Source of the DNA: Nitrospirota bacterium
Lineage (GTDB): Bacteria; Nitrospirota; UBA9217
Direction: 5' to 3'
Length of the DNA: 63,675 nucleotides
NCBI GenBank assembly: GCA_043731355.1
Contig: JAYTJE010000068.1
Location: forward strand, 1-63,675
Shown piece by piece: positions 1 to 63,675 of the stretch. The number at the start of each line of letters is the position of its first letter. Position 1 is the first letter of the stretch. Both the position numbers and the translations under genes were made by a program. The notes under the pieces are model-generated. The model did not search any database, had not been told where the DNA came from, and worked only from the letters and a program-made list of their open reading frames with translations.

Positions 1-1203
1 GGCGCCTGGGGCGCGATCGTCGACCGGTCCGTGCTGGAAGCGCGGTTCGGGAAGTTCGGCGGGCTCTCGAACATCATCCCGGTGGAAGACACGCTGCGGG
101 CCCTCCAGGAAATATCCTTTCTGCATCGCAAAAAATTCTCGCTTCCCATGGTGGGCATCACCGGGTCGAACGGCAAGACCACGACCAAGGAAATGACCGC
201 CGCCATCCTGAAGCAGCGGGGACCGGTGCTGAAGAACGAAGGGAACCTGAACAACCATATCGGCGTGCCGCTTACGCTGATGCAGCTTGATAAAAATCAT
301 TGCGCCGCGGTCGTCGAGATGGGCATGAGCGCTCCGGGCGAGCTCGACCTTTTGGCCAGGCTCGTGAGCCCGGACGTGGGCGTGATCACGAACATCGGCC
401 CGGCGCACCTGGAGTTCCTCGGCTCTCTGGACCGGGTGGCCGATGCCAAGGCGGAGCTGCTGGAAAGTATCAGGGCCAACGGGACCGCGGTCCTGAATGC
501 CGACGATCCGTATTTTTCGGCGCTCAGGAATAAATGGTCCGGCCGCGTTCTTTCCTTCGGCATTGAGCAGCGCGCGGACGTGAAGGCCACCGCCATCCGG
601 CAGGAAAAGGATTTCACCGATTTTACGCTTGAAGCGGAGGGTTCGAAGGTTAGCGTACGGCTCCACGCCGTCGGCAAACACAATATCTACAATGCGCTGG
701 CAGCAGCGGCCGCCGCGCTCGCCGTGGGCACTCCGCTCGAAGCGATACAGTACGGGCTTGACGCTTTCGCTCCGGTTGCCATGCGCTCCGAGCTCAAAGT
801 GATCAAGGGCAGGACCGTGCTTGCCGATCATTACAATGCCAACCCGGGTTCGGTCAGGGCCGCGCTTGAAACGCTGGTCACCCTGCGTCCGGGAGCGCGG
901 TCCGTGGCTGTCCTGGGAGACATGCTCGAACTCGGCCCCTCCTCGGCGGAGGAGCACCGCGAAGTCGGCAGGATTGCCGCGCGCCTGGGCGTGAACGCGC
1001 TGATCACCGTCGGCCCGCTGGCAAAACATATTCTTGAAGGCGCCCATGAGGCGGGCATGCCGAAGGAGCGCCTGTTCGCGTTTGCAGCGGGGTCGCATGC
1101 CAAGGCTGCCGAGCGGCTGGCGAAAGAATCCAAGAACGGCGATGCCGTGCTCATCAAGGGCTCGCGCGGCACGAAGATGGAAAAGATCCTGGAGGAATTC
1201 TAA
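1..1203 (+). CDS. murF: UDP-N-acetylmuramoyl-tripeptide--D-alanyl-D-alanine ligase MurF (5' end off-window)
   Basis: Frame is open from nt 1. Mur-ligase P-loop GITGSNGKTTTKE. Lies directly upstream of mraY with a TAATG stop/start overlap. Confidence 0.9.
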   Translation, partial: GAWGAIVDRSVLEARFGKFGGLSNIIPVEDTLRALQEISFLHRKKFSLPMVGITGSNGKTTTKEMTAAILKQRGPVLKNEGNLNNHIGVPLTLMQLDKNHCAAVVEMGMSAPGELDLLARLVSPDVGVITNIGPAHLEFLGSLDRVADAKAELLESIRANGTAVLNADDPYFSALRNKWSGRVLSFGIEQRADVKATAIRQEKDFTDFTLEAEGSKVSVRLHAVGKHNIYNALAAAAAALAVGTPLEAIQYGLDAFAPVAMRSELKVIKGRTVLADHYNANPGSVRAALETLVTLRPGARSVAVLGDMLELGPSSAEEHREVGRIAARLGVNALITVGPLAKHILEGAHEAGMPKERLFAFAAGSHAKAAERLAKESKNGDAVLIKGSRGTKMEKILEEF

Positions 1204-2285
1204 TGCTCTATCATCTGCTCTACCCGCTGCGCGATCATTTCTCCGGGTTCAACGTCTTCAAGTACATCACGTTCCGGAGCGCCGGAGCGGTCCTGACCGC
1301 GCTGATCGTGAGCTTCGTTTTCGGCGAACCCATGATCGCCTGGCTTCGGAAACTCAAGGTGGGGCAGCAGGTCCGCGACGACGGCCCCCAGAGCCATCTC
1401 AGCAAGCAGGGCACCCCGACCATGGGCGGCCTGCTCATCATCGTTGCGCTGGCGGGCTCGGCCCTGTTGTGGTCCGATCTGACGAACAAATACGTATGGG
1501 TCGTGCTCTGCTCCACGCTTGCCTTCGGCGCGATCGGCTTCTGGGACGACTACCTCAAGGTCGTGAAAAAGCGGTCCACGGGCCTTCGGGCGCTTGAAAA
1601 ATTCGGGCTGCAAATAGCCGCTGCGCTCGTTATTGGATTTTTCCTCTTCTACAATCCCGGCGATCCGAACAGCACCTACCTCTCGGTGCCGTTCATGAAG
1701 CGTGTGCTCATCGACCTGGGCTGGTTCTACATCCCCTTTGTCGTGGTCGTGATCGTGGGGTCGTCGAATGCGGTGAACCTGACCGACGGCCTTGATGGAC
1801 TGGCTATCGGCCTTGTGGGCATTGCGGCAACGGCCAACGCCGTGCTGGTGTACCTGGGCGGAAACCGCTTGATCGCCGATTACCTGAAGATCCAGTATAT
1901 CCCCGGCAGCGGCGAGCTGGTGATCTTCTGCGGCGCCCTGCTCGGCGCGAGCCTCGGGTTCCTGTGGTACAACTCGCATCCCGCCGAAGTGTTCATGGGC
2001 GATGTGGGCTCGCTCTCGCTCGGCGCGGCGCTCGGGACCCTGGCCGTGGTGACCAAACATGAACTGATCCTGGTGATAACCGGCGGCATCTTCGTCGCGG
2101 AAACTCTTTCGGTGGTGCTGCAGGTCGGATTGTACAAGCTGCGGGGCAAGCGGATCTTCCGGATGGCGCCCATGCACCATCATTTCGAGCAGATCGGGTG
2201 GCCGGAGTCCAAGGTGATCGTGCGCTTCTGGATCGCCGGCATCATCCTGGCGCTGATCTCGATCAGCACGCTGAAGCTGAGGTAA
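1203..2285 (+). CDS. mraY: phospho-N-acetylmuramoyl-pentapeptide transferase MraY
   Basis: Multi-TM protein with NAVNLTDGLDGLA and PMHHHFEQIGW motifs. dcw cluster position. Confidence 0.95.
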   Translation: MLYHLLYPLRDHFSGFNVFKYITFRSAGAVLTALIVSFVFGEPMIAWLRKLKVGQQVRDDGPQSHLSKQGTPTMGGLLIIVALAGSALLWSDLTNKYVWVVLCSTLAFGAIGFWDDYLKVVKKRSTGLRALEKFGLQIAAALVIGFFLFYNPGDPNSTYLSVPFMKRVLIDLGWFYIPFVVVVIVGSSNAVNLTDGLDGLAIGLVGIAATANAVLVYLGGNRLIADYLKIQYIPGSGELVIFCGALLGASLGFLWYNSHPAEVFMGDVGSLSLGAALGTLAVVTKHELILVITGGIFVAETLSVVLQVGLYKLRGKRIFRMAPMHHHFEQIGWPESKVIVRFWIAGIILALISISTLKLR

Positions 2286-2403
2286 GGCAGGAAGAGAAGA
2301 ACGGGAAGGTAAGAAGGTAGGAGGGTAGGAAGGTATGCGAAAATCCACAACAGCGGTTTTTTGCTCCTTCATTCCATCGTACCCTCTTTCCCTCTTTCCA
2401 TCG
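2286..2403. repeat. inverted pair of purine-rich GGTAGGAA-type octamer tracts in the mraY-murD spacer
   Basis: Left arm GGAAGGTAAGAAGGTAGGAGGGTAGGAAGGTA. Right arm is its imperfect pyrimidine complement, CCTTCATTCCATCGTACCCTCTTTCCCTCTTTCC. Related tracts occur at 10147-10196 and 60967-61039. Confidence 0.5.
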
Positions 2404-2425
2404 ATGTTTTATAGCGGGAGGTAAC

Positions 2426-3763
2426 GTGGCGGTGAACTTTAAAGACAAGCGGGTAACGGTGGTGGGAATGGCCCGGAGCGGCATTGCAGCGGCCCGGGCG
2501 CTCGACGCGCTCGGCGCGCGGGTGACCATTACCGACAAGAAACCTCTGGCGGACCTTGCCGCGCAGGTGAAGGCACTGAACAACGACCGCATCGTGGTCG
2601 AAGCAGGCGGCCACCCGGAGCGCATCTTCACGGACACGGACCTGATCGTGCTGAGCCCCGGTGTGCCGAAGCTCGCTCCGGTCCAGAAAGCCCGCGAGCG
2701 GGGTGTGCCGGTGATCAGCGAACTGGAGCTTGCATGGCTCCTGTCGGAGTCTCCCTATATCGGCATCACCGGCACCAACGGCAAGTCCACGGTCACGACA
2801 TTGGTGGGACTCATGCTGGCAAAGGCGGGCAAGAAGGCGCTCGTGGCGGGAAACATCGGCAATGCTCTGACCGAGGAGGTCGCGCTGCTTCGCGGCCAGG
2901 ACTGGATCGTGGCCGAACTCTCGAGCTTTCAGCTCGACGACATCGATACCTTCAAACCCCATATTGCGGCGGTCCTGAACGTGACCCAGGACCATCTCGA
3001 CCGGTATCCTGACCTTGCGGCATACGGCGAAGCCAAAGCGCGCGTGTTCCTGAACCAGCAGAAAGAGGACCTGCTGGTGCTGAACTTCGACGACCCCGAG
3101 GTCAAGGCGTTTGCGCAGCGGACGAAGGCAACGGTCGTCCCCTTTTCCCGGCTCCAGCGGTTTAACCCCGGCGCCTGCGTTCAGGACGGGCAGCTCGTGT
3201 TCAACAACCAGCCGGTCATCAAGACCGGCGAGCTCAGGATCAAGGGCGTCCATAATCTTGAGAATGCGCTGGCGGCCACGGCGCTGGCAATCCTCGCCGG
3301 TGCGGACATCGCCTCGGTCGCGGCCGTGTTGAAAGAATATCCCGGACTGGAACACCGGCTGGAGTTCGTGCGCAAGCGGAACGGCGTGAACTATATCAAC
3401 GATTCCAAAGGCACCAACGTCGGCGCTGTGGTGAAGTCTGTCGAAGGCTTCACGCACCCGGTCATCCTGATCGCCGGCGGACTGGACAAGGGAAGCGATT
3501 TCAGCCCGCTCTACAATCTCTTTGCTGAAAAGGTGAAACTGCTGGTGTTGATCGGCAAGGCCGCGGACAAGATGGAAGACGTGCTCGGAAGCGCGACCGA
3601 TACCGTGCGCGCCGCTTCCCTGGAGGAGGCGGTGCGGATCGCGGCGGAACAGGCGGAGTTGGGCGACGTGGTGCTCCTGTCGCCGGCCTGCGCGAGCTTC
3701 GACATGTTCAAGGATTTCGAGGACCGGGGCCGGAAGTTCAAGGACGCGGTGAAAAAACTGTAA
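2426..3763 (+). CDS. murD: UDP-N-acetylmuramoylalanine--D-glutamate ligase MurD
   Basis: GTG start behind GGAGG. N-terminal Rossmann VTVVGMARSGIAAARAL. P-loop GITGTNGKST. Confidence 0.93.
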   Translation: MAVNFKDKRVTVVGMARSGIAAARALDALGARVTITDKKPLADLAAQVKALNNDRIVVEAGGHPERIFTDTDLIVLSPGVPKLAPVQKARERGVPVISELELAWLLSESPYIGITGTNGKSTVTTLVGLMLAKAGKKALVAGNIGNALTEEVALLRGQDWIVAELSSFQLDDIDTFKPHIAAVLNVTQDHLDRYPDLAAYGEAKARVFLNQQKEDLLVLNFDDPEVKAFAQRTKATVVPFSRLQRFNPGACVQDGQLVFNNQPVIKTGELRIKGVHNLENALAATALAILAGADIASVAAVLKEYPGLEHRLEFVRKRNGVNYINDSKGTNVGAVVKSVEGFTHPVILIAGGLDKGSDFSPLYNLFAEKVKLLVLIGKAADKMEDVLGSATDTVRAASLEEAVRIAAEQAELGDVVLLSPACASFDMFKDFEDRGRKFKDAVKKL

Positions 3764-3815
3764 CCCTATTGCGGAATAAGGACGAAGCAGTGCAACGCGG
3801 AGCACGGATCTAAAC

Positions 3816-4928
3816 ATGCAGCTGGCAACGACCCAACAAGGCCATTACGACAGCGCGCTGTTCGCGGCGATCCTGGGGCTCATCATCATCAGTGTGGTGA
3901 TGGTCTACAGTTCGAGCAGCGTGGTTGCGCTCACGAGCTACGACGACGCGGCCTATTTTGCCCGCAAGCAGCTTATCTGGGCCGTGGCCGGGTTTTTGGT
4001 CATGGCGGGCGCGATGCGCATGGACCACCGGCTGCTGGGAGAACAGCGGGTCGTTATGGCTATCCTGCTGGTATCGCTGCTGCTGCTGGCGGCGACGCTG
4101 GTGCCCGGCATCGGACACATGGTCAATGGTTCGCGCCGCTGGCTGCGGCTCGGCCTGTTCTCGTTCCAGCCCTCGGAGCTTGCCAAGGTCGCGCTGGTTA
4201 TCTATCTGAGCTATTATATTGTAAAGAAGGGCGAGCGTATCAGGGATTTCATGAACGGCATCATACCCGCCTATGTCATAGCCGGCGTGTTCATGGCAAC
4301 AACAGTGCTCCAGCCGGATTTTGGAACGGCCATGACCATCGCTCTGGTGGCGGGCATCATGCTCTTTGCCGGTGGAGCGAACGTCCTGCATCTGGGCGCG
4401 ACCGTGCTTGTTGGACTGCCTTTTATGTATATTGCCGTATTCCACAAGGCGTACCGGGCACGGAGGATCTTCTCGTTCCTCGATCCCTGGGCCGATCCCC
4501 ACGGCTCCGGGCATCAGATCATCCAGTCCTTCCTCGCTTTCGGCAGCGGCGGTGTGTTCGGCCGGGGGCTCGGCGAGGGGCGGCAGAAGCTGCTCTTCCT
4601 GCCCGAGCGGCATTCGGACTTCATTTACGCCGTCATCGGTGAGGAGCTCGGATTGATCGGGGCGCTTGTCGTGCTTGCGCTGTTCCTGTTCCTTCTGTGG
4701 CGCGGCGTGCGGATCGCGCTTTCGGCAAACGAGCGCTTCGGCCGGTTTCTGGCGTTTGGCATCACGCTTCTGGTCTGCATCCAGGCGCTTATGAACATGG
4801 CGGTTGTTACCGGCATGTTCCCGACCAAGGGCATTGCGCTGCCGCTTATCAGCTACGGCGGTTCTTCTCTGGTGCTCACCATGGGTGCGCTGGGAGTGCT
4901 GCTGAACATCTCCAGGGAAACAACGTGA
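3816..4928 (+). CDS. ftsW: FtsW/RodA/SpoVE-family peptidoglycan glycosyltransferase (FtsW by position)
   Basis: Roughly 10-TM SEDS-type protein with a LPERHSDFIYAVIGEELG motif, located between murD and murG. Confidence 0.88.
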   Translation: MQLATTQQGHYDSALFAAILGLIIISVVMVYSSSSVVALTSYDDAAYFARKQLIWAVAGFLVMAGAMRMDHRLLGEQRVVMAILLVSLLLLAATLVPGIGHMVNGSRRWLRLGLFSFQPSELAKVALVIYLSYYIVKKGERIRDFMNGIIPAYVIAGVFMATTVLQPDFGTAMTIALVAGIMLFAGGANVLHLGATVLVGLPFMYIAVFHKAYRARRIFSFLDPWADPHGSGHQIIQSFLAFGSGGVFGRGLGEGRQKLLFLPERHSDFIYAVIGEELGLIGALVVLALFLFLLWRGVRIALSANERFGRFLAFGITLLVCIQALMNMAVVTGMFPTKGIALPLISYGGSSLVLTMGALGVLLNISRETT

Positions 4929-4956
4929 GACGCATTGCGGATTGCGGATTAAAACT

Positions 4957-6033
4957 ATGAAGGTTATCATCGCAGGCGGTGGAACGGGGGGGCATCTCTA
5001 TCCGGGGATCGCCATTGCCCGTGAGCTTTTGCGAACACCCGGCAACGAGGTCCTGTTCGTGGGAACGAAGCAGGGCATCGAGGCGCGGGTGCTGCCAAGT
5101 GAAGGACTGCCGCTGCGCTTTATCAGCGTGGGCAAGCTCAAGGGCATGAAGCTCGTCTCGACTTTGAAGACCTTAGTCACGCTGCCGCGAAGCATTATGC
5201 AGTCGCTCTTTTTGCTGAGGGAAATACGGCCGGACGTGGTGATCGGTATGGGCGGCTATGCGTCAGGGCCTGTGGCGCTCGCGGCCTGGTTGAGTCGGCG
5301 GCCGCTCCTTATCATCGAACCGAACTCCTACGCCGGTCTTGCGAATCGTGTGCTCGGCAGGCTGGCCCGGAAGATCATTCTTTGTTTTCCAGGCACGGAC
5401 CGGCAACAGTTCTTTGCGAAGCAAAAGACGGTCCACGCGGGGCCGCTGGTGCGCAAGGGTATTGATCAGGGCGACCGCGCGAAAGCGCTTGCGGAGTTCG
5501 GGCTGGAAGCAGGCAGGTTCACCGTCTTCGTCATGGGCGGCAGCGGCGGGGCCCACGCCATCAACCTGGCCATGAAGGAAGCGGCCAGGGGTTTGAGCGG
5601 ACTCGCCGGCCTCCAGGTCCTGCATCAGACCGGGAGCGCGGACGTTGCTGACGTGGCAGCCTCATATCGTGAGGCCGGCGTGAAAGCAGTGGTGCTTCCC
5701 TATGTCAATGATATGGCCGGGGCCTATGCCGCGGCGGACCTGGTGGTCTCGCGCTCCGGCGCCACCACGGTGGCGGAGCTCGCCGTCTGCGGAAAACGGG
5801 CCGTGCTGGTGCCCTTCCCCTTCGCGGCGGACAATCACCAGGAGTATAACGCACGGACGCTGGCGAACCGCGGCGCGGCCGAGGTGGTGCTGCAGCGTGA
5901 ACTGACAGCGGAAAAGATTACCTTCATGATACAACACTATGCCGGAACAGAAGCGCCGGCAACGAAGCCGATGGCTGGCACGGCGGCAAAGGAGATCGCG
6001 GAAATCTGCGGGAGCTATGTTCAAAAAAATTAA
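4957..6033 (+). CDS. murG: undecaprenyldiphospho-muramoylpentapeptide beta-N-acetylglucosaminyltransferase MurG
   Basis: [22 protein letters not shown]-terminus. ATG 4957 preferred over the upstream alternative start at 4942. Confidence 0.92.
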
Positions 6034-7405
6034 ACACATTCATTTCGTCGGCATCGGCGGCATCGGCATGAGCGGCATTGCCGAAGTGCTCCTGAACCTG
6101 GGGTACAAGGTCTCGGGGTCGGACATGAAGGAATCGGACAGCACGGAGCGGCTGCGGAAGCTCGGCGGCGAGATCGCCATCGGGCATCGCGCAGAGAACA
6201 TTACCTCGCCGCACGTGGTCGTCATCTCCTCGGCGGTCAAGAACGACAACATCGAGGTGATCGCGGCGCGGGAAAAGCAGGTGCCGGTCATCCCGCGGGC
6301 CGAGATGCTGGCCGAGCTCATGCGCCTCAAGTACGGCGTCGCCATTGCGGGAGCGCACGGCAAGACCACCACCACCTCGATGGTCGCGACCGTGCTGGGG
6401 GCCGGCGGCATCGACCCCACCGTCGTCATCGGCGGCAGGTTGAACAGTCTGGGCGGCTCCAATGCCAAGCTGGGTCAGGGCGAATTCCTGGTGGCCGAAG
6501 CGGACGAGAGCGACGGCAGTTTTCTCAAGTTGTCCCCCACCATCGCGGTGGTCACGACCATCGACGAGGAGCACCTCGACTACTATAAGGACATCGCCGA
6601 GATCAAGGACGCCTTCCTCACCTTCATCAACAAAGTGCCCTTTTACGGCGTGGCGGTCCTCTGCCTGGACCAGCCGCACATCCAGGCGCTCATTCCGCTT
6701 GTCCAGAAACGCTACCAGACCTACGGCCTGAGCTCGCAGGCGGATTACCAGGCCAAAGAAGTGGCGCTCAAGCCGCTGGGTTCCCGGTTCAAGGTCTTCC
6801 ACCTGGGCCAGGACCTCGGCTGGTTCGAACTGTCGGTGCCGGGCGTGCACAACATCAATAACAGCCTGGCGGCCATAGCGGTCGCCCGAGAACTCGAAGT
6901 GGAGCTGGAAACGGTCCGCAAGGCGCTCAAGGAGTTCGCCGGTGTGCAGCGGCGGTTCCAGATCAAGGGTGAGGTGAACGGCATCATCGTCGTGGACGAT
7001 TACGGCCACCACCCCACCGAGGTCAGGGCCACGCTGGCGGCCGCGGCAGCGGGGCTCGAGCGCCGCGTCGTGGTTGTGTTTCAGCCGCACCGGTACACCC
7101 GGACGCAGCACCTGCTCCAGGATTTTTTCACGGCCTTTAATCAGGCCGACAAGCTGATTGTCATGGAGATCTATGCGGCCGGAGAGAAACCGATCCCGGG
7201 CGTTACCGGCCAGGCGCTTTTCGAAGGCATCAAAAAGTACGGGCATAAGGACGTGACCTTCATACCGGACCGCAACCGGATCGTTCCGCACCTTATGGAG
7301 CAGCTCAAAAGGGGTGATCTCCTGATCACGCTCGGGGCCGGCGATGTCTGGAAGCTGGGGGAGCTGGCACTGGAGGGACTGAAGCATGGAGCTGAAAAAC
7401 TTTAA
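6017..7405 (+). CDS. murC: UDP-N-acetylmuramate--L-alanine ligase MurC
   Basis: [26 protein letters not shown]-terminus and [12 protein letters not shown]-loop. Overlaps the murG 3' end by 17 nt. Confidence 0.93.
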
Positions 7406-8297
7406 GGGAGAGGTCCTGCGGAACGAGCCGCTGAGCAGGCATACCTCGTTCGGCATCGGCGGTCCTGCGGACTTTCTGGTCTCTCCCGCGGACCGTGAAG
7501 ATCTGGCGGCGCTGCTCCGGGAGCTCGGGACGCGGAAGCTGAGCTTTGTCGTTCTGGGCGGCGGCACGAACGTTCTGGTGCGGGACGGCGGGTTCCGCGG
7601 CGTGGTGATCAGCCTGCGGCGACTGAACGCAATCAGGATCGAGCGGGAATACCGCTCCCTGGGCGGCGCCTATGCGATCGTTTCCGTGGAAGCGGGCGCC
7701 GCGCTCGCCCGGGTGGTCTCCTTCACCGCGAACGAAGCGCTGACGGGCCTCGAATTCGCAACCGGCATTCCCGGCGCCCTCGGCGGCGCGATCTGCATGA
7801 ACGCCGGCACTGCCGAGGGTGAAATGGGAGATGTGGCCGAGACGGTCACGCTGCTCGCGCCCGATGGGAAACTGGTTACGCGGAACAAAGAGGACATGGG
7901 CTTCGGGTACCGTACCGCAAACGTTCCCGCGGGACAGGTGGTGCTCTGCGCCACGCTCCAGCTGCGGCATGATGAAAAAAGCCAGATAGAAGCGAAGATC
8001 AAGGCGCTCATGGACCTGCGAAAGGACCGCCAGCCCCTGGGGCTGCCGAACGCAGGGTCGATATTCAAGAATCCCCTTGATGAGTCGGCAGGCAAACTGA
8101 TCGAGACCGCGGGGCTTAAAGGCAAGACCATCGGCGGAGCGCAGGTATCGGAAAAACACGCGAACTTCATTGTGAACAAGGGCAAAGCAAAGGCCGCTGA
8201 TGTGCTGGCGCTCATGGAACTCGTGAAGCGGACCGTGCTCGAGGTGCATGGCGCGCGGCTCGAACCGGAGATCAAGATCATCGGAGAAGATGGGTAA
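7386..8297 (+). CDS. murB: UDP-N-acetylenolpyruvoylglucosamine reductase MurB
   Basis: FAD-binding [10 protein letters not shown] segment, a GSIFKNP motif, and dcw position. Confidence 0.92.
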
Positions 8298-8300
8298 ATG

Positions 8301-8331
8301 CAGGGTCCGGGGTCCGGGGTTCAGGGTACAG
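8301..8331. repeat. tandem heptamer tract (GGTNCRG x4) in the murB-ddl spacer
   Basis: CAGGGTCCGGGGTCCGGGGTTCAGGGTACAG. A related tract lies at 30867-30904. Confidence 0.5.
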
Positions 8332-8371
8332 CAAAAGTAGCAAGGGTTAAGTAAAGAAAAGGACGTAAGCA

Positions 8372-9289
8372 ATGGCACGGGTGACGAATAAGAAGATCGG
8401 GGTGCTTATGGGCGGGCTTTCTTCGGAGCGCGAGGTCTCGCTCTCCACGGGGAAGGCGGTCCTTTCAGCGCTTTTGGAAAAAGGCTACAACGCGGCGGCC
8501 ATTGATGTGGGCAAAGACGCGGGAGAGCAGGTCCGGAAAGCGGGGATCGAGATCGCCTTTAACGGATTGCACGGCAAGTACGGCGAGGACGGCGCCATCC
8601 AGGGACTTTTGGAGCTCGCCGGCATTCCCTGCACCGGTTCGGGCATCCTGGCCAGCGCCATGGGCATGAACAAGATCATTTCCAAGCTGGTGTTCAAAAA
8701 CCATGGCCTTTTAGTTGGCCCCTACCTAGTCGTCGAGCTCCGCAACCGGGAGGCGCTGAATGAAGTCCCCTCGATCATGGATTATCCGGTGGTGGTAAAG
8801 CCGAGCTCCGAAGGGTCGAGCGTCGGCGTAACCCTGGTGTATGCCCATGAAGAACTGAGGCCTGCGGCGGACCTGGCCTTCCAGTATGATCGGGAGATCC
8901 TGGTGGAAAAATATATCAGGGGAAAAGAAGTGCAGGTGGGCGTCCTCGGGGACCGCGCGCTCGGCGCGATCGAGATCGTTCCGAAGAATGTCATCTACGA
9001 CTACGAAGCAAAATACAAGCCGGGTATGTCGGAGCACTTCTTTCCTGCCAGGATAGATAAAGAGGCTTACGCGCAGGTGCTCGAAGCGGGCTTGCAGGCG
9101 CACCGCGCCCTCGGCTGCCGGGGCTACAGCAGGGTTGATTTCATCATAGATGAAAGCGGCGCGCCCTATATTCTCGAAGTGAACACGCTGCCGGGCATGA
9201 CCGCCACGAGCCTGCTGCCCGATATCGCCCGGGGCACGGGGATCTCCTTCCCGGACCTGGTGGAAGAGATCTTGAGACTGGCACTCTAA
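8372..9289 (+). CDS. ddl: D-alanine--D-alanine ligase
   Basis: IGVLMGGLSSEREVSLSTG N-terminus and an ATP-grasp C-terminal LEVNTLPGMT motif. Confidence 0.93.
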   Translation: MARVTNKKIGVLMGGLSSEREVSLSTGKAVLSALLEKGYNAAAIDVGKDAGEQVRKAGIEIAFNGLHGKYGEDGAIQGLLELAGIPCTGSGILASAMGMNKIISKLVFKNHGLLVGPYLVVELRNREALNEVPSIMDYPVVVKPSSEGSSVGVTLVYAHEELRPAADLAFQYDREILVEKYIRGKEVQVGVLGDRALGAIEIVPKNVIYDYEAKYKPGMSEHFFPARIDKEAYAQVLEAGLQAHRALGCRGYSRVDFIIDESGAPYILEVNTLPGMTATSLLPDIARGTGISFPDLVEEILRLAL

Positions 9290-9296
9290 TTGCCTT

Positions 9297-10166
9297 ATGC
9301 GTGATTATAAGAACATAAAAGCACCACGCTCGTACCGCTCGCGCAACTCCCGAACGAATGTCAAGCGGGTGTCGGTGGGCCGCGGGCCGCGAAGGGAGCC
9401 GTCGGACCTGGTGGCGGCGCTGATAAGGACCATGGTGATCATGCTGGTGACCGGGGGCTGCTACCTAAGTTGGATGGGATATCAATGGGCAACGCACACC
9501 CGGACCTTTCAGGTCGCCGGCGTCGATGTGACCGGCGCGCGGCGCCTGAGCAGAGACGAACTGCAAAATATTGCCGGGACTTTCACGGGACAGAGCATTT
9601 TCACGGTAAACCTCAATGAAGCGGCCCAGCGCGCCCGCGCGCTTCCCTGGGTCCGGGACGTGCGGCTCTACCGTCATCTGCCGAACCGCATCAGCATGGC
9701 CGTCTCCGAAAGGACCGCTGTTGCCGTGCTCGACTGCGGCAGCGGACGCTATCTTGTTGACGACGAAGGCGTGGTGATCATTAGAGAAGCCGCGGCCGGA
9801 GAGGACGCGCAGGCGCTGCCGGTCGTGGCGATCACCGGCTGCCGGGCGCAGCCGGGACACGCGGTGGATTCCGGGGCACTGAACGAGGCGTTGGCGCTTT
9901 TGCGGGAGCTCGCACACCGCGGCGGGTGGAGGGCCTCCGACCTTACCATCAGGGCCAATTCGGCGGAAACGCTTGCCGTGGTATACGGCGGGCATGAGTT
10001 CAGGATCGGCAATGGCAATTATGCTGAAAAGCTCAGGCGACTGGGTGAGATCCTGAGCGATGTACAGCAGCGCGGGCTCACGATCGCTTATGTGGATCTG
10101 CGTCCCGAACGTCAGGCGGCGGTGATGGCGAATGCAAGACCAAAAAGCGGGAAGGTAAAAAGGTAG
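9297..10166 (+). CDS. ftsQ: cell division protein FtsQ (POTRA domain)
   Basis: Single TM followed by a POTRA-like FQVAGVDVTGARRLSRDEL segment, located between ddl and ftsA. Confidence 0.85.
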   Translation: MRDYKNIKAPRSYRSRNSRTNVKRVSVGRGPRREPSDLVAALIRTMVIMLVTGGCYLSWMGYQWATHTRTFQVAGVDVTGARRLSRDELQNIAGTFTGQSIFTVNLNEAAQRARALPWVRDVRLYRHLPNRISMAVSERTAVAVLDCGSGRYLVDDEGVVIIREAAAGEDAQALPVVAITGCRAQPGHAVDSGALNEALALLRELAHRGGWRASDLTIRANSAETLAVVYGGHEFRIGNGNYAEKLRRLGEILSDVQQRGLTIAYVDLRPERQAAVMANARPKSGKVKR

Positions 10167-10196
10167 GAAGTTGGGAAGGTAAGAAGAAGCGGAGGA
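10147..10196 (+). repeat. purine-rich GGTAGGAA-type tract spanning the ftsQ stop up to the ftsA start
   Basis: GCGGGAAGGTAAAAAGGTAGGAAGTTGGGAAGGTAAGAAGAAGCGGAGGA. Same word family as 2286-2335 and 60967-60999. Confidence 0.45.
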
Positions 10197-10200
10197 TGCC

Positions 10201-11421
10201 GTGGTAAAAAAGCAGGATACTGTGCTGGTAGGACTCGATCTGGGGACGACCAAGGTCTGCGCCATCGTGGGTGAGGTAAAGGACGACGGGCAAGTGGACA
10301 TCATCGGGATCGGCATCAGCCCTTCCCATGGACTGAAGAAGGGCGTCGTCGTGAACATCGACAGCACGGTCGAGTCCATCCGGAAGGCCGTGCACGAGGC
10401 GGAGCTTATGGCCGGCGTGGAGATCAACTCCGTCTATGTCGGCGTTTCCGGCGGCCACATCAAGGGGCTTAATTCCCGCGGGGTGGCGGCGATCAAGAAC
10501 AAGGAAGTGGGCCCGGCCGACGTGGCGCGCGCCATCGACGGCGCGCGGGCAGTCAACATCCCCATGGACCAGCAGGTGCTGCACGTGCTGCCGCAGGAGT
10601 TCATCATCGACGATCAGGACGGGATCAAGGACCCCCTCGGCATGTCAGGGGTGCGGCTCGACGTCAAAGTGCACATCATCAGCGGCGCGGTCACGTCGAT
10701 CCAGAACATCGTCAAGAGCTGTTCCCGGGCCGGCCTCCATGTCAACGACCTGGTGCTGCAGCCGCTGGCGTCCAGCCGCGCCGTGCTGACCGCCGAGGAA
10801 CAGGACCTCGGCGTTATCGTCGTCGACATCGGCGGCGGTACGACCGATATGGCCATCTTTCTTGAGGGAAGCCTCTGGCATACGGAAGTGCTGCCCGTCG
10901 GCGGCAACCACTTTACCAACGACATCGCCATCGGGCTGCGCACGCCCGCTTCGGAGGCCGAAAAGATCAAGATCAAATACGGGTGCGCGCTGTCGTCGCT
11001 TGTGAAACATGAAGAAACGCTGGATGTGCCGAGTGTGGGCGGCAGGCCTCCGCGCCTCCTGTCCCGGCAAATCCTGTGCGAGATCATCGAACCGCGCGTG
11101 GAAGAGCTTTTCGGCATGATCCAGCAGCGGCTCCGAAAAACCGGGTACGAGGACATGTGCGCCTCGGGCATCGTCCTGACCGGCGGGGTCGCCCTGCTGG
11201 AAGGGCTGCAGGAAGCGGCCGAACGCTATATCGGATTGCAGGTGCGGCGCGGGACGCCGAAAAACATCGGGGGGCTCATGGACGTGGTGAACAGCCCGGT
11301 CTACTCCACCGGCGTCGGTCTGGTGCTGTACGGCGCGGCGAACCAGCGCGAAGAGCCGCGGAAGTTCAGGGGCGGCGGCCTTATCAGCAAAGTCTCAAAG
11401 TGGATGGGGGAATATTTCTAA
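10201..11421 (+). CDS. ftsA: cell division protein FtsA
   Basis: Actin-fold phosphate-1 motif VGLDLGTTKVCAIVGE and a DIGGGTTD motif. GTG start. Confidence 0.93.
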   Translation: MVKKQDTVLVGLDLGTTKVCAIVGEVKDDGQVDIIGIGISPSHGLKKGVVVNIDSTVESIRKAVHEAELMAGVEINSVYVGVSGGHIKGLNSRGVAAIKNKEVGPADVARAIDGARAVNIPMDQQVLHVLPQEFIIDDQDGIKDPLGMSGVRLDVKVHIISGAVTSIQNIVKSCSRAGLHVNDLVLQPLASSRAVLTAEEQDLGVIVVDIGGGTTDMAIFLEGSLWHTEVLPVGGNHFTNDIAIGLRTPASEAEKIKIKYGCALSSLVKHEETLDVPSVGGRPPRLLSRQILCEIIEPRVEELFGMIQQRLRKTGYEDMCASGIVLTGGVALLEGLQEAAERYIGLQVRRGTPKNIGGLMDVVNSPVYSTGVGLVLYGAANQREEPRKFRGGGLISKVSKWMGEYF

Positions 11422-11527
11422 TGCTGAGCTTTGACCAGGAAGCGGATGGAGCAGCGCGGACGCAGGATGCGGCGGACGATGCGAAGCAGGCCCACGACCC
11501 GGAAACCTTGAAAAAAACGGAGGGACC

Positions 11528-12782
11528 GATGGCTGAAGACAATCTCGATTTTGAATTTCAGGACATCATGGAATTCGTCGCAAGCGAGCCCGGAGCCGCG
11601 GCGAAACCCGTTCTCCCCCAGACGGCCGAGGCCGACGGAGCGCGAGCAACGGGCATGCTCCAGTTCGACGAGGAAAAGCTGCCGGCGATCATCAAGGTCA
11701 TCGGCGTGGGGGGCGGCGGAAGCAACGCAGTCTGCACCATGGTCAAGTCCGAGGTGACCGGCGTACAGTTCCTTGTGGCCAACACCGACATGCAGGCCCT
11801 GGAACGCGCATCCGTGCCGGTCAAGCTCCAGATCGGATCCAAGCTCACCAACGGCCGGGGCGCCGGGGCAAACCCGGAGATCGGCAGGAGCGCCGCGCTG
11901 GAAGACGCGGAAAAGATCAAGGACGCGCTGGCCGGCGCTGAAATGGTCTTCATCACCGCGGGCATGGGAGGCGGCACGGGCACGGGCGCGGCGCCGGTGA
12001 TCGCCGGGCTGGCGCGCGAGGTGGGCGCGCTGGTCGTCGGCGTGGTGACCAAGCCCTTTGATTTCGAGGGCGCCAAACGGATGAAGTATGCCAATGAAGG
12101 AATCGCGGAGCTCAAAAAACAGGTGGACGCGCTCATCGTGATCCCCAACAGCCGTGTGCTCAATATGTCCGAGAAGAAAACTTCCGCCCTCGATGCATTC
12201 AAACTGGCCGACAATGTGCTGGTCCAGGCCGTCAAGGGAATCTCCGACGTGGTGATGCTGCATGGACATGTGAACCTCGATTTTGCCGACGTCAAGACCG
12301 TGATGGCGAACAAAGGCAGGGCGGTCATGGGCACCGGGACCGGCACGGGCGAGAACCGGGCGGTCGAGGCGGCGCAGAAGGCGATCTCCAGCCCCTTGCT
12401 CGAGGACGGCTCCATCAAGGGCGCCCGCGGGGTGCTCATCAACATTACCGGCGGCAGCGACATGGGGATCTGGGAGTTCGATGAAGCCACGGCCATCATC
12501 AAGGCGGAAGTGGACCCCGATGCGATCATTCTCTTCGGCGCGGTTATCAATCCGGTCATGAGCGAAGAGGTCATGGTGACGGTGATCGCCACGGGCTTCG
12601 ACGAAGAAGGCGCCAAGACGCGCATGAAAGTGGTATCGAACCTGAAAGAATATCAGAAGATCGGAGAGCGGCCCAAAGCAACGGCGCGCAAGCAGGAGGC
12701 CTTCGCGTTCAAGAACGAGGCGCTCGGCATCGACGACCAGGACTACGACAAACCTACGTTTCTGAGACGGCAGGCGGATTAA
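11528..12782 (+). CDS. ftsZ: cell division GTPase FtsZ (start ambiguous: 11421, 11528 or 11655)
   Basis: Tubulin signatures VIGVGGGGSNAV and GGGTGTGAAPVIA. ATG 11528 follows GGAGGG. ATG 11421 is TAATG-coupled to ftsA. ATG 11655 gives the canonical MLQFDE...IKVIG N-terminus. Confidence 0.93.
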
Positions 12783-12791
12783 CGGAAAATC

Positions 12792-12820
12792 AAATGCCAC
12801 AGCAGAGTGCTGTGGCATTT
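12792..12820. terminator. 13-bp-stem hairpin just after ftsZ (left copy of a duplicated hairpin)
   Basis: AAATGCCACAGCA-gag-TGCTGTGGCATTT. The T-rich tail is better on the minus strand. A near-copy lies at 21334-21364. Confidence 0.5.
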
Positions 12821-12888
12821 GATGCTAAGAGAAATCAGTTTATCCTTACCCTGCCCGCGCACTCTCCTGCTTAAAATAGAATATTTCA

Positions 12889-12917
12889 TTGACATCATTT
12901 TTCAAGAATGTTATAAA
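12889..12917 (+). promoter_or_regulatory. sigma-70-type promoter for the MerR-HicB/DUF3800 operon
   Basis: TTGACA (12889-12894), 17-nt spacer, TATAAA (12912-12917). Followed by a CACGTG-containing inverted repeat ATACGCACGTGTAT, then RBS GAGGTG. Confidence 0.5.
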
Positions 12918-12954
12918 TACGCACGTGTATTTATTATTGCAAGTGAGGTGAATT

Positions 12955-13590
12955 ATGTCATTCAATACGAAGACGGTCGTGAAACTTGTCGGGCTGACTC
13001 AACGGCAGATCGACTACTGGGACAGGACCCATTTTATCAAACCAACAGTGAAAGAGGCGTCCGGCTATGGCACGGGACGGCTGTATTCGTTCGCCGACAT
13101 TGTTCAATTGAAGGTGGCAAAAACGCTTAAGGACAAGGGCGTATCGTTACAGAAGATTAGAAAGTCTATTTCCTACCTCAAAACACACTTTCCCGATATG
13201 AAGAAACCGCTGGCAGAAATGAGGTTCCTGACGGATGGGGAAACAATCTTCGTGCTGACGAAAGACAATAGGGCGATACTCGACACTCTTGCGCGCGGTC
13301 AAATGGTTTTTGCGCTGGCGATCGGCGAGATCATAGAGCAGTTAAAGGGTGAAGTGAAAAACATCAACCAGGACAGAAAGTACAGGGTAGTCGCCAAGGG
13401 GAAATCTTATGATGTCATACTCCATCCCGACACCGAGGATGGCGGCTATTGGGTGGAATGTGCGGTTCTTCCCGGTTGTTCATCGCAGGGCGACACGGTG
13501 GAAGAAGCTTTGGAGATGATCAAGGACTCCATCAAGGGGCATCTTGAACTGGTAGCCGAGAAAAGCAAGAAAAAGAGAGCGGCAGCATAA
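12955..13590 (+). CDS. fusion protein: N-terminal MerR-type HTH, C-terminal HicB-like antitoxin fold
   Basis: N-terminus VVKLVGLTQRQIDYWDRTHFIKP...LYSFADIVQLKVAKTLKDKGVSLQKIRKSI is MerR-like. C-terminus YDVILHPDTEDGGYWVECAVLPGCSSQGDTVEEALEMIKDSIKGHLE is HicB/UPF0150-like. Confidence 0.75.
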   Translation: MSFNTKTVVKLVGLTQRQIDYWDRTHFIKPTVKEASGYGTGRLYSFADIVQLKVAKTLKDKGVSLQKIRKSISYLKTHFPDMKKPLAEMRFLTDGETIFVLTKDNRAILDTLARGQMVFALAIGEIIEQLKGEVKNINQDRKYRVVAKGKSYDVILHPDTEDGGYWVECAVLPGCSSQGDTVEEALEMIKDSIKGHLELVAEKSKKKRAAA

Positions 13591-14226
13591 ATGTCCTTTA
13601 TCTTCATGGATGAGTCTGGCGATCTGGGATTCGACTTCAGCAAGAAGGGGACATCGCACTATTTTCTGATCACATTTCTTTTCAGCAACAACAAGAGGGA
13701 TATCGAAAAATGCGTAAAGAAGGTTCATGCAGGACTACGCAAGAAGTATAAAAAGGTCGCCGTGCTGCACGCTTATAAGGATGAACCAGCGACGAGGAAG
13801 CGGTTGCTTTCCCTGCTTGCCGGGAAGGATTGCAGCATTACGACGATTCTATTAAATAAAAAGAAGGTTTACACGAACCTTCAGGATGAGAAGCCGGTCC
13901 TCTACAATTATGTGACCAACATCCTTCTTGACAGGATATTCTCCAAGAAGCTACTGCATGGTAATGAGTCGATCGAGATCATTGCCTCGCGCAAGGATAC
14001 AAGCAGGTTCCTGAATATGGACTTCAAGTCCTACTTGCAGACACAGCTTACAAAGAATCACAACGTGGCGGTGAAGATCACGATCAAGACCCCTGCGGAG
14101 GAAAAGGCGCTCCAGGCGGTCGATTTCGCGAGCTGGGCAATATTCAGGAAGTACGAGTCAAAGGACGAGGAATATTACAAAATAATCAAAGGAAGGATTG
14201 TCGAGGAGAAACCGTTATTTCCATAG
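13591..14226 (+). CDS. DUF3800-family protein (function unknown)
   Basis: N-terminal MSFIFMDESGDLGF matches the characteristic DUF3800 start. The ATG directly abuts the upstream TAA. Confidence 0.7.
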   Translation: MSFIFMDESGDLGFDFSKKGTSHYFLITFLFSNNKRDIEKCVKKVHAGLRKKYKKVAVLHAYKDEPATRKRLLSLLAGKDCSITTILLNKKKVYTNLQDEKPVLYNYVTNILLDRIFSKKLLHGNESIEIIASRKDTSRFLNMDFKSYLQTQLTKNHNVAVKITIKTPAEEKALQAVDFASWAIFRKYESKDEEYYKIIKGRIVEEKPLFP

Positions 14227-14387
14227 AAACAACAAAGCCCCGTTCGCTAGTTTCGAGGCGCCCTGCGGTACCCCACGAACGAGGACTTACTTGTTGTTAA
14301 TATAATAATGCAGGGATGGCCGGAAGTCAAGGGGTTTGAACAGCAAATTTGCTGAATGGGTTGCCGCGAGCAAGGAGATTGGTATTC

Positions 14388-16421
14388 ATGCCTGAATCAT
14401 TGATCGAACAACTGCCGAAGATAGTTGCCGAGGGCAAGAAGGAAGTCGAGCGGATATTGGAGCGGCTGTCGGGGCCGAACAAGTTGACGCTTCAGACGAA
14501 CGAGTACGTCTTGCCATCGAAGGACAAGTCGGGGTTGTTCCGGGGTGAAGTGAAGGAACTGAACGAGAAGGAATGGCACAACCGGTTGATCTACGGCGAC
14601 AACCTTCTCGTCATGCAGGCATTATTGGCTGGCGATCCGGAGACTGGACTCCCTTCCATGCGCGGCAAGATCGACCTCATCTGCATCGATCCACCGTTTG
14701 ACAGCAAGGCCGATTACCGCACGAAAATCACTCTCCCCGGAACTACCATCGAGCAGAAGCCGACTGTACTGGAGCAATTTGCCTATTCTGATACATGGAA
14801 GGATGGTACTACCAGCTATTTGCAGATGATTTATCCACGGCTCGTTTTGCTGAGGGAGCTTTTGAGCGATGAAGGGTCGCTCTATGTGCACCTTGATTGG
14901 CATGTCGGACATTATGCAAAATTACTAATGGATGATGTGTTTGGAAGGGAGAATTTCCAAAATGAAATTGTGTGGAAGCGAACATCTGCGCACAGTGATC
15001 CAGGAAAGAACGGAAATTGCCATGACGTCATCATGTTCTATTCAAAGGGGGTAGAACACATTTGGAATCAGCAATATTCTGCTTACGATGAAGATTATAA
15101 AAATTCGCACTATCGTCTCGTAGATGATACGGGCCGGAAGTACCGTACAGACAATCTTACTGCAATGGGACTTCAAGGCGGCGGGTATACATATGAATGG
15201 AATGGCGTGACAAAGGTGTGGCGCTGTCCTATCAAGAAAATGCAGGATTTGCATGATCAAGGAAGAATACGTTATACGAAAAACGGTACAGCTGAATATA
15301 TTCGCTACTTGGATGAAATGCCCGGTGTTCCAATCCAAGATGTTTGGGACGATGTTTACGCTGTTAATAGCCAAGCAAAAGAAAGGATTAATTATGGAAC
15401 ACAGAAACCAGAGGCACTTCTTGAGCGCATCATAAAGTCTTCGTCAAATGAAGACTCCATCGTTGCGGATATTTTCGCGGGTTCTGGAACGACCGGTGCT
15501 GTAGCTGAAAGACTTGGCCGTCGTTGGATCATGTCGGATATAGGAAAGCCCGCTATCATGGTCAGTCGGAAGCGGCTTATAGATCAAGAAAGCAAACCAT
15601 TCATATACCAATCCATCGGTGATTATCAAAAAGAAGCTTTTACCTCATCCCGCATGTTCAGGCGCATAGGAGATCTTGCAAATGTCGTGCTGAACCTCTA
15701 CGGCGCTCTGCCGTTTCCTGACGAACAGAACCCGAACCGCAACCTCGGTTACATCAAGAACGGCCATACGCTGGTGCTGGTGGATTCGCCGTCGAAGCTT
15801 ACGGGTTTTGCCACGCTCAAGCGCGCGCAGGAACTGCGCGAATCGTTTCTCGGCGGGTGGAGCAAAGTAATCGTGCTGGGTTGGAACTTTGCCTTTGATA
15901 TCGCAACCATCATCAAGAATCTGAATGACGACAAACTGGAAGTCTTGGTCATTCCGCCTGACCTTTTAGACAAACTTAAATCCAAGTCCAGCTACCAGTC
16001 CTTGCTCAAGAGCGGCAAGATACGCTTCTCGTCGCTTCAATATCTCACGATCAAAAAGCCTGTCGTCAATATCCACTCAGCGGACATCGAAGAGATTATG
16101 ATCGAACTCGACAATTATGTGCTGCTGTCGCCGGACGCGCTGCCTCTCGACGAGGCAAACAAGGAGAAGCTGCAAAATATCATCGCCAATGATCCGCTGG
16201 CGCTCATCGAATACTGGAGCGTTGACCCGGACTATGACGGCACTACCTTCCGGAGCAAATGGCAGGACTACCGGGAAAACACTGAAAGCGATTCCGATCC
16301 CTTCCGCGTTGTGAAGCAGGTGAAGATACTTGCGCCGAAGGTCAAAGGCAAACGGAGAATATGTGTGAAGGCCGTTGATGTGTTCGGGTTTGAAAGTGTC
16401 GTAGTTGATGAAGTGAAATAG
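14388..16421 (+). CDS. mod: beta-class N6/N4 DNA methyltransferase, type III Mod-like, with a long C-terminal extension
   Basis: Motif [18 protein letters not shown] lies upstream of motif [26 protein letters not shown] 14388 sits behind AAGGAG. About 300 aa follow motif I. Confidence 0.85.
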
Positions 16422-16452
16422 CTTCCTCGGCAAATAAACCTTGAGGGACTGC

Positions 16453-18120
16453 ATGACTGAAGAAGAATTGCTTGCATATATAGACAACGGCTGTTCGCGT
16501 GAAAATGAGCAGTGCGAATGGAAGGACTTCAAGAATCTTAAACACGCGGTGTCGGGAGAAGCCGGCGATGATATCATTTCCTATGTATCCGCGTTATCCA
16601 ACATGGAGGGCGGAGCGCTCGTCGTCGGGGTAAATAACAAGCATGTAATTGTCGGCATTCAGGAGTTTCATGATTACACCGCGGACAACATCCGTTTGCG
16701 CATTCTTGGGCGATGCCCGAATCTTGATTCGGAGGGCTTTCGGATCGAGCCGCATACAACAACTGATACGAAAAAGACCGTGTGGATCGTGCGTGTACCC
16801 AGGCATAGACCACGGCTGCCGGTGTATGCGCATGACAAGGCCTGGCAGCGCATCGACGACAGTCTTATTCAAATGCGACCTGAGCGACTGGCTGCGATTT
16901 TAGCGGAACCTTTGGACATTTCCGACTGGTCTTCGCATATCGTGGAGGACGCCGGTCTTGAAGACCTTGACGTCACTGCATTGAAACTGGCACGGGAAAA
17001 ATTCCTGGAGAAGCATCGTAATGCGGCGTTTGCCGATGCGATAAGGGACTGGGACGCTCGGACCTTTTTGGATAAAGCGAAGATAACGGTTCAGGGGCGC
17101 ATCACCCGGACCGCGCTTCTTTTGCTCGGAAAGCAGGAGTCGAGCCACTTCCTGCTGCCCGCAGTTGCCCAAATCACCTGGAAACTTGCGGGCGAGGAAA
17201 CAGCATATGAACATTTCGGACTTCCTTTTTTACTTACCACGACCCAAGTGCTGCGCCGGATACGCAATATCCCATACAAGATATTTCCGCAGAACCAACT
17301 CCTTGCCACTGAAGTCGGAAAATACGACACGCGGGTGATACTGGAGGCCTTGCATAATTGCATTGCTCATCAGGACTATGCGCTTTACTCTCGAGTCCTG
17401 GTTACGGAGCAGGTTGACCGGTTGACCTTTGAGAACGCGGGAACTTTTTACGATGGCAGGCCGGAGGACTATTTCGCGGGCGAACTGACCCCGAAGCGCT
17501 ACCGGAACCCGATGCTCGCGCAAGCGATGGTGAACTTGAATATGATAGACACCGTGGGACGAGGCATCCATACGATGCTTCTCTCTCAACGCAACCGCTA
17601 TTTTCCGCTGCCAGATTACAGCAAGTCAAGGCAGGATAACGTAGTGCTGGATATTTTCGGGCACATGATAGAAGAGAACTATACACGCTTACTGATGGAA
17701 CAGAAGGATTTGCCGCTCAACACCGTCATCCTCCTCGACCGTGTGCAAAAGAGACTGCCCATCACCAATGATGCGGTGGCTATGCTAAAAAGGGCGGGTT
17801 TGATTGAGGGAAGAAAACCCAATTATTTTGTATCAGCTTCAGTTGCCGCGGCAACAGATAATACCGCTGGTTATATGAGGAACATGGGCCTGAAGAAAGA
17901 TAGCTTGAAAGAATTTGTGTTAGGGCATATCCGCCAATTCGGCCCAACGCCTCGCAAGAAATTGGAGGAGTTATTATTCTCTATGCTGCCAGCCGTGCTC
18001 GATCCTGTTAAAAAGCAAAATAAGGTGAAGAACCTGCTTACCGAAATGAGATCAAAGGACGGCACAATCCGGAGTTTGGGCAAAGGGCCGACCGCACTAT
18101 GGGTTATCAATAACAGATAG
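16453..18120 (+). CDS. AlbA_2 (Schlafen-like) / HATPase_c_4-type putative nucleic-acid-binding protein
   Basis: N-terminus ENEQCEWKDFKN...GGALVVGV is AlbA_2-like. The central EALHNCIAHQDY motif is typical of the family often mis-annotated as RecG-like or transcriptional regulator. Confidence 0.7.
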   Translation: MTEEELLAYIDNGCSRENEQCEWKDFKNLKHAVSGEAGDDIISYVSALSNMEGGALVVGVNNKHVIVGIQEFHDYTADNIRLRILGRCPNLDSEGFRIEPHTTTDTKKTVWIVRVPRHRPRLPVYAHDKAWQRIDDSLIQMRPERLAAILAEPLDISDWSSHIVEDAGLEDLDVTALKLAREKFLEKHRNAAFADAIRDWDARTFLDKAKITVQGRITRTALLLLGKQESSHFLLPAVAQITWKLAGEETAYEHFGLPFLLTTTQVLRRIRNIPYKIFPQNQLLATEVGKYDTRVILEALHNCIAHQDYALYSRVLVTEQVDRLTFENAGTFYDGRPEDYFAGELTPKRYRNPMLAQAMVNLNMIDTVGRGIHTMLLSQRNRYFPLPDYSKSRQDNVVLDIFGHMIEENYTRLLMEQKDLPLNTVILLDRVQKRLPITNDAVAMLKRAGLIEGRKPNYFVSASVAAATDNTAGYMRNMGLKKDSLKEFVLGHIRQFGPTPRKKLEELLFSMLPAVLDPVKKQNKVKNLLTEMRSKDGTIRSLGKGPTALWVINNR

Positions 18121-18370
18121 GCATAGAAGTGGCAGAAAATGTTTTAGACTATTTAAACGATTTTTAAACGATTGCAAAGCATAACGGTTTGATTTGTTTA
18201 TGATAATAATTGGATAAAAATGAAGCTCTGCATTTGCCAATTATGAGCCTCATAAGGCTCATAAACGGAAAAAATGAAATAATTCCATGAAATCATTGCA
18301 TTAGAGATGCCCGATAAAAAACTTGAGGACCTTCTGCAACACGAATTGACTTTATCAGGGAGATTTTCCA

Positions 18371-21289
18371 GTGACCATTTCCGTTAATACCGGCACACGC
18401 GATGTTCCGCTAAAATTCGCCAAGGAACTCACGGCCCAGGTGAATAAAGCATGGGAAGACGGCGATTTCTTCTCCAAGACCACACCTGTGACCCAGGATC
18501 TTCTCCGGTTCTGGTTCAATGATACTTTCTGCGACACTCGCAGCGTCAACTTTCACCTTGGCCAGAAGCAGGCCATCCTGAATACCATCTACCTTCACGA
18601 AATTCTGAAGACCGACTCAGTGTTCGATGTGTACGCTGCGGTGAGCGACGAGATCACTGCCGAGATGGACCTTGCCTATCTCAAGAAGGACAAGTTCAGC
18701 CACCCGAAGTATTGCCTCAAGATGGCTACGGGAACAGGGAAAACCTGGGTACTGGGTGCGCTGTTGATTTGGCAGTATCTGAACGCCCGGTTCGAGGAAG
18801 GGCCGAGCGGCCGGTTCTCAAAGAGGTTCTTGATCGTTGCGCCGGGTCTGATAGTGTACGAGCGTTTGTTGGACGCATACCTGGGAAAGGAAGAACCGGG
18901 CGGGACGAGAAGCTTCGAGACATCGGACTTCAAGAAGTTCGAGGAACTGTTCATCCCGCGTGCATATAAAGAAATGCTCTTCGGGTTCATCCAGGCCAAT
19001 GTGGTCAGGAAAGAAGAACTTGGCCGGAAGGTTACGGGCGACGGTATGATCGCGATCACGAACTGGCATCCTTTGATAGGCGAAGAGGAAGAAGAGACAT
19101 CTTCTGTCTCTCCTCTGGAAGACCCCTCCGGGGCGGTGAAGGAACTATTGCCGGTGACGCCTGGGACTTCGGCAGGTCATTCGCTTGAGTCGCTGGACAA
19201 TCAATACCTGAGCGGCGGAGAGATCAAATATCTGGCTGAACTCGATAATCTTGTAGTGTTTAACGATGAAGCGCACCACATCCACGAGACTAAAAAGGCC
19301 GGGATCGTATCGGAAGTGGAGTGGCAGAAGTCGCTGAACAGAATAGCCGAGGGAAAAGGGAACCGCTTTGTTCAGATTGATTTTTCCGCGACGCCCTATG
19401 ACGTAACCGGCAGCGGCCAGAAGCGGACCAAACATTTCTTCCCGCACATCATAGTGGACTTCGACCTCAAGACCGCTATTCACAAGGGCTTAGTCAAGAC
19501 CATCACACTCGACAAACGCAAAGAGATCGCGACCATGGAGCTTGACTTCAAGGCCGTGCGCGATGGGAACACGGTAGTCGGCCTCTCGGACGGACAGAAA
19601 CTGATGCTCCGGGCAGGGTTGCAGAAGCTAAAGATACTGGATCAGCAGTTCGTGGAACTGACGAAAGACAAGTCCGGCATGAGCGATAAACACCCAAAGA
19701 TGCTGGTTGTCTGCGAGGATACGAACGTCTCGCCCAAGGTCGTTGAATTCCTCGTGAACAGTGAAGGGCTGGGCGCGGATGATGTGATGCAGATTGATTC
19801 GGACCGGAAGGGATCGATCCCGGCGAAAGAGTGGCAGGAAGTGAAACAGCGGCTTTTTAATATGGACCGGCACGAGAAGCCGAAAGTTGTCGTATCCGTG
19901 CTGATGCTTCGTGAAGGCTTCGACGTGAGCAATATCTGCGTGATCGTCCCTCTTCGCTCGTCCCAAGCGCCGATTCTTCTGGAACAGATTATCGGCCGAG
20001 GCTTGCGGCTCATGTGGCGAGAGCAGGATTATAAGGACATCAAAGACGAGAACAGGATCAGGTTGCTTCAAAAGAAACAGGAACCGTCCAACTATCTCGA
20101 CATCCTGAGTATTGTAGAGCACCCCGCGTTTATCGAGTTTTATGATGACCTCGTGAAGGAAGGTCTCATCGCTGAATCGCATGACCTGCCGGGAGACCGG
20201 GAAGGTGTTCTCGGAGACCTCATCCGGGTGGGTCTGAAGGAGAACTACAAGGATTACGATCTCTACTGGCCGATCATCGTGCAGGACAAGGAAGAACTCC
20301 TTCAGGTCATGGAACCGTCCGCTGAATATTTAACGAAATTCGATTGGTATACCCTCGACCAACTCAAGAATATGGTTCCGAAGGAAGGGGAGTCTTTCAT
20401 CTCCGAGGAAGTGACCGTCAAGACGCGCTTCGGTGAGTACCGAGTGTCGGGCGACTTGTTTACCGCCAAGAGCTATAATGAATTTCTTTCCAAGATCATC
20501 AGAGTGATCACGGGCGCTTTTGAGTCAACAGGCAGAAGGACTAAGGATTATCCCTTCATGCAGATCAACAATGTGATGCTGGTGAAGGTGGTTGATGATT
20601 TTATCAGGGGCCGCTTGTTCAGCCAGGTTTTCGATCCTTTCATGGACAATAATTGGCGGGTTTTGCTCCTATCAAAACAAGGCATCACGCAGCACATTAT
20701 CAAGGAAGTAAGCCAGACCATCTACGATATGCAGAACAATATACGGATTGAAGATGCCGTCGTGATGAAACGGTATTTCTCGGAGATTGACGAGTTGAAA
20801 ATGCGGGAAAACTTTTCGCTGCCGATCACCAAAACCATCTATGACCGGTTGCCGTACCCATCGAACAAGGGCGAGCTGGAGAAAAACTTCATGCTCTATT
20901 GCGATGGAGATGCACAGGTTGACAGCTTCCTCAAGATAAACGATAAGTACCATCTGTTTGCCCATTTCAGCTATATTCGCACTGACGGAATGCTGTCCGC
21001 GTATTATCCTGACTTTATCGTCAAGATCAACACCGACATGTACCTGGTGGAGACGAAGGCGCAGAAAGACGTGAAGGATGCGAACGTAAAGCAGAAGGAA
21101 CTCGGCGCTCTGGACAGGCTGAACAAGATCAATGAATTGAACCCCGATGACCGTATGGGGTGTGAATGGCATTATGTTCTGCTCGGCGAGACAACCTTCT
21201 ATACCATGCGCGACAAAGGCGCGTCTATAAAAGAGATCATGGATTTCTCGAAGCTGACGAGGCAGAAGGTTAGCGGCAGTCTTTTTTAG
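18371..21289 (+). CDS. res: type III restriction enzyme Res subunit (SF2 helicase plus PD-(D/E)xK nuclease)
   Basis: Walker A MATGTGKTW, DEAH box VFNDEAHHI, motif III FSATP, motif VI QIIGRGLR. C-terminal YYPDFIVK...YLVETKAQKD nuclease motif. Confidence 0.85.
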   Translation: MTISVNTGTRDVPLKFAKELTAQVNKAWEDGDFFSKTTPVTQDLLRFWFNDTFCDTRSVNFHLGQKQAILNTIYLHEILKTDSVFDVYAAVSDEITAEMDLAYLKKDKFSHPKYCLKMATGTGKTWVLGALLIWQYLNARFEEGPSGRFSKRFLIVAPGLIVYERLLDAYLGKEEPGGTRSFETSDFKKFEELFIPRAYKEMLFGFIQANVVRKEELGRKVTGDGMIAITNWHPLIGEEEEETSSVSPLEDPSGAVKELLPVTPGTSAGHSLESLDNQYLSGGEIKYLAELDNLVVFNDEAHHIHETKKAGIVSEVEWQKSLNRIAEGKGNRFVQIDFSATPYDVTGSGQKRTKHFFPHIIVDFDLKTAIHKGLVKTITLDKRKEIATMELDFKAVRDGNTVVGLSDGQKLMLRAGLQKLKILDQQFVELTKDKSGMSDKHPKMLVVCEDTNVSPKVVEFLVNSEGLGADDVMQIDSDRKGSIPAKEWQEVKQRLFNMDRHEKPKVVVSVLMLREGFDVSNICVIVPLRSSQAPILLEQIIGRGLRLMWREQDYKDIKDENRIRLLQKKQEPSNYLDILSIVEHPAFIEFYDDLVKEGLIAESHDLPGDREGVLGDLIRVGLKENYKDYDLYWPIIVQDKEELLQVMEPSAEYLTKFDWYTLDQLKNMVPKEGESFISEEVTVKTRFGEYRVSGDLFTAKSYNEFLSKIIRVITGAFESTGRRTKDYPFMQINNVMLVKVVDDFIRGRLFSQVFDPFMDNNWRVLLLSKQGITQHIIKEVSQTIYDMQNNIRIEDAVVMKRYFSEIDELKMRENFSLPITKTIYDRLPYPSNKGELEKNFMLYCDGDAQVDSFLKINDKYHLFAHFSYIRTDGMLSAYYPDFIVKINTDMYLVETKAQKDVKDANVKQKELGALDRLNKINELNPDDRMGCEWHYVLLGETTFYTMRDKGASIKEIMDFSKLTRQKVSGSLF

Positions 21290-21333
21290 GCACAAAGTTG
21301 AAGTAGAGGTGTGCAGGCGGTTAGCGAAAAAAC

Positions 21334-21364
21334 AACATGCCACAGCATGGCGCTGTGGCATGTT
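21334..21364 (-). terminator. rho-independent terminator for the two-CW genes (right copy of the duplicated hairpin)
   Basis: AACATGCCACAGC-atggc-GCTGTGGCATGTT. On the minus strand it is followed by GTTGTTTTTTCG. Confidence 0.6.
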
Positions 21365-21391
21365 TCTGTAAAGACTGGGTTGTGACCGCTC

Positions 21392-21763
21392 TTAGTGTGA
21401 ATCGGTTTTCTGGTTCGTTGGCGGCGTTCCGTCAGGCATACCGAACCGCAGCTTTTCGATGGACCGCTCCATACCCAGGCGTGTCGCGGAAAATCCGAGC
21501 GGCGTCGGGTCTTCCTCTTTTTTCACCGCATTCATGAAATCACATCTCCAGCAGTTCGACAGCTTCTGTGCATAGGTGCCCTGGATCTTGCCGCCACAGA
21601 GCGAGCCTGCAATTGCCCAGCAGGCCCTTCCGGCATTTTTCCCCTCGTGGACGCCGTGCAGGTCCTTATGGGTGGTAACGGGGCAGATGCCCAGCTCCTG
21701 GGACTTGTGTCCTCCCGGCTGTCTTCCGCAATTTTTGTGTTCCCAGCAGTTCAATTTAGCCAT
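21392..21763 (-). CDS. small cysteine-rich protein, two-CW-domain-like (paralogue B)
   Basis: CWEHKNCG...CPV...ACWAIAGSLCGG...CWRCDF pattern. By eye roughly 80 percent identical over the first ~100 aa to the upstream gene. Confidence 0.7.
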   Translation of the reverse strand: MAKLNCWEHKNCGRQPGGHKSQELGICPVTTHKDLHGVHEGKNAGRACWAIAGSLCGGKIQGTYAQKLSNCWRCDFMNAVKKEEDPTPLGFSATRLGMERSIEKLRFGMPDGTPPTNQKTDSH

Positions 21764-22188
21764 CGTTCAATACTCCAACCTTTCTGTAAAAATTTTCCTC
21801 CCCCGGAAGTTTGTAGTTTAGTTTTGATCTGGTCAACCACCGGCGCGCTTCTCATTGGGGCGGTTTTGGTTGCCCGTTCTTTTTCGAGCGCCTTGTCCAT
21901 GCCGAGACGCGTGGCGGAAAAACCGAAGGTGGTTGGTTCTTCCTCGATCTTGACGGAGTTCATGAAATCGCATCTCCAGCAGTTGTGCAGTTTTTGCGCG
22001 TACGTGCCCTGGATCTTGCCGCCGCACAGCGAACCCGCAATGGCCCAGCAGGCCCGGCCCGCATTCTGACCCTCATGTGCCCCGTTCAGCTCCTTGTAGG
22101 TAGTGACCGGACAAATACCGAGCTCTGCGGCCTTGCCGCCGCCCGGCTGCCGTCCGCACTTTTTGTGCTCCCAACAGTTTTTCTTCAT
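21751..22188 (-). CDS. small cysteine-rich protein, two-CW-domain-like (paralogue A)
   Basis: MKKNCWEHKKCGRQPGG...ACWAIAGSLCGGKIQGTYAQKLHNCWRCDF. Overlaps paralogue B by 13 nt. Confidence 0.7.
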   Translation of the reverse strand: MKKNCWEHKKCGRQPGGGKAAELGICPVTTYKELNGAHEGQNAGRACWAIAGSLCGGKIQGTYAQKLHNCWRCDFMNSVKIEEEPTTFGFSATRLGMDKALEKERATKTAPMRSAPVVDQIKTKLQTSGGGKFLQKGWSIERWLN

Positions 22189-22271
22189 CGCCCCCCCCCG
22201 AGGTCCGCCTTATTCAAAAAAGTAATTCCGCCTTAGAGAAACTGCGAATAGAGCTTCTCAGGATTTCGTGT

Positions 22272-22300
22272 ACTATAATTAATGCCGAAAATAAAATCAA
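22272..22300 (-). promoter_or_regulatory. sigma-70-type promoter for the two-CW gene pair
   Basis: Minus strand reads TTGATT, 17 nt, TATAGT, inside the AT-rich trmJ/two-CW spacer. Confidence 0.4.
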
Positions 22301-22327
22301 TGGAAATATTGAAGTAAAGATATTCTG

Positions 22328-23086
22328 CTAATCACAGCTTGAGGGGGCCGGCCTTTGTTTTTCCGTGTTTCGGGCACGGTCCACCGCGCTCAGGATGCCC
22401 TGCAATATTTTTATGTCGCGTTCGCCGAGGCGGGCTTTACCGAAGAGCTGACGCAAAGAAAGCATCATGCGTTCCGGCTTCGAAGGATCAATGAACTCAA
22501 CGTCCTGCAAGGTCCGCTGCAGGTGGCGATAAAACTGTTCCGCATCCGCCCCTGCGGCCAGCGCGGTCCGGGAAACAGAGGGCGCGGCCCCCGCGGCCAG
22601 GAACAGCTCATAGGCCACGATCATGACCGCATGGGAAAGGTTCAGGGAAGGAAAAGCTTCGGCCGAGGGAATGGCGATCAATTCATGGCAGAGAGCGAGC
22701 TCCTGGTTCGTCAGTCCATTGACCTCATTCCCGAACACGATTGCCGCCCTGTTGTGCGCCAGCAGCGGGACCACCTGTTCGGCCTGCACGCGCGGAGAAC
22801 GGAGACTCTTCCGCTGCTTGCCTTTGTGGCGTGTTGTGCCGAGCACCAGGTGATGGTCGGCGACAGCCGCGGCAAGCGTGTCACAGGTCCGCGCAGCGGC
22901 GAGGACCGCATCCGCTCCCGCGGCCAGCTTGAGCGCTTCATGGTTCCGGTCGATCGGCGGATCGACAAGGATCAGGCGGGAGAGGCCCATGTTCATCATG
23001 CACCGGGCCACAGCCCCGATGTTGGCCGGCGTCTTCGTACCCACCAGGATGATGCTGATGTTGTCGAGCAAGCTTTGTTTTCGCAT
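22328..23086 (-). CDS. trmJ: SpoU/TrmH-family tRNA 2'-O-methyltransferase (TrmJ-like)
   Basis: ISIILVGTKTPANIGAVARCMMNMGLSRLILV N-terminus and a C-terminal LNLSHAVMIVAYE knot motif. Confidence 0.8.
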   Translation of the reverse strand: MRKQSLLDNISIILVGTKTPANIGAVARCMMNMGLSRLILVDPPIDRNHEALKLAAGADAVLAAARTCDTLAAAVADHHLVLGTTRHKGKQRKSLRSPRVQAEQVVPLLAHNRAAIVFGNEVNGLTNQELALCHELIAIPSAEAFPSLNLSHAVMIVAYELFLAAGAAPSVSRTALAAGADAEQFYRHLQRTLQDVEFIDPSKPERMMLSLRQLFGKARLGERDIKILQGILSAVDRARNTEKQRPAPSSCD

Positions 23087-23094
23087 GTCGCTGA

Positions 23095-24057
23095 TTATGC
23101 TATCCCGTCTCCATAATGGTCTTTCCCCGGATGGATCTTCGCGATCAGCGAGGTATCAAAGATCTCCTCCTGGTCCGGCTTCCGTTTTATATACCCCAGT
23201 TTCTTGAGCGCGCGGACGAAAGCCATGGTCGCGGCGATGTACGCCGGCGTGAGCTGTGCGCAATACTTTGGCGAAACCCTCAGGGTCTCGAGCACGAACT
23301 CCGGGTCTATGATGCCCACCTGCTGCGCGATCGTTCGCGCCGCATCTGCCGGATCGTTCCTGAGAACCGCCTCTGCTTCCTCATGAGCGATCAGGAATCT
23401 TTCAACATGCTCCTGATGCGTTTTCAGAAAGGACTTGTCAGCCACGATGCCGTAGCTCGGATTGTCCGGCCAGAGCCGGGCTGCGGGATAGAGTATCTTT
23501 CCTTTGGCAAAGCGTTTGATCGCGATGGCCAGGGCCGGGGTCCCGAATGCTGCCGCCACTGCTTCGGTCGCCACCGCCTCGGTGACAAGATCCGCCCAGG
23601 GGTAGTTCTTTACAAGAATATTTTTTCCTGGCGCGTACCGCGCGATGCAGTCCTTCAGGATGACATCGTGGATGGACCCGTTCCCCGGCACACCGATCGT
23701 CTTGCCCTCGAACTGGCCCAGTATTGCGCCAAGATCGTCAGTCTCCGGGAAGCCCAGCCAGCGCGACTTTCCGGCCATGACCGTGCCTTCCATGTGTCCG
23801 CCCGCGATGCAGACGATCGGGGCGCCCTGTTCCATGGCGATGATGGCCGGCGGAAGACCGATGTAGGCCAGATCGAGCTCGCCCCTGCCAAAGGCTTTCA
23901 TGATGGCGGGGCCGGTGCCCATAAGCGTCCATTCGGCATCTATCCCCGGATGCGCCAAAAGATCCTTCCTCGCCATCAGGAGGATGGCGGTATGGTAGAA
24001 GGTGGAGAGATGTCCTATCCTGAGCTTCACGGAAGCATAATAGTCAACATTGTCCAT
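23095..24057 (-). CDS. NMT1/THI5-like (SsuA/TauA-type) periplasmic-binding-fold protein with no obvious signal peptide
   Basis: LRIGHLSTFYHTAILL...LDLAYIGLPPAI pattern of NitT/TauT-type binding proteins. Start moved to MDNVDYY (24057). Confidence 0.6.
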   Translation of the reverse strand: MDNVDYYASVKLRIGHLSTFYHTAILLMARKDLLAHPGIDAEWTLMGTGPAIMKAFGRGELDLAYIGLPPAIIAMEQGAPIVCIAGGHMEGTVMAGKSRWLGFPETDDLGAILGQFEGKTIGVPGNGSIHDVILKDCIARYAPGKNILVKNYPWADLVTEAVATEAVAAAFGTPALAIAIKRFAKGKILYPAARLWPDNPSYGIVADKSFLKTHQEHVERFLIAHEEAEAVLRNDPADAARTIAQQVGIIDPEFVLETLRVSPKYCAQLTPAYIAATMAFVRALKKLGYIKRKPDQEEIFDTSLIAKIHPGKDHYGDGIA

Positions 24058-24154
24058 GGAGTCAAGCAGGGTAAATTTCGAGCTCAACCTGCGTCGCTTG
24101 CCAAAGCACCGCTGCTCAGGTAGAATTACTTCACAAGACGCACAGGAGAAAACC

Positions 24155-25186
24155 ATGGAGCTTCATTTCACCAGAACCAACGGCCCGGTCGATGACGCCA
24201 TCGACCGATTGATCCGGGAAGCAGGCGATGTCCAGCGCCCGGAGCTCGTGCGCGAGATGGTGCTTTCGGCGCTCAAGGCCGGCCAGGAGGACGATGAACG
24301 CGCCGACCTCAAGCTCATGAACTCGACGCTCAAGGAAATGCGCTTCACCGCCAAGGTCTTCGGCCCGTACCGTAAAGTGCGCAAGGTCACGGTCTTCGGG
24401 TCCGCGCGCACGAACCCGGACACCGCCATCTATGCCATGGCAAGTGAGTTCGGCAGGAAATTGACCGAGGCGGGGTACATGGTCATCACCGGCGGCGGCG
24501 GGGGCATCATGCAGGCAGTGAACGAAGGCGCGGGACCCGAACATTCCTTCGGCGTCAATATCAGGCTCCCTTTTGAACAAAAGGCGAATCCGGTGCTCGA
24601 AGGCAACCCTCGCCTCATCACGTACAAATATTTTTTCAACCGCAAAGTGGCGTTCCTCAAGGAGGCCCATGCCGTAGCGCTCTTCCCCGGAGGCTTCGGC
24701 ACTCTCGATGAGGCCATGGAAACGCTCACCCTGATCCAGACCGGCAAGCGGGACCCACTGCCGCTCGTGCTGGTCGATGAGCCGGGCGGCAGGTATTGGG
24801 ACGGGCTCGTCAAGTTCTTTACCGAGGAGCTCAACTCTCATGGGTATATCGGCGCCGAGGACTTCACGCTGTTCGAGCGCGCAACGTCCGCGGATGAAGC
24901 GGTCAGCAAGATCGCCCATTTCTACCGGCGCTACCACAGCATGCGATATGTAGACGGCAAGCTCGTGCTGAGACTCTCGTCAGCGCTCGCACCCGAGGTG
25001 GTAACCCGGCTCGCCGCAGAGTTCAGCGATATCCTTGCGCCCGGCGGCGGCATGGCGAGCTCGGGCGCCTTGTCCGCCGAGACCGACGATCCGGAGCTTG
25101 CCCATTTGCCCCGGCTCGTGGTCGATTTCAACCGCAGGGATTTCGGGAGAATGCGCGGCCTTATTGACCGGATCAATGAGTTTTAA
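24155..25186 (+). CDS. LOG-family (TIGR00730-type) nucleotide-binding/phosphoribohydrolase-like protein
   Basis: GGGGGIMQAVNEGA and PGGFGTLDE motifs. ATG 24155 preferred over the 24050 ORF start. Confidence 0.8.
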   Translation: MELHFTRTNGPVDDAIDRLIREAGDVQRPELVREMVLSALKAGQEDDERADLKLMNSTLKEMRFTAKVFGPYRKVRKVTVFGSARTNPDTAIYAMASEFGRKLTEAGYMVITGGGGGIMQAVNEGAGPEHSFGVNIRLPFEQKANPVLEGNPRLITYKYFFNRKVAFLKEAHAVALFPGGFGTLDEAMETLTLIQTGKRDPLPLVLVDEPGGRYWDGLVKFFTEELNSHGYIGAEDFTLFERATSADEAVSKIAHFYRRYHSMRYVDGKLVLRLSSALAPEVVTRLAAEFSDILAPGGGMASSGALSAETDDPELAHLPRLVVDFNRRDFGRMRGLIDRINEF

Positions 25187-25197
25187 CGGTAAATTCC

Positions 25198-25226
25198 TTG
25201 ACTTTTCCGCCCTGAGTTGTTATTTT
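25198..25226 (+). promoter_or_regulatory. possible sigma-70 promoter for prfC
   Basis: TTGACT, 17 nt, TATTTT, about 40 nt upstream of the prfC ATG. Confidence 0.35.
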
Positions 25227-25266
25227 ACGTGGCTACGTCAGTACGTTAGAACGCAGCCAACCTACC

Positions 25267-26871
25267 ATGGACTATTCAGACGAAATACAGAAACGGCGCA
25301 CCTTCGCCATCATCAGCCATCCCGACGCGGGAAAGACCACGCTGACCGAGAAGTTCCTGCTCTTCGGCGGCGCGATCCAGGTTGCCGGCGCGGTGAAGTC
25401 GAACAAGATCCGGAAGAGCACGTCCTCGGACTTCATGGACATCGAGCGCCAGCGCGGCATCTCGGTCGCCACGTCGGTCATGGGCTTCGACTACAACGGG
25501 CTCAAGATCAACCTGCTCGACACGCCGGGGCACAAGGACTTCGCCGAGGACACCTACCGCACGCTGACCGCCGTGGACAGCGTCATCCTCGTCATCGACT
25601 GCGCCAAGGGCGTGGAAGAGCAGACCCTGCGGCTCATGGAAGTCTGCCGCATGCGGAACACCCCGGTCATTGTCTTCGTGAACAAGCTCGACCGCGAAGG
25701 CAAGCATCCCTTCGAGCTTTTGGACGAACTTGAAGTGAAGCTGAACATCAAGGTCCAGCCGCTCTCCTGGCCCATAAGCATGGGCAGCTCCTTCAAGGGC
25801 GTCTATAACCTCTATAACAACAGCCTCTACCTTTTCCGCGCCGGCGGCGCAACAGTGCAGACCGACGTGCTGGAAGTGAAGGGAATATCCGATCCTCTGC
25901 TGGACCAGCAGCTCGGCGACTACGCGGTGAAGCTCCGGGAGGACGTGGAGCTCATTGTCGGCACGCACAACCCTTTTGACGTACAGGCCTATCTGAAGGG
26001 AGAGCTTGCGCCGGTCTTCTTCGGCAGCGCCATCAACAACTTCGGCGTGAAGGAGCTTTTGGACACCTTTACCGAGATCGCGCCAACGCCCGGCAGCCGC
26101 CCCACGGACCAGCGCACGGTCAACGCCGATGAACAGGATTTCACCGGGTTCGTGTTCAAGATCCACGCGAACCTGGACCCTCGCCACCGCGACCGCATCG
26201 CCTTTATCCGCGTCTGCTCCGGCAAGTTCGAGCGGAACAAAATGTTCCTGCACGTGCGCCTCGGCAAGAACCTCCGCTTTACCAGCCCGGCAAGCTTTCT
26301 GGGCGCGCGAAAAAGCATCGTGGACGAGGCCTTCCCCGGCGATGTGATCGGTCTGTACGACACCGGCAATTTCAAGATCGGCGACACGCTTACCGAAGGC
26401 GAGAAGCTCATGTTCCAGGGTATCCCGACCTTTTCGCCCGAGGTTTTCAAGGAACTGGTGAACCGCGATCCGGGCAAGTCCAAGCAGCTTGCGAAAGGTA
26501 TTGAACAGCTCACCGACGAAGGCGTGGCCCAGCTCTTTACGCAGCACCAGGGCAACCGCAGGATCGTGGGCACCGTGGGCCAGCTGCAGTTCGACGTGCT
26601 CCAGTACCGCCTGGAGCATGAATACAACGCGAAATGCAGCTTTGAACCCATGGCTATTTACAAGGCATGCTGGATCACGACAACGGACAATGCGGAGATG
26701 GAGAAGTTCGTGAGGTTCAAGTCGGACCGCATTGCCACGGACAAGGACGGCAACACGGTTTTCCTTGCGGAGTCGGAATGGGTGCTCAGGAACATGATCG
26801 AGGCCTATCCCGCGGTCAAGTTCCACTTTACGTCGGAGTTCAAGCGGGAGATGCAGGAAGTGAAGAAGTAG
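25267..26871 (+). CDS. prfC: peptide chain release factor 3
   Basis: [28 protein letters not shown] and NKLD GTPase motifs. Full-length RF3-like. Confidence 0.95.
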
Positions 26872-26959
26872 TTCAGTTTACCGATTCGGTTTGATCTGAG
26901 ACTGTAAAAGCACATGCAGGGCGGTTCCGAATATCGGCATTAACTCCGCTCTTGTTTTA

Positions 26960-27280
26960 TCATCGCCCTGCACAAATCCGGGAATTACTGAATAGCACCT
27001 GCTGAAAAGCTGCTCCACTTCCCCTTGAGCTAAAGCCGATTACAACGAATGCATCAACCGGTAGAACGGCGCTCGAAGCGATACTGCTTCGTCCCAGCAA
27101 CAGAAGTGCCGCATCCGAGATGTCCTGCGCAGTCCGCGTTATTCCGAGTTGCAGCAGGTCCTGGTGAGTTATCGGTGCACGACCGGCATCAGGCACAGTA
27201 ACGGGATCCATCGATTTTACCGCGGAAGAAATCAGTGCTCTGGCCAGCGGTTTCGCCGCCAGATCGAACGGGTAATCCAA
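26960..27280 (-). CDS. hypothetical protein (106 aa), downstream member of a coupled pair
   Basis: TTG start 6 nt after AGGAG, which immediately follows the upstream gene's TAA. No family recognised. Confidence 0.4.
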   Translation of the reverse strand: MDYPFDLAAKPLARALISSAVKSMDPVTVPDAGRAPITHQDLLQLGITRTAQDISDAALLLLGRSSIASSAVLPVDAFVVIGFSSRGSGAAFQQVLFSNSRICAGR

Positions 27281-27291
27281 GGTGAGCTCCT

Positions 27292-27591
27292 TTATGCCTT
27301 GGTAAGGTTTTCCCTTTCATAGGCCATGACCCGCTCACGCTCCTCTGCCACCGACAGCGACTCAAGGTACTTCTGCATCTCAACCGCATTGGGAAACGCC
27401 GTCGGAAACTGAGCGTCAGAGACGCAGACCACCAGGACAGTCTTCACCAGATCCATCACGCTGAATTCGAGGAGTTCGCGGATCCTTCCAGGCGCGGCCT
27501 GCTTGAGCCGGAGAGGACGCTCATGATACCATCCCTCGCCGTGAGGAGTGATGGGGGCAGTTTCGGTATTATTCGCTTTTGTCACGGTCAT
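27292..27591 (-). CDS. hypothetical protein (about 99 aa), upstream member of a coupled pair
   Basis: ORF trimmed to MTVTKANN so it does not overlap vapC. C-terminal helical, charged tail. No family recognised. Confidence 0.4.
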   Translation of the reverse strand: MTVTKANNTETAPITPHGEGWYHERPLRLKQAAPGRIRELLEFSVMDLVKTVLVVCVSDAQFPTAFPNAVEMQKYLESLSVAEERERVMAYERENLTKA

Positions 27592-27676
27592 GCCTTGTTT
27601 GGCCGCAAAGGCGGAAACATGCGTGCGGAGAAGCTGGATTCCGCTGATTGGATCGGTTAGGGTCTGGCTTATGGGC

Positions 27677-28078
27677 TCAGTCAAGCACAATGAACGGCGT
27701 AGCGTTTTTCAAGGCGCGATCAAAGGACGCGGTGGCATCACAACCCAGCGACTGATTGGTCCTGCCGATCAGGTAATCGGCGAGGTCGCCGCGTCCCTCC
27801 TTGTAATCATGGACCGCTTGTCGGGTAAGGTCTTTTCGCTCAAGCTCAAATTGCTTCGTCGCGAGGATTCTCTCAAGAACGTCCGCAATGGCGCCCTTAT
27901 CATACTCGTATGCGGATTCCAAAACCCACACCAACTCACATAAAACGATAGTGTTAATGAAGCAGTGTTCACCGCTTGCGACCACCTTGCGTATGTACGC
28001 GCCCGCCTTTTCGGCCTGTTTTTTGTCGTCCCTTACCAGGTAACGAACGAGAACATTGGTGTCCAGTCCTTTCATCAT
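27677..28078 (-). CDS. vapC: PIN-domain toxin VapC
   Basis: MMKGLDTNVLVRYL N-terminus with conserved acidic residues. 4-nt ATGA overlap with the upstream antitoxin. Confidence 0.85.
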   Translation of the reverse strand: MMKGLDTNVLVRYLVRDDKKQAEKAGAYIRKVVASGEHCFINTIVLCELVWVLESAYEYDKGAIADVLERILATKQFELERKDLTRQAVHDYKEGRGDLADYLIGRTNQSLGCDATASFDRALKNATPFIVLD

Positions 28079-28326
28079 GAGGTGAGTTTCCTCTTGAACC
28101 GCTTGCCAATGGATTTATTCATGTCCTCCACCGAGACGGCCTTCATCCCCGGCCGATGCAGTATCCCCTCAAGATCGCCTACTTCAAGGGTTGCCGGCTC
28201 TAAAACTACTTTGCCGTTTGCTTCAACGACAAAATCAATTCTATCCCCCGGCTGGAGATGCAGGTGGTCCCTGATCCTCTTGGGAATGGTTGTCTGGCCT
28301 TTCGCTGTTATGAGGGATGCGGGCAT
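28075..28326 (-). CDS. vapB: AbrB/MazE/SpoVT-type antitoxin VapB
   Basis: ITAKGQTTIPKRIRDHLHLQPGDRIDF swapped-hairpin motif. Confidence 0.8.
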   Translation of the reverse strand: MPASLITAKGQTTIPKRIRDHLHLQPGDRIDFVVEANGKVVLEPATLEVGDLEGILHRPGMKAVSVEDMNKSIGKRFKRKLTS

Positions 28327-28449
28327 ACGCAGTATCCTTTCTTATTTTATATTCCTTACTTAATAGTAAGGCGAATAGGAGCGTTTGTCAAGCGCATAAA
28401 AACCCATTGTCCGTCGTAGGCGAAATAGAAAAGGCCGAGGAGAAATAAA

Positions 28450-28525
28450 CTACCCCGCCGCAAGCAGCGGGGTATTGAAACCATCTTCATTTGAACTATT
28501 CGCCGCAAGCGGCGGGGAATTCAAC
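28450..28525 (+). repeat. two degenerate CRISPR-repeat-like palindromic units (not an array)
   Basis: CTACCCCGCCGCAAGCAGCGGGGTATTGAAAC, then a 14-nt gap, then CTATTCGCCGCAAGCGGCGGGGAATTCAAC. The first ends in the ATTGAAAC handle typical of type I repeats. Confidence 0.3.
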
Positions 28526-29024
28526 CCGGAGAACCGATTGAAGGATTTCACCGAACATGTTGTCGAGTTCAAAGTATGCCCCGCTTCGGGAAACGAGGTG
28601 TACGCCCCATGGCCGGAAGGCGTGGAGGCTCCCGTGCAATACGGCCTGCGCTTCATTGCCTGGCTTGCCTATCTCTGCGTCCAGCAACTTCTGCCTGTTG
28701 AGCGCATCGGCCAAATGTGCGAGGACCTTTTCGGGCAGGGCATAAGCGACGCTACCGTCCAGTCCGCCGTCGCCAAAACCGATCTTTCCCTCGCTCCATT
28801 CAAAGTCGCCGCCGTCAACCACATACTACAAGCGCCTGTGGCCCATGCTGATGAATCCTAAGCTCCACTGGCTTCACGTTGTCTGTACAAAACTGGTCAC
28901 CTGGTATGGCATCCATGCCAGGAGAGGGCGAAAGGCTTTCGCGTCCTTCGGCATCCTGCCTGCCTACCAAGGCGCCCTCATTCATGATTGTTTGCCGTCT
29001 TATTTCGACCTTTCCTGCAATCAC
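28526..29024 (+). mobile_element. IS66-family transposase remnant (truncated at both ends, frameshifted)
   Basis: VQYGLRFIAWLAYLCVQQLLPVERIGQMCEDLFG...VAHADES, then a frame change to KLHWLHVVCT...ALIHDCLPSYF. Only a central portion of a full-length IS66-type transposase is present. Confidence 0.7.
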
Positions 29025-29193
29025 TATAAGTATCCTACTTTTCATTTATTTCTCCTATGTCGTCCTTCGTTTTTTCCCTTAAAGCTTTGTTGCCATATCC
29101 AACACACACGGACCCGTGAGGTTCAGGTCTACTTTCATATCATCACACAAAAAAGACCCTCGGACCCGTCGCTTCGATAACAACTTGGGCGCT

Positions 29194-30744
29194 CTAGTTC
29201 GCCTTCCCCTTGCTCTCCTTTTCGCCTTCCTTCTTCTCCGTCATCGCCCCCAGATAACTCGGCAGCTCCACGCCCGCCATCCGGGCAACGTCCTGCAGCG
29301 GCGGGATGCTGCGCACGAGGCTCGACAAAAAATTAGACGTGGACGAACTCCCGTCGCCGTGGCCGCCTGCCGAATCCCAGACCGTCACCTTGTCGATCTT
29401 GATGTTCTTGATGGCTTCCACCTGCATGGCCACGATCTGTTCGATCTTCTCGGTCATGAGCAGCGTCGCGACCGCGCGGGCGTCGCCGTTGCAGCTCTTG
29501 ACCAGGTTCTGATACCCCGCGGCCTTGCTCTCCAGCACCTGCCTGATGCCCTTTGCCTCGGCCTCATACTTGAGCAGGATGCCGTCGGCCACGCCGCGCG
29601 CCTCGCGCCGGGTCTTCTCGGCCTCTGCTTCCGCCGCGATCTCGATCATCCTCTTGTCGATCTCCTGCTTCACCACTTCTTCCGCGTTCAGGCGCTCCTG
29701 TTCCGCGCGGTACTGGGCCTTCTGGATCTCCACCTCGGCCTCGCGTTTTGCCACCTCGCCCTTTTGGAGCGCCTCCGCCTGGCGCATGGCGAGCTCCGCA
29801 TTGGTCGCCGCAATATCCGCTTTGGCTTTGTTCTCGCCCGTTACGGCTTCCACCTCCTGCGCCTGCACATATACGCGGCGGTCGGCCTCGGCTTTTTTCT
29901 TTCCTTTTTCGGACAGGGCCACGTTCTCGGCGATCCGGATCTCCTTCTCCCGGTTGGCGTCGGCTTCGCCGATCGACGCCGCGGTCTCCTGCTGCTGCAC
30001 GAACACGCGGCGGTCCGCATCGGCCCGCTTCTTTCCTTTTTCCGATTCCGCAGCGTTCTCGGCGACCTTGATCTCTTTGTCCCGGTTGGCCACGGCCTGG
30101 CCGATGGCGCCCACCTTGTCCTGCTCGGCAACATCCACTTTTGCGCGGTTGATGGCTTCCGAGGCCGCCTTCTTTCCGATGCTCTGGATGTAGTCGGACT
30201 CGTCGGTGATGTCCGTGATGTTCACGTTGATGAGGTACAGGCCGATCTTGTTCAGCTCCGGCTCAACGTTCTTTCTGATGGATTCGAGAAAACTTTCGCG
30301 GTCCTGGTTGATCTGCTCGATGGTGAGCGACGCGACCGTGAGCCGTAGCTGGCCGAAGATGATCTCCTTGGCCATGTCCTCGATGCGCTGGGGCGGAAGG
30401 TTCAGAAGCCGCTCGGCCGCGTTGTTCATGGTGTTCTTGTCAACGCTGATGCCGACGGTGAAGGTGCTCGGCACGTTGATGCGGATATTCTGGAGCGAAA
30501 GCGCTCCCTGGAGCGGAATGCTGATGGTGATCGGCGTGAGACTCATGTAGGACGAGTCCTGGATCAGCGGCCAGACCAGGGCGCCGCCGCCGTGGATGCA
30601 GCGGGCCGACTGCCCCTCTCCCACTTTACCGTACACCACGAGGATCATGTCCGAGGGGCAGCGCTTGTATCGCGATGCCAGGAACACGACCGTTGAAACC
30701 ACCAGAATGATCAGTGCCGCGATCGGAAGGACCCACAAACCCAT
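29194..30744 (-). CDS. flotillin-family SPFH/band-7 protein
   Basis: N-terminal TM plus SPFH core (YKRCPSDMILVVYGK...), followed by a long EA-rich coiled coil with an internal ~44-aa tandem repeat. Confidence 0.9.
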   Translation of the reverse strand: MGLWVLPIAALIILVVSTVVFLASRYKRCPSDMILVVYGKVGEGQSARCIHGGGALVWPLIQDSSYMSLTPITISIPLQGALSLQNIRINVPSTFTVGISVDKNTMNNAAERLLNLPPQRIEDMAKEIIFGQLRLTVASLTIEQINQDRESFLESIRKNVEPELNKIGLYLINVNITDITDESDYIQSIGKKAASEAINRAKVDVAEQDKVGAIGQAVANRDKEIKVAENAAESEKGKKRADADRRVFVQQQETAASIGEADANREKEIRIAENVALSEKGKKKAEADRRVYVQAQEVEAVTGENKAKADIAATNAELAMRQAEALQKGEVAKREAEVEIQKAQYRAEQERLNAEEVVKQEIDKRMIEIAAEAEAEKTRREARGVADGILLKYEAEAKGIRQVLESKAAGYQNLVKSCNGDARAVATLLMTEKIEQIVAMQVEAIKNIKIDKVTVWDSAGGHGDGSSSTSNFLSSLVRSIPPLQDVARMAGVELPSYLGAMTEKKEGEKESKGKAN

Positions 30745-30790
30745 TCAGATGCCGCGATGCGGGGATATTCTTTCGCGGAAAACCATCAAA

Positions 30791-30819
30791 AGAGTATGTG
30801 AATATGTATTTGTTGTCAA
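30791..30819 (-). promoter_or_regulatory. possible sigma-70 promoter for the flotillin gene
   Basis: Minus strand reads TTGACA, 17 nt, TACTCT. Confidence 0.35.
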
Positions 30820-30866
30820 GGAAATACAGGAAGCAGGGCGGGGTAATTTAAGGGTAATGAGAAGAG

Positions 30867-30904
30867 CAGGGTTCAGGGTCCAGGGGTCAGGATCCAGAGG
30901 TCAG
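30867..30904. repeat. tandem heptamer tract (GGTYCAG x5)
   Basis: CAGGGTTCAGGGTCCAGGGGTCAGGATCCAGAGGTCAG. Same word family as 8301-8331. Confidence 0.5.
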
Positions 30905-30933
30905 TGAACTGTCGAAATCATCGAGTACCAGAC

Positions 30934-30962
30934 AAAAAAACGCGCTGAACTGTTCAGCGCGC
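30934..30962 (-). terminator. rho-independent terminator of the zinc-ribbon gene
   Basis: Minus strand reads GCGCTGAAC-a-GTTCAGCGC followed by TTTTTTT. Confidence 0.6.
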
Positions 30963-30984
30963 GTTCCTTCCACTAAAAAACCTT

Positions 30985-31509
30985 CTACTCTGCCCGCTCC
31001 CAGTCCACGCGGGCCAGCTTGTTGTCATGCGACCAGTGGTACTGCACTGCTCCCTGGAAAGCCTTCCTGATCGCCCTGCCGAGCCGCTGCGCCAGCCGCT
31101 CGTTCGTCGTTGAGATGACGATGCCGCCATACCCGTTCTCCTTCACGGACATCACGCGCTCCAGCGGGTTCAGGCCGCGCGCCTTCTCCTCTTCGTTCTT
31201 CACGAGCTTCATCAGTTCCATTTTATGCGGAAGCACGTAGCCGCCTTTGAGCGTCACGATCCCGCCGGGAAAATCATCACGGATCTTGAGACAGGCCGGA
31301 CAGACCACGCTGATATTTTTCGCATTTTTCAGCGCAGTTTCGTATGCCGTACCGCGCGCATACCACCGTTTGTTCATGTACACCGCGCGACAGCTCTCGC
31401 ACTCGGATACCTTCTTGCTGGCCCCTTTGGGGAGATACGAGTCCGTGGTGATGGTTTTCTTTTTATAGGACGGTTTGTATTTCTTGACCGTGCTGGCGTT
31501 CATTTTCAT
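30985..31509 (-). CDS. conserved zinc-ribbon protein of unknown function (resembles the family NCBI names BCAM0308, from memory)
   Basis: Two CxxC pairs (CESC...CPAC), then NEEEKARGLNPLERVM and a RLAQRLGRAIRKAFQG segment. Confidence 0.55.
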   Translation of the reverse strand: MKMNASTVKKYKPSYKKKTITTDSYLPKGASKKVSECESCRAVYMNKRWYARGTAYETALKNAKNISVVCPACLKIRDDFPGGIVTLKGGYVLPHKMELMKLVKNEEEKARGLNPLERVMSVKENGYGGIVISTTNERLAQRLGRAIRKAFQGAVQYHWSHDNKLARVDWERAE

Positions 31510-31536
31510 AAGTACCGCCTCCTCCTTGCGATTACG

Positions 31537-31848
31537 CTATTTCCGCAGTGTCATACCCAGCTTCTGCTCAACAGACTCGAGTTTTTTCTCGATCCGCCCT
31601 CCTTTGCCCTTGCGGTCGTCGATCTTGATGCTCGTGACCGCCCGGCCAGCGCTCTTCATCACCTCCTGATGGCACTCCTTGATGATGGCCATGACCTGGT
31701 CCCATTCGCCTTCGAGCACTGTTCCCATGGGGTTTGCTTTGTATGAAATGCCGCTTGTGGCAACGATCCTTAAAACCCTGGCAACCGTCGGGCTGACGCT
31801 TTCGCCGATGCCCAGGGGGACAATGCTGAACTCAACGAGAATGCTCAT
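31537..31848 (-). CDS. MTH1187/YkoF-family (UPF0045) thiamine-binding-like protein
   Basis: MSILVEFSIVPLGIGESVSPTVARVL...YKANPMGTVLEGEWDQVM pattern. Confidence 0.8.
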   Translation of the reverse strand: MSILVEFSIVPLGIGESVSPTVARVLRIVATSGISYKANPMGTVLEGEWDQVMAIIKECHQEVMKSAGRAVTSIKIDDRKGKGGRIEKKLESVEQKLGMTLRK

Positions 31849-32028
31849 GTATGGCTCCTTTTACGGTTGAACGAAATACGCCGATCCTGCTCATCCGCCG
31901 CTGCTGTAAGTATACCGCTCTTGCCAGGGCATGTAAAGGCTGGCAGGGTGCCGCTTTTCGCGCTTGTAAGCCCGCTGACCCTGTGCGATAATGAATTGCT
32001 TTTTTACGGGTCCCGCAACAGGACAGCC

Positions 32029-32805
32029 ATGATCAGAGCTTTCATCAAAATAACAGGTTCGCTTGTTCTGCTGCTCTTCTACCTGTCGGCGTCCGTCGTT
32101 GTGTGCGCGCTTCCGATGCAGGCGCGCGCCCGCCGGGTATGGACGGCTCGGCTCGTGTTGTTCTTTGCCGGACTGGCGCTCCGGCTCTATGGAGTGCGCG
32201 TTGCCGCAACAGGCCACCGGAGGCTTGCGCCATCGCACAAAGGCCGCCTCGTAGTCGCCAACCACCTCTCCTATGTGGATGTGCTCGTGCTGGCGTCGCT
32301 TTCGCCCTCGGTGTTCGTCACGTCCGTAGAACTGCGAAACACCCTGCTGCTGGGCCAGCTTGCCCGGCTCTCCGGCAGTCTCTTCGTTGAACGGCGAAAA
32401 GCATCGGGACTCAGACAGGAGATCGACGCCATTACGGCCGTACTCAACCAGGGCTTTTCGGTGGCGCTCTTTCCCGAGGGCACCACGTTCAACGGAGACC
32501 ATGTCCATCCATTCAAGCAATCGCTGCTGGACGCGGCCGTGAAGGCGGATTGCGGCATTCTGCCGGTCTGTATTCGCTACCAGCGCGCGAACAACCGGCC
32601 GCTGTCCGCGGCGACGCGCGACGCGGTGTTGTACTATGGCGGCATTTCCTTCTTTCGGCATTTTCCCCGGTTCCTCGCGCTCCGGTCGGTTGACGTGCAG
32701 GTCTCGGTCCTGCGCCCGATCACGGCCGGCAACGATGCATCGCGAAAGCAGCTTGCTCTGCGCGCCCATGAGGCGATCAGCGCCGAATATGAGGCGCCGG
32801 CGTAG
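32029..32805 (+). CDS. lysophospholipid (1-acyl-sn-glycerol-3-phosphate) acyltransferase family protein
   Basis: HX4D motif VVANHLSYVDV and an FPEGTT motif. Start moved to MIRAFIK, before the N-terminal TM. Confidence 0.8.
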   Translation: MIRAFIKITGSLVLLLFYLSASVVVCALPMQARARRVWTARLVLFFAGLALRLYGVRVAATGHRRLAPSHKGRLVVANHLSYVDVLVLASLSPSVFVTSVELRNTLLLGQLARLSGSLFVERRKASGLRQEIDAITAVLNQGFSVALFPEGTTFNGDHVHPFKQSLLDAAVKADCGILPVCIRYQRANNRPLSAATRDAVLYYGGISFFRHFPRFLALRSVDVQVSVLRPITAGNDASRKQLALRAHEAISAEYEAPA

Positions 32806-32923
32806 ACGCGGCCGCTCACGTTCGCTGAGCAGCAGCTTCCGAGTCACCCCCGGTCTCTTCCGTCTCAATCAGCAGGTCCGCTTTCCAGTTGAAGGAAAGC
32901 AAGAGAGTGTGCTACTATGCCGC

Positions 32924-34873
32924 ATGAAGATGGCGCTCCGGAATGATACCATGGACCTCCTGAAGACCTTCGACGCGCTGAATCTGCCGGTGTTTATCCT
33001 CGACGCGGGCGGCGCGGTCGTTTCGTGCAATGACAGCGCGGCCAGGGCCTTCGGCTGGGAGCGGGACGAGATGATCGGTCTTGATGGGGGACGGTTCGTG
33101 TCGTTCGAAGGCCTGCGGCCGACCCCGGTTTCCCTGCCTGTTGTCACCGCTTCTTTTCCCTGTTTCCGGAAAGACGGGAGTGTATTTCACTCGCGCATCG
33201 CCGTCATTCCCGGCGAAGACCCGCAAGCGAGCCTTCGGACCATCGTGGTGCGGGACGCGCCCGGGGACGGTCTGACCGCTTGCATGTCCCCCGGCAAGGT
33301 GGCGCAGGTCGAGCTGATCAACGAATTGTCGGGCATCATCAACTCAAGCCTCAGCATCGGCACCATCTTCCGCATGGTGGTCTCGGAATTGCGCAAACTC
33401 ATTGCCTACAGCAGGGCAAGCCTTCTTCTTTATAATGAAAAAGACAAAACGCTCCTGATCTTCGCCCTGGACACGGAGATGAAGACGGCCATGAAAAAGG
33501 GCGTCAAGGCGCCGATCGAGGGCACCAGCGCCGGCTGGGTCGTCAAGAACAACAAACCCTGGATCAGCGATGACCTGAAGACGACGGAGTTTCCCCTGGA
33601 CCGGAAGCTGCTGCGCGAAGGCCTCCGTTCCACGGTCAGTCTCCCCCTGTATCACGACCGGATGCTCGGCGTGTTCAACTTCGACAGCACCGAGCCCGGC
33701 CAGTATTCCGAGCAGGACCTCGAGGTCCTGCTGATGGTGGCCAAGCACATCGCCATCGCCCTGGAGAACGCGCTGCTCTTTGAAGAGATCTCGAAGGAAA
33801 AAAAGGAGTGGGAGCGGACCTTTGATGCAATCACCGACATGGTCTGGATCGAGGACGGCAAACAGCAGGTGGTCCGCGCCAACCAGACCCTGCTCGCCAC
33901 AACGGGCTATTCCAAGACCGGGATCGTTGGCAGGTACTGCGGAGAACTGCTCGACCGGATCGGCATCACGATCGCGCACTGCCTGTGCCAGGAAACGTTG
34001 ACGAACAAGTGCCCGACCTTTCAGGAGCTGAAGAACAATGCAGGGAACATCTTCAACTTCTGGGCCTATCCGCTCCTGGATGATGAGGGCAGGCTCTATG
34101 CCATCGTTCATTATCTCAAGGACGTGACTGCGCAGCGGCGTCTCGAACAGCAGCTCATTCGCACGGACAAACTGGCGTCGCTCGGCACGCTCGTGGCGGG
34201 CATCGCGCATGAGATCAACAATCCCCTGGGGATCATCGCGGGGTATTCCGAGGCGCTGCTCGACCGCGCTCATGAACCTGCGCTTTCGAACGTCCCGGGC
34301 TTCGAGGACTTTCCCGAGTATCTGCGGACCATCCACAGCGAAATCTTCCGGTGCAAGGGGATACTCCAAAGCTTGCTGGAGTTCGCGCGGCCGTCGGGCG
34401 GCACGTTCCGGGAGCTCGACATCAACGAGCTCATCAAGGAAGTGCTCCTGCTGCTGCAGCACCGCACCACAAAGCTTCAGCATACCCTGTCGCTCGCGTT
34501 GAACCGCGACCTGCCGAAAATTTCCGCCGACGCGGGCAGCCTCCGGCAGCTCCTGATGAACCTGCTGCTGAATGCCATCTACTTCACGCCCGAGGGCGGA
34601 AGCATCTCGATCACGACCGGTCTTGACGGCCCGGAGAACGCGGGCTGGGTCAGGCTTGACGTCCGGGACACGGGCATCGGCATTCCCGCGGACCTCCGCG
34701 ACAAGGTTTTCGATCCCTTCTTTACGACAAAGCCCGTGGGCGAAGGGACCGGCCTGGGCCTCACCATCTGCCACCGCATCGTGGAAGAGCACGGCGGGAC
34801 CATCGATGTGGAAAGCGAACCGGGAAAAGGAACGACCTTTATCATCAAGCTGCCGGCGATCGGGCAGGGGTGA
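32924..34873 (+). CDS. PAS-GAF-PAS sensor histidine kinase
   Basis: H-box GIAHEINNPLG, N box LLNAIYFTPEGG, G boxes DTGIGIP and GTGLGL. ATG 32924 chosen. Confidence 0.85.
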   Translation: MKMALRNDTMDLLKTFDALNLPVFILDAGGAVVSCNDSAARAFGWERDEMIGLDGGRFVSFEGLRPTPVSLPVVTASFPCFRKDGSVFHSRIAVIPGEDPQASLRTIVVRDAPGDGLTACMSPGKVAQVELINELSGIINSSLSIGTIFRMVVSELRKLIAYSRASLLLYNEKDKTLLIFALDTEMKTAMKKGVKAPIEGTSAGWVVKNNKPWISDDLKTTEFPLDRKLLREGLRSTVSLPLYHDRMLGVFNFDSTEPGQYSEQDLEVLLMVAKHIAIALENALLFEEISKEKKEWERTFDAITDMVWIEDGKQQVVRANQTLLATTGYSKTGIVGRYCGELLDRIGITIAHCLCQETLTNKCPTFQELKNNAGNIFNFWAYPLLDDEGRLYAIVHYLKDVTAQRRLEQQLIRTDKLASLGTLVAGIAHEINNPLGIIAGYSEALLDRAHEPALSNVPGFEDFPEYLRTIHSEIFRCKGILQSLLEFARPSGGTFRELDINELIKEVLLLLQHRTTKLQHTLSLALNRDLPKISADAGSLRQLLMNLLLNAIYFTPEGGSISITTGLDGPENAGWVRLDVRDTGIGIPADLRDKVFDPFFTTKPVGEGTGLGLTICHRIVEEHGGTIDVESEPGKGTTFIIKLPAIGQG

Positions 34874-34883
34874 AGAAAACATT

Positions 34884-36218
34884 ATGCTGAACATTCTGGT
34901 TGTCGATGACGAAGAGCCGTTCCGCAGGCTCTTGAAGAACGAGCTGACCCGCAAGGGCTATGCCGTGTCGGCTGCCGCCGACGGCAACGAGGCGCTGCGG
35001 GCGCTGTCGAACAGCACGTTTGACGCGGTCCTGCTCGACGTGGTCATGCCCGGCATGGACGGCTTGTCGCTCATGAAAAAGCTGAAGGAAGACCCGCAGG
35101 CGCCGCCCATCATCGTGCTGACCGGCAAGGCCACGGTTGAAACCGCGGTGGAAGCCATGAAGAACGGGGCCTATGATTACCTCACCAAGCCGTACAAGCT
35201 CGACGAACTGTCGATTGTCGTGGACCGCGCCTGCGACTACAGCCGCCTGAGCGTCAAGAACAAGCTGTTGGAGCAGGAGCTGGTGCGCAAAGAGTTCCCC
35301 TTCGAGTTCATCGGCGCCAGCAGGCAGTTGAAGGACATCCTGGCGCTCATCCGAAAGGTGGCGCCCACGGACTCGCCCGTGTTCATCCAGGGAGAGAGCG
35401 GCACGGGCAAGGAGCTGGTGGCCAACACCGTCTGGCACAACAGCAAGCGGAAGGACACGCCCTTTATCGCTCTGAACTGCGCGAGCCTGTCGGAGAACCT
35501 CATCGAGTCCGAGATCTTCGGCCACGAGAAAGGCGCTTTTACCAGCGCCTACCAGCTGAAGCACGGCCTCGTCGAGGTCGCGGACAAGGGGACGCTTTTT
35601 CTCGATGAGATCGGCGAGATGCCCGTGGGGCTCCAGGCGAAACTGCTCAGGTTCCTCGACTCCGGCGAGTTCCGGCGCGTGGGCGGGAACAAGGCCATGC
35701 GCGTCGATGTTCGTTTGATCACGGCCACGAACAAGGACCTTCCGGAAATGATCAAGGCCGGGACCTTTCGCGAAGACCTCTACTACCGCCTCAATGTGAT
35801 CACCGTCACCCTTCCGCCGCTCCGGGAACGCAAAGAGGATATTCCCGCCCTGGCCCGCTATTTCATAAAAAAATATTCTGGAAGACTGGGCAAGGCGGTT
35901 ACAGACTTCACCGCCGAAGCCCTGGAACTGCTCGCGGGATACCACTGGCCGGGGAACGTGCGAGAGCTGGAGAACGTGATCGAACGGGCCGTGATCCTGT
36001 GCGAAGCGGACAGAATCGGCGCCGAGGACCTCTCCGTTCCGTCCGCGGCAACGGTCGCGGAGCTTGGCGTCAATCCGTCGCTTGAGGAGATGGAAAAGAA
36101 TTATATCCTGCGGGTGCTGAAGGAAGCGGGCCACAACCAGTCAAAGGCAAGCCAGCTCCTTGGCATTGACCGGAAGACGCTGTATCTGAAGCTCAAAAAA
36201 TACGGGATCAGCGCCTGA
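34884..36218 (+). CDS. sigma-54-dependent NtrC-family response regulator
   Basis: Receiver ILVVDDEEP...LLDVVMPGMDG. AAA+ GESGTGKE and a GAFTSA loop. C-terminal Fis-type HTH SKASQLLGIDRKTLYLKLKKYGI. Confidence 0.9.
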   Translation: MLNILVVDDEEPFRRLLKNELTRKGYAVSAAADGNEALRALSNSTFDAVLLDVVMPGMDGLSLMKKLKEDPQAPPIIVLTGKATVETAVEAMKNGAYDYLTKPYKLDELSIVVDRACDYSRLSVKNKLLEQELVRKEFPFEFIGASRQLKDILALIRKVAPTDSPVFIQGESGTGKELVANTVWHNSKRKDTPFIALNCASLSENLIESEIFGHEKGAFTSAYQLKHGLVEVADKGTLFLDEIGEMPVGLQAKLLRFLDSGEFRRVGGNKAMRVDVRLITATNKDLPEMIKAGTFREDLYYRLNVITVTLPPLRERKEDIPALARYFIKKYSGRLGKAVTDFTAEALELLAGYHWPGNVRELENVIERAVILCEADRIGAEDLSVPSAATVAELGVNPSLEEMEKNYILRVLKEAGHNQSKASQLLGIDRKTLYLKLKKYGISA

Positions 36219-36273
36219 AAGGAAACCGGACCATAAGGAACCGAAGTCCCTGGACCGGAAGACCGCCGAACTC

Positions 36274-36495
36274 GTGGCCATCGGAGCGGCCGCCGCGCTC
36301 CGGTGCGAGCATTGCCTCGAAGCGCACATGGGCCGGGCCGGCGGCGAGGGCGCATCGCTCGACGAGATCATGGATACCCTGCTGATCGCCGGCGCCATCG
36401 CCGACTCTTCCACGCTCTCCGTGGCATTCCGCAAGTTCCGGCAGCTGGAAGGAAAGACCAAAAAAACGGACAAGGGCGCGCGCGACGGCGATTGA
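36274..36495 (+). CDS. carboxymuconolactone decarboxylase (AhpD-like) family fragment, N-terminally truncated
   Basis: LDRKTAELVAIGAAAALRCEHCLEAH CxxC motif region. An in-frame stop at 36235 leaves no room for the usual ~35-aa N-terminus. Confidence 0.5.
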   Translation: MAIGAAAALRCEHCLEAHMGRAGGEGASLDEIMDTLLIAGAIADSSTLSVAFRKFRQLEGKTKKTDKGARDGD

Positions 36496-36543
36496 AGGCC
36501 CCCGTTCACCAGGAAATCAGCGGGTCCCGTCAGGAGGCGGTGT

Positions 36544-36705
36544 ATGAAAAAAGCGAAAGTGAAAACAAGAACAAAAGCGGTCCGAACAAGATTGCGCGAG
36601 GACCTCAAGGACCCCGCGTTCAGGGCGCGGTATGAGGAAAAACAGCGGGCGCTGAAGCAGGCGATGAAGCTCGCCACGGAGCGCGTGACGAAACATTCGT
36701 CGTAA
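36544..36705 (+). CDS. small basic protein (53 aa), unknown function
   Basis: ATG 6 nt after GGAGG. MKKAKVKTRTKAVRTRLREDLKDPAFRARYEE... Absent from the ORF track because it is under 60 aa. Confidence 0.45.
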   Translation: MKKAKVKTRTKAVRTRLREDLKDPAFRARYEEKQRALKQAMKLATERVTKHSS

Positions 36706-36822
36706 CGGCGCCTGATACAGCTCGGAGCAGCGCGGAAATTTTGTCCCTTCGGGAATACACTGGCAGGGGCGGCGCGCGGGTAAACCTGTTCGGCCCCTTG
36801 TCATCAAAATGCCGCTTGAACT

Positions 36823-38604
36823 ATGGCCCAAAATGCGGTACCCTCAATCCTGAAACTCAATCCCATTACCCCTTTCCCAGCTAAGGAGACACGCGCAGTG
36901 CCGGATATCCCTGAAATCCTTTTCCCCGACCAGCCTGCCGCATCCAGGGGCCCCGCTCTTTCGATCATTCCGCTGGGCGGGGTGGGCGAGATCGGCCTGA
37001 ACATGACCGTGCTCGAATACGGCGATGACATCATCGTGATCGACGCGGGCCTTATGTTCCCCAACGCGGAGATGCTCGGCGTGGACATCGTGATCCCCGA
37101 CTTCACCTACCTCATCGAGAATAAGGCGCGTGTGCGCGGCATTCTGATCACCCATGCGCATGAGGACCATATCGGCGCATTGCCGTTCCTGCTGCGCGAG
37201 CTTAACGTTCCGGTCTACGGGACCCGCCTCACCCTCGGCTTCATCAAAAGCAAGCTCGAAGAGCACGAGCTCGATACGGTTGCACAGCTGGTGACCGTGA
37301 AGCCCCGGGACGTGGTGGAGCTTGGCTGCTTCTCCGTTGAGTTTATCCGCGTGACCCACAGCATCGTGGACGGCTGCGGCCTCGGCATCACGACGCCGGT
37401 GGGCCGCGTGGTCCATACGGGCGACTTCAAGATCGACCCCACGCCCGTGGACAACCAGATCATGGACCTCCGCACCTTTGCCGAGTACGGCGACAAGGGA
37501 ACGCTGGTGTTTATGTCGGACAGCACCAATGCCGGACAGGGCGGCTACACCTTCTCGGAAAAAGAGGTGCGCCGCGGACTGGAAGACATCTTTCAACGGG
37601 CGCCGGGCAGGATCGTGGTGGCCACCTTTGCCTCGAACATCCACCGGGTGCAGCAGATCGTGGACGTTGCCGTCATGTTCGGCCGGAAGGTGATCTTAAA
37701 CGGCAGGAGCATGATCGCGAACGCCCAGATCGCGCTCGAGCTTGGATACCTCAGGATCCCGCCCGAGACCTGGCTCAAGATCGAATCGCTCAAAAACCTG
37801 CCTGACGACAAGGTCGTGCTGATCACCACGGGCAGCCAGGGCGAGCCCATGAGCGCGCTCTCGCGCATGGCGTCGAACGAACACAAGCATTTCCAGATCA
37901 GGAAAGGCGACACGATCGTGCTTTCATCCAAGATGATCCCGGGCAACGAGCGCGCCATCACGGGCATCATAAACCATTTATTCAAGCGCGGGGCCGAGGT
38001 GTTCCACGAAAAGGTCTCGGAGGTCCATGTGTCGGGCCATGCCTCCAAGGAAGAGCTGAAGCTGATGCTGAACCTCGTGAAGCCCCGCTACTTCATCCCG
38101 GTCCATGGCGAGTATCGCCATCTGGTGTACCATAGCCAGCTGGCCGGGAAGGTCGGCATTCCCGAAGAGCATGTCTTTATCCTGGACGACGGCGAGGTGA
38201 TGGAGTTCACGGCAACAACCGCGACGCGGGCAGGCCGGGTGCAGGCGGGACGCGTGCTGATCGACGGCAAGGTTGCCGGCGGCGTCGAGTCCGTGGTGAT
38301 CCGCGACCGGATGCGGCTCGCCCACGACGGCGTGGTGATCGTGATCCTCGCCATTGAAAAGCAGACGGGCGCGGTCATCTCGGGCCCGGATATCGTATCG
38401 CGCGGGTTTGTATTCGAAGACGCCTCGCAGGAGCTTTTGGCCGAGGTGAAGGACCTGGTAACGGACACGCTCCGGACCATGATCCCCGAGGCCAAGGGCG
38501 ACTGGTCACTCGTTTCCGCCAAGGTGCGGAGCGTACTCAAGAAGTTCATCAACAAGCGCATGGAGCGGCGGCCGATGATTTTGCCAATCATCACGGAGAT
38601 CTGA
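36823..38604 (+). CDS. rnj: ribonuclease J
   Basis: LSIIPLGGVGEIGLNMTVLEYGDDIIVIDAG and the HAHEDHIGALPFLL beta-lactamase/beta-CASP motifs. The exact start is uncertain. Confidence 0.92.
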   Translation: MAQNAVPSILKLNPITPFPAKETRAVPDIPEILFPDQPAASRGPALSIIPLGGVGEIGLNMTVLEYGDDIIVIDAGLMFPNAEMLGVDIVIPDFTYLIENKARVRGILITHAHEDHIGALPFLLRELNVPVYGTRLTLGFIKSKLEEHELDTVAQLVTVKPRDVVELGCFSVEFIRVTHSIVDGCGLGITTPVGRVVHTGDFKIDPTPVDNQIMDLRTFAEYGDKGTLVFMSDSTNAGQGGYTFSEKEVRRGLEDIFQRAPGRIVVATFASNIHRVQQIVDVAVMFGRKVILNGRSMIANAQIALELGYLRIPPETWLKIESLKNLPDDKVVLITTGSQGEPMSALSRMASNEHKHFQIRKGDTIVLSSKMIPGNERAITGIINHLFKRGAEVFHEKVSEVHVSGHASKEELKLMLNLVKPRYFIPVHGEYRHLVYHSQLAGKVGIPEEHVFILDDGEVMEFTATTATRAGRVQAGRVLIDGKVAGGVESVVIRDRMRLAHDGVVIVILAIEKQTGAVISGPDIVSRGFVFEDASQELLAEVKDLVTDTLRTMIPEAKGDWSLVSAKVRSVLKKFINKRMERRPMILPIITEI

Positions 38605-38699
38605 CATGGCTGTGGTTAAAAGCTGATTTTTGTTGTAAAATAAAACCATGAGTGGCGGTCGAGGAAAGCCATATTGCAACTCCCGCATGAGGTGAATAT

Positions 38700-39041
38700 A
38701 TGAGCATTGTCAAGGAAGCAAGTCCCGTCGCAATCAAGATAGCGAGAAAATTCGCTGATGCGGTGCATGACCTTGTTCCCGGGGCGGTCGTGAAGCTGTT
38801 CGGCTCAGCAGCCCGCGGCGAAATGGAGGATCTGAGCGACATTGACATCTATGTGGAGTTGCCCGATGCCGCGGCAACCGACGCTGTCAGGGAAAAGATC
38901 AATGACCTTGCCTGGGAAGTAGGCTTCGCGCACGACAGTGTAATACAGCAGGTGGTTTATCAAAAAAGCGAGATTTGGGAAAGCCCCCTCCGGTCATCGC
39001 CCTTTATCAAGGCTGTGACTCATGAAGGCATTCTCTTATGA
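38700..39041 (+). CDS. minimal nucleotidyltransferase (MNT-type antitoxin)
   Basis: GSAARGE...SDIDIYV polymerase-beta-type motif. Confidence 0.8.
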   Translation: MSIVKEASPVAIKIARKFADAVHDLVPGAVVKLFGSAARGEMEDLSDIDIYVELPDAAATDAVREKINDLAWEVGFAHDSVIQQVVYQKSEIWESPLRSSPFIKAVTHEGILL

Positions 39042-39442
39042 GAAATGCCGACACCGTTGCGCTCATTCATCACAACCTCCAAAAGGCGGACGACTCACTA
39101 ATACAGGCAGGCGCTCTGCTCAATATTCAGCAGCATTTCGGCGCGGTTAATCGCGCTTACTATGCTATTTTCTACGCCGCGCTCGCCATTCTGCTCACCA
39201 AAGATCTCGGCAGTTCGAAACACTCCGGAGTCCTTTCCCTCTTTGATCGTGAGTTTGTTAAAACAAATGAAGTAGACAGGAAATGGTCTAAAGTTTTTCA
39301 CGATGCGTTCGGGCTGCGGGCGACCGCTGACTATGCAAAACTTGCTGAGGTAACCGTTCAGCAGGCTGCCCATACGATTCAAAATGCCGAGGAGTTTGTC
39401 GCTTGGGCCAAGGAATGGCTTGCGGAGCGGAAGTGGCTGTAG
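39038..39442 (+). CDS. HEPN-domain protein (UPF0332-type, toxin partner of MNT)
   Basis: AVNRAYYAIFYAALAILL...KHSGVLSLFDREFV. ATGA overlap with the MNT gene. Confidence 0.8.
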   Translation: MRNADTVALIHHNLQKADDSLIQAGALLNIQQHFGAVNRAYYAIFYAALAILLTKDLGSSKHSGVLSLFDREFVKTNEVDRKWSKVFHDAFGLRATADYAKLAEVTVQQAAHTIQNAEEFVAWAKEWLAERKWL

Positions 39443-39467
39443 CTGTCACGAGCACGGCGGTGAGATT

Positions 39468-39527
39468 ATGAGTACGCAAACATCCATTGAATGGACTGAG
39501 CAAACATGGAACCCGACGGTGGGGTAG
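39468..39527 (+). pseudogene. 19-codon stub of a DUF5131 (phage Gp37/Gp68-like) gene
   Basis: MSTQTSIEWTEQTWNPTVG followed by a stop. Matches only the characteristic N-terminus IEWTD.TWNP..GC. Confidence 0.5.
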
Positions 39528-40389
39528 CTGAAACCCACAACCATATCATAGCCTACCGTCGTTCCGATGGCTTTCAGCCAAACCTTTTGGCGCGAAACGA
39601 AAAGCAAGTGGGCACGTACACAAATCCGGACAATGATCCACGTGGACCCTGGCTTGCCGCGCCACTGACAAGGGTTGAACATCGTGATCGTGATTATTAT
39701 GCGCTTAGGAATCCGGCAGGTAGAGAGATTCCGCCGCCAAAGGGCAGCAGTTGGAGACGACCACCTGACAAATATTTAAAGTTATTATTTCACTTTCTTG
39801 TGATTCAAATGACTTGGTTCTTGACTCATTCGCTGGCAGTGGCACAACAGGTAATGCTGTTTTGGGCTTGAATAAGGAAGATGGTGGCAAGCGCCGATTT
39901 ATCCTCGTGGAAATGGAACCGAAGATTGCGCGTGACATCACTGCCGAGCGAGTGCGTCGGGTAGCGACGGGTTACAAGAACGCGAAGTCCGAGAAAGTCG
40001 AAGGAATCGGCGGGGGGGTCAGGTATTGCGAACTCGGTGAACCATTGTTCGATGAAACAGGGAAGATTCGCGAATCGGTGAGTTTCGCTGATCTTGCACG
40101 CCATGTTTATTTTACGGAAACTGGTGAGCCGCTGCCACGCGAACGCGTGACGAAATCGCCCTTCATCGGCGAGTGTCGGGGTGTCGGTATCTATCTTCTG
40201 TACAATGGTATTCTGGGTGATAAGAGCTCAAACGGCGGGAATATTCTCACGCGGGTAGTGCTCGCGCAGCTTCCGAAGTTCGATGGCCAAAGGGTGATCT
40301 ATTGTGCCGGTTGCCTGCTTGGACGAGATCGGCTACAGGCGGAACGAATCATTGTACGCCAGACGCCGTATGAGATTAAAATCAGTTAG
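39528..40389 (+). pseudogene. type III Mod methyltransferase remnant (N-terminus deleted, internal deletion/frameshift)
   Basis: ETHNHIIAYRR...NPDNDPRGPW...SSWRR in one frame, then [34 protein letters not shown] in another. The DPPY motif region is absent. Confidence 0.7.
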
Positions 40390-40424
40390 TCATAGAAAGA
40401 CGTAGAGAAAAAGATGGAAGTAGT

Positions 40425-40853
40425 TTAAGCAGAGGGTTGTTTTTCTTTGCGGCGCAGTCTTCCAACGAGAAATGCGCTGACCAAGCCGACAGCGGCGGTG
40501 CCGCCAATGACACCGGCAACAGTCGGATACCCGTTCAGAAGCGCAATGATGGAGGTTAGGAGCGCAAGTGATCCTATGATGAGACCGAACCATTGACCGC
40601 GCTTGCGTTCATCAAAGCTTTTTTCAATGACTTTGTCGTTCTGGCGGGCTGCTTCCGTGTCCATCGTATGCCGGTGCTTGGCTTCAGCCTCGGCGAGCGT
40701 CATGATTCTCTCGGCTGCGCCCGGCAAAATGGCATCGTATTCGCGCAATGCGGCCGGGGGCGGTATTGGACCGGTATATTGCGTGGCTATAGCCACCTGG
40801 TGTTTTTGAAGATTATTCGGAGCGCCCGATTTTGGCAGGTTACCTTTGTTCAT
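40425..40853 (-). CDS. DUF2335-like membrane protein
   Basis: YTGPIPPPAALREYDAILPGAAERIMTLAEAEAKHRH, followed by two C-terminal TM helices. Confidence 0.65.
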   Translation of the reverse strand: MNKGNLPKSGAPNNLQKHQVAIATQYTGPIPPPAALREYDAILPGAAERIMTLAEAEAKHRHTMDTEAARQNDKVIEKSFDERKRGQWFGLIIGSLALLTSIIALLNGYPTVAGVIGGTAAVGLVSAFLVGRLRRKEKQPSA

Positions 40854-41037
40854 TGGCGATACAGGTCATGGCGTGCCGCATATCGTTGCCGACCTTTTCC
40901 CAATCATTGCGCCAGTTTTCAATATCGCGGTCGGCAGGCGTGTATAGGGTTTTATTGGGGTCGGTTCTCGGAGATACCGGGGCAATATCGATGATGCTCC
41001 CTATCCCTTGAATAAATATGAACATCTTTTTTTTCAT
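40840..41037 (-). CDS. small hypothetical protein coupled to the DUF2335 gene
   Basis: ATG 41037 (MKKKMFIFIQG...). 14-nt overlap with the downstream DUF2335 start. ENWRNDWEKVGNDMRHAM segment. Confidence 0.4.
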   Translation of the reverse strand: MKKKMFIFIQGIGSIIDIAPVSPRTDPNKTLYTPADRDIENWRNDWEKVGNDMRHAMTCIANEQR

Positions 41038-41186
41038 AGTCGTTGGCGGCAATAAGTTTTACTTATGGGGTTATTTTAATTTCTGACTCTCTGGTAAATA
41101 TAGCAGAGTATAGAGACTGAAATCAAGAAGAATGTTGTGATTGTTGTGATAATACCGGAAACCATCCTTATAATGGCGAGGGTTGT

Positions 41187-42005
41187 ATGATACAGCTGAA
41201 GAATTATCAGACACGGGTGCTTGATTCCTTGCGAGACTTCTTCCGCTGCGGAGCTAAAAGCTGCGGACATGATAAAATTGCCGCTCCGTGTGATTACACG
41301 GCATCAGAGCCAAAAAGACCAATTACTTTCCGAAGCCATCACACTTCGCTCTGATCTTGAAAAGATTGCGGCAGCGGAAGCGCAAAAGACAGGTGAATAT
41401 TTGCGGCCTATCATGCTGATCCAGGCGGAGCGCGTGGATGCATGTGAGCCTTTGCGAGACCGCCTGGTGAGTGAATTCGGCATTGCGAAAGACGGCGTGA
41501 AGATATCGGTCGGAGCACTCGACGAATTAAAAGACGTGAAGGACATCGCTTCGGCAAAATGCCCTGTTCGATTCATCATCACGGTGCAAAAGCTGCGCGA
41601 GGGATGGGATTGCCCGTTCGCCTATGTGCTGTGCAGCCTCAGAGAAACACGATCCGCAACGGCTATTGAACAGATCGTGGGTCGCATCCTCCGCTTGCCG
41701 AATGCGACAAGAAAGCAGCATCCGGTTTGGTCCGAAGCCCGGAGAACTTGCCGAGAAAACGCCAACAGGCAAACCTACTGAAGAGTTTCAGTGCGCTCGG
41801 TTTATCGACGGTTTGCCCGAAGTGAAGTTCTGGAAAAAAGACGGAGTAGTTGTCACGGGTCTTCAGGTGCGGAATACGAGTAACATTCCAGGAGCAATTA
41901 TTGTGGAAAACGCGATCATCGCGGAGCCCGGCAAAGACCTGGTTGCCAAGAAAATGCCCCTCGCAATCGCATCGGAGCAGGTCGAAAAAATTGACGCATT
42001 TCCTT
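41187..42005 (+). pseudogene. type III Res subunit remnant (large internal deletion plus frameshifts)
   Basis: MIQLKNYQTRVLDSLRDFF start is joined directly to the helicase C-domain VQKLREGWDCPFAYVLCS...EQIVGRILRLP. A later frame carries ARFIDGLPEVKFW. Walker A and DEAH are absent. Confidence 0.7.
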
Positions 42006-42092
42006 GAGAGTTTCTTTGCCTAATGATAATATGTACTGAATCTGTATATCTAAAAAACAGAAGATGGTCCAACGGCAGCACCCGGAGGCGCC

Positions 42093-44570
<2,478 letters not shown>

Positions 44571-44604
44571 CAGTTTTCAATTCAAGACAGGGAGAAAGGG
44601 GACC

Positions 44605-45039
44605 ATGAAAATATCCGAGAGCATCAAACTGGCGCTGGACAAAAAGAAATTTAACAACCTGAAGGACGCCGCGAAGTTTCTGGACATCAGCCCGGAACTT
44701 CTCCGGGTCATTCTGAATAAGGGCCATCTTCCGAAGGACAGAACGCTCAGCACCATAGCGAGCAGGCTGGGCCTGGACAAGTCGGGACTTATCCTGGCCG
44801 CCCACCAGGAAAAGGTGCCGGATGACGTGAAAGGCTTTTTTCTCTCACCCTCGGTAACGCATTACAAGGAAGGCAAGCGGATCTCTCCGTTGTCCTCGGA
44901 GCAGGGCGACTATCTCGGCAAGATCCTGAGCCCCGCGGAAATACAGATGATCAGAAAATTCCGGCAGGTCACGGAGGAAGGCAAGATACAGATCGTGGGG
45001 TATGTCGATTTCACGTTCGCAACAAGGCGGCGCGCGTAG
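44605..45039 (+). CDS. XRE-like helix-turn-helix protein
   Basis: LKDAAKFLDISPELLRVILNKGHLP HTH-like segment. RBS GGGAGAAAGGGG upstream. Confidence 0.5.
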   Translation: MKISESIKLALDKKKFNNLKDAAKFLDISPELLRVILNKGHLPKDRTLSTIASRLGLDKSGLILAAHQEKVPDDVKGFFLSPSVTHYKEGKRISPLSSEQGDYLGKILSPAEIQMIRKFRQVTEEGKIQIVGYVDFTFATRRRA

Positions 45040-45043
45040 CCGC

Positions 45044-47914
45044 TTATCCTTTATTCGGCGTACCGGACTCGATCCAGATATCAACGGCCGCGGGATCCAT
45101 GGCCCGGGAGAAAAGGAACCCCTGCCCGTACTGGCATCGGAGGTCCTTGATGCAGGAGAGCTGGTGGTCGAGCTCGATCCCTTCGGCAATGACCTCAACG
45201 TTCAGGCTCTTTGCCAGCGAGATGATGGAAGTGATGATGGCTTCGTTCTGGCCGTTTGCCAGAAGCTTTGACACGAAGGCGCGGTCGATCTTGAGCGCCG
45301 TGATCGGGAAACGGTGCAAATGGCTCAGCGAGGAGTAGCCGGTCCCGAAGTCGTCGATGTGGATCTGAAGGCCCATGGCGCGAAGGCGGCCCATGGTCTC
45401 GATGGCGCCCTCGATATCGGCCATGATTATGCTCTCCGTTATCTCCAGCGCCAGACTGTCCGGCGGGAGGCCGGTTTCCCGCAGTATCCGTGATACCACC
45501 TCGACCAGGCCGGAGCGGGAGAACTGCTTTCCCGAGACGTTCATGCTCATGGTGAGCGGCGGGTCACTGGGGTACCGCTGCTGCCACAGCTTGAGGCGGC
45601 GGCAGGCTTCCACCAGCACCCATTCTCCCAGCGGGCCGATCAGTCCGGTCTCCTCCGCCAGCGGGATGAACTCCAGAGGATAGATCAGGCCGTGCTGCGG
45701 GTGGTTCCACCGGACCAGGGCTTCGAACCCGGCAAGCCGGTGGGACTGGATATCCATGATGGGCTGGTAGTGCAGGACGAACTCCTGCTGGTCCACGGCC
45801 CGGCGCAGATCGGCTTCGAGCTGGAGCCGGGCTATGACCCCCGCATGCATTCGTGAATTGTAGATCTCGTAGCAGGCGCCGCCCCGCGCCTTGGCCTGGT
45901 ACATGGCGATGTCGGCGTCGCGCAGCACCTGCTCGGGCCGCTCATAGCTTGCGGCGCTCGGGGCGATGCCGATGCTGACGCCGGTGAAGACGCTGTTTCC
46001 GGCGAGAAGGAGCGGGTGGGCCAGCTCCATGCGGATCCGTTCGGCGACATCAACAGCGTCGCTGATATCGCTGATGTTCTTGAGCAGAATGGCGAATTCA
46101 TCGCCGCCGAGGCGCGCCACGGTGTCGCCCGGACGCAGGCAGCCCGATACTTTTTTACCGACCGCGATGAGCAGCTGGTCGCCGGCAAGGTGGCCCAGGC
46201 TGTCATTGATGACCTTGAAGCGGTCCATGTCGAGGAACAGGACCGCAAAGAGGAAGTTTTCGCGCCGCTTGGCGCTGTCGATGATGTGCTGCAGCCGGTC
46301 GGTGAACAGCGCCCGGTTCGGCAGCCCCGTAAGGGCGTCGTGGAAAGCATCATACAACAGCTGTGCTTCGGCGCGCTTCCGCGCCGTAATGTCGGTCTGG
46401 GACCCTGCCATGCGGTAGGCCTGCCCGGACTTGCCGCTCACGGCCATACCGCGGTTCAACACCCATCCGTAGGCGCCGTCCTTCCGGCGGATGCGGAACT
46501 CTCCCTCGAACTGCTGATCATCACCGATGAGGTGGGCGGCGATCATCGCCTCCAGTGAGGCGCGTTCGTCGGGATGGACCCTGCCCAGCCATTCTTCGGG
46601 AGTATTCGATATTTCCTGGTCGTCAAAACCCAGCATGGCCTTCCATCGGTGCGAGTAGAAGATCGTATTGGTCCGCAGGTCCCAGTCCCAGAGTCCGTCG
46701 TTGGCGCCGCGCGCGGCAAGAGCGTAACGTTCTTCGCTTTCTCTGAGCGCCTCCTCGGTTTTTTTGCGCTCCGTGATGTCGCGGGTATACTCGACCACGT
46801 GCGAGAGCCGGCCGTCCGGCGCGATAATGGGGTACGTATAGATCTCAAGCCACATCCGGCGGCCGTCGGGGGTCATCACGAGTTTGTCCTTGGCGCAGGC
46901 GTCGCCCGAGAGAAAGGTCTTCTCAACGAGGCAGTTATCGCAGTGCGTGGTCCGGTTGTAGAGCGCTTCGTAGCAACAGCGGCCGGCCAGCCCGGGGAGC
47001 TGCATCTGCTTGAGCTGCGCGTACGCTTCGTTCGCCCGGACAATGCGGTAGTCGCGGTCGAAGATGCAGAAAGGATCGTGGATGCTGTTAAAGATGTTGT
47101 TCAGGAACGCCTCGGACCCCGTCAGGGCGGCTGCTGTTTGTTTGCGCTCGGCGATCTCGGTTTCGAGCTTGGCATAACCTTCCTTCAGCGCCGCGCTCAT
47201 GGTGTTAAAGTTGGAGGCAAGCTCGCCGAATTCCGTTTTATCGCTCACCAACGCCTGGTATCCCAGCTCCCCGGCAGTGATCCTCCTCGTGGCCTCTACC
47301 AGGATGTCGATGGGCCGCGTAATAGCGGTGATGAGCTGCAGGGCGATGGCCGCGCCGAAAACAAAGGTGGCGACCAGCATGATAAAAATAATCACCCAGG
47401 CTTTTTTGATCTTGCTCATGACGTCGCGCGTCAGGCCCTCGAGCCGGTTGCTGGCTTGCAGAGACATCTTCTCGGTTTCCGCCAGCAGCTTGTTGCCGGT
47501 TGCCGCGGCGTCCATCTTCATCTTCAGGATGTGCGTGCTGTTGGCGGATGCGGTAATGAAATAACTTAAATGTCTCTCATAGTCGAGGACCATGGTGCGG
47601 AGCGTGTCGAGCTGCGCGGCGATCTGGGGCGAGTGATGGCAGGTGGTGCAGTTTGAGGAGGCTTTGTCCAGGTGGTTGACGTTGTCCGCGATCTCGTCAA
47701 GCCGGCGGCCCATGGCGGTGTTCACGGTGTACAGGTCGGACTGCACCGCCTGGACGGACATGATAAGGTCCTTCCGGAGGTCTTCGATCTGATGGAGGGT
47801 GACTAACCGGCTGAGCGTGCCGGTGGTGTTGATGATATAGAGCGTGGAGAAGCCGGCGCCCAGGACCGTGAAAAGGAACAGGGCAAGCAGGTATTGCAGG
47901 ATCTTTCGTTTCAT
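45044..47914 (-). CDS. membrane sensor diguanylate cyclase/phosphodiesterase (TM-periplasmic domain-TM-HAMP-PAS-PAS-GGDEF-EAL)
   Basis: RLGGDEFAIL (GGDEF) and GFEALVRW (EAL). Two PAS domains and a HAMP domain after TM2. The periplasmic segment carries a CTTCH motif. Confidence 0.9.
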   Translation of the reverse strand: MKRKILQYLLALFLFTVLGAGFSTLYIINTTGTLSRLVTLHQIEDLRKDLIMSVQAVQSDLYTVNTAMGRRLDEIADNVNHLDKASSNCTTCHHSPQIAAQLDTLRTMVLDYERHLSYFITASANSTHILKMKMDAAATGNKLLAETEKMSLQASNRLEGLTRDVMSKIKKAWVIIFIMLVATFVFGAAIALQLITAITRPIDILVEATRRITAGELGYQALVSDKTEFGELASNFNTMSAALKEGYAKLETEIAERKQTAAALTGSEAFLNNIFNSIHDPFCIFDRDYRIVRANEAYAQLKQMQLPGLAGRCCYEALYNRTTHCDNCLVEKTFLSGDACAKDKLVMTPDGRRMWLEIYTYPIIAPDGRLSHVVEYTRDITERKKTEEALRESEERYALAARGANDGLWDWDLRTNTIFYSHRWKAMLGFDDQEISNTPEEWLGRVHPDERASLEAMIAAHLIGDDQQFEGEFRIRRKDGAYGWVLNRGMAVSGKSGQAYRMAGSQTDITARKRAEAQLLYDAFHDALTGLPNRALFTDRLQHIIDSAKRRENFLFAVLFLDMDRFKVINDSLGHLAGDQLLIAVGKKVSGCLRPGDTVARLGGDEFAILLKNISDISDAVDVAERIRMELAHPLLLAGNSVFTGVSIGIAPSAASYERPEQVLRDADIAMYQAKARGGACYEIYNSRMHAGVIARLQLEADLRRAVDQQEFVLHYQPIMDIQSHRLAGFEALVRWNHPQHGLIYPLEFIPLAEETGLIGPLGEWVLVEACRRLKLWQQRYPSDPPLTMSMNVSGKQFSRSGLVEVVSRILRETGLPPDSLALEITESIIMADIEGAIETMGRLRAMGLQIHIDDFGTGYSSLSHLHRFPITALKIDRAFVSKLLANGQNEAIITSIISLAKSLNVEVIAEGIELDHQLSCIKDLRCQYGQGFLFSRAMDPAAVDIWIESGTPNKG

Positions 47915-47956
47915 AACTGTTCAGCCCCGGCTGCCCAGGAGCGCTCTCCCCGCGCG

Positions 47957-48850
47957 TTATTTGTTCCGGTAGTCATAGTGCTTTATAGTAATCCCCGCTT
48001 TTTTCGCCATCTCAAAAACCGGCCGGTAGTCGCTGACGTTCGTCTCTATGAACCGGAGGGCGCCGAACTGTTGCAGCACGGCGGCCCCCTCGGGGTCCTT
48101 GTCCAGGTCCAGCAACGCCTGCTTGAGCTTTCGCTTAAGCTCTTCATCGAGACCCTTGCGCACACAGAGCCCGTTCGAGGGCACCCAGGGCGATTCAGCA
48201 AGAATGATCAGGTCGCGGGCCACGCGCCCATCGTCCGCTTTCACCCGGTCGTAAATACTGTGCTTTGCCGCGCCGATGTCGGCCTGGCCTTCCAGCACCG
48301 CATAAATTGCCGCATCATGGCTTCCGGCAAAATAGGAGCTGCTGAAAAAGTGGTCCACGTCCTTGACGCCCTGTTCTTTAAGGTAAGCGAGCGGAAAAAG
48401 ATATCCCGCGGTCGTCGCCTTTTCAACGTAGGCCATTTTTTTGCCCTTCATGCCGCTGACATCGCGGATCTTGCTGTCCCGGCGCGCGAAGAGGTAGCCG
48501 CGGTAGGACGAAGTGTTGTCGAGGTTCACCGGCCGGGCAAGGGGAATGACCCCCAGTTTTTCGATGGCCAGCGCACCCGTAAAGGAGCCGAAAAAAGCGC
48601 CGTCCATATTCTCGGCGGTAAAGCGGTCTATGATGTTGCCATAGCGGCTCAGGATGGTGAACTTCACCCCCACGCCGGTTTTTTTCGAGAGATAGTCGCC
48701 GAGCAGGGTGAAGCGCTCCTTCTGCTTGAAAACATTCATCTCAGGAATAAGGCCGATGAGAAGTTCCCGCTGGGCAGCCTGGGAAAAATTCAGAAGCGGG
48801 AGAAGCAAAAGGATAGTGACAAAGAAAACTGCGCCTATGGTCCGTTTCAT
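47957..48850 (-). CDS. PhnD-like phosphate/phosphonate-type ABC substrate-binding protein
   Basis: Signal peptide MKRTIGAVFFVTILLLLPLLNFSQA. LLIGLIPEMNVFKQKERFTLLGDYL. ATG 48850 sits behind GGAGG. Confidence 0.75.
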   Translation of the reverse strand: MKRTIGAVFFVTILLLLPLLNFSQAAQRELLIGLIPEMNVFKQKERFTLLGDYLSKKTGVGVKFTILSRYGNIIDRFTAENMDGAFFGSFTGALAIEKLGVIPLARPVNLDNTSSYRGYLFARRDSKIRDVSGMKGKKMAYVEKATTAGYLFPLAYLKEQGVKDVDHFFSSSYFAGSHDAAIYAVLEGQADIGAAKHSIYDRVKADDGRVARDLIILAESPWVPSNGLCVRKGLDEELKRKLKQALLDLDKDPEGAAVLQQFGALRFIETNVSDYRPVFEMAKKAGITIKHYDYRNK

Positions 48851-49109
48851 CAGTGCCTCCAATAGTGCGGCAAACGCGGTCTTTATTTGTAATCCAGATC
48901 CGGTATTGTAATATATTGCAGTTAAAAGTCAACAATAATCTGTTTTGATTTGGTTCTAACAAAATTAATTGGGCAAAAAAAGGGGGGCGCCTGCTTTTGG
49001 TTATCTCCGTCTAAATGCTTTTTTAGGTTTATCGGGTTTTCCGTTTGCCCCGGACGGTGTTACCGGCTATACTGCTACAAGAGCGGCTGGGCTGCTCAAA
49101 GGACCAATA

Positions 49110-49529
49110 ATGTCAATGCCCCCTGTTGTCAGCCGCGATCATGCCTGGTTATTCCGCGTCCTGCTGGCCGTCGCACTGCTGGCAATCTCCTTCCTTGCCA
49201 CGACCCGCCTCACCATCCCTGTTGCCAGGGAGATGAACGACAAGGTCAACCACGCGCTCGCCTTTTTTCTGCTCGCCCTGCTGGTCGATCATTCCTTTCC
49301 CGCGTGGAAGTTCCGGACCAAAGCGCTTGTTCTGATCGCCTATGGCCTTTCCCTCGAGCTTACGCAGGCGTATCTGCCTTACCGCAGTTGCTCGCTCTTT
49401 GACCTTGGGGCCGATGCAGTTGGTTTGGCTTTCTATGGCATCTGTATGCCGGCGCTCAGTTATTTGCCGGGCTTGGGAAAGGACCCGGGGAGATTGACCA
49501 GGAAAACCCGAAACGCTCCGAAGCCGTAA
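49110..49529 (+). CDS. VanZ-like family membrane protein
   Basis: NDKVNHALAFFLLALL...GLSLELTQAYLPYRSCSLFDLGADAVG pattern. Confidence 0.65.
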   Translation: MSMPPVVSRDHAWLFRVLLAVALLAISFLATTRLTIPVAREMNDKVNHALAFFLLALLVDHSFPAWKFRTKALVLIAYGLSLELTQAYLPYRSCSLFDLGADAVGLAFYGICMPALSYLPGLGKDPGRLTRKTRNAPKP

Positions 49530-49544
49530 AATGGAGAAACAGCC

Positions 49545-51755
49545 ATGAGCTCCCTGCCCATTTTCTCCTTAGTGCTATTCTCGTTTTGTTCACTGTCGGC
49601 CGGTGCGTCAGAACTGGTCCACCACGACCTTAAGGTCGCGCTCTCGCCGGCCGAGCATCGTCTGAAAGTCATCGATACGATCACGCTGCCCGCCGGGTTT
49701 CCCCGGGATTTCACCTTCGCGCTGCACGCCGGCCTCAAACCGGAGTCCTCGACCCGAGGGGTAAAGATCACCAAAGAAGCGGACGCGGCGCGCGCAGTTC
49801 CTGTTGAAATCTACCGGGTGCGGCTTCCCGCAGTCATCCGCGCCTTCACGGTCAAGTACCGCGGTGTCATCGACCATCCGCTGACAGCCGCGGGCGCGGA
49901 ACAGGCGCGGGGTTTCCAGGATTCTCCGGGGCTGATCATAGCGGACGGCGTTGTCCTTTCAGGGAACACGAACTGGTATCCCGATCTTGGCGCGGGCCTC
50001 ATGACCTTTGATCTGGAGGTCGCGTTGCCTGCGCAATGGGACGCGGTGAGCCAGGGCGAACGCACACTCCACGAGCAGAAGAAAAAAAAGAGCACGGTGC
50101 GCTGGCGGTCTCCGGAACCGCAGGAAGAAATCTACCTGGTGGCGGCGAAGTTTATTGAATACGACGGGCCCGCGGGCCATGCCGAGGCAATGGCCTTCCT
50201 GCGCACGCCCGATCCCGGTCTGGCCGACAAGTATCTCGCAGCCACAACAAACTACCTCGCCATGTACGAGAAGCTCATCGGACCCTACCCCTACAAAAAA
50301 TTCGCGCTCGTCGAGAATTTCTGGGAAACAGGCTTCGGCATGCCGAGCTTCACGCTGCTCGGTCCGAAGATCATCCGTCTGCCGTTTATCATCAACAGCT
50401 CCTATCCGCACGAGATCCTGCACAACTGGTGGGGGAACAGTGTGTTTCCGGAGTATGAGAGCGGCAACTGGTCCGAAGGGCTCACCGCCTATCTCGCGGA
50501 CCATTTGATGAAAGAGCGGCAGGGCAAGGGAGCCGAGTACCGGTTGAATACGCTCCAGAAATACGCGGACTATGTTACGACCGGAAAAGACTTTCCGCTT
50601 ACGCGGTTCCGTTCGCGCCACAGTTCCTCCTCCGAAGCGATCGGGTACGGCAAGGCGCTCATGTTCTTCCACCTGCTGCGGCTCGAAATGGGCGACGACG
50701 TTTTTAAACGGGGACTGCGAACTTTTTATAAAACCTACCGGCGCCGGGTTGCGAGCTTTGACGATCTTCGCATGAGCTTTGAAACCGCTTCAGGAAAAGA
50801 CCTGGCGCGGGAGTTTGAGCAATGGGTCGCGCGGACCGGCGCGCCGAGCCTTGCGGTGAGCGAAGCCACGGCGGTTGCGGTGCAGGACGGGTTCATTCTT
50901 TCAGCCCGGCTCGAACAGACCCAGCCGGGCGAGGCCTATGCGCTTCGCGTTCCCGTTGCCGTGACCATGGGCGGCAGGGACAAGGCCTTCCAGCTCGTGG
51001 TGGAGATGAATGGCAAAAAACTGGAGATGAACCTTCGGGTGCCGGGGCGTCCGGTGAGACTGGACATTGACCCCGAGTTCGATCTGTTCCGCAGGCTTGA
51101 TCGCTCGGAAATTCCGCCGGCCATCTCGCAGGCGCTGGGCGCAAAAAAAATGCTGGTCCTTTTGCCGTCGTCAGCGCCACAAGAACTGCTCCAGGCCTAC
51201 CGCGAGCTTGCCGCCTCCCTCGGAAGGTCCGGGCCGGATGAAATAGAAGTCAAGCTCGATAGCGAGGTAGCGGCAATTCCCTCGGATCGCACCGTGACTC
51301 TGCTTGGCTGGGAAAACCTTTTTCTGAATGACATGAGAACCGCCCTTTCCGGATATGATCTGCTGGTAAGCCCCGAGGCGGTTCGCATCGGCCAGACGGA
51401 GTTCAATCGGAGCGGACATGCATTCGTGTTTTCCGCTCGGCTTCCGAAGAGCAGGGAGCACGCCCTGCTGTTCATTGCCGCGGACCGCGCGGACGCACTG
51501 CCCGGCCTGGGCAGGAAGCTGCCGCACTATCACCAGGAGAGCTATCTTGTTTTCGAGGGCAATGAACCGGTTAACGTTGAAAAAGGGCGATGGCCGGTTG
51601 TCGATTCCCTCCTGACCGCGCTGCTGCCTGATGCTGACGGAAAAGTGCGCAGGGTAGGAATGGGCAAACTGGCAGTGCGGAAGCCGCTGGCCCTGCTTCC
51701 CGCGATCGTTTCAAAAGAATCGTTTACTCCGACGGGTCACCACAAGAGCAACTGA
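49545..51755 (+). CDS. secreted M1-family zinc metallopeptidase
   Basis: Signal peptide. HEILHNWWGN with the third ligand in WSEGLTAY (HEXXH-X18-E). Confidence 0.85.
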   Translation: MSSLPIFSLVLFSFCSLSAGASELVHHDLKVALSPAEHRLKVIDTITLPAGFPRDFTFALHAGLKPESSTRGVKITKEADAARAVPVEIYRVRLPAVIRAFTVKYRGVIDHPLTAAGAEQARGFQDSPGLIIADGVVLSGNTNWYPDLGAGLMTFDLEVALPAQWDAVSQGERTLHEQKKKKSTVRWRSPEPQEEIYLVAAKFIEYDGPAGHAEAMAFLRTPDPGLADKYLAATTNYLAMYEKLIGPYPYKKFALVENFWETGFGMPSFTLLGPKIIRLPFIINSSYPHEILHNWWGNSVFPEYESGNWSEGLTAYLADHLMKERQGKGAEYRLNTLQKYADYVTTGKDFPLTRFRSRHSSSSEAIGYGKALMFFHLLRLEMGDDVFKRGLRTFYKTYRRRVASFDDLRMSFETASGKDLAREFEQWVARTGAPSLAVSEATAVAVQDGFILSARLEQTQPGEAYALRVPVAVTMGGRDKAFQLVVEMNGKKLEMNLRVPGRPVRLDIDPEFDLFRRLDRSEIPPAISQALGAKKMLVLLPSSAPQELLQAYRELAASLGRSGPDEIEVKLDSEVAAIPSDRTVTLLGWENLFLNDMRTALSGYDLLVSPEAVRIGQTEFNRSGHAFVFSARLPKSREHALLFIAADRADALPGLGRKLPHYHQESYLVFEGNEPVNVEKGRWPVVDSLLTALLPDADGKVRRVGMGKLAVRKPLALLPAIVSKESFTPTGHHKSN

Positions 51756-51830
51756 CCCTCGCAAATCGTCAGCCTGAGCCGCACCGCATTCCCCGTTGAC
51801 TTTGTTACGACGCCCTGTTATTGTGCCGCC

Positions 51831-52604
51831 ATGATCGCCATCTCACTTCAGTCGGGCAGCAGCGGCAACTGCATCTACGTCGAGACCTGCGGCGTCAGGC
51901 TTCTGCTTGACGCGGGGATCACCGGCGTACAGGCTGCCGAGCGGCTGGCGCACCATGGCCGCGATATCCGGAAGGTGGACGCGGTCATCATATCGCACGA
52001 CCACGGCGACCATATCAGCCATGCCGGCGTGTTCCAGCGCAAGTTCGGTCTGCCGATCTACGTTACGCCGGCCACGCTCGCCGCCGCTGCATCGCGCAGC
52101 AGCACGCTGGGCAAGCTGAAGGACATCCGTTCCTTCCGGTCGGGCGATAGGCTCAAGTTCGGCGAGGTCCAGGTCCACACCATCTCGACGCCGCACGACG
52201 CCGTGGATGGTTCGGTCTTTGTGATCGAGGCGGGTGGTAAACGGCTGGGCGTTATGACCGATTTGGGGCATGTGTTCAAGGACCTCATCCACCTTGTTTC
52301 CTCCCTTGATGCGGTGTTCCTCGAAAGCAACTACGATCCGGAGATGCTTGACCACGGGCCGTATCCCGCGTTTCTCAAGCAGCGGATCAAGGGGCCCAGG
52401 GGCCATATTTCGAACAACGAGGCCGCCGAGGTCCTGCGCCGCGCAGGCGAGGCAGGCCGTCTCCAGTGGGCCTGTCTGTCCCATCTTTCCGACAAGAACA
52501 ACCGGCCCGAGGTGGCGCTCAAGACCCACCGCGCCGTTGTCGCCAGGCACATCAAGCTGTATACCGCAGACCGGTATACTGTATCCGACCTCTTCTCCAT
52601 CTGA
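51831..52604 (+). CDS. MBL-fold metallo-hydrolase
   Basis: ISHDHGDHISH motif. Size and layout resemble YycJ/PhnP-type proteins. Confidence 0.8.
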   Translation: MIAISLQSGSSGNCIYVETCGVRLLLDAGITGVQAAERLAHHGRDIRKVDAVIISHDHGDHISHAGVFQRKFGLPIYVTPATLAAAASRSSTLGKLKDIRSFRSGDRLKFGEVQVHTISTPHDAVDGSVFVIEAGGKRLGVMTDLGHVFKDLIHLVSSLDAVFLESNYDPEMLDHGPYPAFLKQRIKGPRGHISNNEAAEVLRRAGEAGRLQWACLSHLSDKNNRPEVALKTHRAVVARHIKLYTADRYTVSDLFSI

Positions 52605-52677
52605 CCGAACCCCCTTCCGGACTGAAATATTCCGCGCCAATACGTGTGCCGTTTCTGGTATATTTGCAGGGTAAGCA

Positions 52678-54978
52678 ATGATGAACAATGAAAAACAAGA
52701 CCGCCTTATCGAAGCCGAGGCCCAGCTTGCCCTCACGATCCGGACCATGCCTCTCGGGTACATTGTGTGGGACCGGGACCTGTACGCGCTCGAATGGAAT
52801 GGGGCGGCCGAGCGCATCTTCGGCTGGTCCGCCGCGGAGATAACGGGAAAACCCGCGTCGCTCCTTATGCCGTTCCTTGCCGAGGACACCGCTCCGGACC
52901 CGCTGCAGACGGCGCTCCTCCCGAAAGGCGATTCCGGCACAACCGTGATGAAATGCGTCGGCAAGGATGGCGCCGCCCTTGTCTGCGAATGGCACACGTC
53001 CGTGCTGCGCGACGCCTCAGGCATGGTGCGGGGCTATCTCTCCATGGTCAGGGACTTCACGGCCCGGGAACAGGCGGAGCGGGAGTTGCGCCAGAGCCGA
53101 ACTTTTTTACAGACCATCATCGATACCGAGCCGGAATGCGTGAAGCTGATCGACAAGGACGGCGCGCTGCTGATGATGAACCAGGCCGGGCTCGACATGA
53201 TCCAGGCCGGATCCCTGGAGCAGGTCCGGGGCCATGCTCTGGGGCCGTTCATTGCAGCCGAAGATCGCGGACCTTTCACGGCGCTGCTCCATGAGGTGTT
53301 CCGGGGAAAGACGGGCGGTCTTGAGTTCGACATGGTCGGCTTAAAGGGAAGAAAGCTCAGGCTCGAAAGCCACGCCGTGCCGCTCCGGAATGAGAAGAAC
53401 GAGATCGTAGCGCTTCTGGCCGTCACGCGCGACGTGACGCAGCGCTGTGAAGCGGAAGAGGCGCTCAAAAAAGAGCGCGACTTTATCGCCAAGGTGCTGG
53501 ACATCGTGGGCGCCATGGTCCTGGTCCTCGACCGGACCGGGACGATCGTCCGGTTCAACCATACCTGCGAGGAGGTGAGCGGATACACGGCAGCGGAAGC
53601 GCTCGGCAGGCACGTCTGGGATTTTCTGGTCCCACCTGAGCAGATCCCGGGGGTCAGGAAGATGTTTGCGAACCTGACCGCAGGCATGTTCCCGAGCAGA
53701 TACGAGAACTGCTGGGTGACGAAGGACGGGAAACGCAAACTCATCGCCTGGTCCAACACGGCGCTTGTGAACGGGTCGAACGAGGTGGAGTATGTGATCC
53801 CCACCGGCATCGACCTCTCGGAACGGGCGAAGCTCGAAGAGCAGCTGCGCCACTCGCAGAAGATGGAGTCCCTCGGCGCGCTGGCCGGCGGCATTGCTCA
53901 TGACTTTAACAACATCCTTACGGCCATCACCGGCTATGGAAGCCTGCTGGCGGCAAAGCTGGCCGGCAACGAGCCGCTCAAGGCGTATGTCGCACAGATG
54001 ATGACCGCGGCGACGCGGGGAGCCGCGCTGACGCAGGGACTCCTGGCGTACGGCCGGAAGCAGCTGCTCTACCCCGTGCCGGTGAACCTGAATGAGATCG
54101 TGGCCCGCGTCGGCGATTTCCTCAAGCGGCTGATCGGCGAGGACATCGAGCTGAAGATGCTGCTGGCGGACGGGGACCTGACGGTCCTGGCCGATGCGGT
54201 CCAGATCGAGCAGGTGCTCATGAACATCGCGACCAATGCGCGTGAGGCCATGGCCGGCGGCGGCTATTTTTTCCTCGAAACCGCAGTGGAGGTGGTGGAT
54301 GCCGCGGCGGCCGCGGAGCATGGCCTGGACAGGGCCGGGTTGTATGCCGTGGTCACACTGACGGATACGGGCAAGGGCATGGATGACGCGACCCGGGCGC
54401 GCATCTTCGAGCCTTTCTTCACGACCCGGGAGCGGGGCACGGGGACCGGCCTGGGCCTCTCAATCGCCTACGGCATTATCAAACAGCACAACGGCGCAAT
54501 CAGCGTCATCAGCGAGCCCGGCAGGGGGACCACGTTCAAGGTCTATCTTCCGCTGGCGCGGGTCGCGGACGCGGGAAAACCCGCGCCGGGCGATGCCGTG
54601 ATCATCGGCGGCACGGAGACCGTGCTGGTGGCGGAGGATGATGACGTCGTCAGGCAGGTCATGGCAGCCATGCTTTCGCAGTACGGCTACCGCGTTATCG
54701 AGGCGCGCGACGGCGAGGAGGCCGTGAACCGGTTCATGGAAAAGCGGGACCAGATACAATTGCTGCTCCTGGACGCTCTTATGCCGAAGAAGACCGGCCG
54801 CGAAGCCTATGACAAGATCAGGATCTTTCGGCCGGAGGCGAAGGCCCTGTTCCTGAGCGGTTATCCCGCTGACGTCATGGCGGCACGGGGGCTGATCGAA
54901 CCGGGGACGCCGGTCATGGTCAAACCGGTCGGCATGGATGAATTGCTGAGGAAAGTTCGCGCTGAGCTGGACCGGTGA
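52678..54978 (+). CDS. PAS-rich hybrid sensor histidine kinase/response regulator
   Basis: Three PAS-like segments. H-box GIAHDFNNIL. DTGKGMD and GTGLGLS boxes. C-terminal receiver VLVAEDDD...LLLLDALMPKKTG. Confidence 0.9.
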   Translation: MMNNEKQDRLIEAEAQLALTIRTMPLGYIVWDRDLYALEWNGAAERIFGWSAAEITGKPASLLMPFLAEDTAPDPLQTALLPKGDSGTTVMKCVGKDGAALVCEWHTSVLRDASGMVRGYLSMVRDFTAREQAERELRQSRTFLQTIIDTEPECVKLIDKDGALLMMNQAGLDMIQAGSLEQVRGHALGPFIAAEDRGPFTALLHEVFRGKTGGLEFDMVGLKGRKLRLESHAVPLRNEKNEIVALLAVTRDVTQRCEAEEALKKERDFIAKVLDIVGAMVLVLDRTGTIVRFNHTCEEVSGYTAAEALGRHVWDFLVPPEQIPGVRKMFANLTAGMFPSRYENCWVTKDGKRKLIAWSNTALVNGSNEVEYVIPTGIDLSERAKLEEQLRHSQKMESLGALAGGIAHDFNNILTAITGYGSLLAAKLAGNEPLKAYVAQMMTAATRGAALTQGLLAYGRKQLLYPVPVNLNEIVARVGDFLKRLIGEDIELKMLLADGDLTVLADAVQIEQVLMNIATNAREAMAGGGYFFLETAVEVVDAAAAAEHGLDRAGLYAVVTLTDTGKGMDDATRARIFEPFFTTRERGTGTGLGLSIAYGIIKQHNGAISVISEPGRGTTFKVYLPLARVADAGKPAPGDAVIIGGTETVLVAEDDDVVRQVMAAMLSQYGYRVIEARDGEEAVNRFMEKRDQIQLLLLDALMPKKTGREAYDKIRIFRPEAKALFLSGYPADVMAARGLIEPGTPVMVKPVGMDELLRKVRAELDR

Positions 54979-54985
54979 AGAAACC

Positions 54986-55139
54986 CTAAAAGCATTTGAC
55001 ACGGAAGGGACGGATTAACGTATGATAAAAGCGGATAAATTCCAAAGCAAGGCATTCACCTTTTGGGTGGATCTTTTGCAAAAGAAATTTCCGCCCTTAT
55101 CCGGCACGTATCCGCTTTTATCCGTGTCAAAGGTTTTTT
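54986..55139. repeat. MITE-like intergenic element, TTTGACAC family, copy 1
   Basis: Terminal inverted repeats CTAAAAGCATTTGACACGG ... CCGTGTCAAAGGTTTTTT. The internal GATAAAAGCGGATAAA module is shared with copy 4 in the opposite orientation. Confidence 0.6.
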
Positions 55140-55226
55140 GCCCTTTTGTCCGGCATTACTACGCACAACCCGCCAGAACTCCTGAAATTCTTTGCCCAAT
55201 CCCGTCAAGCATAGTATAATCCCCGC

Positions 55227-56954
55227 ATGTCACGAAAGCTCCACGATAAAACCGATGCCTTGCTCGCTGTTGAGCGCGGGGCCATCACGAAAGCCCGCGA
55301 TGCCGAAGTCTCGATCGCGCTTGCCTATCCCAACACCTACCACGTGGGCATGTCGAACCTCGGCGTACACCAGATCTATGCCATCCTGAACCGCCGCACG
55401 GACACGGCATGCGAACGCGTGTTCCTGCCGGATGAAGAAGATATTGAAGAGTATGACAAGAGCAATACCCGGCTTTACAGTATGGAAAGCAAGCGGCCGG
55501 TCAGGGAGTTTGACGTCCTCGCCTTCTCCGTTTCCTTTGAACAGGACTACCTCAATATCCTGGAAATGCTGCGGCTCTCCGGCGTCCCGCTTGATAAAAA
55601 AGAACGAACTGCGGACGATCCGCTGGTGATCCTCGGCGGCATCTGCTCGTTTTTTAATCCGGAGCCGCTCGTTGACTTCTTCGACGTGGTGATCGTGGGC
55701 GAGGGCGAAGAGGTCGCCGGCGAGTTTGTTCAGACCTATAAAGAGCACCGGACACAGGGCCGCTTCGAACTGCTTCGGGCCGTGAGCCGGATCCCCGGAG
55801 CCTATGTCCCCGAGTTTTACGAGGTGGTTTATGGCGAAGACAACACTATCAAAGAACGGAAGCTGCTTGAACCGTCCGCGCCAGCGCAGATCGTAAAACG
55901 CATTGCGCAGGATTTTAACCGGCTGCCGGCGGCCACGGTCATCCTGACGCCGAACACCGAGTTCAGCGACAGGCGTCTTGTGGAGCTCACGCGCGGCTGC
56001 GGCAGGCACTGCCGGTTTTGCATGGCCGGGTATATCTATCTCCCGCCGCGTAATCTTGGTCTCGACGAAGCAAAGCGGCAGGCGGCACAGGCTGATGAAC
56101 AATGCGGAAAGATCGGGCTCGTCGGCGCCGCGCTGTCGGACTATCCTGACATCGGGGAGCTCTGCTCCGCCATCGAAGGAGGCCTGTCTGTCTCGTCGCT
56201 CCGCGCGGACTCGGTGAGCAAGGCGCTGCTTGACCGCCTGGCGGCAAGCGGGCACAAGACCATTGCCATCGCGCCCGAAGCAGGGTCGGAGCGTCTCAGG
56301 AAGGTGATCAACAAAGGTGTAACCGAAGAGGATATCCTGCGTGCGGCGGATATGATCTTCGGCAGCGGCATCCCCAATCTCAAGCTCTATTTCATCCTGG
56401 GCCTGCCCACGGAAACACAGGAGGATGTGGAAGCCATCATTGCGCTGGCGCTGAAAGTTCGTGACGTACAGCTCAAACATGCGCGCCCCCAGGGCAGGAT
56501 CGGCAGGATCACGCTCTCGGTGAACTCCTTTGTGCCGAAGCCCATGACGCCTTTTCAGTGGGACCCTATGGAGGCTGTCGAAAGTCTGAATAAAAAGCAG
56601 CGACTGCTCGAAAAAGCAGTGCGCAGGACCGGGAACATGAACATGATCCACGATCTTCCAAAATGGGAATATGTCCAGGCCCTGCTCTCGCGCGGCGACC
56701 GGCGCATCGGCAAACTGATCCGGCTCGCCCATGAAAAGCAGGGTGACTGGAAAAGCGCAGCCAGGGCGCTCCGCATGAACACGGATTTCCATGTAACGCG
56801 CCGACGCGCTTTTGACGAGGTCCTGCCCTGGGATTTTATTGACATCGGAGTTCGGAAAGATTATCTTATGAACGAACGCGAACGGGCGTTGGAAGGCAAG
56901 TTTACGCCAATCTGCAGGGTGGGTTCGTGCAAGACTTGCGGGGTGTGCAAGTAG
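55227..56954 (+). CDS. B12-binding-domain radical SAM protein (TIGR03960-like)
   Basis: CGRHCRFC CxxxCxxC cluster in LTRGCGRHCRFCMAGYIY. N-terminal B12-like domain. Confidence 0.85.
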   Translation: MSRKLHDKTDALLAVERGAITKARDAEVSIALAYPNTYHVGMSNLGVHQIYAILNRRTDTACERVFLPDEEDIEEYDKSNTRLYSMESKRPVREFDVLAFSVSFEQDYLNILEMLRLSGVPLDKKERTADDPLVILGGICSFFNPEPLVDFFDVVIVGEGEEVAGEFVQTYKEHRTQGRFELLRAVSRIPGAYVPEFYEVVYGEDNTIKERKLLEPSAPAQIVKRIAQDFNRLPAATVILTPNTEFSDRRLVELTRGCGRHCRFCMAGYIYLPPRNLGLDEAKRQAAQADEQCGKIGLVGAALSDYPDIGELCSAIEGGLSVSSLRADSVSKALLDRLAASGHKTIAIAPEAGSERLRKVINKGVTEEDILRAADMIFGSGIPNLKLYFILGLPTETQEDVEAIIALALKVRDVQLKHARPQGRIGRITLSVNSFVPKPMTPFQWDPMEAVESLNKKQRLLEKAVRRTGNMNMIHDLPKWEYVQALLSRGDRRIGKLIRLAHEKQGDWKSAARALRMNTDFHVTRRRAFDEVLPWDFIDIGVRKDYLMNERERALEGKFTPICRVGSCKTCGVCK

Positions 56955-56975
56955 GCAAGGACGAAAAGAACAGGG

Positions 56976-57086
56976 CTTTTTTGACACGGATCAAATCGGA
57001 TAAAAAGAGGATTTTCACGGAAACAGCAAGGCCCCTTCCGACCTTATCATAAACAAATCCGCCCTGATCAGTGTCAAAGGTTTTTT
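56976..57086. repeat. MITE-like intergenic element, TTTGACAC family, copy 2
   Basis: CTTTTTTGACACGGATCAAATCGGATAAAAAG ... CAGTGTCAAAGGTTTTTT. Confidence 0.6.
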
Positions 57087-57109
57087 AGGTAATTAGTTCA
57101 CGGTCTTTC

Positions 57110-57874
57110 ATGAAAATAGGAACAGAAGGAAAAGCCTTTTTAAAGCTGCCTGCGCTGGATACTATCGACAGCATCTCTCATGCCTTCACCACGCGACAGG
57201 GCGGTCTTGGCGCACGGAACAGCGGCATCAAGTCGCCTGACGACTGGAATGCCGTGGCCGAGGCTTTCGGCATTGTGTCCGGCCGTCTGGTTACCGTGAA
57301 CCAGGCGCACGGCGAGGCCATCGTCACGGTCGACGCACGGAATTATGCGGGCCTGCGTACGGCGCAGGCTGACGGCCTGATCACAAAGGCGCGCGGCATC
57401 GCCATCGGCATCGAGACCGCCGACTGCGTCCCGATCCTGCTCATCGATCCGGTCACGCCGGCCATCGGCGCGGTGCATGCCGGCTGGCGCGGCACGGTGC
57501 GGAAGCTCGCGCAAAAGACCATAAGAAAGATGCAGAGCGAGTTCGGCGCCGACCCTTCCCGCATGATCGCAGCCTTCGGCCCCGCTATCGGGCCCGAATG
57601 CTATGAAGTTGATGAACCGGTGATGGGTCCGGTGCAACGGAATTTCCCGTTCTGGAAAGAGGTCGCGGTGTCCCGCGGTAAGGACAAGTGGGGGCTGGAC
57701 CTGGTGAAGCTGAACCACAGGGAACTGCTCCAGGCCGGCCTGGCTGAACAGAATGTTCATTCGCTCGGCATGTGCACATCCTGCAGAAAAGATCTGTTCT
57801 ATTCGTTCCGAGCCGAGGGCCGGACCGGCAGGATGCTGTCGGCGGTGATGATACGTGAAGCGAATAACCTTTGA
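57110..57874 (+). CDS. pgeF: peptidoglycan editing factor PgeF / YfiH (DUF152 laccase-domain) protein
   Basis: IETADCVPILL and HAGWRGT motifs. Confidence 0.88.
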   Translation: MKIGTEGKAFLKLPALDTIDSISHAFTTRQGGLGARNSGIKSPDDWNAVAEAFGIVSGRLVTVNQAHGEAIVTVDARNYAGLRTAQADGLITKARGIAIGIETADCVPILLIDPVTPAIGAVHAGWRGTVRKLAQKTIRKMQSEFGADPSRMIAAFGPAIGPECYEVDEPVMGPVQRNFPFWKEVAVSRGKDKWGLDLVKLNHRELLQAGLAEQNVHSLGMCTSCRKDLFYSFRAEGRTGRMLSAVMIREANNL

Positions 57875-57950
57875 CACTGAAAATGCATGATGTCTTATGA
57901 TTTTCACAGATACATCATATAAAATCAGTGAAGATCAGCGTCAAAAAAAG
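57863..57950. repeat. degenerate TTTGACAC-family element, copy 3
   Basis: AATAACCTTTGACACTG ... CAGCGTCAAAAAAAG. The pgeF stop TGA (57872-57874) lies inside TTTGACAC. Confidence 0.4.
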
Positions 57951-57967
57951 ATCCAGTGATACGTGTT

Positions 57968-58654
57968 ATGTCAGTTTCTGATAATTATACTATAGTCACG
58001 AACCGGATCGCCGCGGCGGCGAAGCGGGCGGGCCGGGATCCTTCTTCGGTCAGGCTCGTCACGGTCACCAAGACTGTCAGCATCGAGAAGATCCGGGAAG
58101 TATTGTCCGCTGGCGCCGCGATCCTCGGCGAAAACCGGGTGCAGGAAGCCAAAGAGAAGATCGAGCAGCTCGGTCATCATGCTTACTGGCATCTGATCGG
58201 CCAGCTCCAGACGAACAAAGCGAAATATGCGGTAAAACTGTTCGACCTTATTCACTCGGTCGACAACCTGGAGCTTGGAACGGAGCTTGACAAGCAGGCG
58301 GCAAAGGCGGGGAAGGTCCAGGACGTGCTGATCGAGGTGAGCATTGCGGGCGAGGCTGCCAAGGCAGGAGTGGCTATTGACGATGCAATAAATCTTGTAA
58401 GGAAAGCGGCATTGCTCAACAACATCAGGATCAAAGGGCTTATGACCATGCCGCCCTATTCGGACAATCCCGAGAATGCTCGCCCTTACTTCAAAAAGCT
58501 CAAGGAACTTTCTTCTGCCATATATAGAGAGAACATTCCCGAGGTTTCGATGGCCGAGCTCTCCATGGGTATGAGCGGCGATTATGAAGTTGCCATAGAA
58601 GAAGGCGCGACCCTGGTGAGAGTGGGAACGGCGATATTCGGTACACGGGCGTAG
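57968..58654 (+). CDS. yggS: YggS-family pyridoxal-phosphate homeostasis protein
   Basis: VRLVTVTKTVSIEKIREVLSAGAAILGENRVQEA and HLIGQLQTNK motifs. Confidence 0.9.
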   Translation: MSVSDNYTIVTNRIAAAAKRAGRDPSSVRLVTVTKTVSIEKIREVLSAGAAILGENRVQEAKEKIEQLGHHAYWHLIGQLQTNKAKYAVKLFDLIHSVDNLELGTELDKQAAKAGKVQDVLIEVSIAGEAAKAGVAIDDAINLVRKAALLNNIRIKGLMTMPPYSDNPENARPYFKKLKELSSAIYRENIPEVSMAELSMGMSGDYEVAIEEGATLVRVGTAIFGTRA

Positions 58655-58673
58655 CGATGAATGAGGTCAAAAG

Positions 58674-58834
58674 TTTACCGCAGAGGACGCAGAGGAAGGA
58701 TAGACGACAATTGTGGCGAGTCTTTGTTGGCAAAGATAGATTACGATAAAAAAACAAAAATCGCAGGGGCGAGGACTTGATAAACGCCGGTAGTGAGGCA
58801 TTTCAAGCATTTCTCTGCGTCCTCTGCGGTGAAA
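58674..58834. repeat. 161-bp MITE-like element with a 17-bp perfect terminal inverted repeat core
   Basis: TTTACCGCAGAGGACGCAGAGGAA (58674-58697) versus TTCTCTGCGTCCTCTGCGGTGAAA (58811-58834). Confidence 0.6.
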
Positions 58835-58859
58835 GAATTTGAACTTCAAGGAGATGTCT

Positions 58860-59735
58860 ATGTTGATAGATAAAAAGATCGCTTTTCTCGGCGGCGGGAA
58901 CATGGCCGAGGCGCTTATCAAGGGGATGCTGTCGGCGGACGTGGCGAAGTCCCGTCAGATGATCGTGACCGATACGTCTTCTGCGCGGCTGGACTACCTT
59001 AAAAAATACAATATCACTTCGGCGAAGAGCAACCAGGAGGCGGTGCGTGAAGCGGAGGTCGTGCTGCTCTGCGTGAAGCCCCAGGTGATCGATGCGGTGC
59101 TTGCCGAGCTCGCGGCCGCAGCGGACAGCTCAAAGCTGGTGATCTCCATTGCCGCGGGCATTACGATCGATCGCATGGAAAAGGCGCTCACGGCAAACCC
59201 CCGGATCATTCGCGTGATGCCGAACACACCCGCGCTGGTCCTTTCCGGGGCAGCCGGTCTCGCAAAGGGAAGCCGCGCAACGAACGAGGACATGGCCCTG
59301 GCGCTCGAGATCTTCGGCGCTGTTGGCAGGGCGGTTGTGGTTGACGAGAAATTAATGGATGCGGTGACCGGGCTCTCCGGGAGCGGTCCTGCTTTTGTCT
59401 TTACGGTCATCGAGGCATTGTCCGACGCGGGCGTGAAGGTCGGGATCCCGAGGCCGCTGGCCCTGGAGCTTGCGGCACAGACGGTCTTTGGTTCGGCGAA
59501 GATGGTGCTTGAGACCAGGGAGCATCCTGCAAAGCTTCGGGACATGGTGACCTCGCCCGGCGGCACGACCATCGCCGGCATGCACGAGCTGGAGAAGGGC
59601 AAGCTCCGGGCCGTGCTGATGAATGCCGTGGAAGCGGCGACCAACAGAAGCAAGGAGCTCGGCGGCAAGACCGTGAACGCATCCAAGAAGCGGGAAAAGG
59701 CCGCGAAGAAACGACAGGCTAAAAAAGACCTTTGA
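58860..59735 (+). CDS. proC: pyrroline-5-carboxylate reductase with a Lys-rich C-terminal tail
   Basis: IAFLGGGNMAEALIKG Rossmann motif. ATG 58860 is 7 nt after AAGGAG. The tail is ...ASKKREKAAKKRQAKKDL. Confidence 0.92.
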   Translation: MLIDKKIAFLGGGNMAEALIKGMLSADVAKSRQMIVTDTSSARLDYLKKYNITSAKSNQEAVREAEVVLLCVKPQVIDAVLAELAAAADSSKLVISIAAGITIDRMEKALTANPRIIRVMPNTPALVLSGAAGLAKGSRATNEDMALALEIFGAVGRAVVVDEKLMDAVTGLSGSGPAFVFTVIEALSDAGVKVGIPRPLALELAAQTVFGSAKMVLETREHPAKLRDMVTSPGGTTIAGMHELEKGKLRAVLMNAVEAATNRSKELGGKTVNASKKREKAAKKRQAKKDL

Positions 59736-59855
59736 CACGGATTTACACGGATAAGAATCGGATAACTGCGGATTTAACGTCGCATCAGAAAAGCATTCGG
59801 TTTATCCGCTTTTATCATAGGTTAATCCGCCTCTTCAGTGTCAAAGAACCTTTTC
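59719..59855. repeat. MITE-like intergenic element, TTTGACAC family, copy 4
   Basis: CTAAAAAAGACCTTTGACACGG ... CAGTGTCAAAGAACCTTTTC. The proC stop TGA (59733-59735) lies inside the left terminal repeat. Confidence 0.6.
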
Positions 59856-59882
59856 AAGTTTCTTAACTACGAAGGAGAAACC

Positions 59883-60173
59883 ATGGGCAATATCATACTC
59901 GGCTTCGCCAATGTGCTGGAAGTCGTACTTGACATCTACAAATGGATCATCATCATCCGTGCGCTCATCTCCTGGGTGAACCCCGATCCTTACAATCCGA
60001 TCGTGCAGGCCCTGACGCGGCTGACCGAGCCCGTGCTCCGTCCGCTCAGAAAGCTTGCGCCGCCCTACAAGGTCGGCGTCGACCTGTCGCCGCTGATCGC
60101 CGTACTGATCCTTTTGTTCCTCGACTACGCGCTTATAGCGAACCTTAAGCAGTTCGCCTATGGCTTGAGATAA
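59883..60173 (+). CDS. yggT: YggT-family membrane protein
   Basis: IIIIRALISWVNPDPYNPIVQALTRLTEPVLRPLR pattern. Confidence 0.8.
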   Translation: MGNIILGFANVLEVVLDIYKWIIIIRALISWVNPDPYNPIVQALTRLTEPVLRPLRKLAPPYKVGVDLSPLIAVLILLFLDYALIANLKQFAYGLR

Positions 60174-60188
60174 TCAGGAGGTTTACTC

Positions 60189-60668
60189 ATGAACATTACG
60201 CCGATCGACATTCAACAGAAGCGGTTCCCCGTGGCCTTCCGGGGGTTTGAACGAATGGAGGTTGAAACGTTTCTGGACCAGGTGCGCGAGGAAATGGAAG
60301 CGCTCATGCGCGAGGTGACCGAGCTGCGGGAGTTCCGCCAGGTCTACGACGACCGGATGTCCGAGGTCCGCCAAAAAGAAGAAACGGTCAAGAACACCAT
60401 GCTCATGACCCAGAAGCTCATGGAGGACCAGAAGGACAATGCCCGGCGCGAAGCAGCGCTCCTTATCAAGGACGCCGAGCTCCGCAGCCAGCAGATCATC
60501 GCCAGTGTGCATGAACAGCGCGTGCAACTCGAGGCAGAGATCCAAAACCTCAAGCGCATGCGGCATCATTTCCTGGAAGACGTGAAGAAGGTGGTCCAGA
60601 TGCACCTGGAGATGGTGAACCACGAGGAAGGCAGTTATGCGGCCAAAGAAGAGCCGGCCAAAGGATAA
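60189..60668 (+). CDS. DivIVA-domain protein
   Basis: MNITPIDIQQKRFPVAFRGFERMEVETFLDQV N-terminus plus a coiled coil. Confidence 0.85.
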   Translation: MNITPIDIQQKRFPVAFRGFERMEVETFLDQVREEMEALMREVTELREFRQVYDDRMSEVRQKEETVKNTMLMTQKLMEDQKDNARREAALLIKDAELRSQQIIASVHEQRVQLEAEIQNLKRMRHHFLEDVKKVVQMHLEMVNHEEGSYAAKEEPAKG

Positions 60669-60951
60669 GGACGCGCAGACCGGCGTCACCCTGTCGGTGC
60701 GCATACAGCCCCGGGCGTCGAAAAACGAACTCGTGCGGCTTGAGAACGGCGGCCTCAAGATCAGGCTCACGGCGCCGCCCGTGGACGGCGCGGCGAACGA
60801 GGCGCTGGTCAGGTTCCTGGCGGACCGGTTCTCGGTCGCCAAGTCCCAGGTCGAGCTCGTCTCGGGCCACACTTCCCGCGACAAGATCGTGAGGGTCAGC
60901 GGGGTGAGCAGCGCGGACGCGGAAAGCCTGTTGCTTAACAAGGGCGAATAG
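60637..60951 (+). CDS. yggU: DUF167 (YggU) family protein
   Basis: LSVRIQPRASKNELV...IRLTAPPVDGAANEALVRFLA...VELVSGHTSRDKIV. Confidence 0.8.
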   Translation: MRPKKSRPKDKDAQTGVTLSVRIQPRASKNELVRLENGGLKIRLTAPPVDGAANEALVRFLADRFSVAKSQVELVSGHTSRDKIVRVSGVSSADAESLLLNKGE

Positions 60952-60966
60952 GGTAGTATGATAATT

Positions 60967-61039
60967 GAAGGTACGAAGGAACGAGGGTAGGAGGGTAAGC
61001 ATTTGCCTGACTTCTTACCTTCTTAACGTCCTACCTTCG
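60967..61039. repeat. imperfect hairpin of GGTAGGA-type purine tract and its complement, just upstream of ssrA
   Basis: GAAGGTACGAAGGAACGAGGGTAGGAGGGTAAG ... CTTCTTACCTTCTTAACGTCCTACCTTCG. Confidence 0.45.
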
Positions 61040-61053
61040 CGATTTAAAGAAAG

Positions 61054-61404
61054 GGGGGCGACAGGCTTCGACGGGGACACGGAGGTTAGGAGTTGCATGC
61101 CGAGGTGCCATGGGGCTCGTTAAACACATGGCAAAAACCAACTGCCAATAACCATGAACTGGCACTCGCTGCCTAATTAGGCAACGACGTCCTGCGGCTG
61201 CCGCCCGAGCGGTTGCTTGGATGTCATAATTCGGGCTGGTTTTCCTGTTCCGCCTGGGGCAGGAAGATGAGAAAAACCGGGCTAGCTATTCCGGAGCTCT
61301 CCCTGAGGCGCCGGATGATGCGAAATTTAAATGAGGGGATAAGCATGTATGAGCTTCTGGCTGATGGTTTCCGGACGCGGGTTCGATTCCCGCCGCCTCC
61401 ACCA
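61054..61404 (+). ncRNA. ssrA: tmRNA (SsrA)
   Basis: 5' GGGGGCG pairs with 3' CGCCTCC-ACCA, including G3:U. T-arm GGTTCGATTCCCGCC. Tag ORF GCC AAT AAC CAT GAA CTG GCA CTC GCT GCC TAA (61144-61176) encodes ANNHELALAA. Confidence 0.93.
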
Positions 61405-61437
61405 ATTAAAGATTTCACAGAGTCCAATGCAGTGCAT

Positions 61438-61468
61438 AAGCCCCTTGAAAACAGGGGCTTTTTCTTTA
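61438..61468 (+). terminator. rho-independent terminator after ssrA
   Basis: AAGCCCCT-tgaaaac-AGGGGCTT followed by TTTCTTT. Confidence 0.65.
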
Positions 61469-61641
61469 TCCGTTGTCCGTGATGGTCTTTCCTGAAAGGC
61501 ATACCCTTAAAATATCCCGATCCTACAGCATTTTTTTGTTGTGTCCTAAAAAAATCACGTAATTTGGACAACGGTAGAGGATAATACAATGGCGAGCAAA
61601 ATTAACCTTGACTTTGCGAATTCTCGTATATAAAATAAATC

Positions 61642-62883
61642 ATGCCTATAAAAAGAAACCTGCTGAGTGATCTCCAGGCTCATCTTCCCAAGAAAGAGAT
61701 GACCTTTCTTGTCGGTCCTCGTCAGGCGGGCAAGACGACCTTAATGCTGCATCTCCAGGATGACCTGCAAAAAAAAGGCGACAAGACCCTTTTTCTAAGC
61801 CTTGATTACGAGCGGGACCAGCCCCATTTCGCGGACCAGGAGGCGCTCCTGAGCAGGCTGCGCCTGGAGTTCGGCAACAAGAAGGGGTATGTCTTCATTG
61901 ACGAGATACAGAGAAAAGAAAACGCCGGTATTTTTCTCAAAGGTCTCTACGACATGAGGACGCCATACAAGTTCATCATCTCCGGATCGGGCAGCGTTGA
62001 ACTAAAGGAAAAGGTGCATGAATCCCTTGCCGGCAGAAAAAGGATGTTCGAGCTTTCCACAATTACGCTTGCGGAGTTTATCAATTACCGGACCGCGTAC
62101 AAATATAAAGACAGGCTCGCCGAATATTTCAGGATAAAAAAATCCGAGGGGCAGGGTCTCCTGATGGAATATCTCAACTTCGGCGGATATCCGAGGGTAG
62201 TTCTTGAGGACACAAAGAAGGAGAAATCGGCGATCATTGACGATATTTACCGGAGCTACATAGAAAAGGACATCGCCTACCTCCTGCGAGTGGAGCGGAT
62301 CGATGCATTCGGAAATCTGATACGAATGCTCGCCGACCGGATCGGCGGCATGATCAATCTCAACGAGCTTTCGTCCACGGTGGGGATCTCCGTGCAGACG
62401 GTGAAAAACTATCTATCCTACGCGGAAAAAACATTCATCATCAGAAGGGTCACACCCTGGTTCAAGAACCTGAGAAGCGAGATCAGCAAGTCGCCGGTGA
62501 TGTATTTCAACGACCTTGGATTAAGAAACTTCGCGCTCCGCCGTTTCGGCGGATACACGGCGCTTCATGAGACGGGATTCCTGTTTCAAAACCTGATCCA
62601 TCAACTGCTCTTTGAGAAGACGCAGGGGGAGGGCGGTACGGTCCACTTCTGGAGGACAAAAGACAAGGCCGAGGTGGATTTCATCATCAACAGCGGCGAG
62701 GGTGTCATCCCCGTCGAGGTGAAATGCAGGGAGATGAAAGGCGGGGAGATCGGCCGCTCGCTCCGGGGCTTTATCGCAAAATATCAGCCGAAGGAAGCGT
62801 GGGTCGTGTCTCTCGGAGCGCATGAGGACGAGAAGCTGGAAAAAACACGAGTGCGGTTTATACCATTTTATGAGCTGTTGTGA
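61642..62883 (+). CDS. AAA+ ATPase (AAA_14 / DUF4143-type)
   Basis: Walker A GPRQAGKTTL, Walker B YVFIDEIQ, and the C-terminal EVDFII...PVEVK restriction-endonuclease-like motif typical of this family. Confidence 0.75.
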   Translation: MPIKRNLLSDLQAHLPKKEMTFLVGPRQAGKTTLMLHLQDDLQKKGDKTLFLSLDYERDQPHFADQEALLSRLRLEFGNKKGYVFIDEIQRKENAGIFLKGLYDMRTPYKFIISGSGSVELKEKVHESLAGRKRMFELSTITLAEFINYRTAYKYKDRLAEYFRIKKSEGQGLLMEYLNFGGYPRVVLEDTKKEKSAIIDDIYRSYIEKDIAYLLRVERIDAFGNLIRMLADRIGGMINLNELSSTVGISVQTVKNYLSYAEKTFIIRRVTPWFKNLRSEISKSPVMYFNDLGLRNFALRRFGGYTALHETGFLFQNLIHQLLFEKTQGEGGTVHFWRTKDKAEVDFIINSGEGVIPVEVKCREMKGGEIGRSLRGFIAKYQPKEAWVVSLGAHEDEKLEKTRVRFIPFYELL

Positions 62884-63155
62884 GTCATCGTCAATAACAT
62901 GATCTGGAGGGCCGCGGTTGATTCCATCGGCTGCACCCTGGGAGAAGCGGCTTCTTTCGAAGCCCGGGGCACAGGGGGGCTATAGGATGTCCCCTTTGCC
63001 CGCCTGACTCCATAATAATTCGAGTTTGCCGCTGAGATCGCCGAAAGAATAAAAAATGGACGAAAGAGGATGGACGGCGGACGAAGAAAAAACTCGTACT
63101 TTGATCTGATGGAATCCAGAGAGGTTTCTCAGAGAGCACCCGTGGGGGAGAGAAG

Positions 63156-63675
63156 ATGGAAGGGAAAAGGGTAAAAGACAGCAGCGTTACGATAGCCCAG
63201 GTGATGATACCGCAGGACGCGAATCCAGCCGGCAACATTCACGGCGGCGTCATCATGAAACTTATTGATACTACCGCGGGTGTTGTGGCCAGCCGGCATG
63301 CCCGCAGTAATGTCGTAACCGCTTCCATCGACAGGCTGGACCTTCACTATCCGGTTTTTATCGGCGACCTTCTTTTTTTTAAAGCAAGCCTCAACTTTGT
63401 CGGAAGGACCTCCATGGAAATCGGCGTCCGGGTGGAAGCGGAGAACCTTCTTACCGGAGAGGTGCGGAACACGGCATCGGCCTATCTGACCTATGTCGCG
63501 TTGGACAAAAAGGGCCGGCCGGCGGCAGTCCCGCCGCTCATTCTCGAGACCGAAGACGAGGTCCGGCGGAACCGTGAGGCGAAAGTACGGAGAGCGGTCC
63601 GGCTTGCCGAAAAAGAATCCGAAGCGAAATGTCAACGCGAACCCGGAAGCTGCAAGGAGCCTGATCAAACCGGGA
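63156..63675 (+). CDS. hotdog-fold acyl-CoA thioesterase (3' end off-window)
   Basis: My own translation from ATG 63156: MEGKRVKDSSVTIAQVMIPQDANPAGNIHGGVIMKLIDTTAGVVA... Open to the window end. Missing from the ORF track because it has no stop. Confidence 0.8.
   Translation, partial: MEGKRVKDSSVTIAQVMIPQDANPAGNIHGGVIMKLIDTTAGVVASRHARSNVVTASIDRLDLHYPVFIGDLLFFKASLNFVGRTSMEIGVRVEAENLLTGEVRNTASAYLTYVALDKKGRPAAVPPLILETEDEVRRNREAKVRRAVRLAEKESEAKCQREPGSCKEPDQTG

Follow-up and report, generated by a model that had tools for sequence, protein, structure and literature searches.

DUF3800 is a recurring RNase H-like protein, found in type VII retrons, at Cas12a2/a3 and Cas13 loci and with eleven orphan RNA motifs. 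To our knowledge, neither DUF3800 proteins nor the RNA motifs linked to them have a known function, and a literature search found no functional account of the drum and skipping-rope RNAs. Type VII retrons have DUF3800 as their associated gene of the effector type (Mestre et al. 2020, PMC7736814). Cas12a2/a3 and Cas13 systems contain it as an accessory (PMC10910872, PMC13594972, PMC12669027). The DUF3800-associated RNA motifs were published as DUF3800-I to -XI (Weinberg et al. 2017, PMC5737381). Rfam entries for such motifs are RF02964, RF02967, RF02968, RF02969 and RF02984.

Toxin-antitoxin (TA) systems of type I include convergent, 3′-overlapping antisense arrangements (TxpA/RatA, BsrG/SR4) and systems with a nuclease toxin (RalR/RalA, SymE/SymR). 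Type I toxins with 3′-overlapping antisense RNAs are mostly small membrane peptides. Among the hicBA modules, classes 5 and 6 have the DNA-binding domain (Phd/YefM) N-terminal to the HicB fold, and MerR is absent from the HicB DNA-binding domains of that survey (Gerdes 2024, PMC10865869). A MerR-type repressor, CvkR (Alr3614, PDB 7xn2), is known from type V-K CRISPR-associated transposons (PMC9938897).

The window, a 63.7-kb stretch of Nitrospirota DNA analysed as a whole, carries a module that combines features of these systems: a MerR-HicB gene, a DUF3800 gene and a convergent gene for a structured small RNA (sRNA). The locus is best explained as a chimeric TA-type module in which a DUF3800 and sRNA cassette replaced hicA and the nuclease would act as an sRNA-controlled, toxin-like effector. 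This reading is given slightly less than even odds (about 0.45).

Anatomy of the module

The features are listed in Table 1. Gene 1 and the DUF3800 gene are in one frame, and the stop codon of gene 1 (13588-13590) directly abuts the start codon at 13591, as the earlier note had seen. GAGGTG lies 5 nt ahead of the gene 1 ATG.

Table 1. Features of the module and of the adjoining genes, in window coordinates.
Feature	Position	Strand	Basis
Gene 1, MerR_1 and HicB-like fusion, 211 aa	12955-13590	+	ORF, Pfam
Gene 2, DUF3800 protein, 211 aa	13591-14226	+	ORF, Pfam PF12686
Module promoter: -35 TTGACA 12889-12894, 17-nt spacer, -10 TATAAA 12912-12917	12889-12917	+	
Probable MerR-HicB operator, ATAAATAC-N6-GTATTTAT	12913-12934	none	inverted-repeat search
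Structured small RNA gene, ~74 nt, convergent with DUF3800	14226-14299	-	covariation, model R1
sRNA promoter, sigma-70-like: -35 TTGACT 14330-14325, 17-nt spacer, -10 TATTAT 14307-14302	14302-14330	-	
Three-part module (promoter/operator, gene 1, DUF3800, sRNA with sRNA promoter)	12909-14332	+	blastn against other copies
Replacement junction TAA ATGTCC	13588-13596	+	end of homology to HicA-bearing modules
Type III R-M Mod	14349-16421	+	Pfam, PADLOC
AlbA_2/HATPase_c_4 gene between mod and res	16441-18120	+	Pfam, PADLOC
Type III R-M Res	18371-21289	+	Pfam, PADLOC

Pfam profiles above their cutoffs bore out the domains that had been proposed for both proteins. In gene 1, MerR_1 matched residues 5-73 (E 1.9e-13; 50.7 bits, cutoff 21.6) and HicB_lk_antitox (PF15919) residues 152-208 (E 1.7e-8; 35.1 bits, cutoff 27). 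Residues ~1-140 are assigned to a CvkR-like MerR-type repressor and residues ~150-205 to a HicB antitoxin with partial RNase H fold. By sequence, CvkR matched residues 10-137 (E 5.5e-6) and the HicB structures 6u0i, 6g1c and 6hpb residues 151-203 (phmmer). The predicted structure of gene 1 has a low confidence (pLDDT 57) and served for local matches only; Foldseek aligned it with 7xn2 at a probability of 1.0 and with 6g1c over 51 columns at an rmsd of 0.8 Å. Gene 1 thus has the partial RNase H fold of HicB and, judged by these matches, is a genuine HicB-type antitoxin or regulator. The nearest solved relative of its MerR part is the repressor CvkR. The two have in common that they are MerR proteins of the repressor type and belong to mobile or defence elements. 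CvkR, with ~150 aa, stands alone, whereas gene 1 has an added C-terminal HicB domain and the regulated operon is of the TA type.

The order of the domains had been taken as a reversal of the usual HicB arrangement. The N-terminal MerR domain is real, but an N-terminal DNA-binding domain is known from hicBA classes 5 and 6. The gene-1 family shares with these classes the order of hicB before a linked or overlapping hicA, the N-terminal DNA-binding domain and a palindromic operator in the promoter. It differs by a CvkR-like MerR domain in place of Phd/YefM, HTH-Xre or RHH, and the window lacks hicA.

The proposed module promoter and its palindrome were confirmed, and both are conserved throughout the family. 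TTGACA and TATAAA or TATAAT, about 17 nt apart, are retained upstream of ~45 gene-1 homologues. The inverted repeat ATAAATAC-GCACGT-GTATTTAT has perfect 8-nt arms and is the sole such site in the window (chance expectation 0.02). It overlaps both the -10 box and the presumed start of transcription. The family consensus is TATAAATACA-N4-TGTATTTATA. The conserved part of the operator consists of the arms ATAAATAC and GTATTTAT; the CACGTG centre highlighted in the earlier note varies among relatives. Classical MerR activators have the operator between -35 and -10 boxes separated by 19-20 bp, a layout not present here with a spacer of 17 nt. A DNA-binding domain (MerR_1) is combined with a predicted palindromic site at the own promoter throughout the family, as is typical for HicB. 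Gene 1 most likely represses its own promoter via the palindrome on the -10 box.

In gene 2, DUF3800 (PF12686) matched residues 3-187 (E 1.2e-13; 52.5 bits, cutoff 21). The N-terminal DE and the C-terminal QxxD of the family are present, and D7, E8, D114 and Q175xxD178 are invariant over 21 homologues of 63-94% identity. The AF2 model (pLDDT 85.8, pTM 0.85) had archaeal RNase HII as its top full-length Foldseek matches in the PDB: 1eke (E 2.5e-6), 2dff and 3p83. The likeness comprises the full-length fold (TM ~0.5), the N-terminal D-E and a third invariant Asp near 114. Unlike archaeal RNase HII, to which it is only 12-19% identical, the protein has no housekeeping context, and its gene is associated with an sRNA and defence islands. 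Gene 2 is a predicted RNase HII-like nuclease with the invariant residues as candidate catalytic residues.

Exchange of hicA for DUF3800

The gene-1 family is large, and its usual downstream partner is HicA. It is present in 46 of 54 loci, coupled by an ATGA overlap or directly abutting, and is a canonical protein of 76 aa with a GSH motif that Pfam assigns to HicA_toxin. DUF3800 follows gene 1 in only six fetched loci, which represent four distinct modules. The window has no adjacent hicA, though the family of gene 1 is hicBA, and a tblastn search of all 63.7 kb found no hicA-like sequence (best E 1.6), in agreement with the earlier note. On these comparisons, the locus has lost the hicA toxin gene of its hicBA family.

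The exchange is visible in a sister genome. Locus L006 has the same ftsQAZ flank and 88% DNA identity up to position 13596, followed by hicA instead of DUF3800; its blastn match to the window covers 9417-13596 only. Gene 1 is 97% identical between the two loci and the HicB core is fully identical. A second pair consists of L131, with DUF3800, and L008, with a hicA remnant; the gene 1 proteins are 95% identical and the upstream DNA is alike. In sequence terms, these are two pairs of orthologous loci that display an alternation of DUF3800 and hicA. The junction GCN TAA ATGTCC is common to all four DUF3800-paired modules, which reside in four different flanking contexts. Homology of the window to other module copies starts at 12909, within the promoter, and extends to 14332 in L002 and to 14253 in L131, where the L131 contig ends. 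In the gene-1 tree, each DUF3800-paired member adjoins a HicA-paired relative; the exception is L131, with L008 and its mere hicA remnant as nearest relative. Decay of hicA with retention of gene 1 was observed in L008 and in L138/L139. The M-S start of the paired DUF3800 proteins was considered as a relic of hicA codons 1-2. This is unprovable, as about ten unpaired homologues begin with M-S as well.

The original proposal of a TA pair is correct in that DUF3800 occupies exactly the toxin slot of a TA operon. Co-conservation of gene 1 and DUF3800, whose absence had been set beforehand as a refuting result, was not found: HicA is the partner in 46 of 54 gene-1 loci, and in the flanks retrieved (at most 3 kb) around 80 other, metagenomic DUF3800 homologues, MerR-HicB genes are absent throughout. 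It is therefore unlikely that the two genes form a type II pair whose HicB domain binds and neutralises DUF3800, with MerR as autoregulator and the sRNA as an additional layer or irrelevant. Several observations are in favour of such a pair. The TAA|ATG coupling is kept in the exact HicA slot, and the three-part module recurs in four genomic contexts with one common junction. The divergence of gene 1 between the window, L002 and L142 parallels that of gene 2 (78-84% and 83-85% identity), and the residues of the HicB domain do not vary in an alignment with one DUF3800-paired member among its sequences. Because of the parallel divergence of these three paired modules and the invariant residues, the HicB domain may still matter for DUF3800. 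An adaptation of this domain to a new partner finds no support, as the core is shared with the HicA-paired, 97%-identical orthologue. HicB packs on the dsRBD-type sheet of HicA (PMC10865869), and the RNase HII-like fold of DUF3800 is unrelated to it. DUF3800 relatives of 77-79% identity have no protein partner, yet always the sRNA.

A structured small RNA convergent with DUF3800

The earlier note overlooked the universal partner of this DUF3800 subfamily. Straight after the stop codon, at every fetched homologue locus with a downstream flank, an sRNA gene abuts DUF3800 (75 distinct copies). The RNA folds into a long P1-P2-P3 hairpin in which AGUAA and (G)UAAAUAG are conserved and unpaired, and its U-rich end falls on the DUF3800 stop codon. 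In the 75 distinct copies, 92.3% of cells are paired, in comparison to 79.4% in shuffles (0 of 500), and 17 of 24 pairs are altered on both sides. Read as the minus strand, the copies contain 216 G.U pairs; read as the plus strand, they contain 12. Covariation and the G.U asymmetry place the sRNA on the minus strand. RNAalifold predicted the same fold from the alignment, and the window copy folds with z = -3.65 on this strand. Folding the intergenic region as plus strand gave no convincing structure (z = -1.04), and the element was resolved on the minus strand. A structured RNA supported by covariation thus adjoins DUF3800.

Model R1 detected the window copy with 83.2 bits as its sole match in the window, and it had no match in HicA-paired loci. 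In the sequences compared, the association of DUF3800 and sRNA is one to one. The window sRNA promoter has 10 of 12 consensus matches. The 76-copy sRNA alignment retains TTGACA and TAnnnT, and 52 of the 76 copies (138-nt segments) have a recognisable -35/-10 pair, mostly with a 17-nt spacer. A stretch of 28 nt in the RNA is identical between loci with proteins of only 73-83% identity, which indicates a constraint on the RNA itself. Most copies have a stronger U-tract behind the hairpin than the window (UUGUUGUUUCUAU).

No family in Rfam 15 matched the sRNA, either at the gathering thresholds or at E ≤ 10 in a search with 171 nt. In 40 related loci, among them 20 scanned at E ≤ 5, no family was found for the 3′ element, whereas the same library detects DUF3800-V, -VII, -IX and -X elsewhere. 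The sRNA matches no Rfam DUF3800 model, which sets it apart from the Rfam motifs only and not from published motifs outside Rfam. It has in common with the DUF3800 motifs the tie of a structured RNA to DUF3800, conserved loops containing UAA and terminator-like 3′ ends. DUF3800-V, -VII and -X of Rfam are likewise located on the opposite strand, just 3′ of distant DUF3800 genes. The sRNA resembles DUF3800-X and has a similar junction, GAGUAAGUCCUUC in X and AAGUAAGUCCUCG in the window. The interior P3 and the UAAAUAG loop differ, and model R1 matches X copies weakly (17 bits).

Known TA and retron systems have part of this arrangement. As in 3′-overlapping type I TA systems, a constitutively promoted convergent sRNA would be complementary to the mRNA 3′ end or 3′ UTR. 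The protein, a predicted soluble RNase HII-like enzyme of 211 aa, is unlike a small hydrophobic membrane peptide, and the conservation of the RNA's own fold and loops, unlike in type I, suggests protein binding as in type III antitoxins. In contrast to ToxIN-like type III systems with an upstream, co-directional tandem-repeat RNA, the RNA is single copy, convergent and free of repeats. Type VII retrons combine DUF3800 with an N-terminal DE, an RNase H2-like model, a structured ncRNA and a defence-type setting (Mestre et al. 2020, PMC7736814). Their DUF3800 proteins are without the Q of QxxD, which the window protein keeps, and the RNA of the window module is a short hairpin under its own promoter. 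Pfam detected no reverse transcriptase in gene 1 or in the three genes downstream of DUF3800, and reverse transcriptases are not among the 25 commonest neighbour families of the DUF3800 subfamily.

The preferred reading of an sRNA-controlled effector gives the following mechanism. From the start codon onward, hicA was replaced by a two-part cassette of the DUF3800 gene and the convergent sRNA gene. DUF3800 would be transcribed from the autorepressed hicB promoter, with its translation coupled to gene 1. Since the DUF3800 mRNA, by its presumed extent, must enter the sRNA gene, the sRNA would be perfectly complementary to the DUF3800 3′ UTR. DUF3800 may be a toxin-like effector that cuts RNA within RNA/DNA or RNA/RNA duplexes. 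Its dedicated controller is likely the sRNA and not the HicB domain: an antisense regulator that is probably also a bound pseudo-substrate or cofactor. The sRNA might even be a cofactor and not an inhibitor of DUF3800. The module may serve abortive infection or addiction within a small defence island. Of this picture, the sequence and model data establish the anatomy, the exchange of hicA, the RNA with its strand and the fold of DUF3800; toxicity, the way in which the RNA acts and a part in defence are inferred.

The cassette beyond this locus and its meaning

As an independent unit, the DUF3800 and sRNA cassette is found in many genomes. R-M and CRISPR-Cas genes are over-represented near members of the subfamily; no neighbour is more common than an R-M methyltransferase, and cas3 is also frequent downstream. 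Downstream neighbours are co-oriented with DUF3800 in 68 of 78 cases. In the window, an R-M system adjoins the module as the earlier note described; it is of type III, and the defence island is short, with housekeeping genes again beyond ~22.3 kb. A non-toxic accessory role was considered: a DUF3800-sRNA ribonucleoprotein would act as nuclease for nearby defence operons, for example on RNA/DNA hybrids, and MerR-HicB would be a captured, leftover regulator. The strong conservation of RNA sequence and structure, including G.U pairs and loops, is typical of a protein-bound RNA. The co-oriented R-M methyltransferase and cas3 neighbours, the recurrence of DUF3800 as a CRISPR accessory (PMC10910872, PMC12669027) and the persistence of gene 1 during hicA decay (L008, L138/L139) also agree with this role. 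The neighbours belong to a wide range of unrelated systems (R-M types I, IIG and III, CRISPR type I-C), and a large number of loci are without any such system, which fits co-localisation in islands better than a specific partnership. A harmless accessory also has no reason for recurrent placement in a toxin slot. We consider such a role improbable.

Homology between cassettes extends from the ATG to just beyond the sRNA promoter; ahead of the ATG, the DNA of different loci is unrelated. The DUF3800 ATG is located -8 to +15 nt from the stop codon of an unrelated gene at 17 of 63 loci. A promoterless cassette that always abuts an upstream stop codon is only partially consistent with this number; 22 of the 63 loci have no co-directional ORF within 150 nt. 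Direct repeats flank the cassette in L133 (160-216 nt) and L132 (31 nt), and the L067 cassette is part of a repeat-separated cassette array. Small ORFs upstream of DUF3800 in L132 and L133 were dismissed as antitoxins, as they are just translated copies of the duplicated flanking DNA. Apparent MerR neighbours in L067 and L070 were likewise rejected; the '50% identity' arose artificially from the alignment of proteins that are not related. The L067 and L070 ORFs are paralogues of 134 aa and of unknown family, and are the probable source of a Nuc_deoxyrib_tr match.

The sharp boundaries, the stop-codon proximity and the repeats would suit a selfish mobile cassette, with the nuclease and possibly the RNA driving its own insertion and the toxin slot as an insertion preference. 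This is very unlikely. Terminal inverted repeats and short target duplications are both missing from the cassette, the window copy has no flanking repeats, and the long duplications look as if they arose by homologous recombination. In its fold, the protein resembles RNase HII and not a transposase. Phage GenBank records had no DUF3800 match, plasmids only three distant ones, and IMG/VR contained neither a match to the sRNA core pattern nor DUF3800 relatives beyond 24-28% identity; in this form, the cassette is absent from viral records and rare on plasmids.

The proposal that gene 1 is a C-protein-like controller of the type III R-M operon with DUF3800 as a passenger can be dismissed almost entirely: all genes from 12955 to 21289 have the same orientation and no plus-strand promoter-like site was predicted between DUF3800 and mod, but gene-1 homologues occur in many unrelated contexts without R-M genes and have hicA as conserved neighbour, R-M genes are missing downstream of the modules in L002 and L142, and the palindrome is a single site in the window at the module's own promoter. 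Transcription from the hicB promoter may nevertheless continue into the R-M genes of the window.

The gene-1 family constitutes a hicBA class not described before, in which the DNA-binding domain is of the CvkR-like MerR type; the class is abundant in Nitrospirota and Thermodesulfobacteriota. The natural swap of hicA for DUF3800 is a clue to the role of a widespread, defence-associated and uncharacterised nuclease family. Replacement of a known RNase toxin behind an antitoxin and repressor argues for a dangerous effector that needs tight expression control. More tentatively, and with some doubt, DUF3800 proteins with convergent structured RNAs may form a new class of RNA-controlled nuclease toxins or effectors that merges type I with type III TA logic, in which a pseudo-substrate or antisense RNA restrains an RNase HII-like enzyme. 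If so, the repeated replacement of hicA would indicate for the first time that DUF3800 is functionally equal to a TA toxin, and it would explain DUF3800 in type VII retrons and in Cas12a2/a3 and Cas13 systems. The cassette is compact and well delimited, with promoter, strand, fold and end mapped from its sequence. If the sRNA is an inhibitor or cofactor of the nuclease, this would provide a working hypothesis for the other DUF3800, drum and skipping-rope RNA motifs.

Gene 1 and the flanks of the module

The locus is a hicBA module in which the toxin is replaced by a cassette of a DUF3800 gene and a small RNA (sRNA) gene. It comprises a promoter/operator of the autoregulated type, the MerR-HicB gene (gene 1), the DUF3800 gene (gene 2) in the former hicA position and the convergent sRNA gene. 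The window sequence has the TAA of gene 1 immediately adjoining the ATG of gene 2. The coordinates and this abutment are as the earlier note gave them, and its domain calls were upheld by Pfam: MerR_1 (residues 5-73, E 1.9e-13) and HicB_lk_antitox (residues 152-208, E 1.7e-8), both above the curated cutoff, in gene 1, and DUF3800 (E 1.2e-13) in gene 2. NCBIfam gave only weak MerR-type matches, and PADLOC added nothing for either protein.

Features of the window and, where named, of other loci in their own coordinates
Feature	Position	Strand	Description
Hairpin	12789-12823		perfect, 16 bp, 3-nt loop
Module promoter	TTGACA 12889-12894		17-nt spacer, TATAAA 12912-12917; read from sequence
Module	12909-14332		
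Inverted repeat	12913-12934		ATAAATAC-N6-GTATTTAT; near-start palindrome of module promoter
Gene 1 (MerR-HicB)	12955-13590	+	211 codons
Gene 2 (DUF3800)	13591-14226	+	211 codons, in frame with gene 1
sRNA gene	14226-14299	-	covariance model, covariation
sRNA promoter	14302-14330	-	conserved -35/-10
mod start	TTG 14349 or ATG 14389		
AlbA_2 + HATPase_c_4 gene	16441-18120		between type III mod and res
Cys-rich ORF	21392-21763	-	123 aa
Cys-rich ORF	21751-22188	-	145 aa
Decayed hicA, L008	4637-4700		19 codons, then stop
Decayed hicA, L138/L139	3634-3740		diverged N-terminal remnant
DUF3800-V RNA, L143	2646-2744	-	Rfam; IMG/VR contig
DUF3800-X RNA, L144	2605-2678	-	Rfam; IMG/VR contig
DUF3800-VII RNA, L146	2720-2800	-	Rfam; IMG/VR contig
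DUF3800-IX RNA, L094	1045-1116	-	Rfam; 2 kb upstream of DUF3800 gene

About 1,800 relatives of gene 1 are in the databases; the 120 best are all around 210 aa long, 72-96% identical and for the most part from Nitrospirota MAGs. HicA, an RNase toxin of 76 aa, is the next gene downstream in 46 of 54 readable loci, with an ATGA overlap or abutting. Residues 10-137 match by sequence CvkR/Alr3614 (PDB 7xn2, E 5.5e-6), a MerR-type repressor of type V-K CRISPR-associated transposons (PMC9938897), and residues 151-203 match solved HicB antitoxins. An AF2 model of low confidence (pLDDT 57) still retrieves 7xn2 with its N-terminal part and HicB N-domains with its C-terminal part (6g1c, rmsd 0.8 Å over 51 columns). 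The promoter and a palindrome on the -10 box are kept throughout the family (consensus TTGACA - ~17 nt - TATAAATACA-N4-TGTATTTATA). The palindrome occurs only once in the window (chance expectation 0.02). As read from the sequence, this is the arrangement of an autorepressed toxin-antitoxin (TA) promoter; the MerR-type activator layout, with its 19-20-bp spacer, was considered and does not match. The HicA partner, the CvkR and HicB matches and the promoter type together thus mark gene 1 as a predicted antitoxin/repressor, of a hicBA class whose DNA-binding domain is of the MerR type. HicBA classes 5 and 6 already have their DNA-binding domain N-terminal to the HicB fold; MerR-type domains do not figure in the 14 HicA contexts listed by Gerdes (PMC10865869).

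Upstream, the module follows ddl, ftsQ, ftsA and ftsZ. The hairpin directly after the ftsZ stop codon is most likely the ftsZ terminator and bounds the inserted module on the left; it matches the Rfam sRNA STnc380 weakly (27.8 bits, gathering score 60). Downstream, Pfam and PADLOC identified a type III restriction-modification (R-M) system with an AlbA_2/HATPase_c_4 gene inside it. The island is short, with housekeeping genes again from about 22.3 kb onwards. At its far edge lie two overlapping paralogous small Cys-rich ORFs sharing KNCWEHKxCGRQPGG...CPVTT...NAGRACWAIAGSLCGGKIQGTYAQKLxNCWRCDFMN; neither matched Pfam.

Exchange of hicA for the DUF3800 gene

A related Nitrospirota MAG (L006) is collinear with window positions 9417-13596 from ftsQ, ftsA and ftsZ to gene 1 (88% DNA identity; gene 1 97% identical in protein) and carries hicA. 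The similarity stops 6 bases into the downstream gene (TAA ATGTCC | ...). The whole window holds no hicA-like sequence. A second alternation pair is L131, with a DUF3800 protein 94% identical to that of the window, and L008, where gene 1 is 95% identical to that of L131, the DNA upstream is similar and hicA breaks off after 19 codons. DUF3800 follows gene 1 in 6 of the 54 loci, which are four distinct modules after removal of duplicates. Their 5' neighbours are ftsZ (window), a higBA pair (L131), RNase J (L002) and POR genes (L142). All four share the junction GCN TAA ATGTCC, and in the gene-1 tree they are scattered among HicA-paired relatives. Identities are concordant among window, L002 and L142 (gene 1 78-84%, DUF3800 83-85%) and discordant between window and L131 (73% and 94%). 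This fits a single capture, or a few, by which DUF3800 came into the toxin slot, followed by spread of the three-part module and by continued exchange at the gene-1/toxin boundary.

The remaining two loci have neither HicA nor DUF3800; one of them, L139, retains a decayed hicA, and the truncated remnant of L008 is counted among the 46. Intact MerR-HicB genes before decayed hicA in L008 and L138/L139 indicate that orphan antitoxin/regulator genes outlast toxin loss. An ORF of unconfirmed family follows the remnant in L008 (4707-4796).

The earlier reading of the two genes as an undescribed TA or abortive-infection pair therefore holds in part. The observation is correct, but a conserved MerR-HicB/DUF3800 system is contradicted by the prevalence of HicA and by the DUF3800 homologues: 0 of 80 metagenomic ones (51-74% identical) had a MerR-HicB gene within the fetched flanks, nor did the 77-79% identical copies directly upstream of type I-C cas3.

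The DUF3800 protein and its convergent RNA

The AF2 model of DUF3800 is confident (pLDDT 85.8, pTM 0.85). Its best full-length PDB matches are the archaeal RNase HII structures 1eke (E 2.5e-6), 2dff and 3p83, in agreement with earlier modelling (PMC7736814, PMC10910872). D7, E8, D114, Q175 and D178 are invariant across homologues.

Every homologue with available flank has a conserved element starting at its stop codon, of which 28 nt are identical among loci with DUF3800 proteins only 73-83% identical. The 75 distinct copies align as a three-helix hairpin with 92.3% of cells paired (79.4% when shuffled, 0/500 shuffles reaching the observed value; 42-49% in slid controls). Both sides changed in 17 of 24 pairs, P2 and P3 are 99% and 98% paired, and RNAalifold independently gives the same fold. 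Read from the minus strand, the alignment has 216 G.U pairs versus 12 from the plus strand, and 92.3% versus 80.9% canonical pairing, which places the sRNA antisense to DUF3800. A promoter (TTGACA - 17 nt - TAnnnT) is kept just upstream on the sRNA strand, and a U-rich tract extends from the hairpin to the DUF3800 stop codon. The window sRNA (fold z = -3.65) scores 83 bits as the sole match of the covariance model in the window; no HicA-paired locus has a match.

No Rfam 15 family matches the sRNA, yet distant DUF3800 genes are accompanied by DUF3800-V, -VII and -X RNAs that likewise lie 3' of the gene (by 7-171 nt) and on the opposite strand. The predicted sRNA thus adds a structural variant to the already known DUF3800-associated RNAs (PMC5737381). 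DUF3800-X also shares the 5' junction GAGUAAGUCC. L094 combines the new motif with a DUF3800-IX RNA 2 kb upstream of the DUF3800 gene.

Proposed mechanism and alternatives

MerR-HicB would repress the module promoter, and translational coupling would give low-level DUF3800. The DUF3800 mRNA would extend into the sRNA gene, so that the sRNA would pair with its 3' UTR. Additional direct contact with the protein, as inhibitor or cofactor, is proposed because fold, loops and G.U pairs are conserved beyond what cis-antisense pairing alone needs. That DUF3800 occupies a toxin slot, has a precedent in type VII retrons and lies in a defence island suggests a harmful effector for abortive infection or addiction. 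We put this composite at somewhat below even odds (about 0.45).

The HicB domain of gene 1 may itself neutralise DUF3800. Parallel divergence of gene 1 and DUF3800 in three modules and invariant HicB residues speak for this role, which we consider improbable. An equally doubtful alternative is a non-toxic accessory ribonucleoprotein of DUF3800 and sRNA that serves neighbouring defence systems. Neighbours of the DUF3800 subfamily are enriched in R-M methyltransferases of types I, IIG and III, specificity and restriction subunits, RadC and Bro-N, and in 68 of 78 cases the gene downstream runs in the same direction. AlbA_2/HATPase_c_4 genes recur near DUF3800/MerR-HicB modules; one lies directly upstream of the cassette in L133-L135 (L133 3353-4687).

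Very unlikely is a selfish, mobile cassette. Homology between cassettes runs from the ATG to just past the sRNA promoter, the DNA before the ATG is unrelated among loci, and in 17 of 63 loci an unrelated gene has its stop codon at most 15 nt from the ATG. The subfamily is absent in phage records and rare on plasmids. Upstream of type I-C cas3, direct repeats flank the cassette in L133 (160-216 nt, 79-91% identical, at 4751-4966 and 5785-5947) and L132 (31 nt, at 1595-1625 and 2503-2533), which gene callers translate as spurious small ORFs. They suggest that the cassette was inserted by recombination, the target region being duplicated. In L067 (1100-5200) the cassette lies among small unrelated ORFs, including two paralogous 134-aa ORFs, set apart by repeated ~50-nt elements containing AATTTAGCCCGAAGTTGA, a layout like an integron cassette array.

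Least probable is gene 1 as controller of the R-M operon. Between DUF3800 and mod (14227-14348) nothing promoter-like was detected on the plus strand, and read-through from the hicB promoter, opposed by the convergent promoter of the sRNA, may transcribe the type III genes.

New are the MerR-type hicBA class, a DUF3800-associated RNA motif whose strand and promoter are defined, and the natural replacement of hicA by DUF3800 in the toxin slot. The long-standing question of DUF3800 and its RNAs can be tested directly at this locus.
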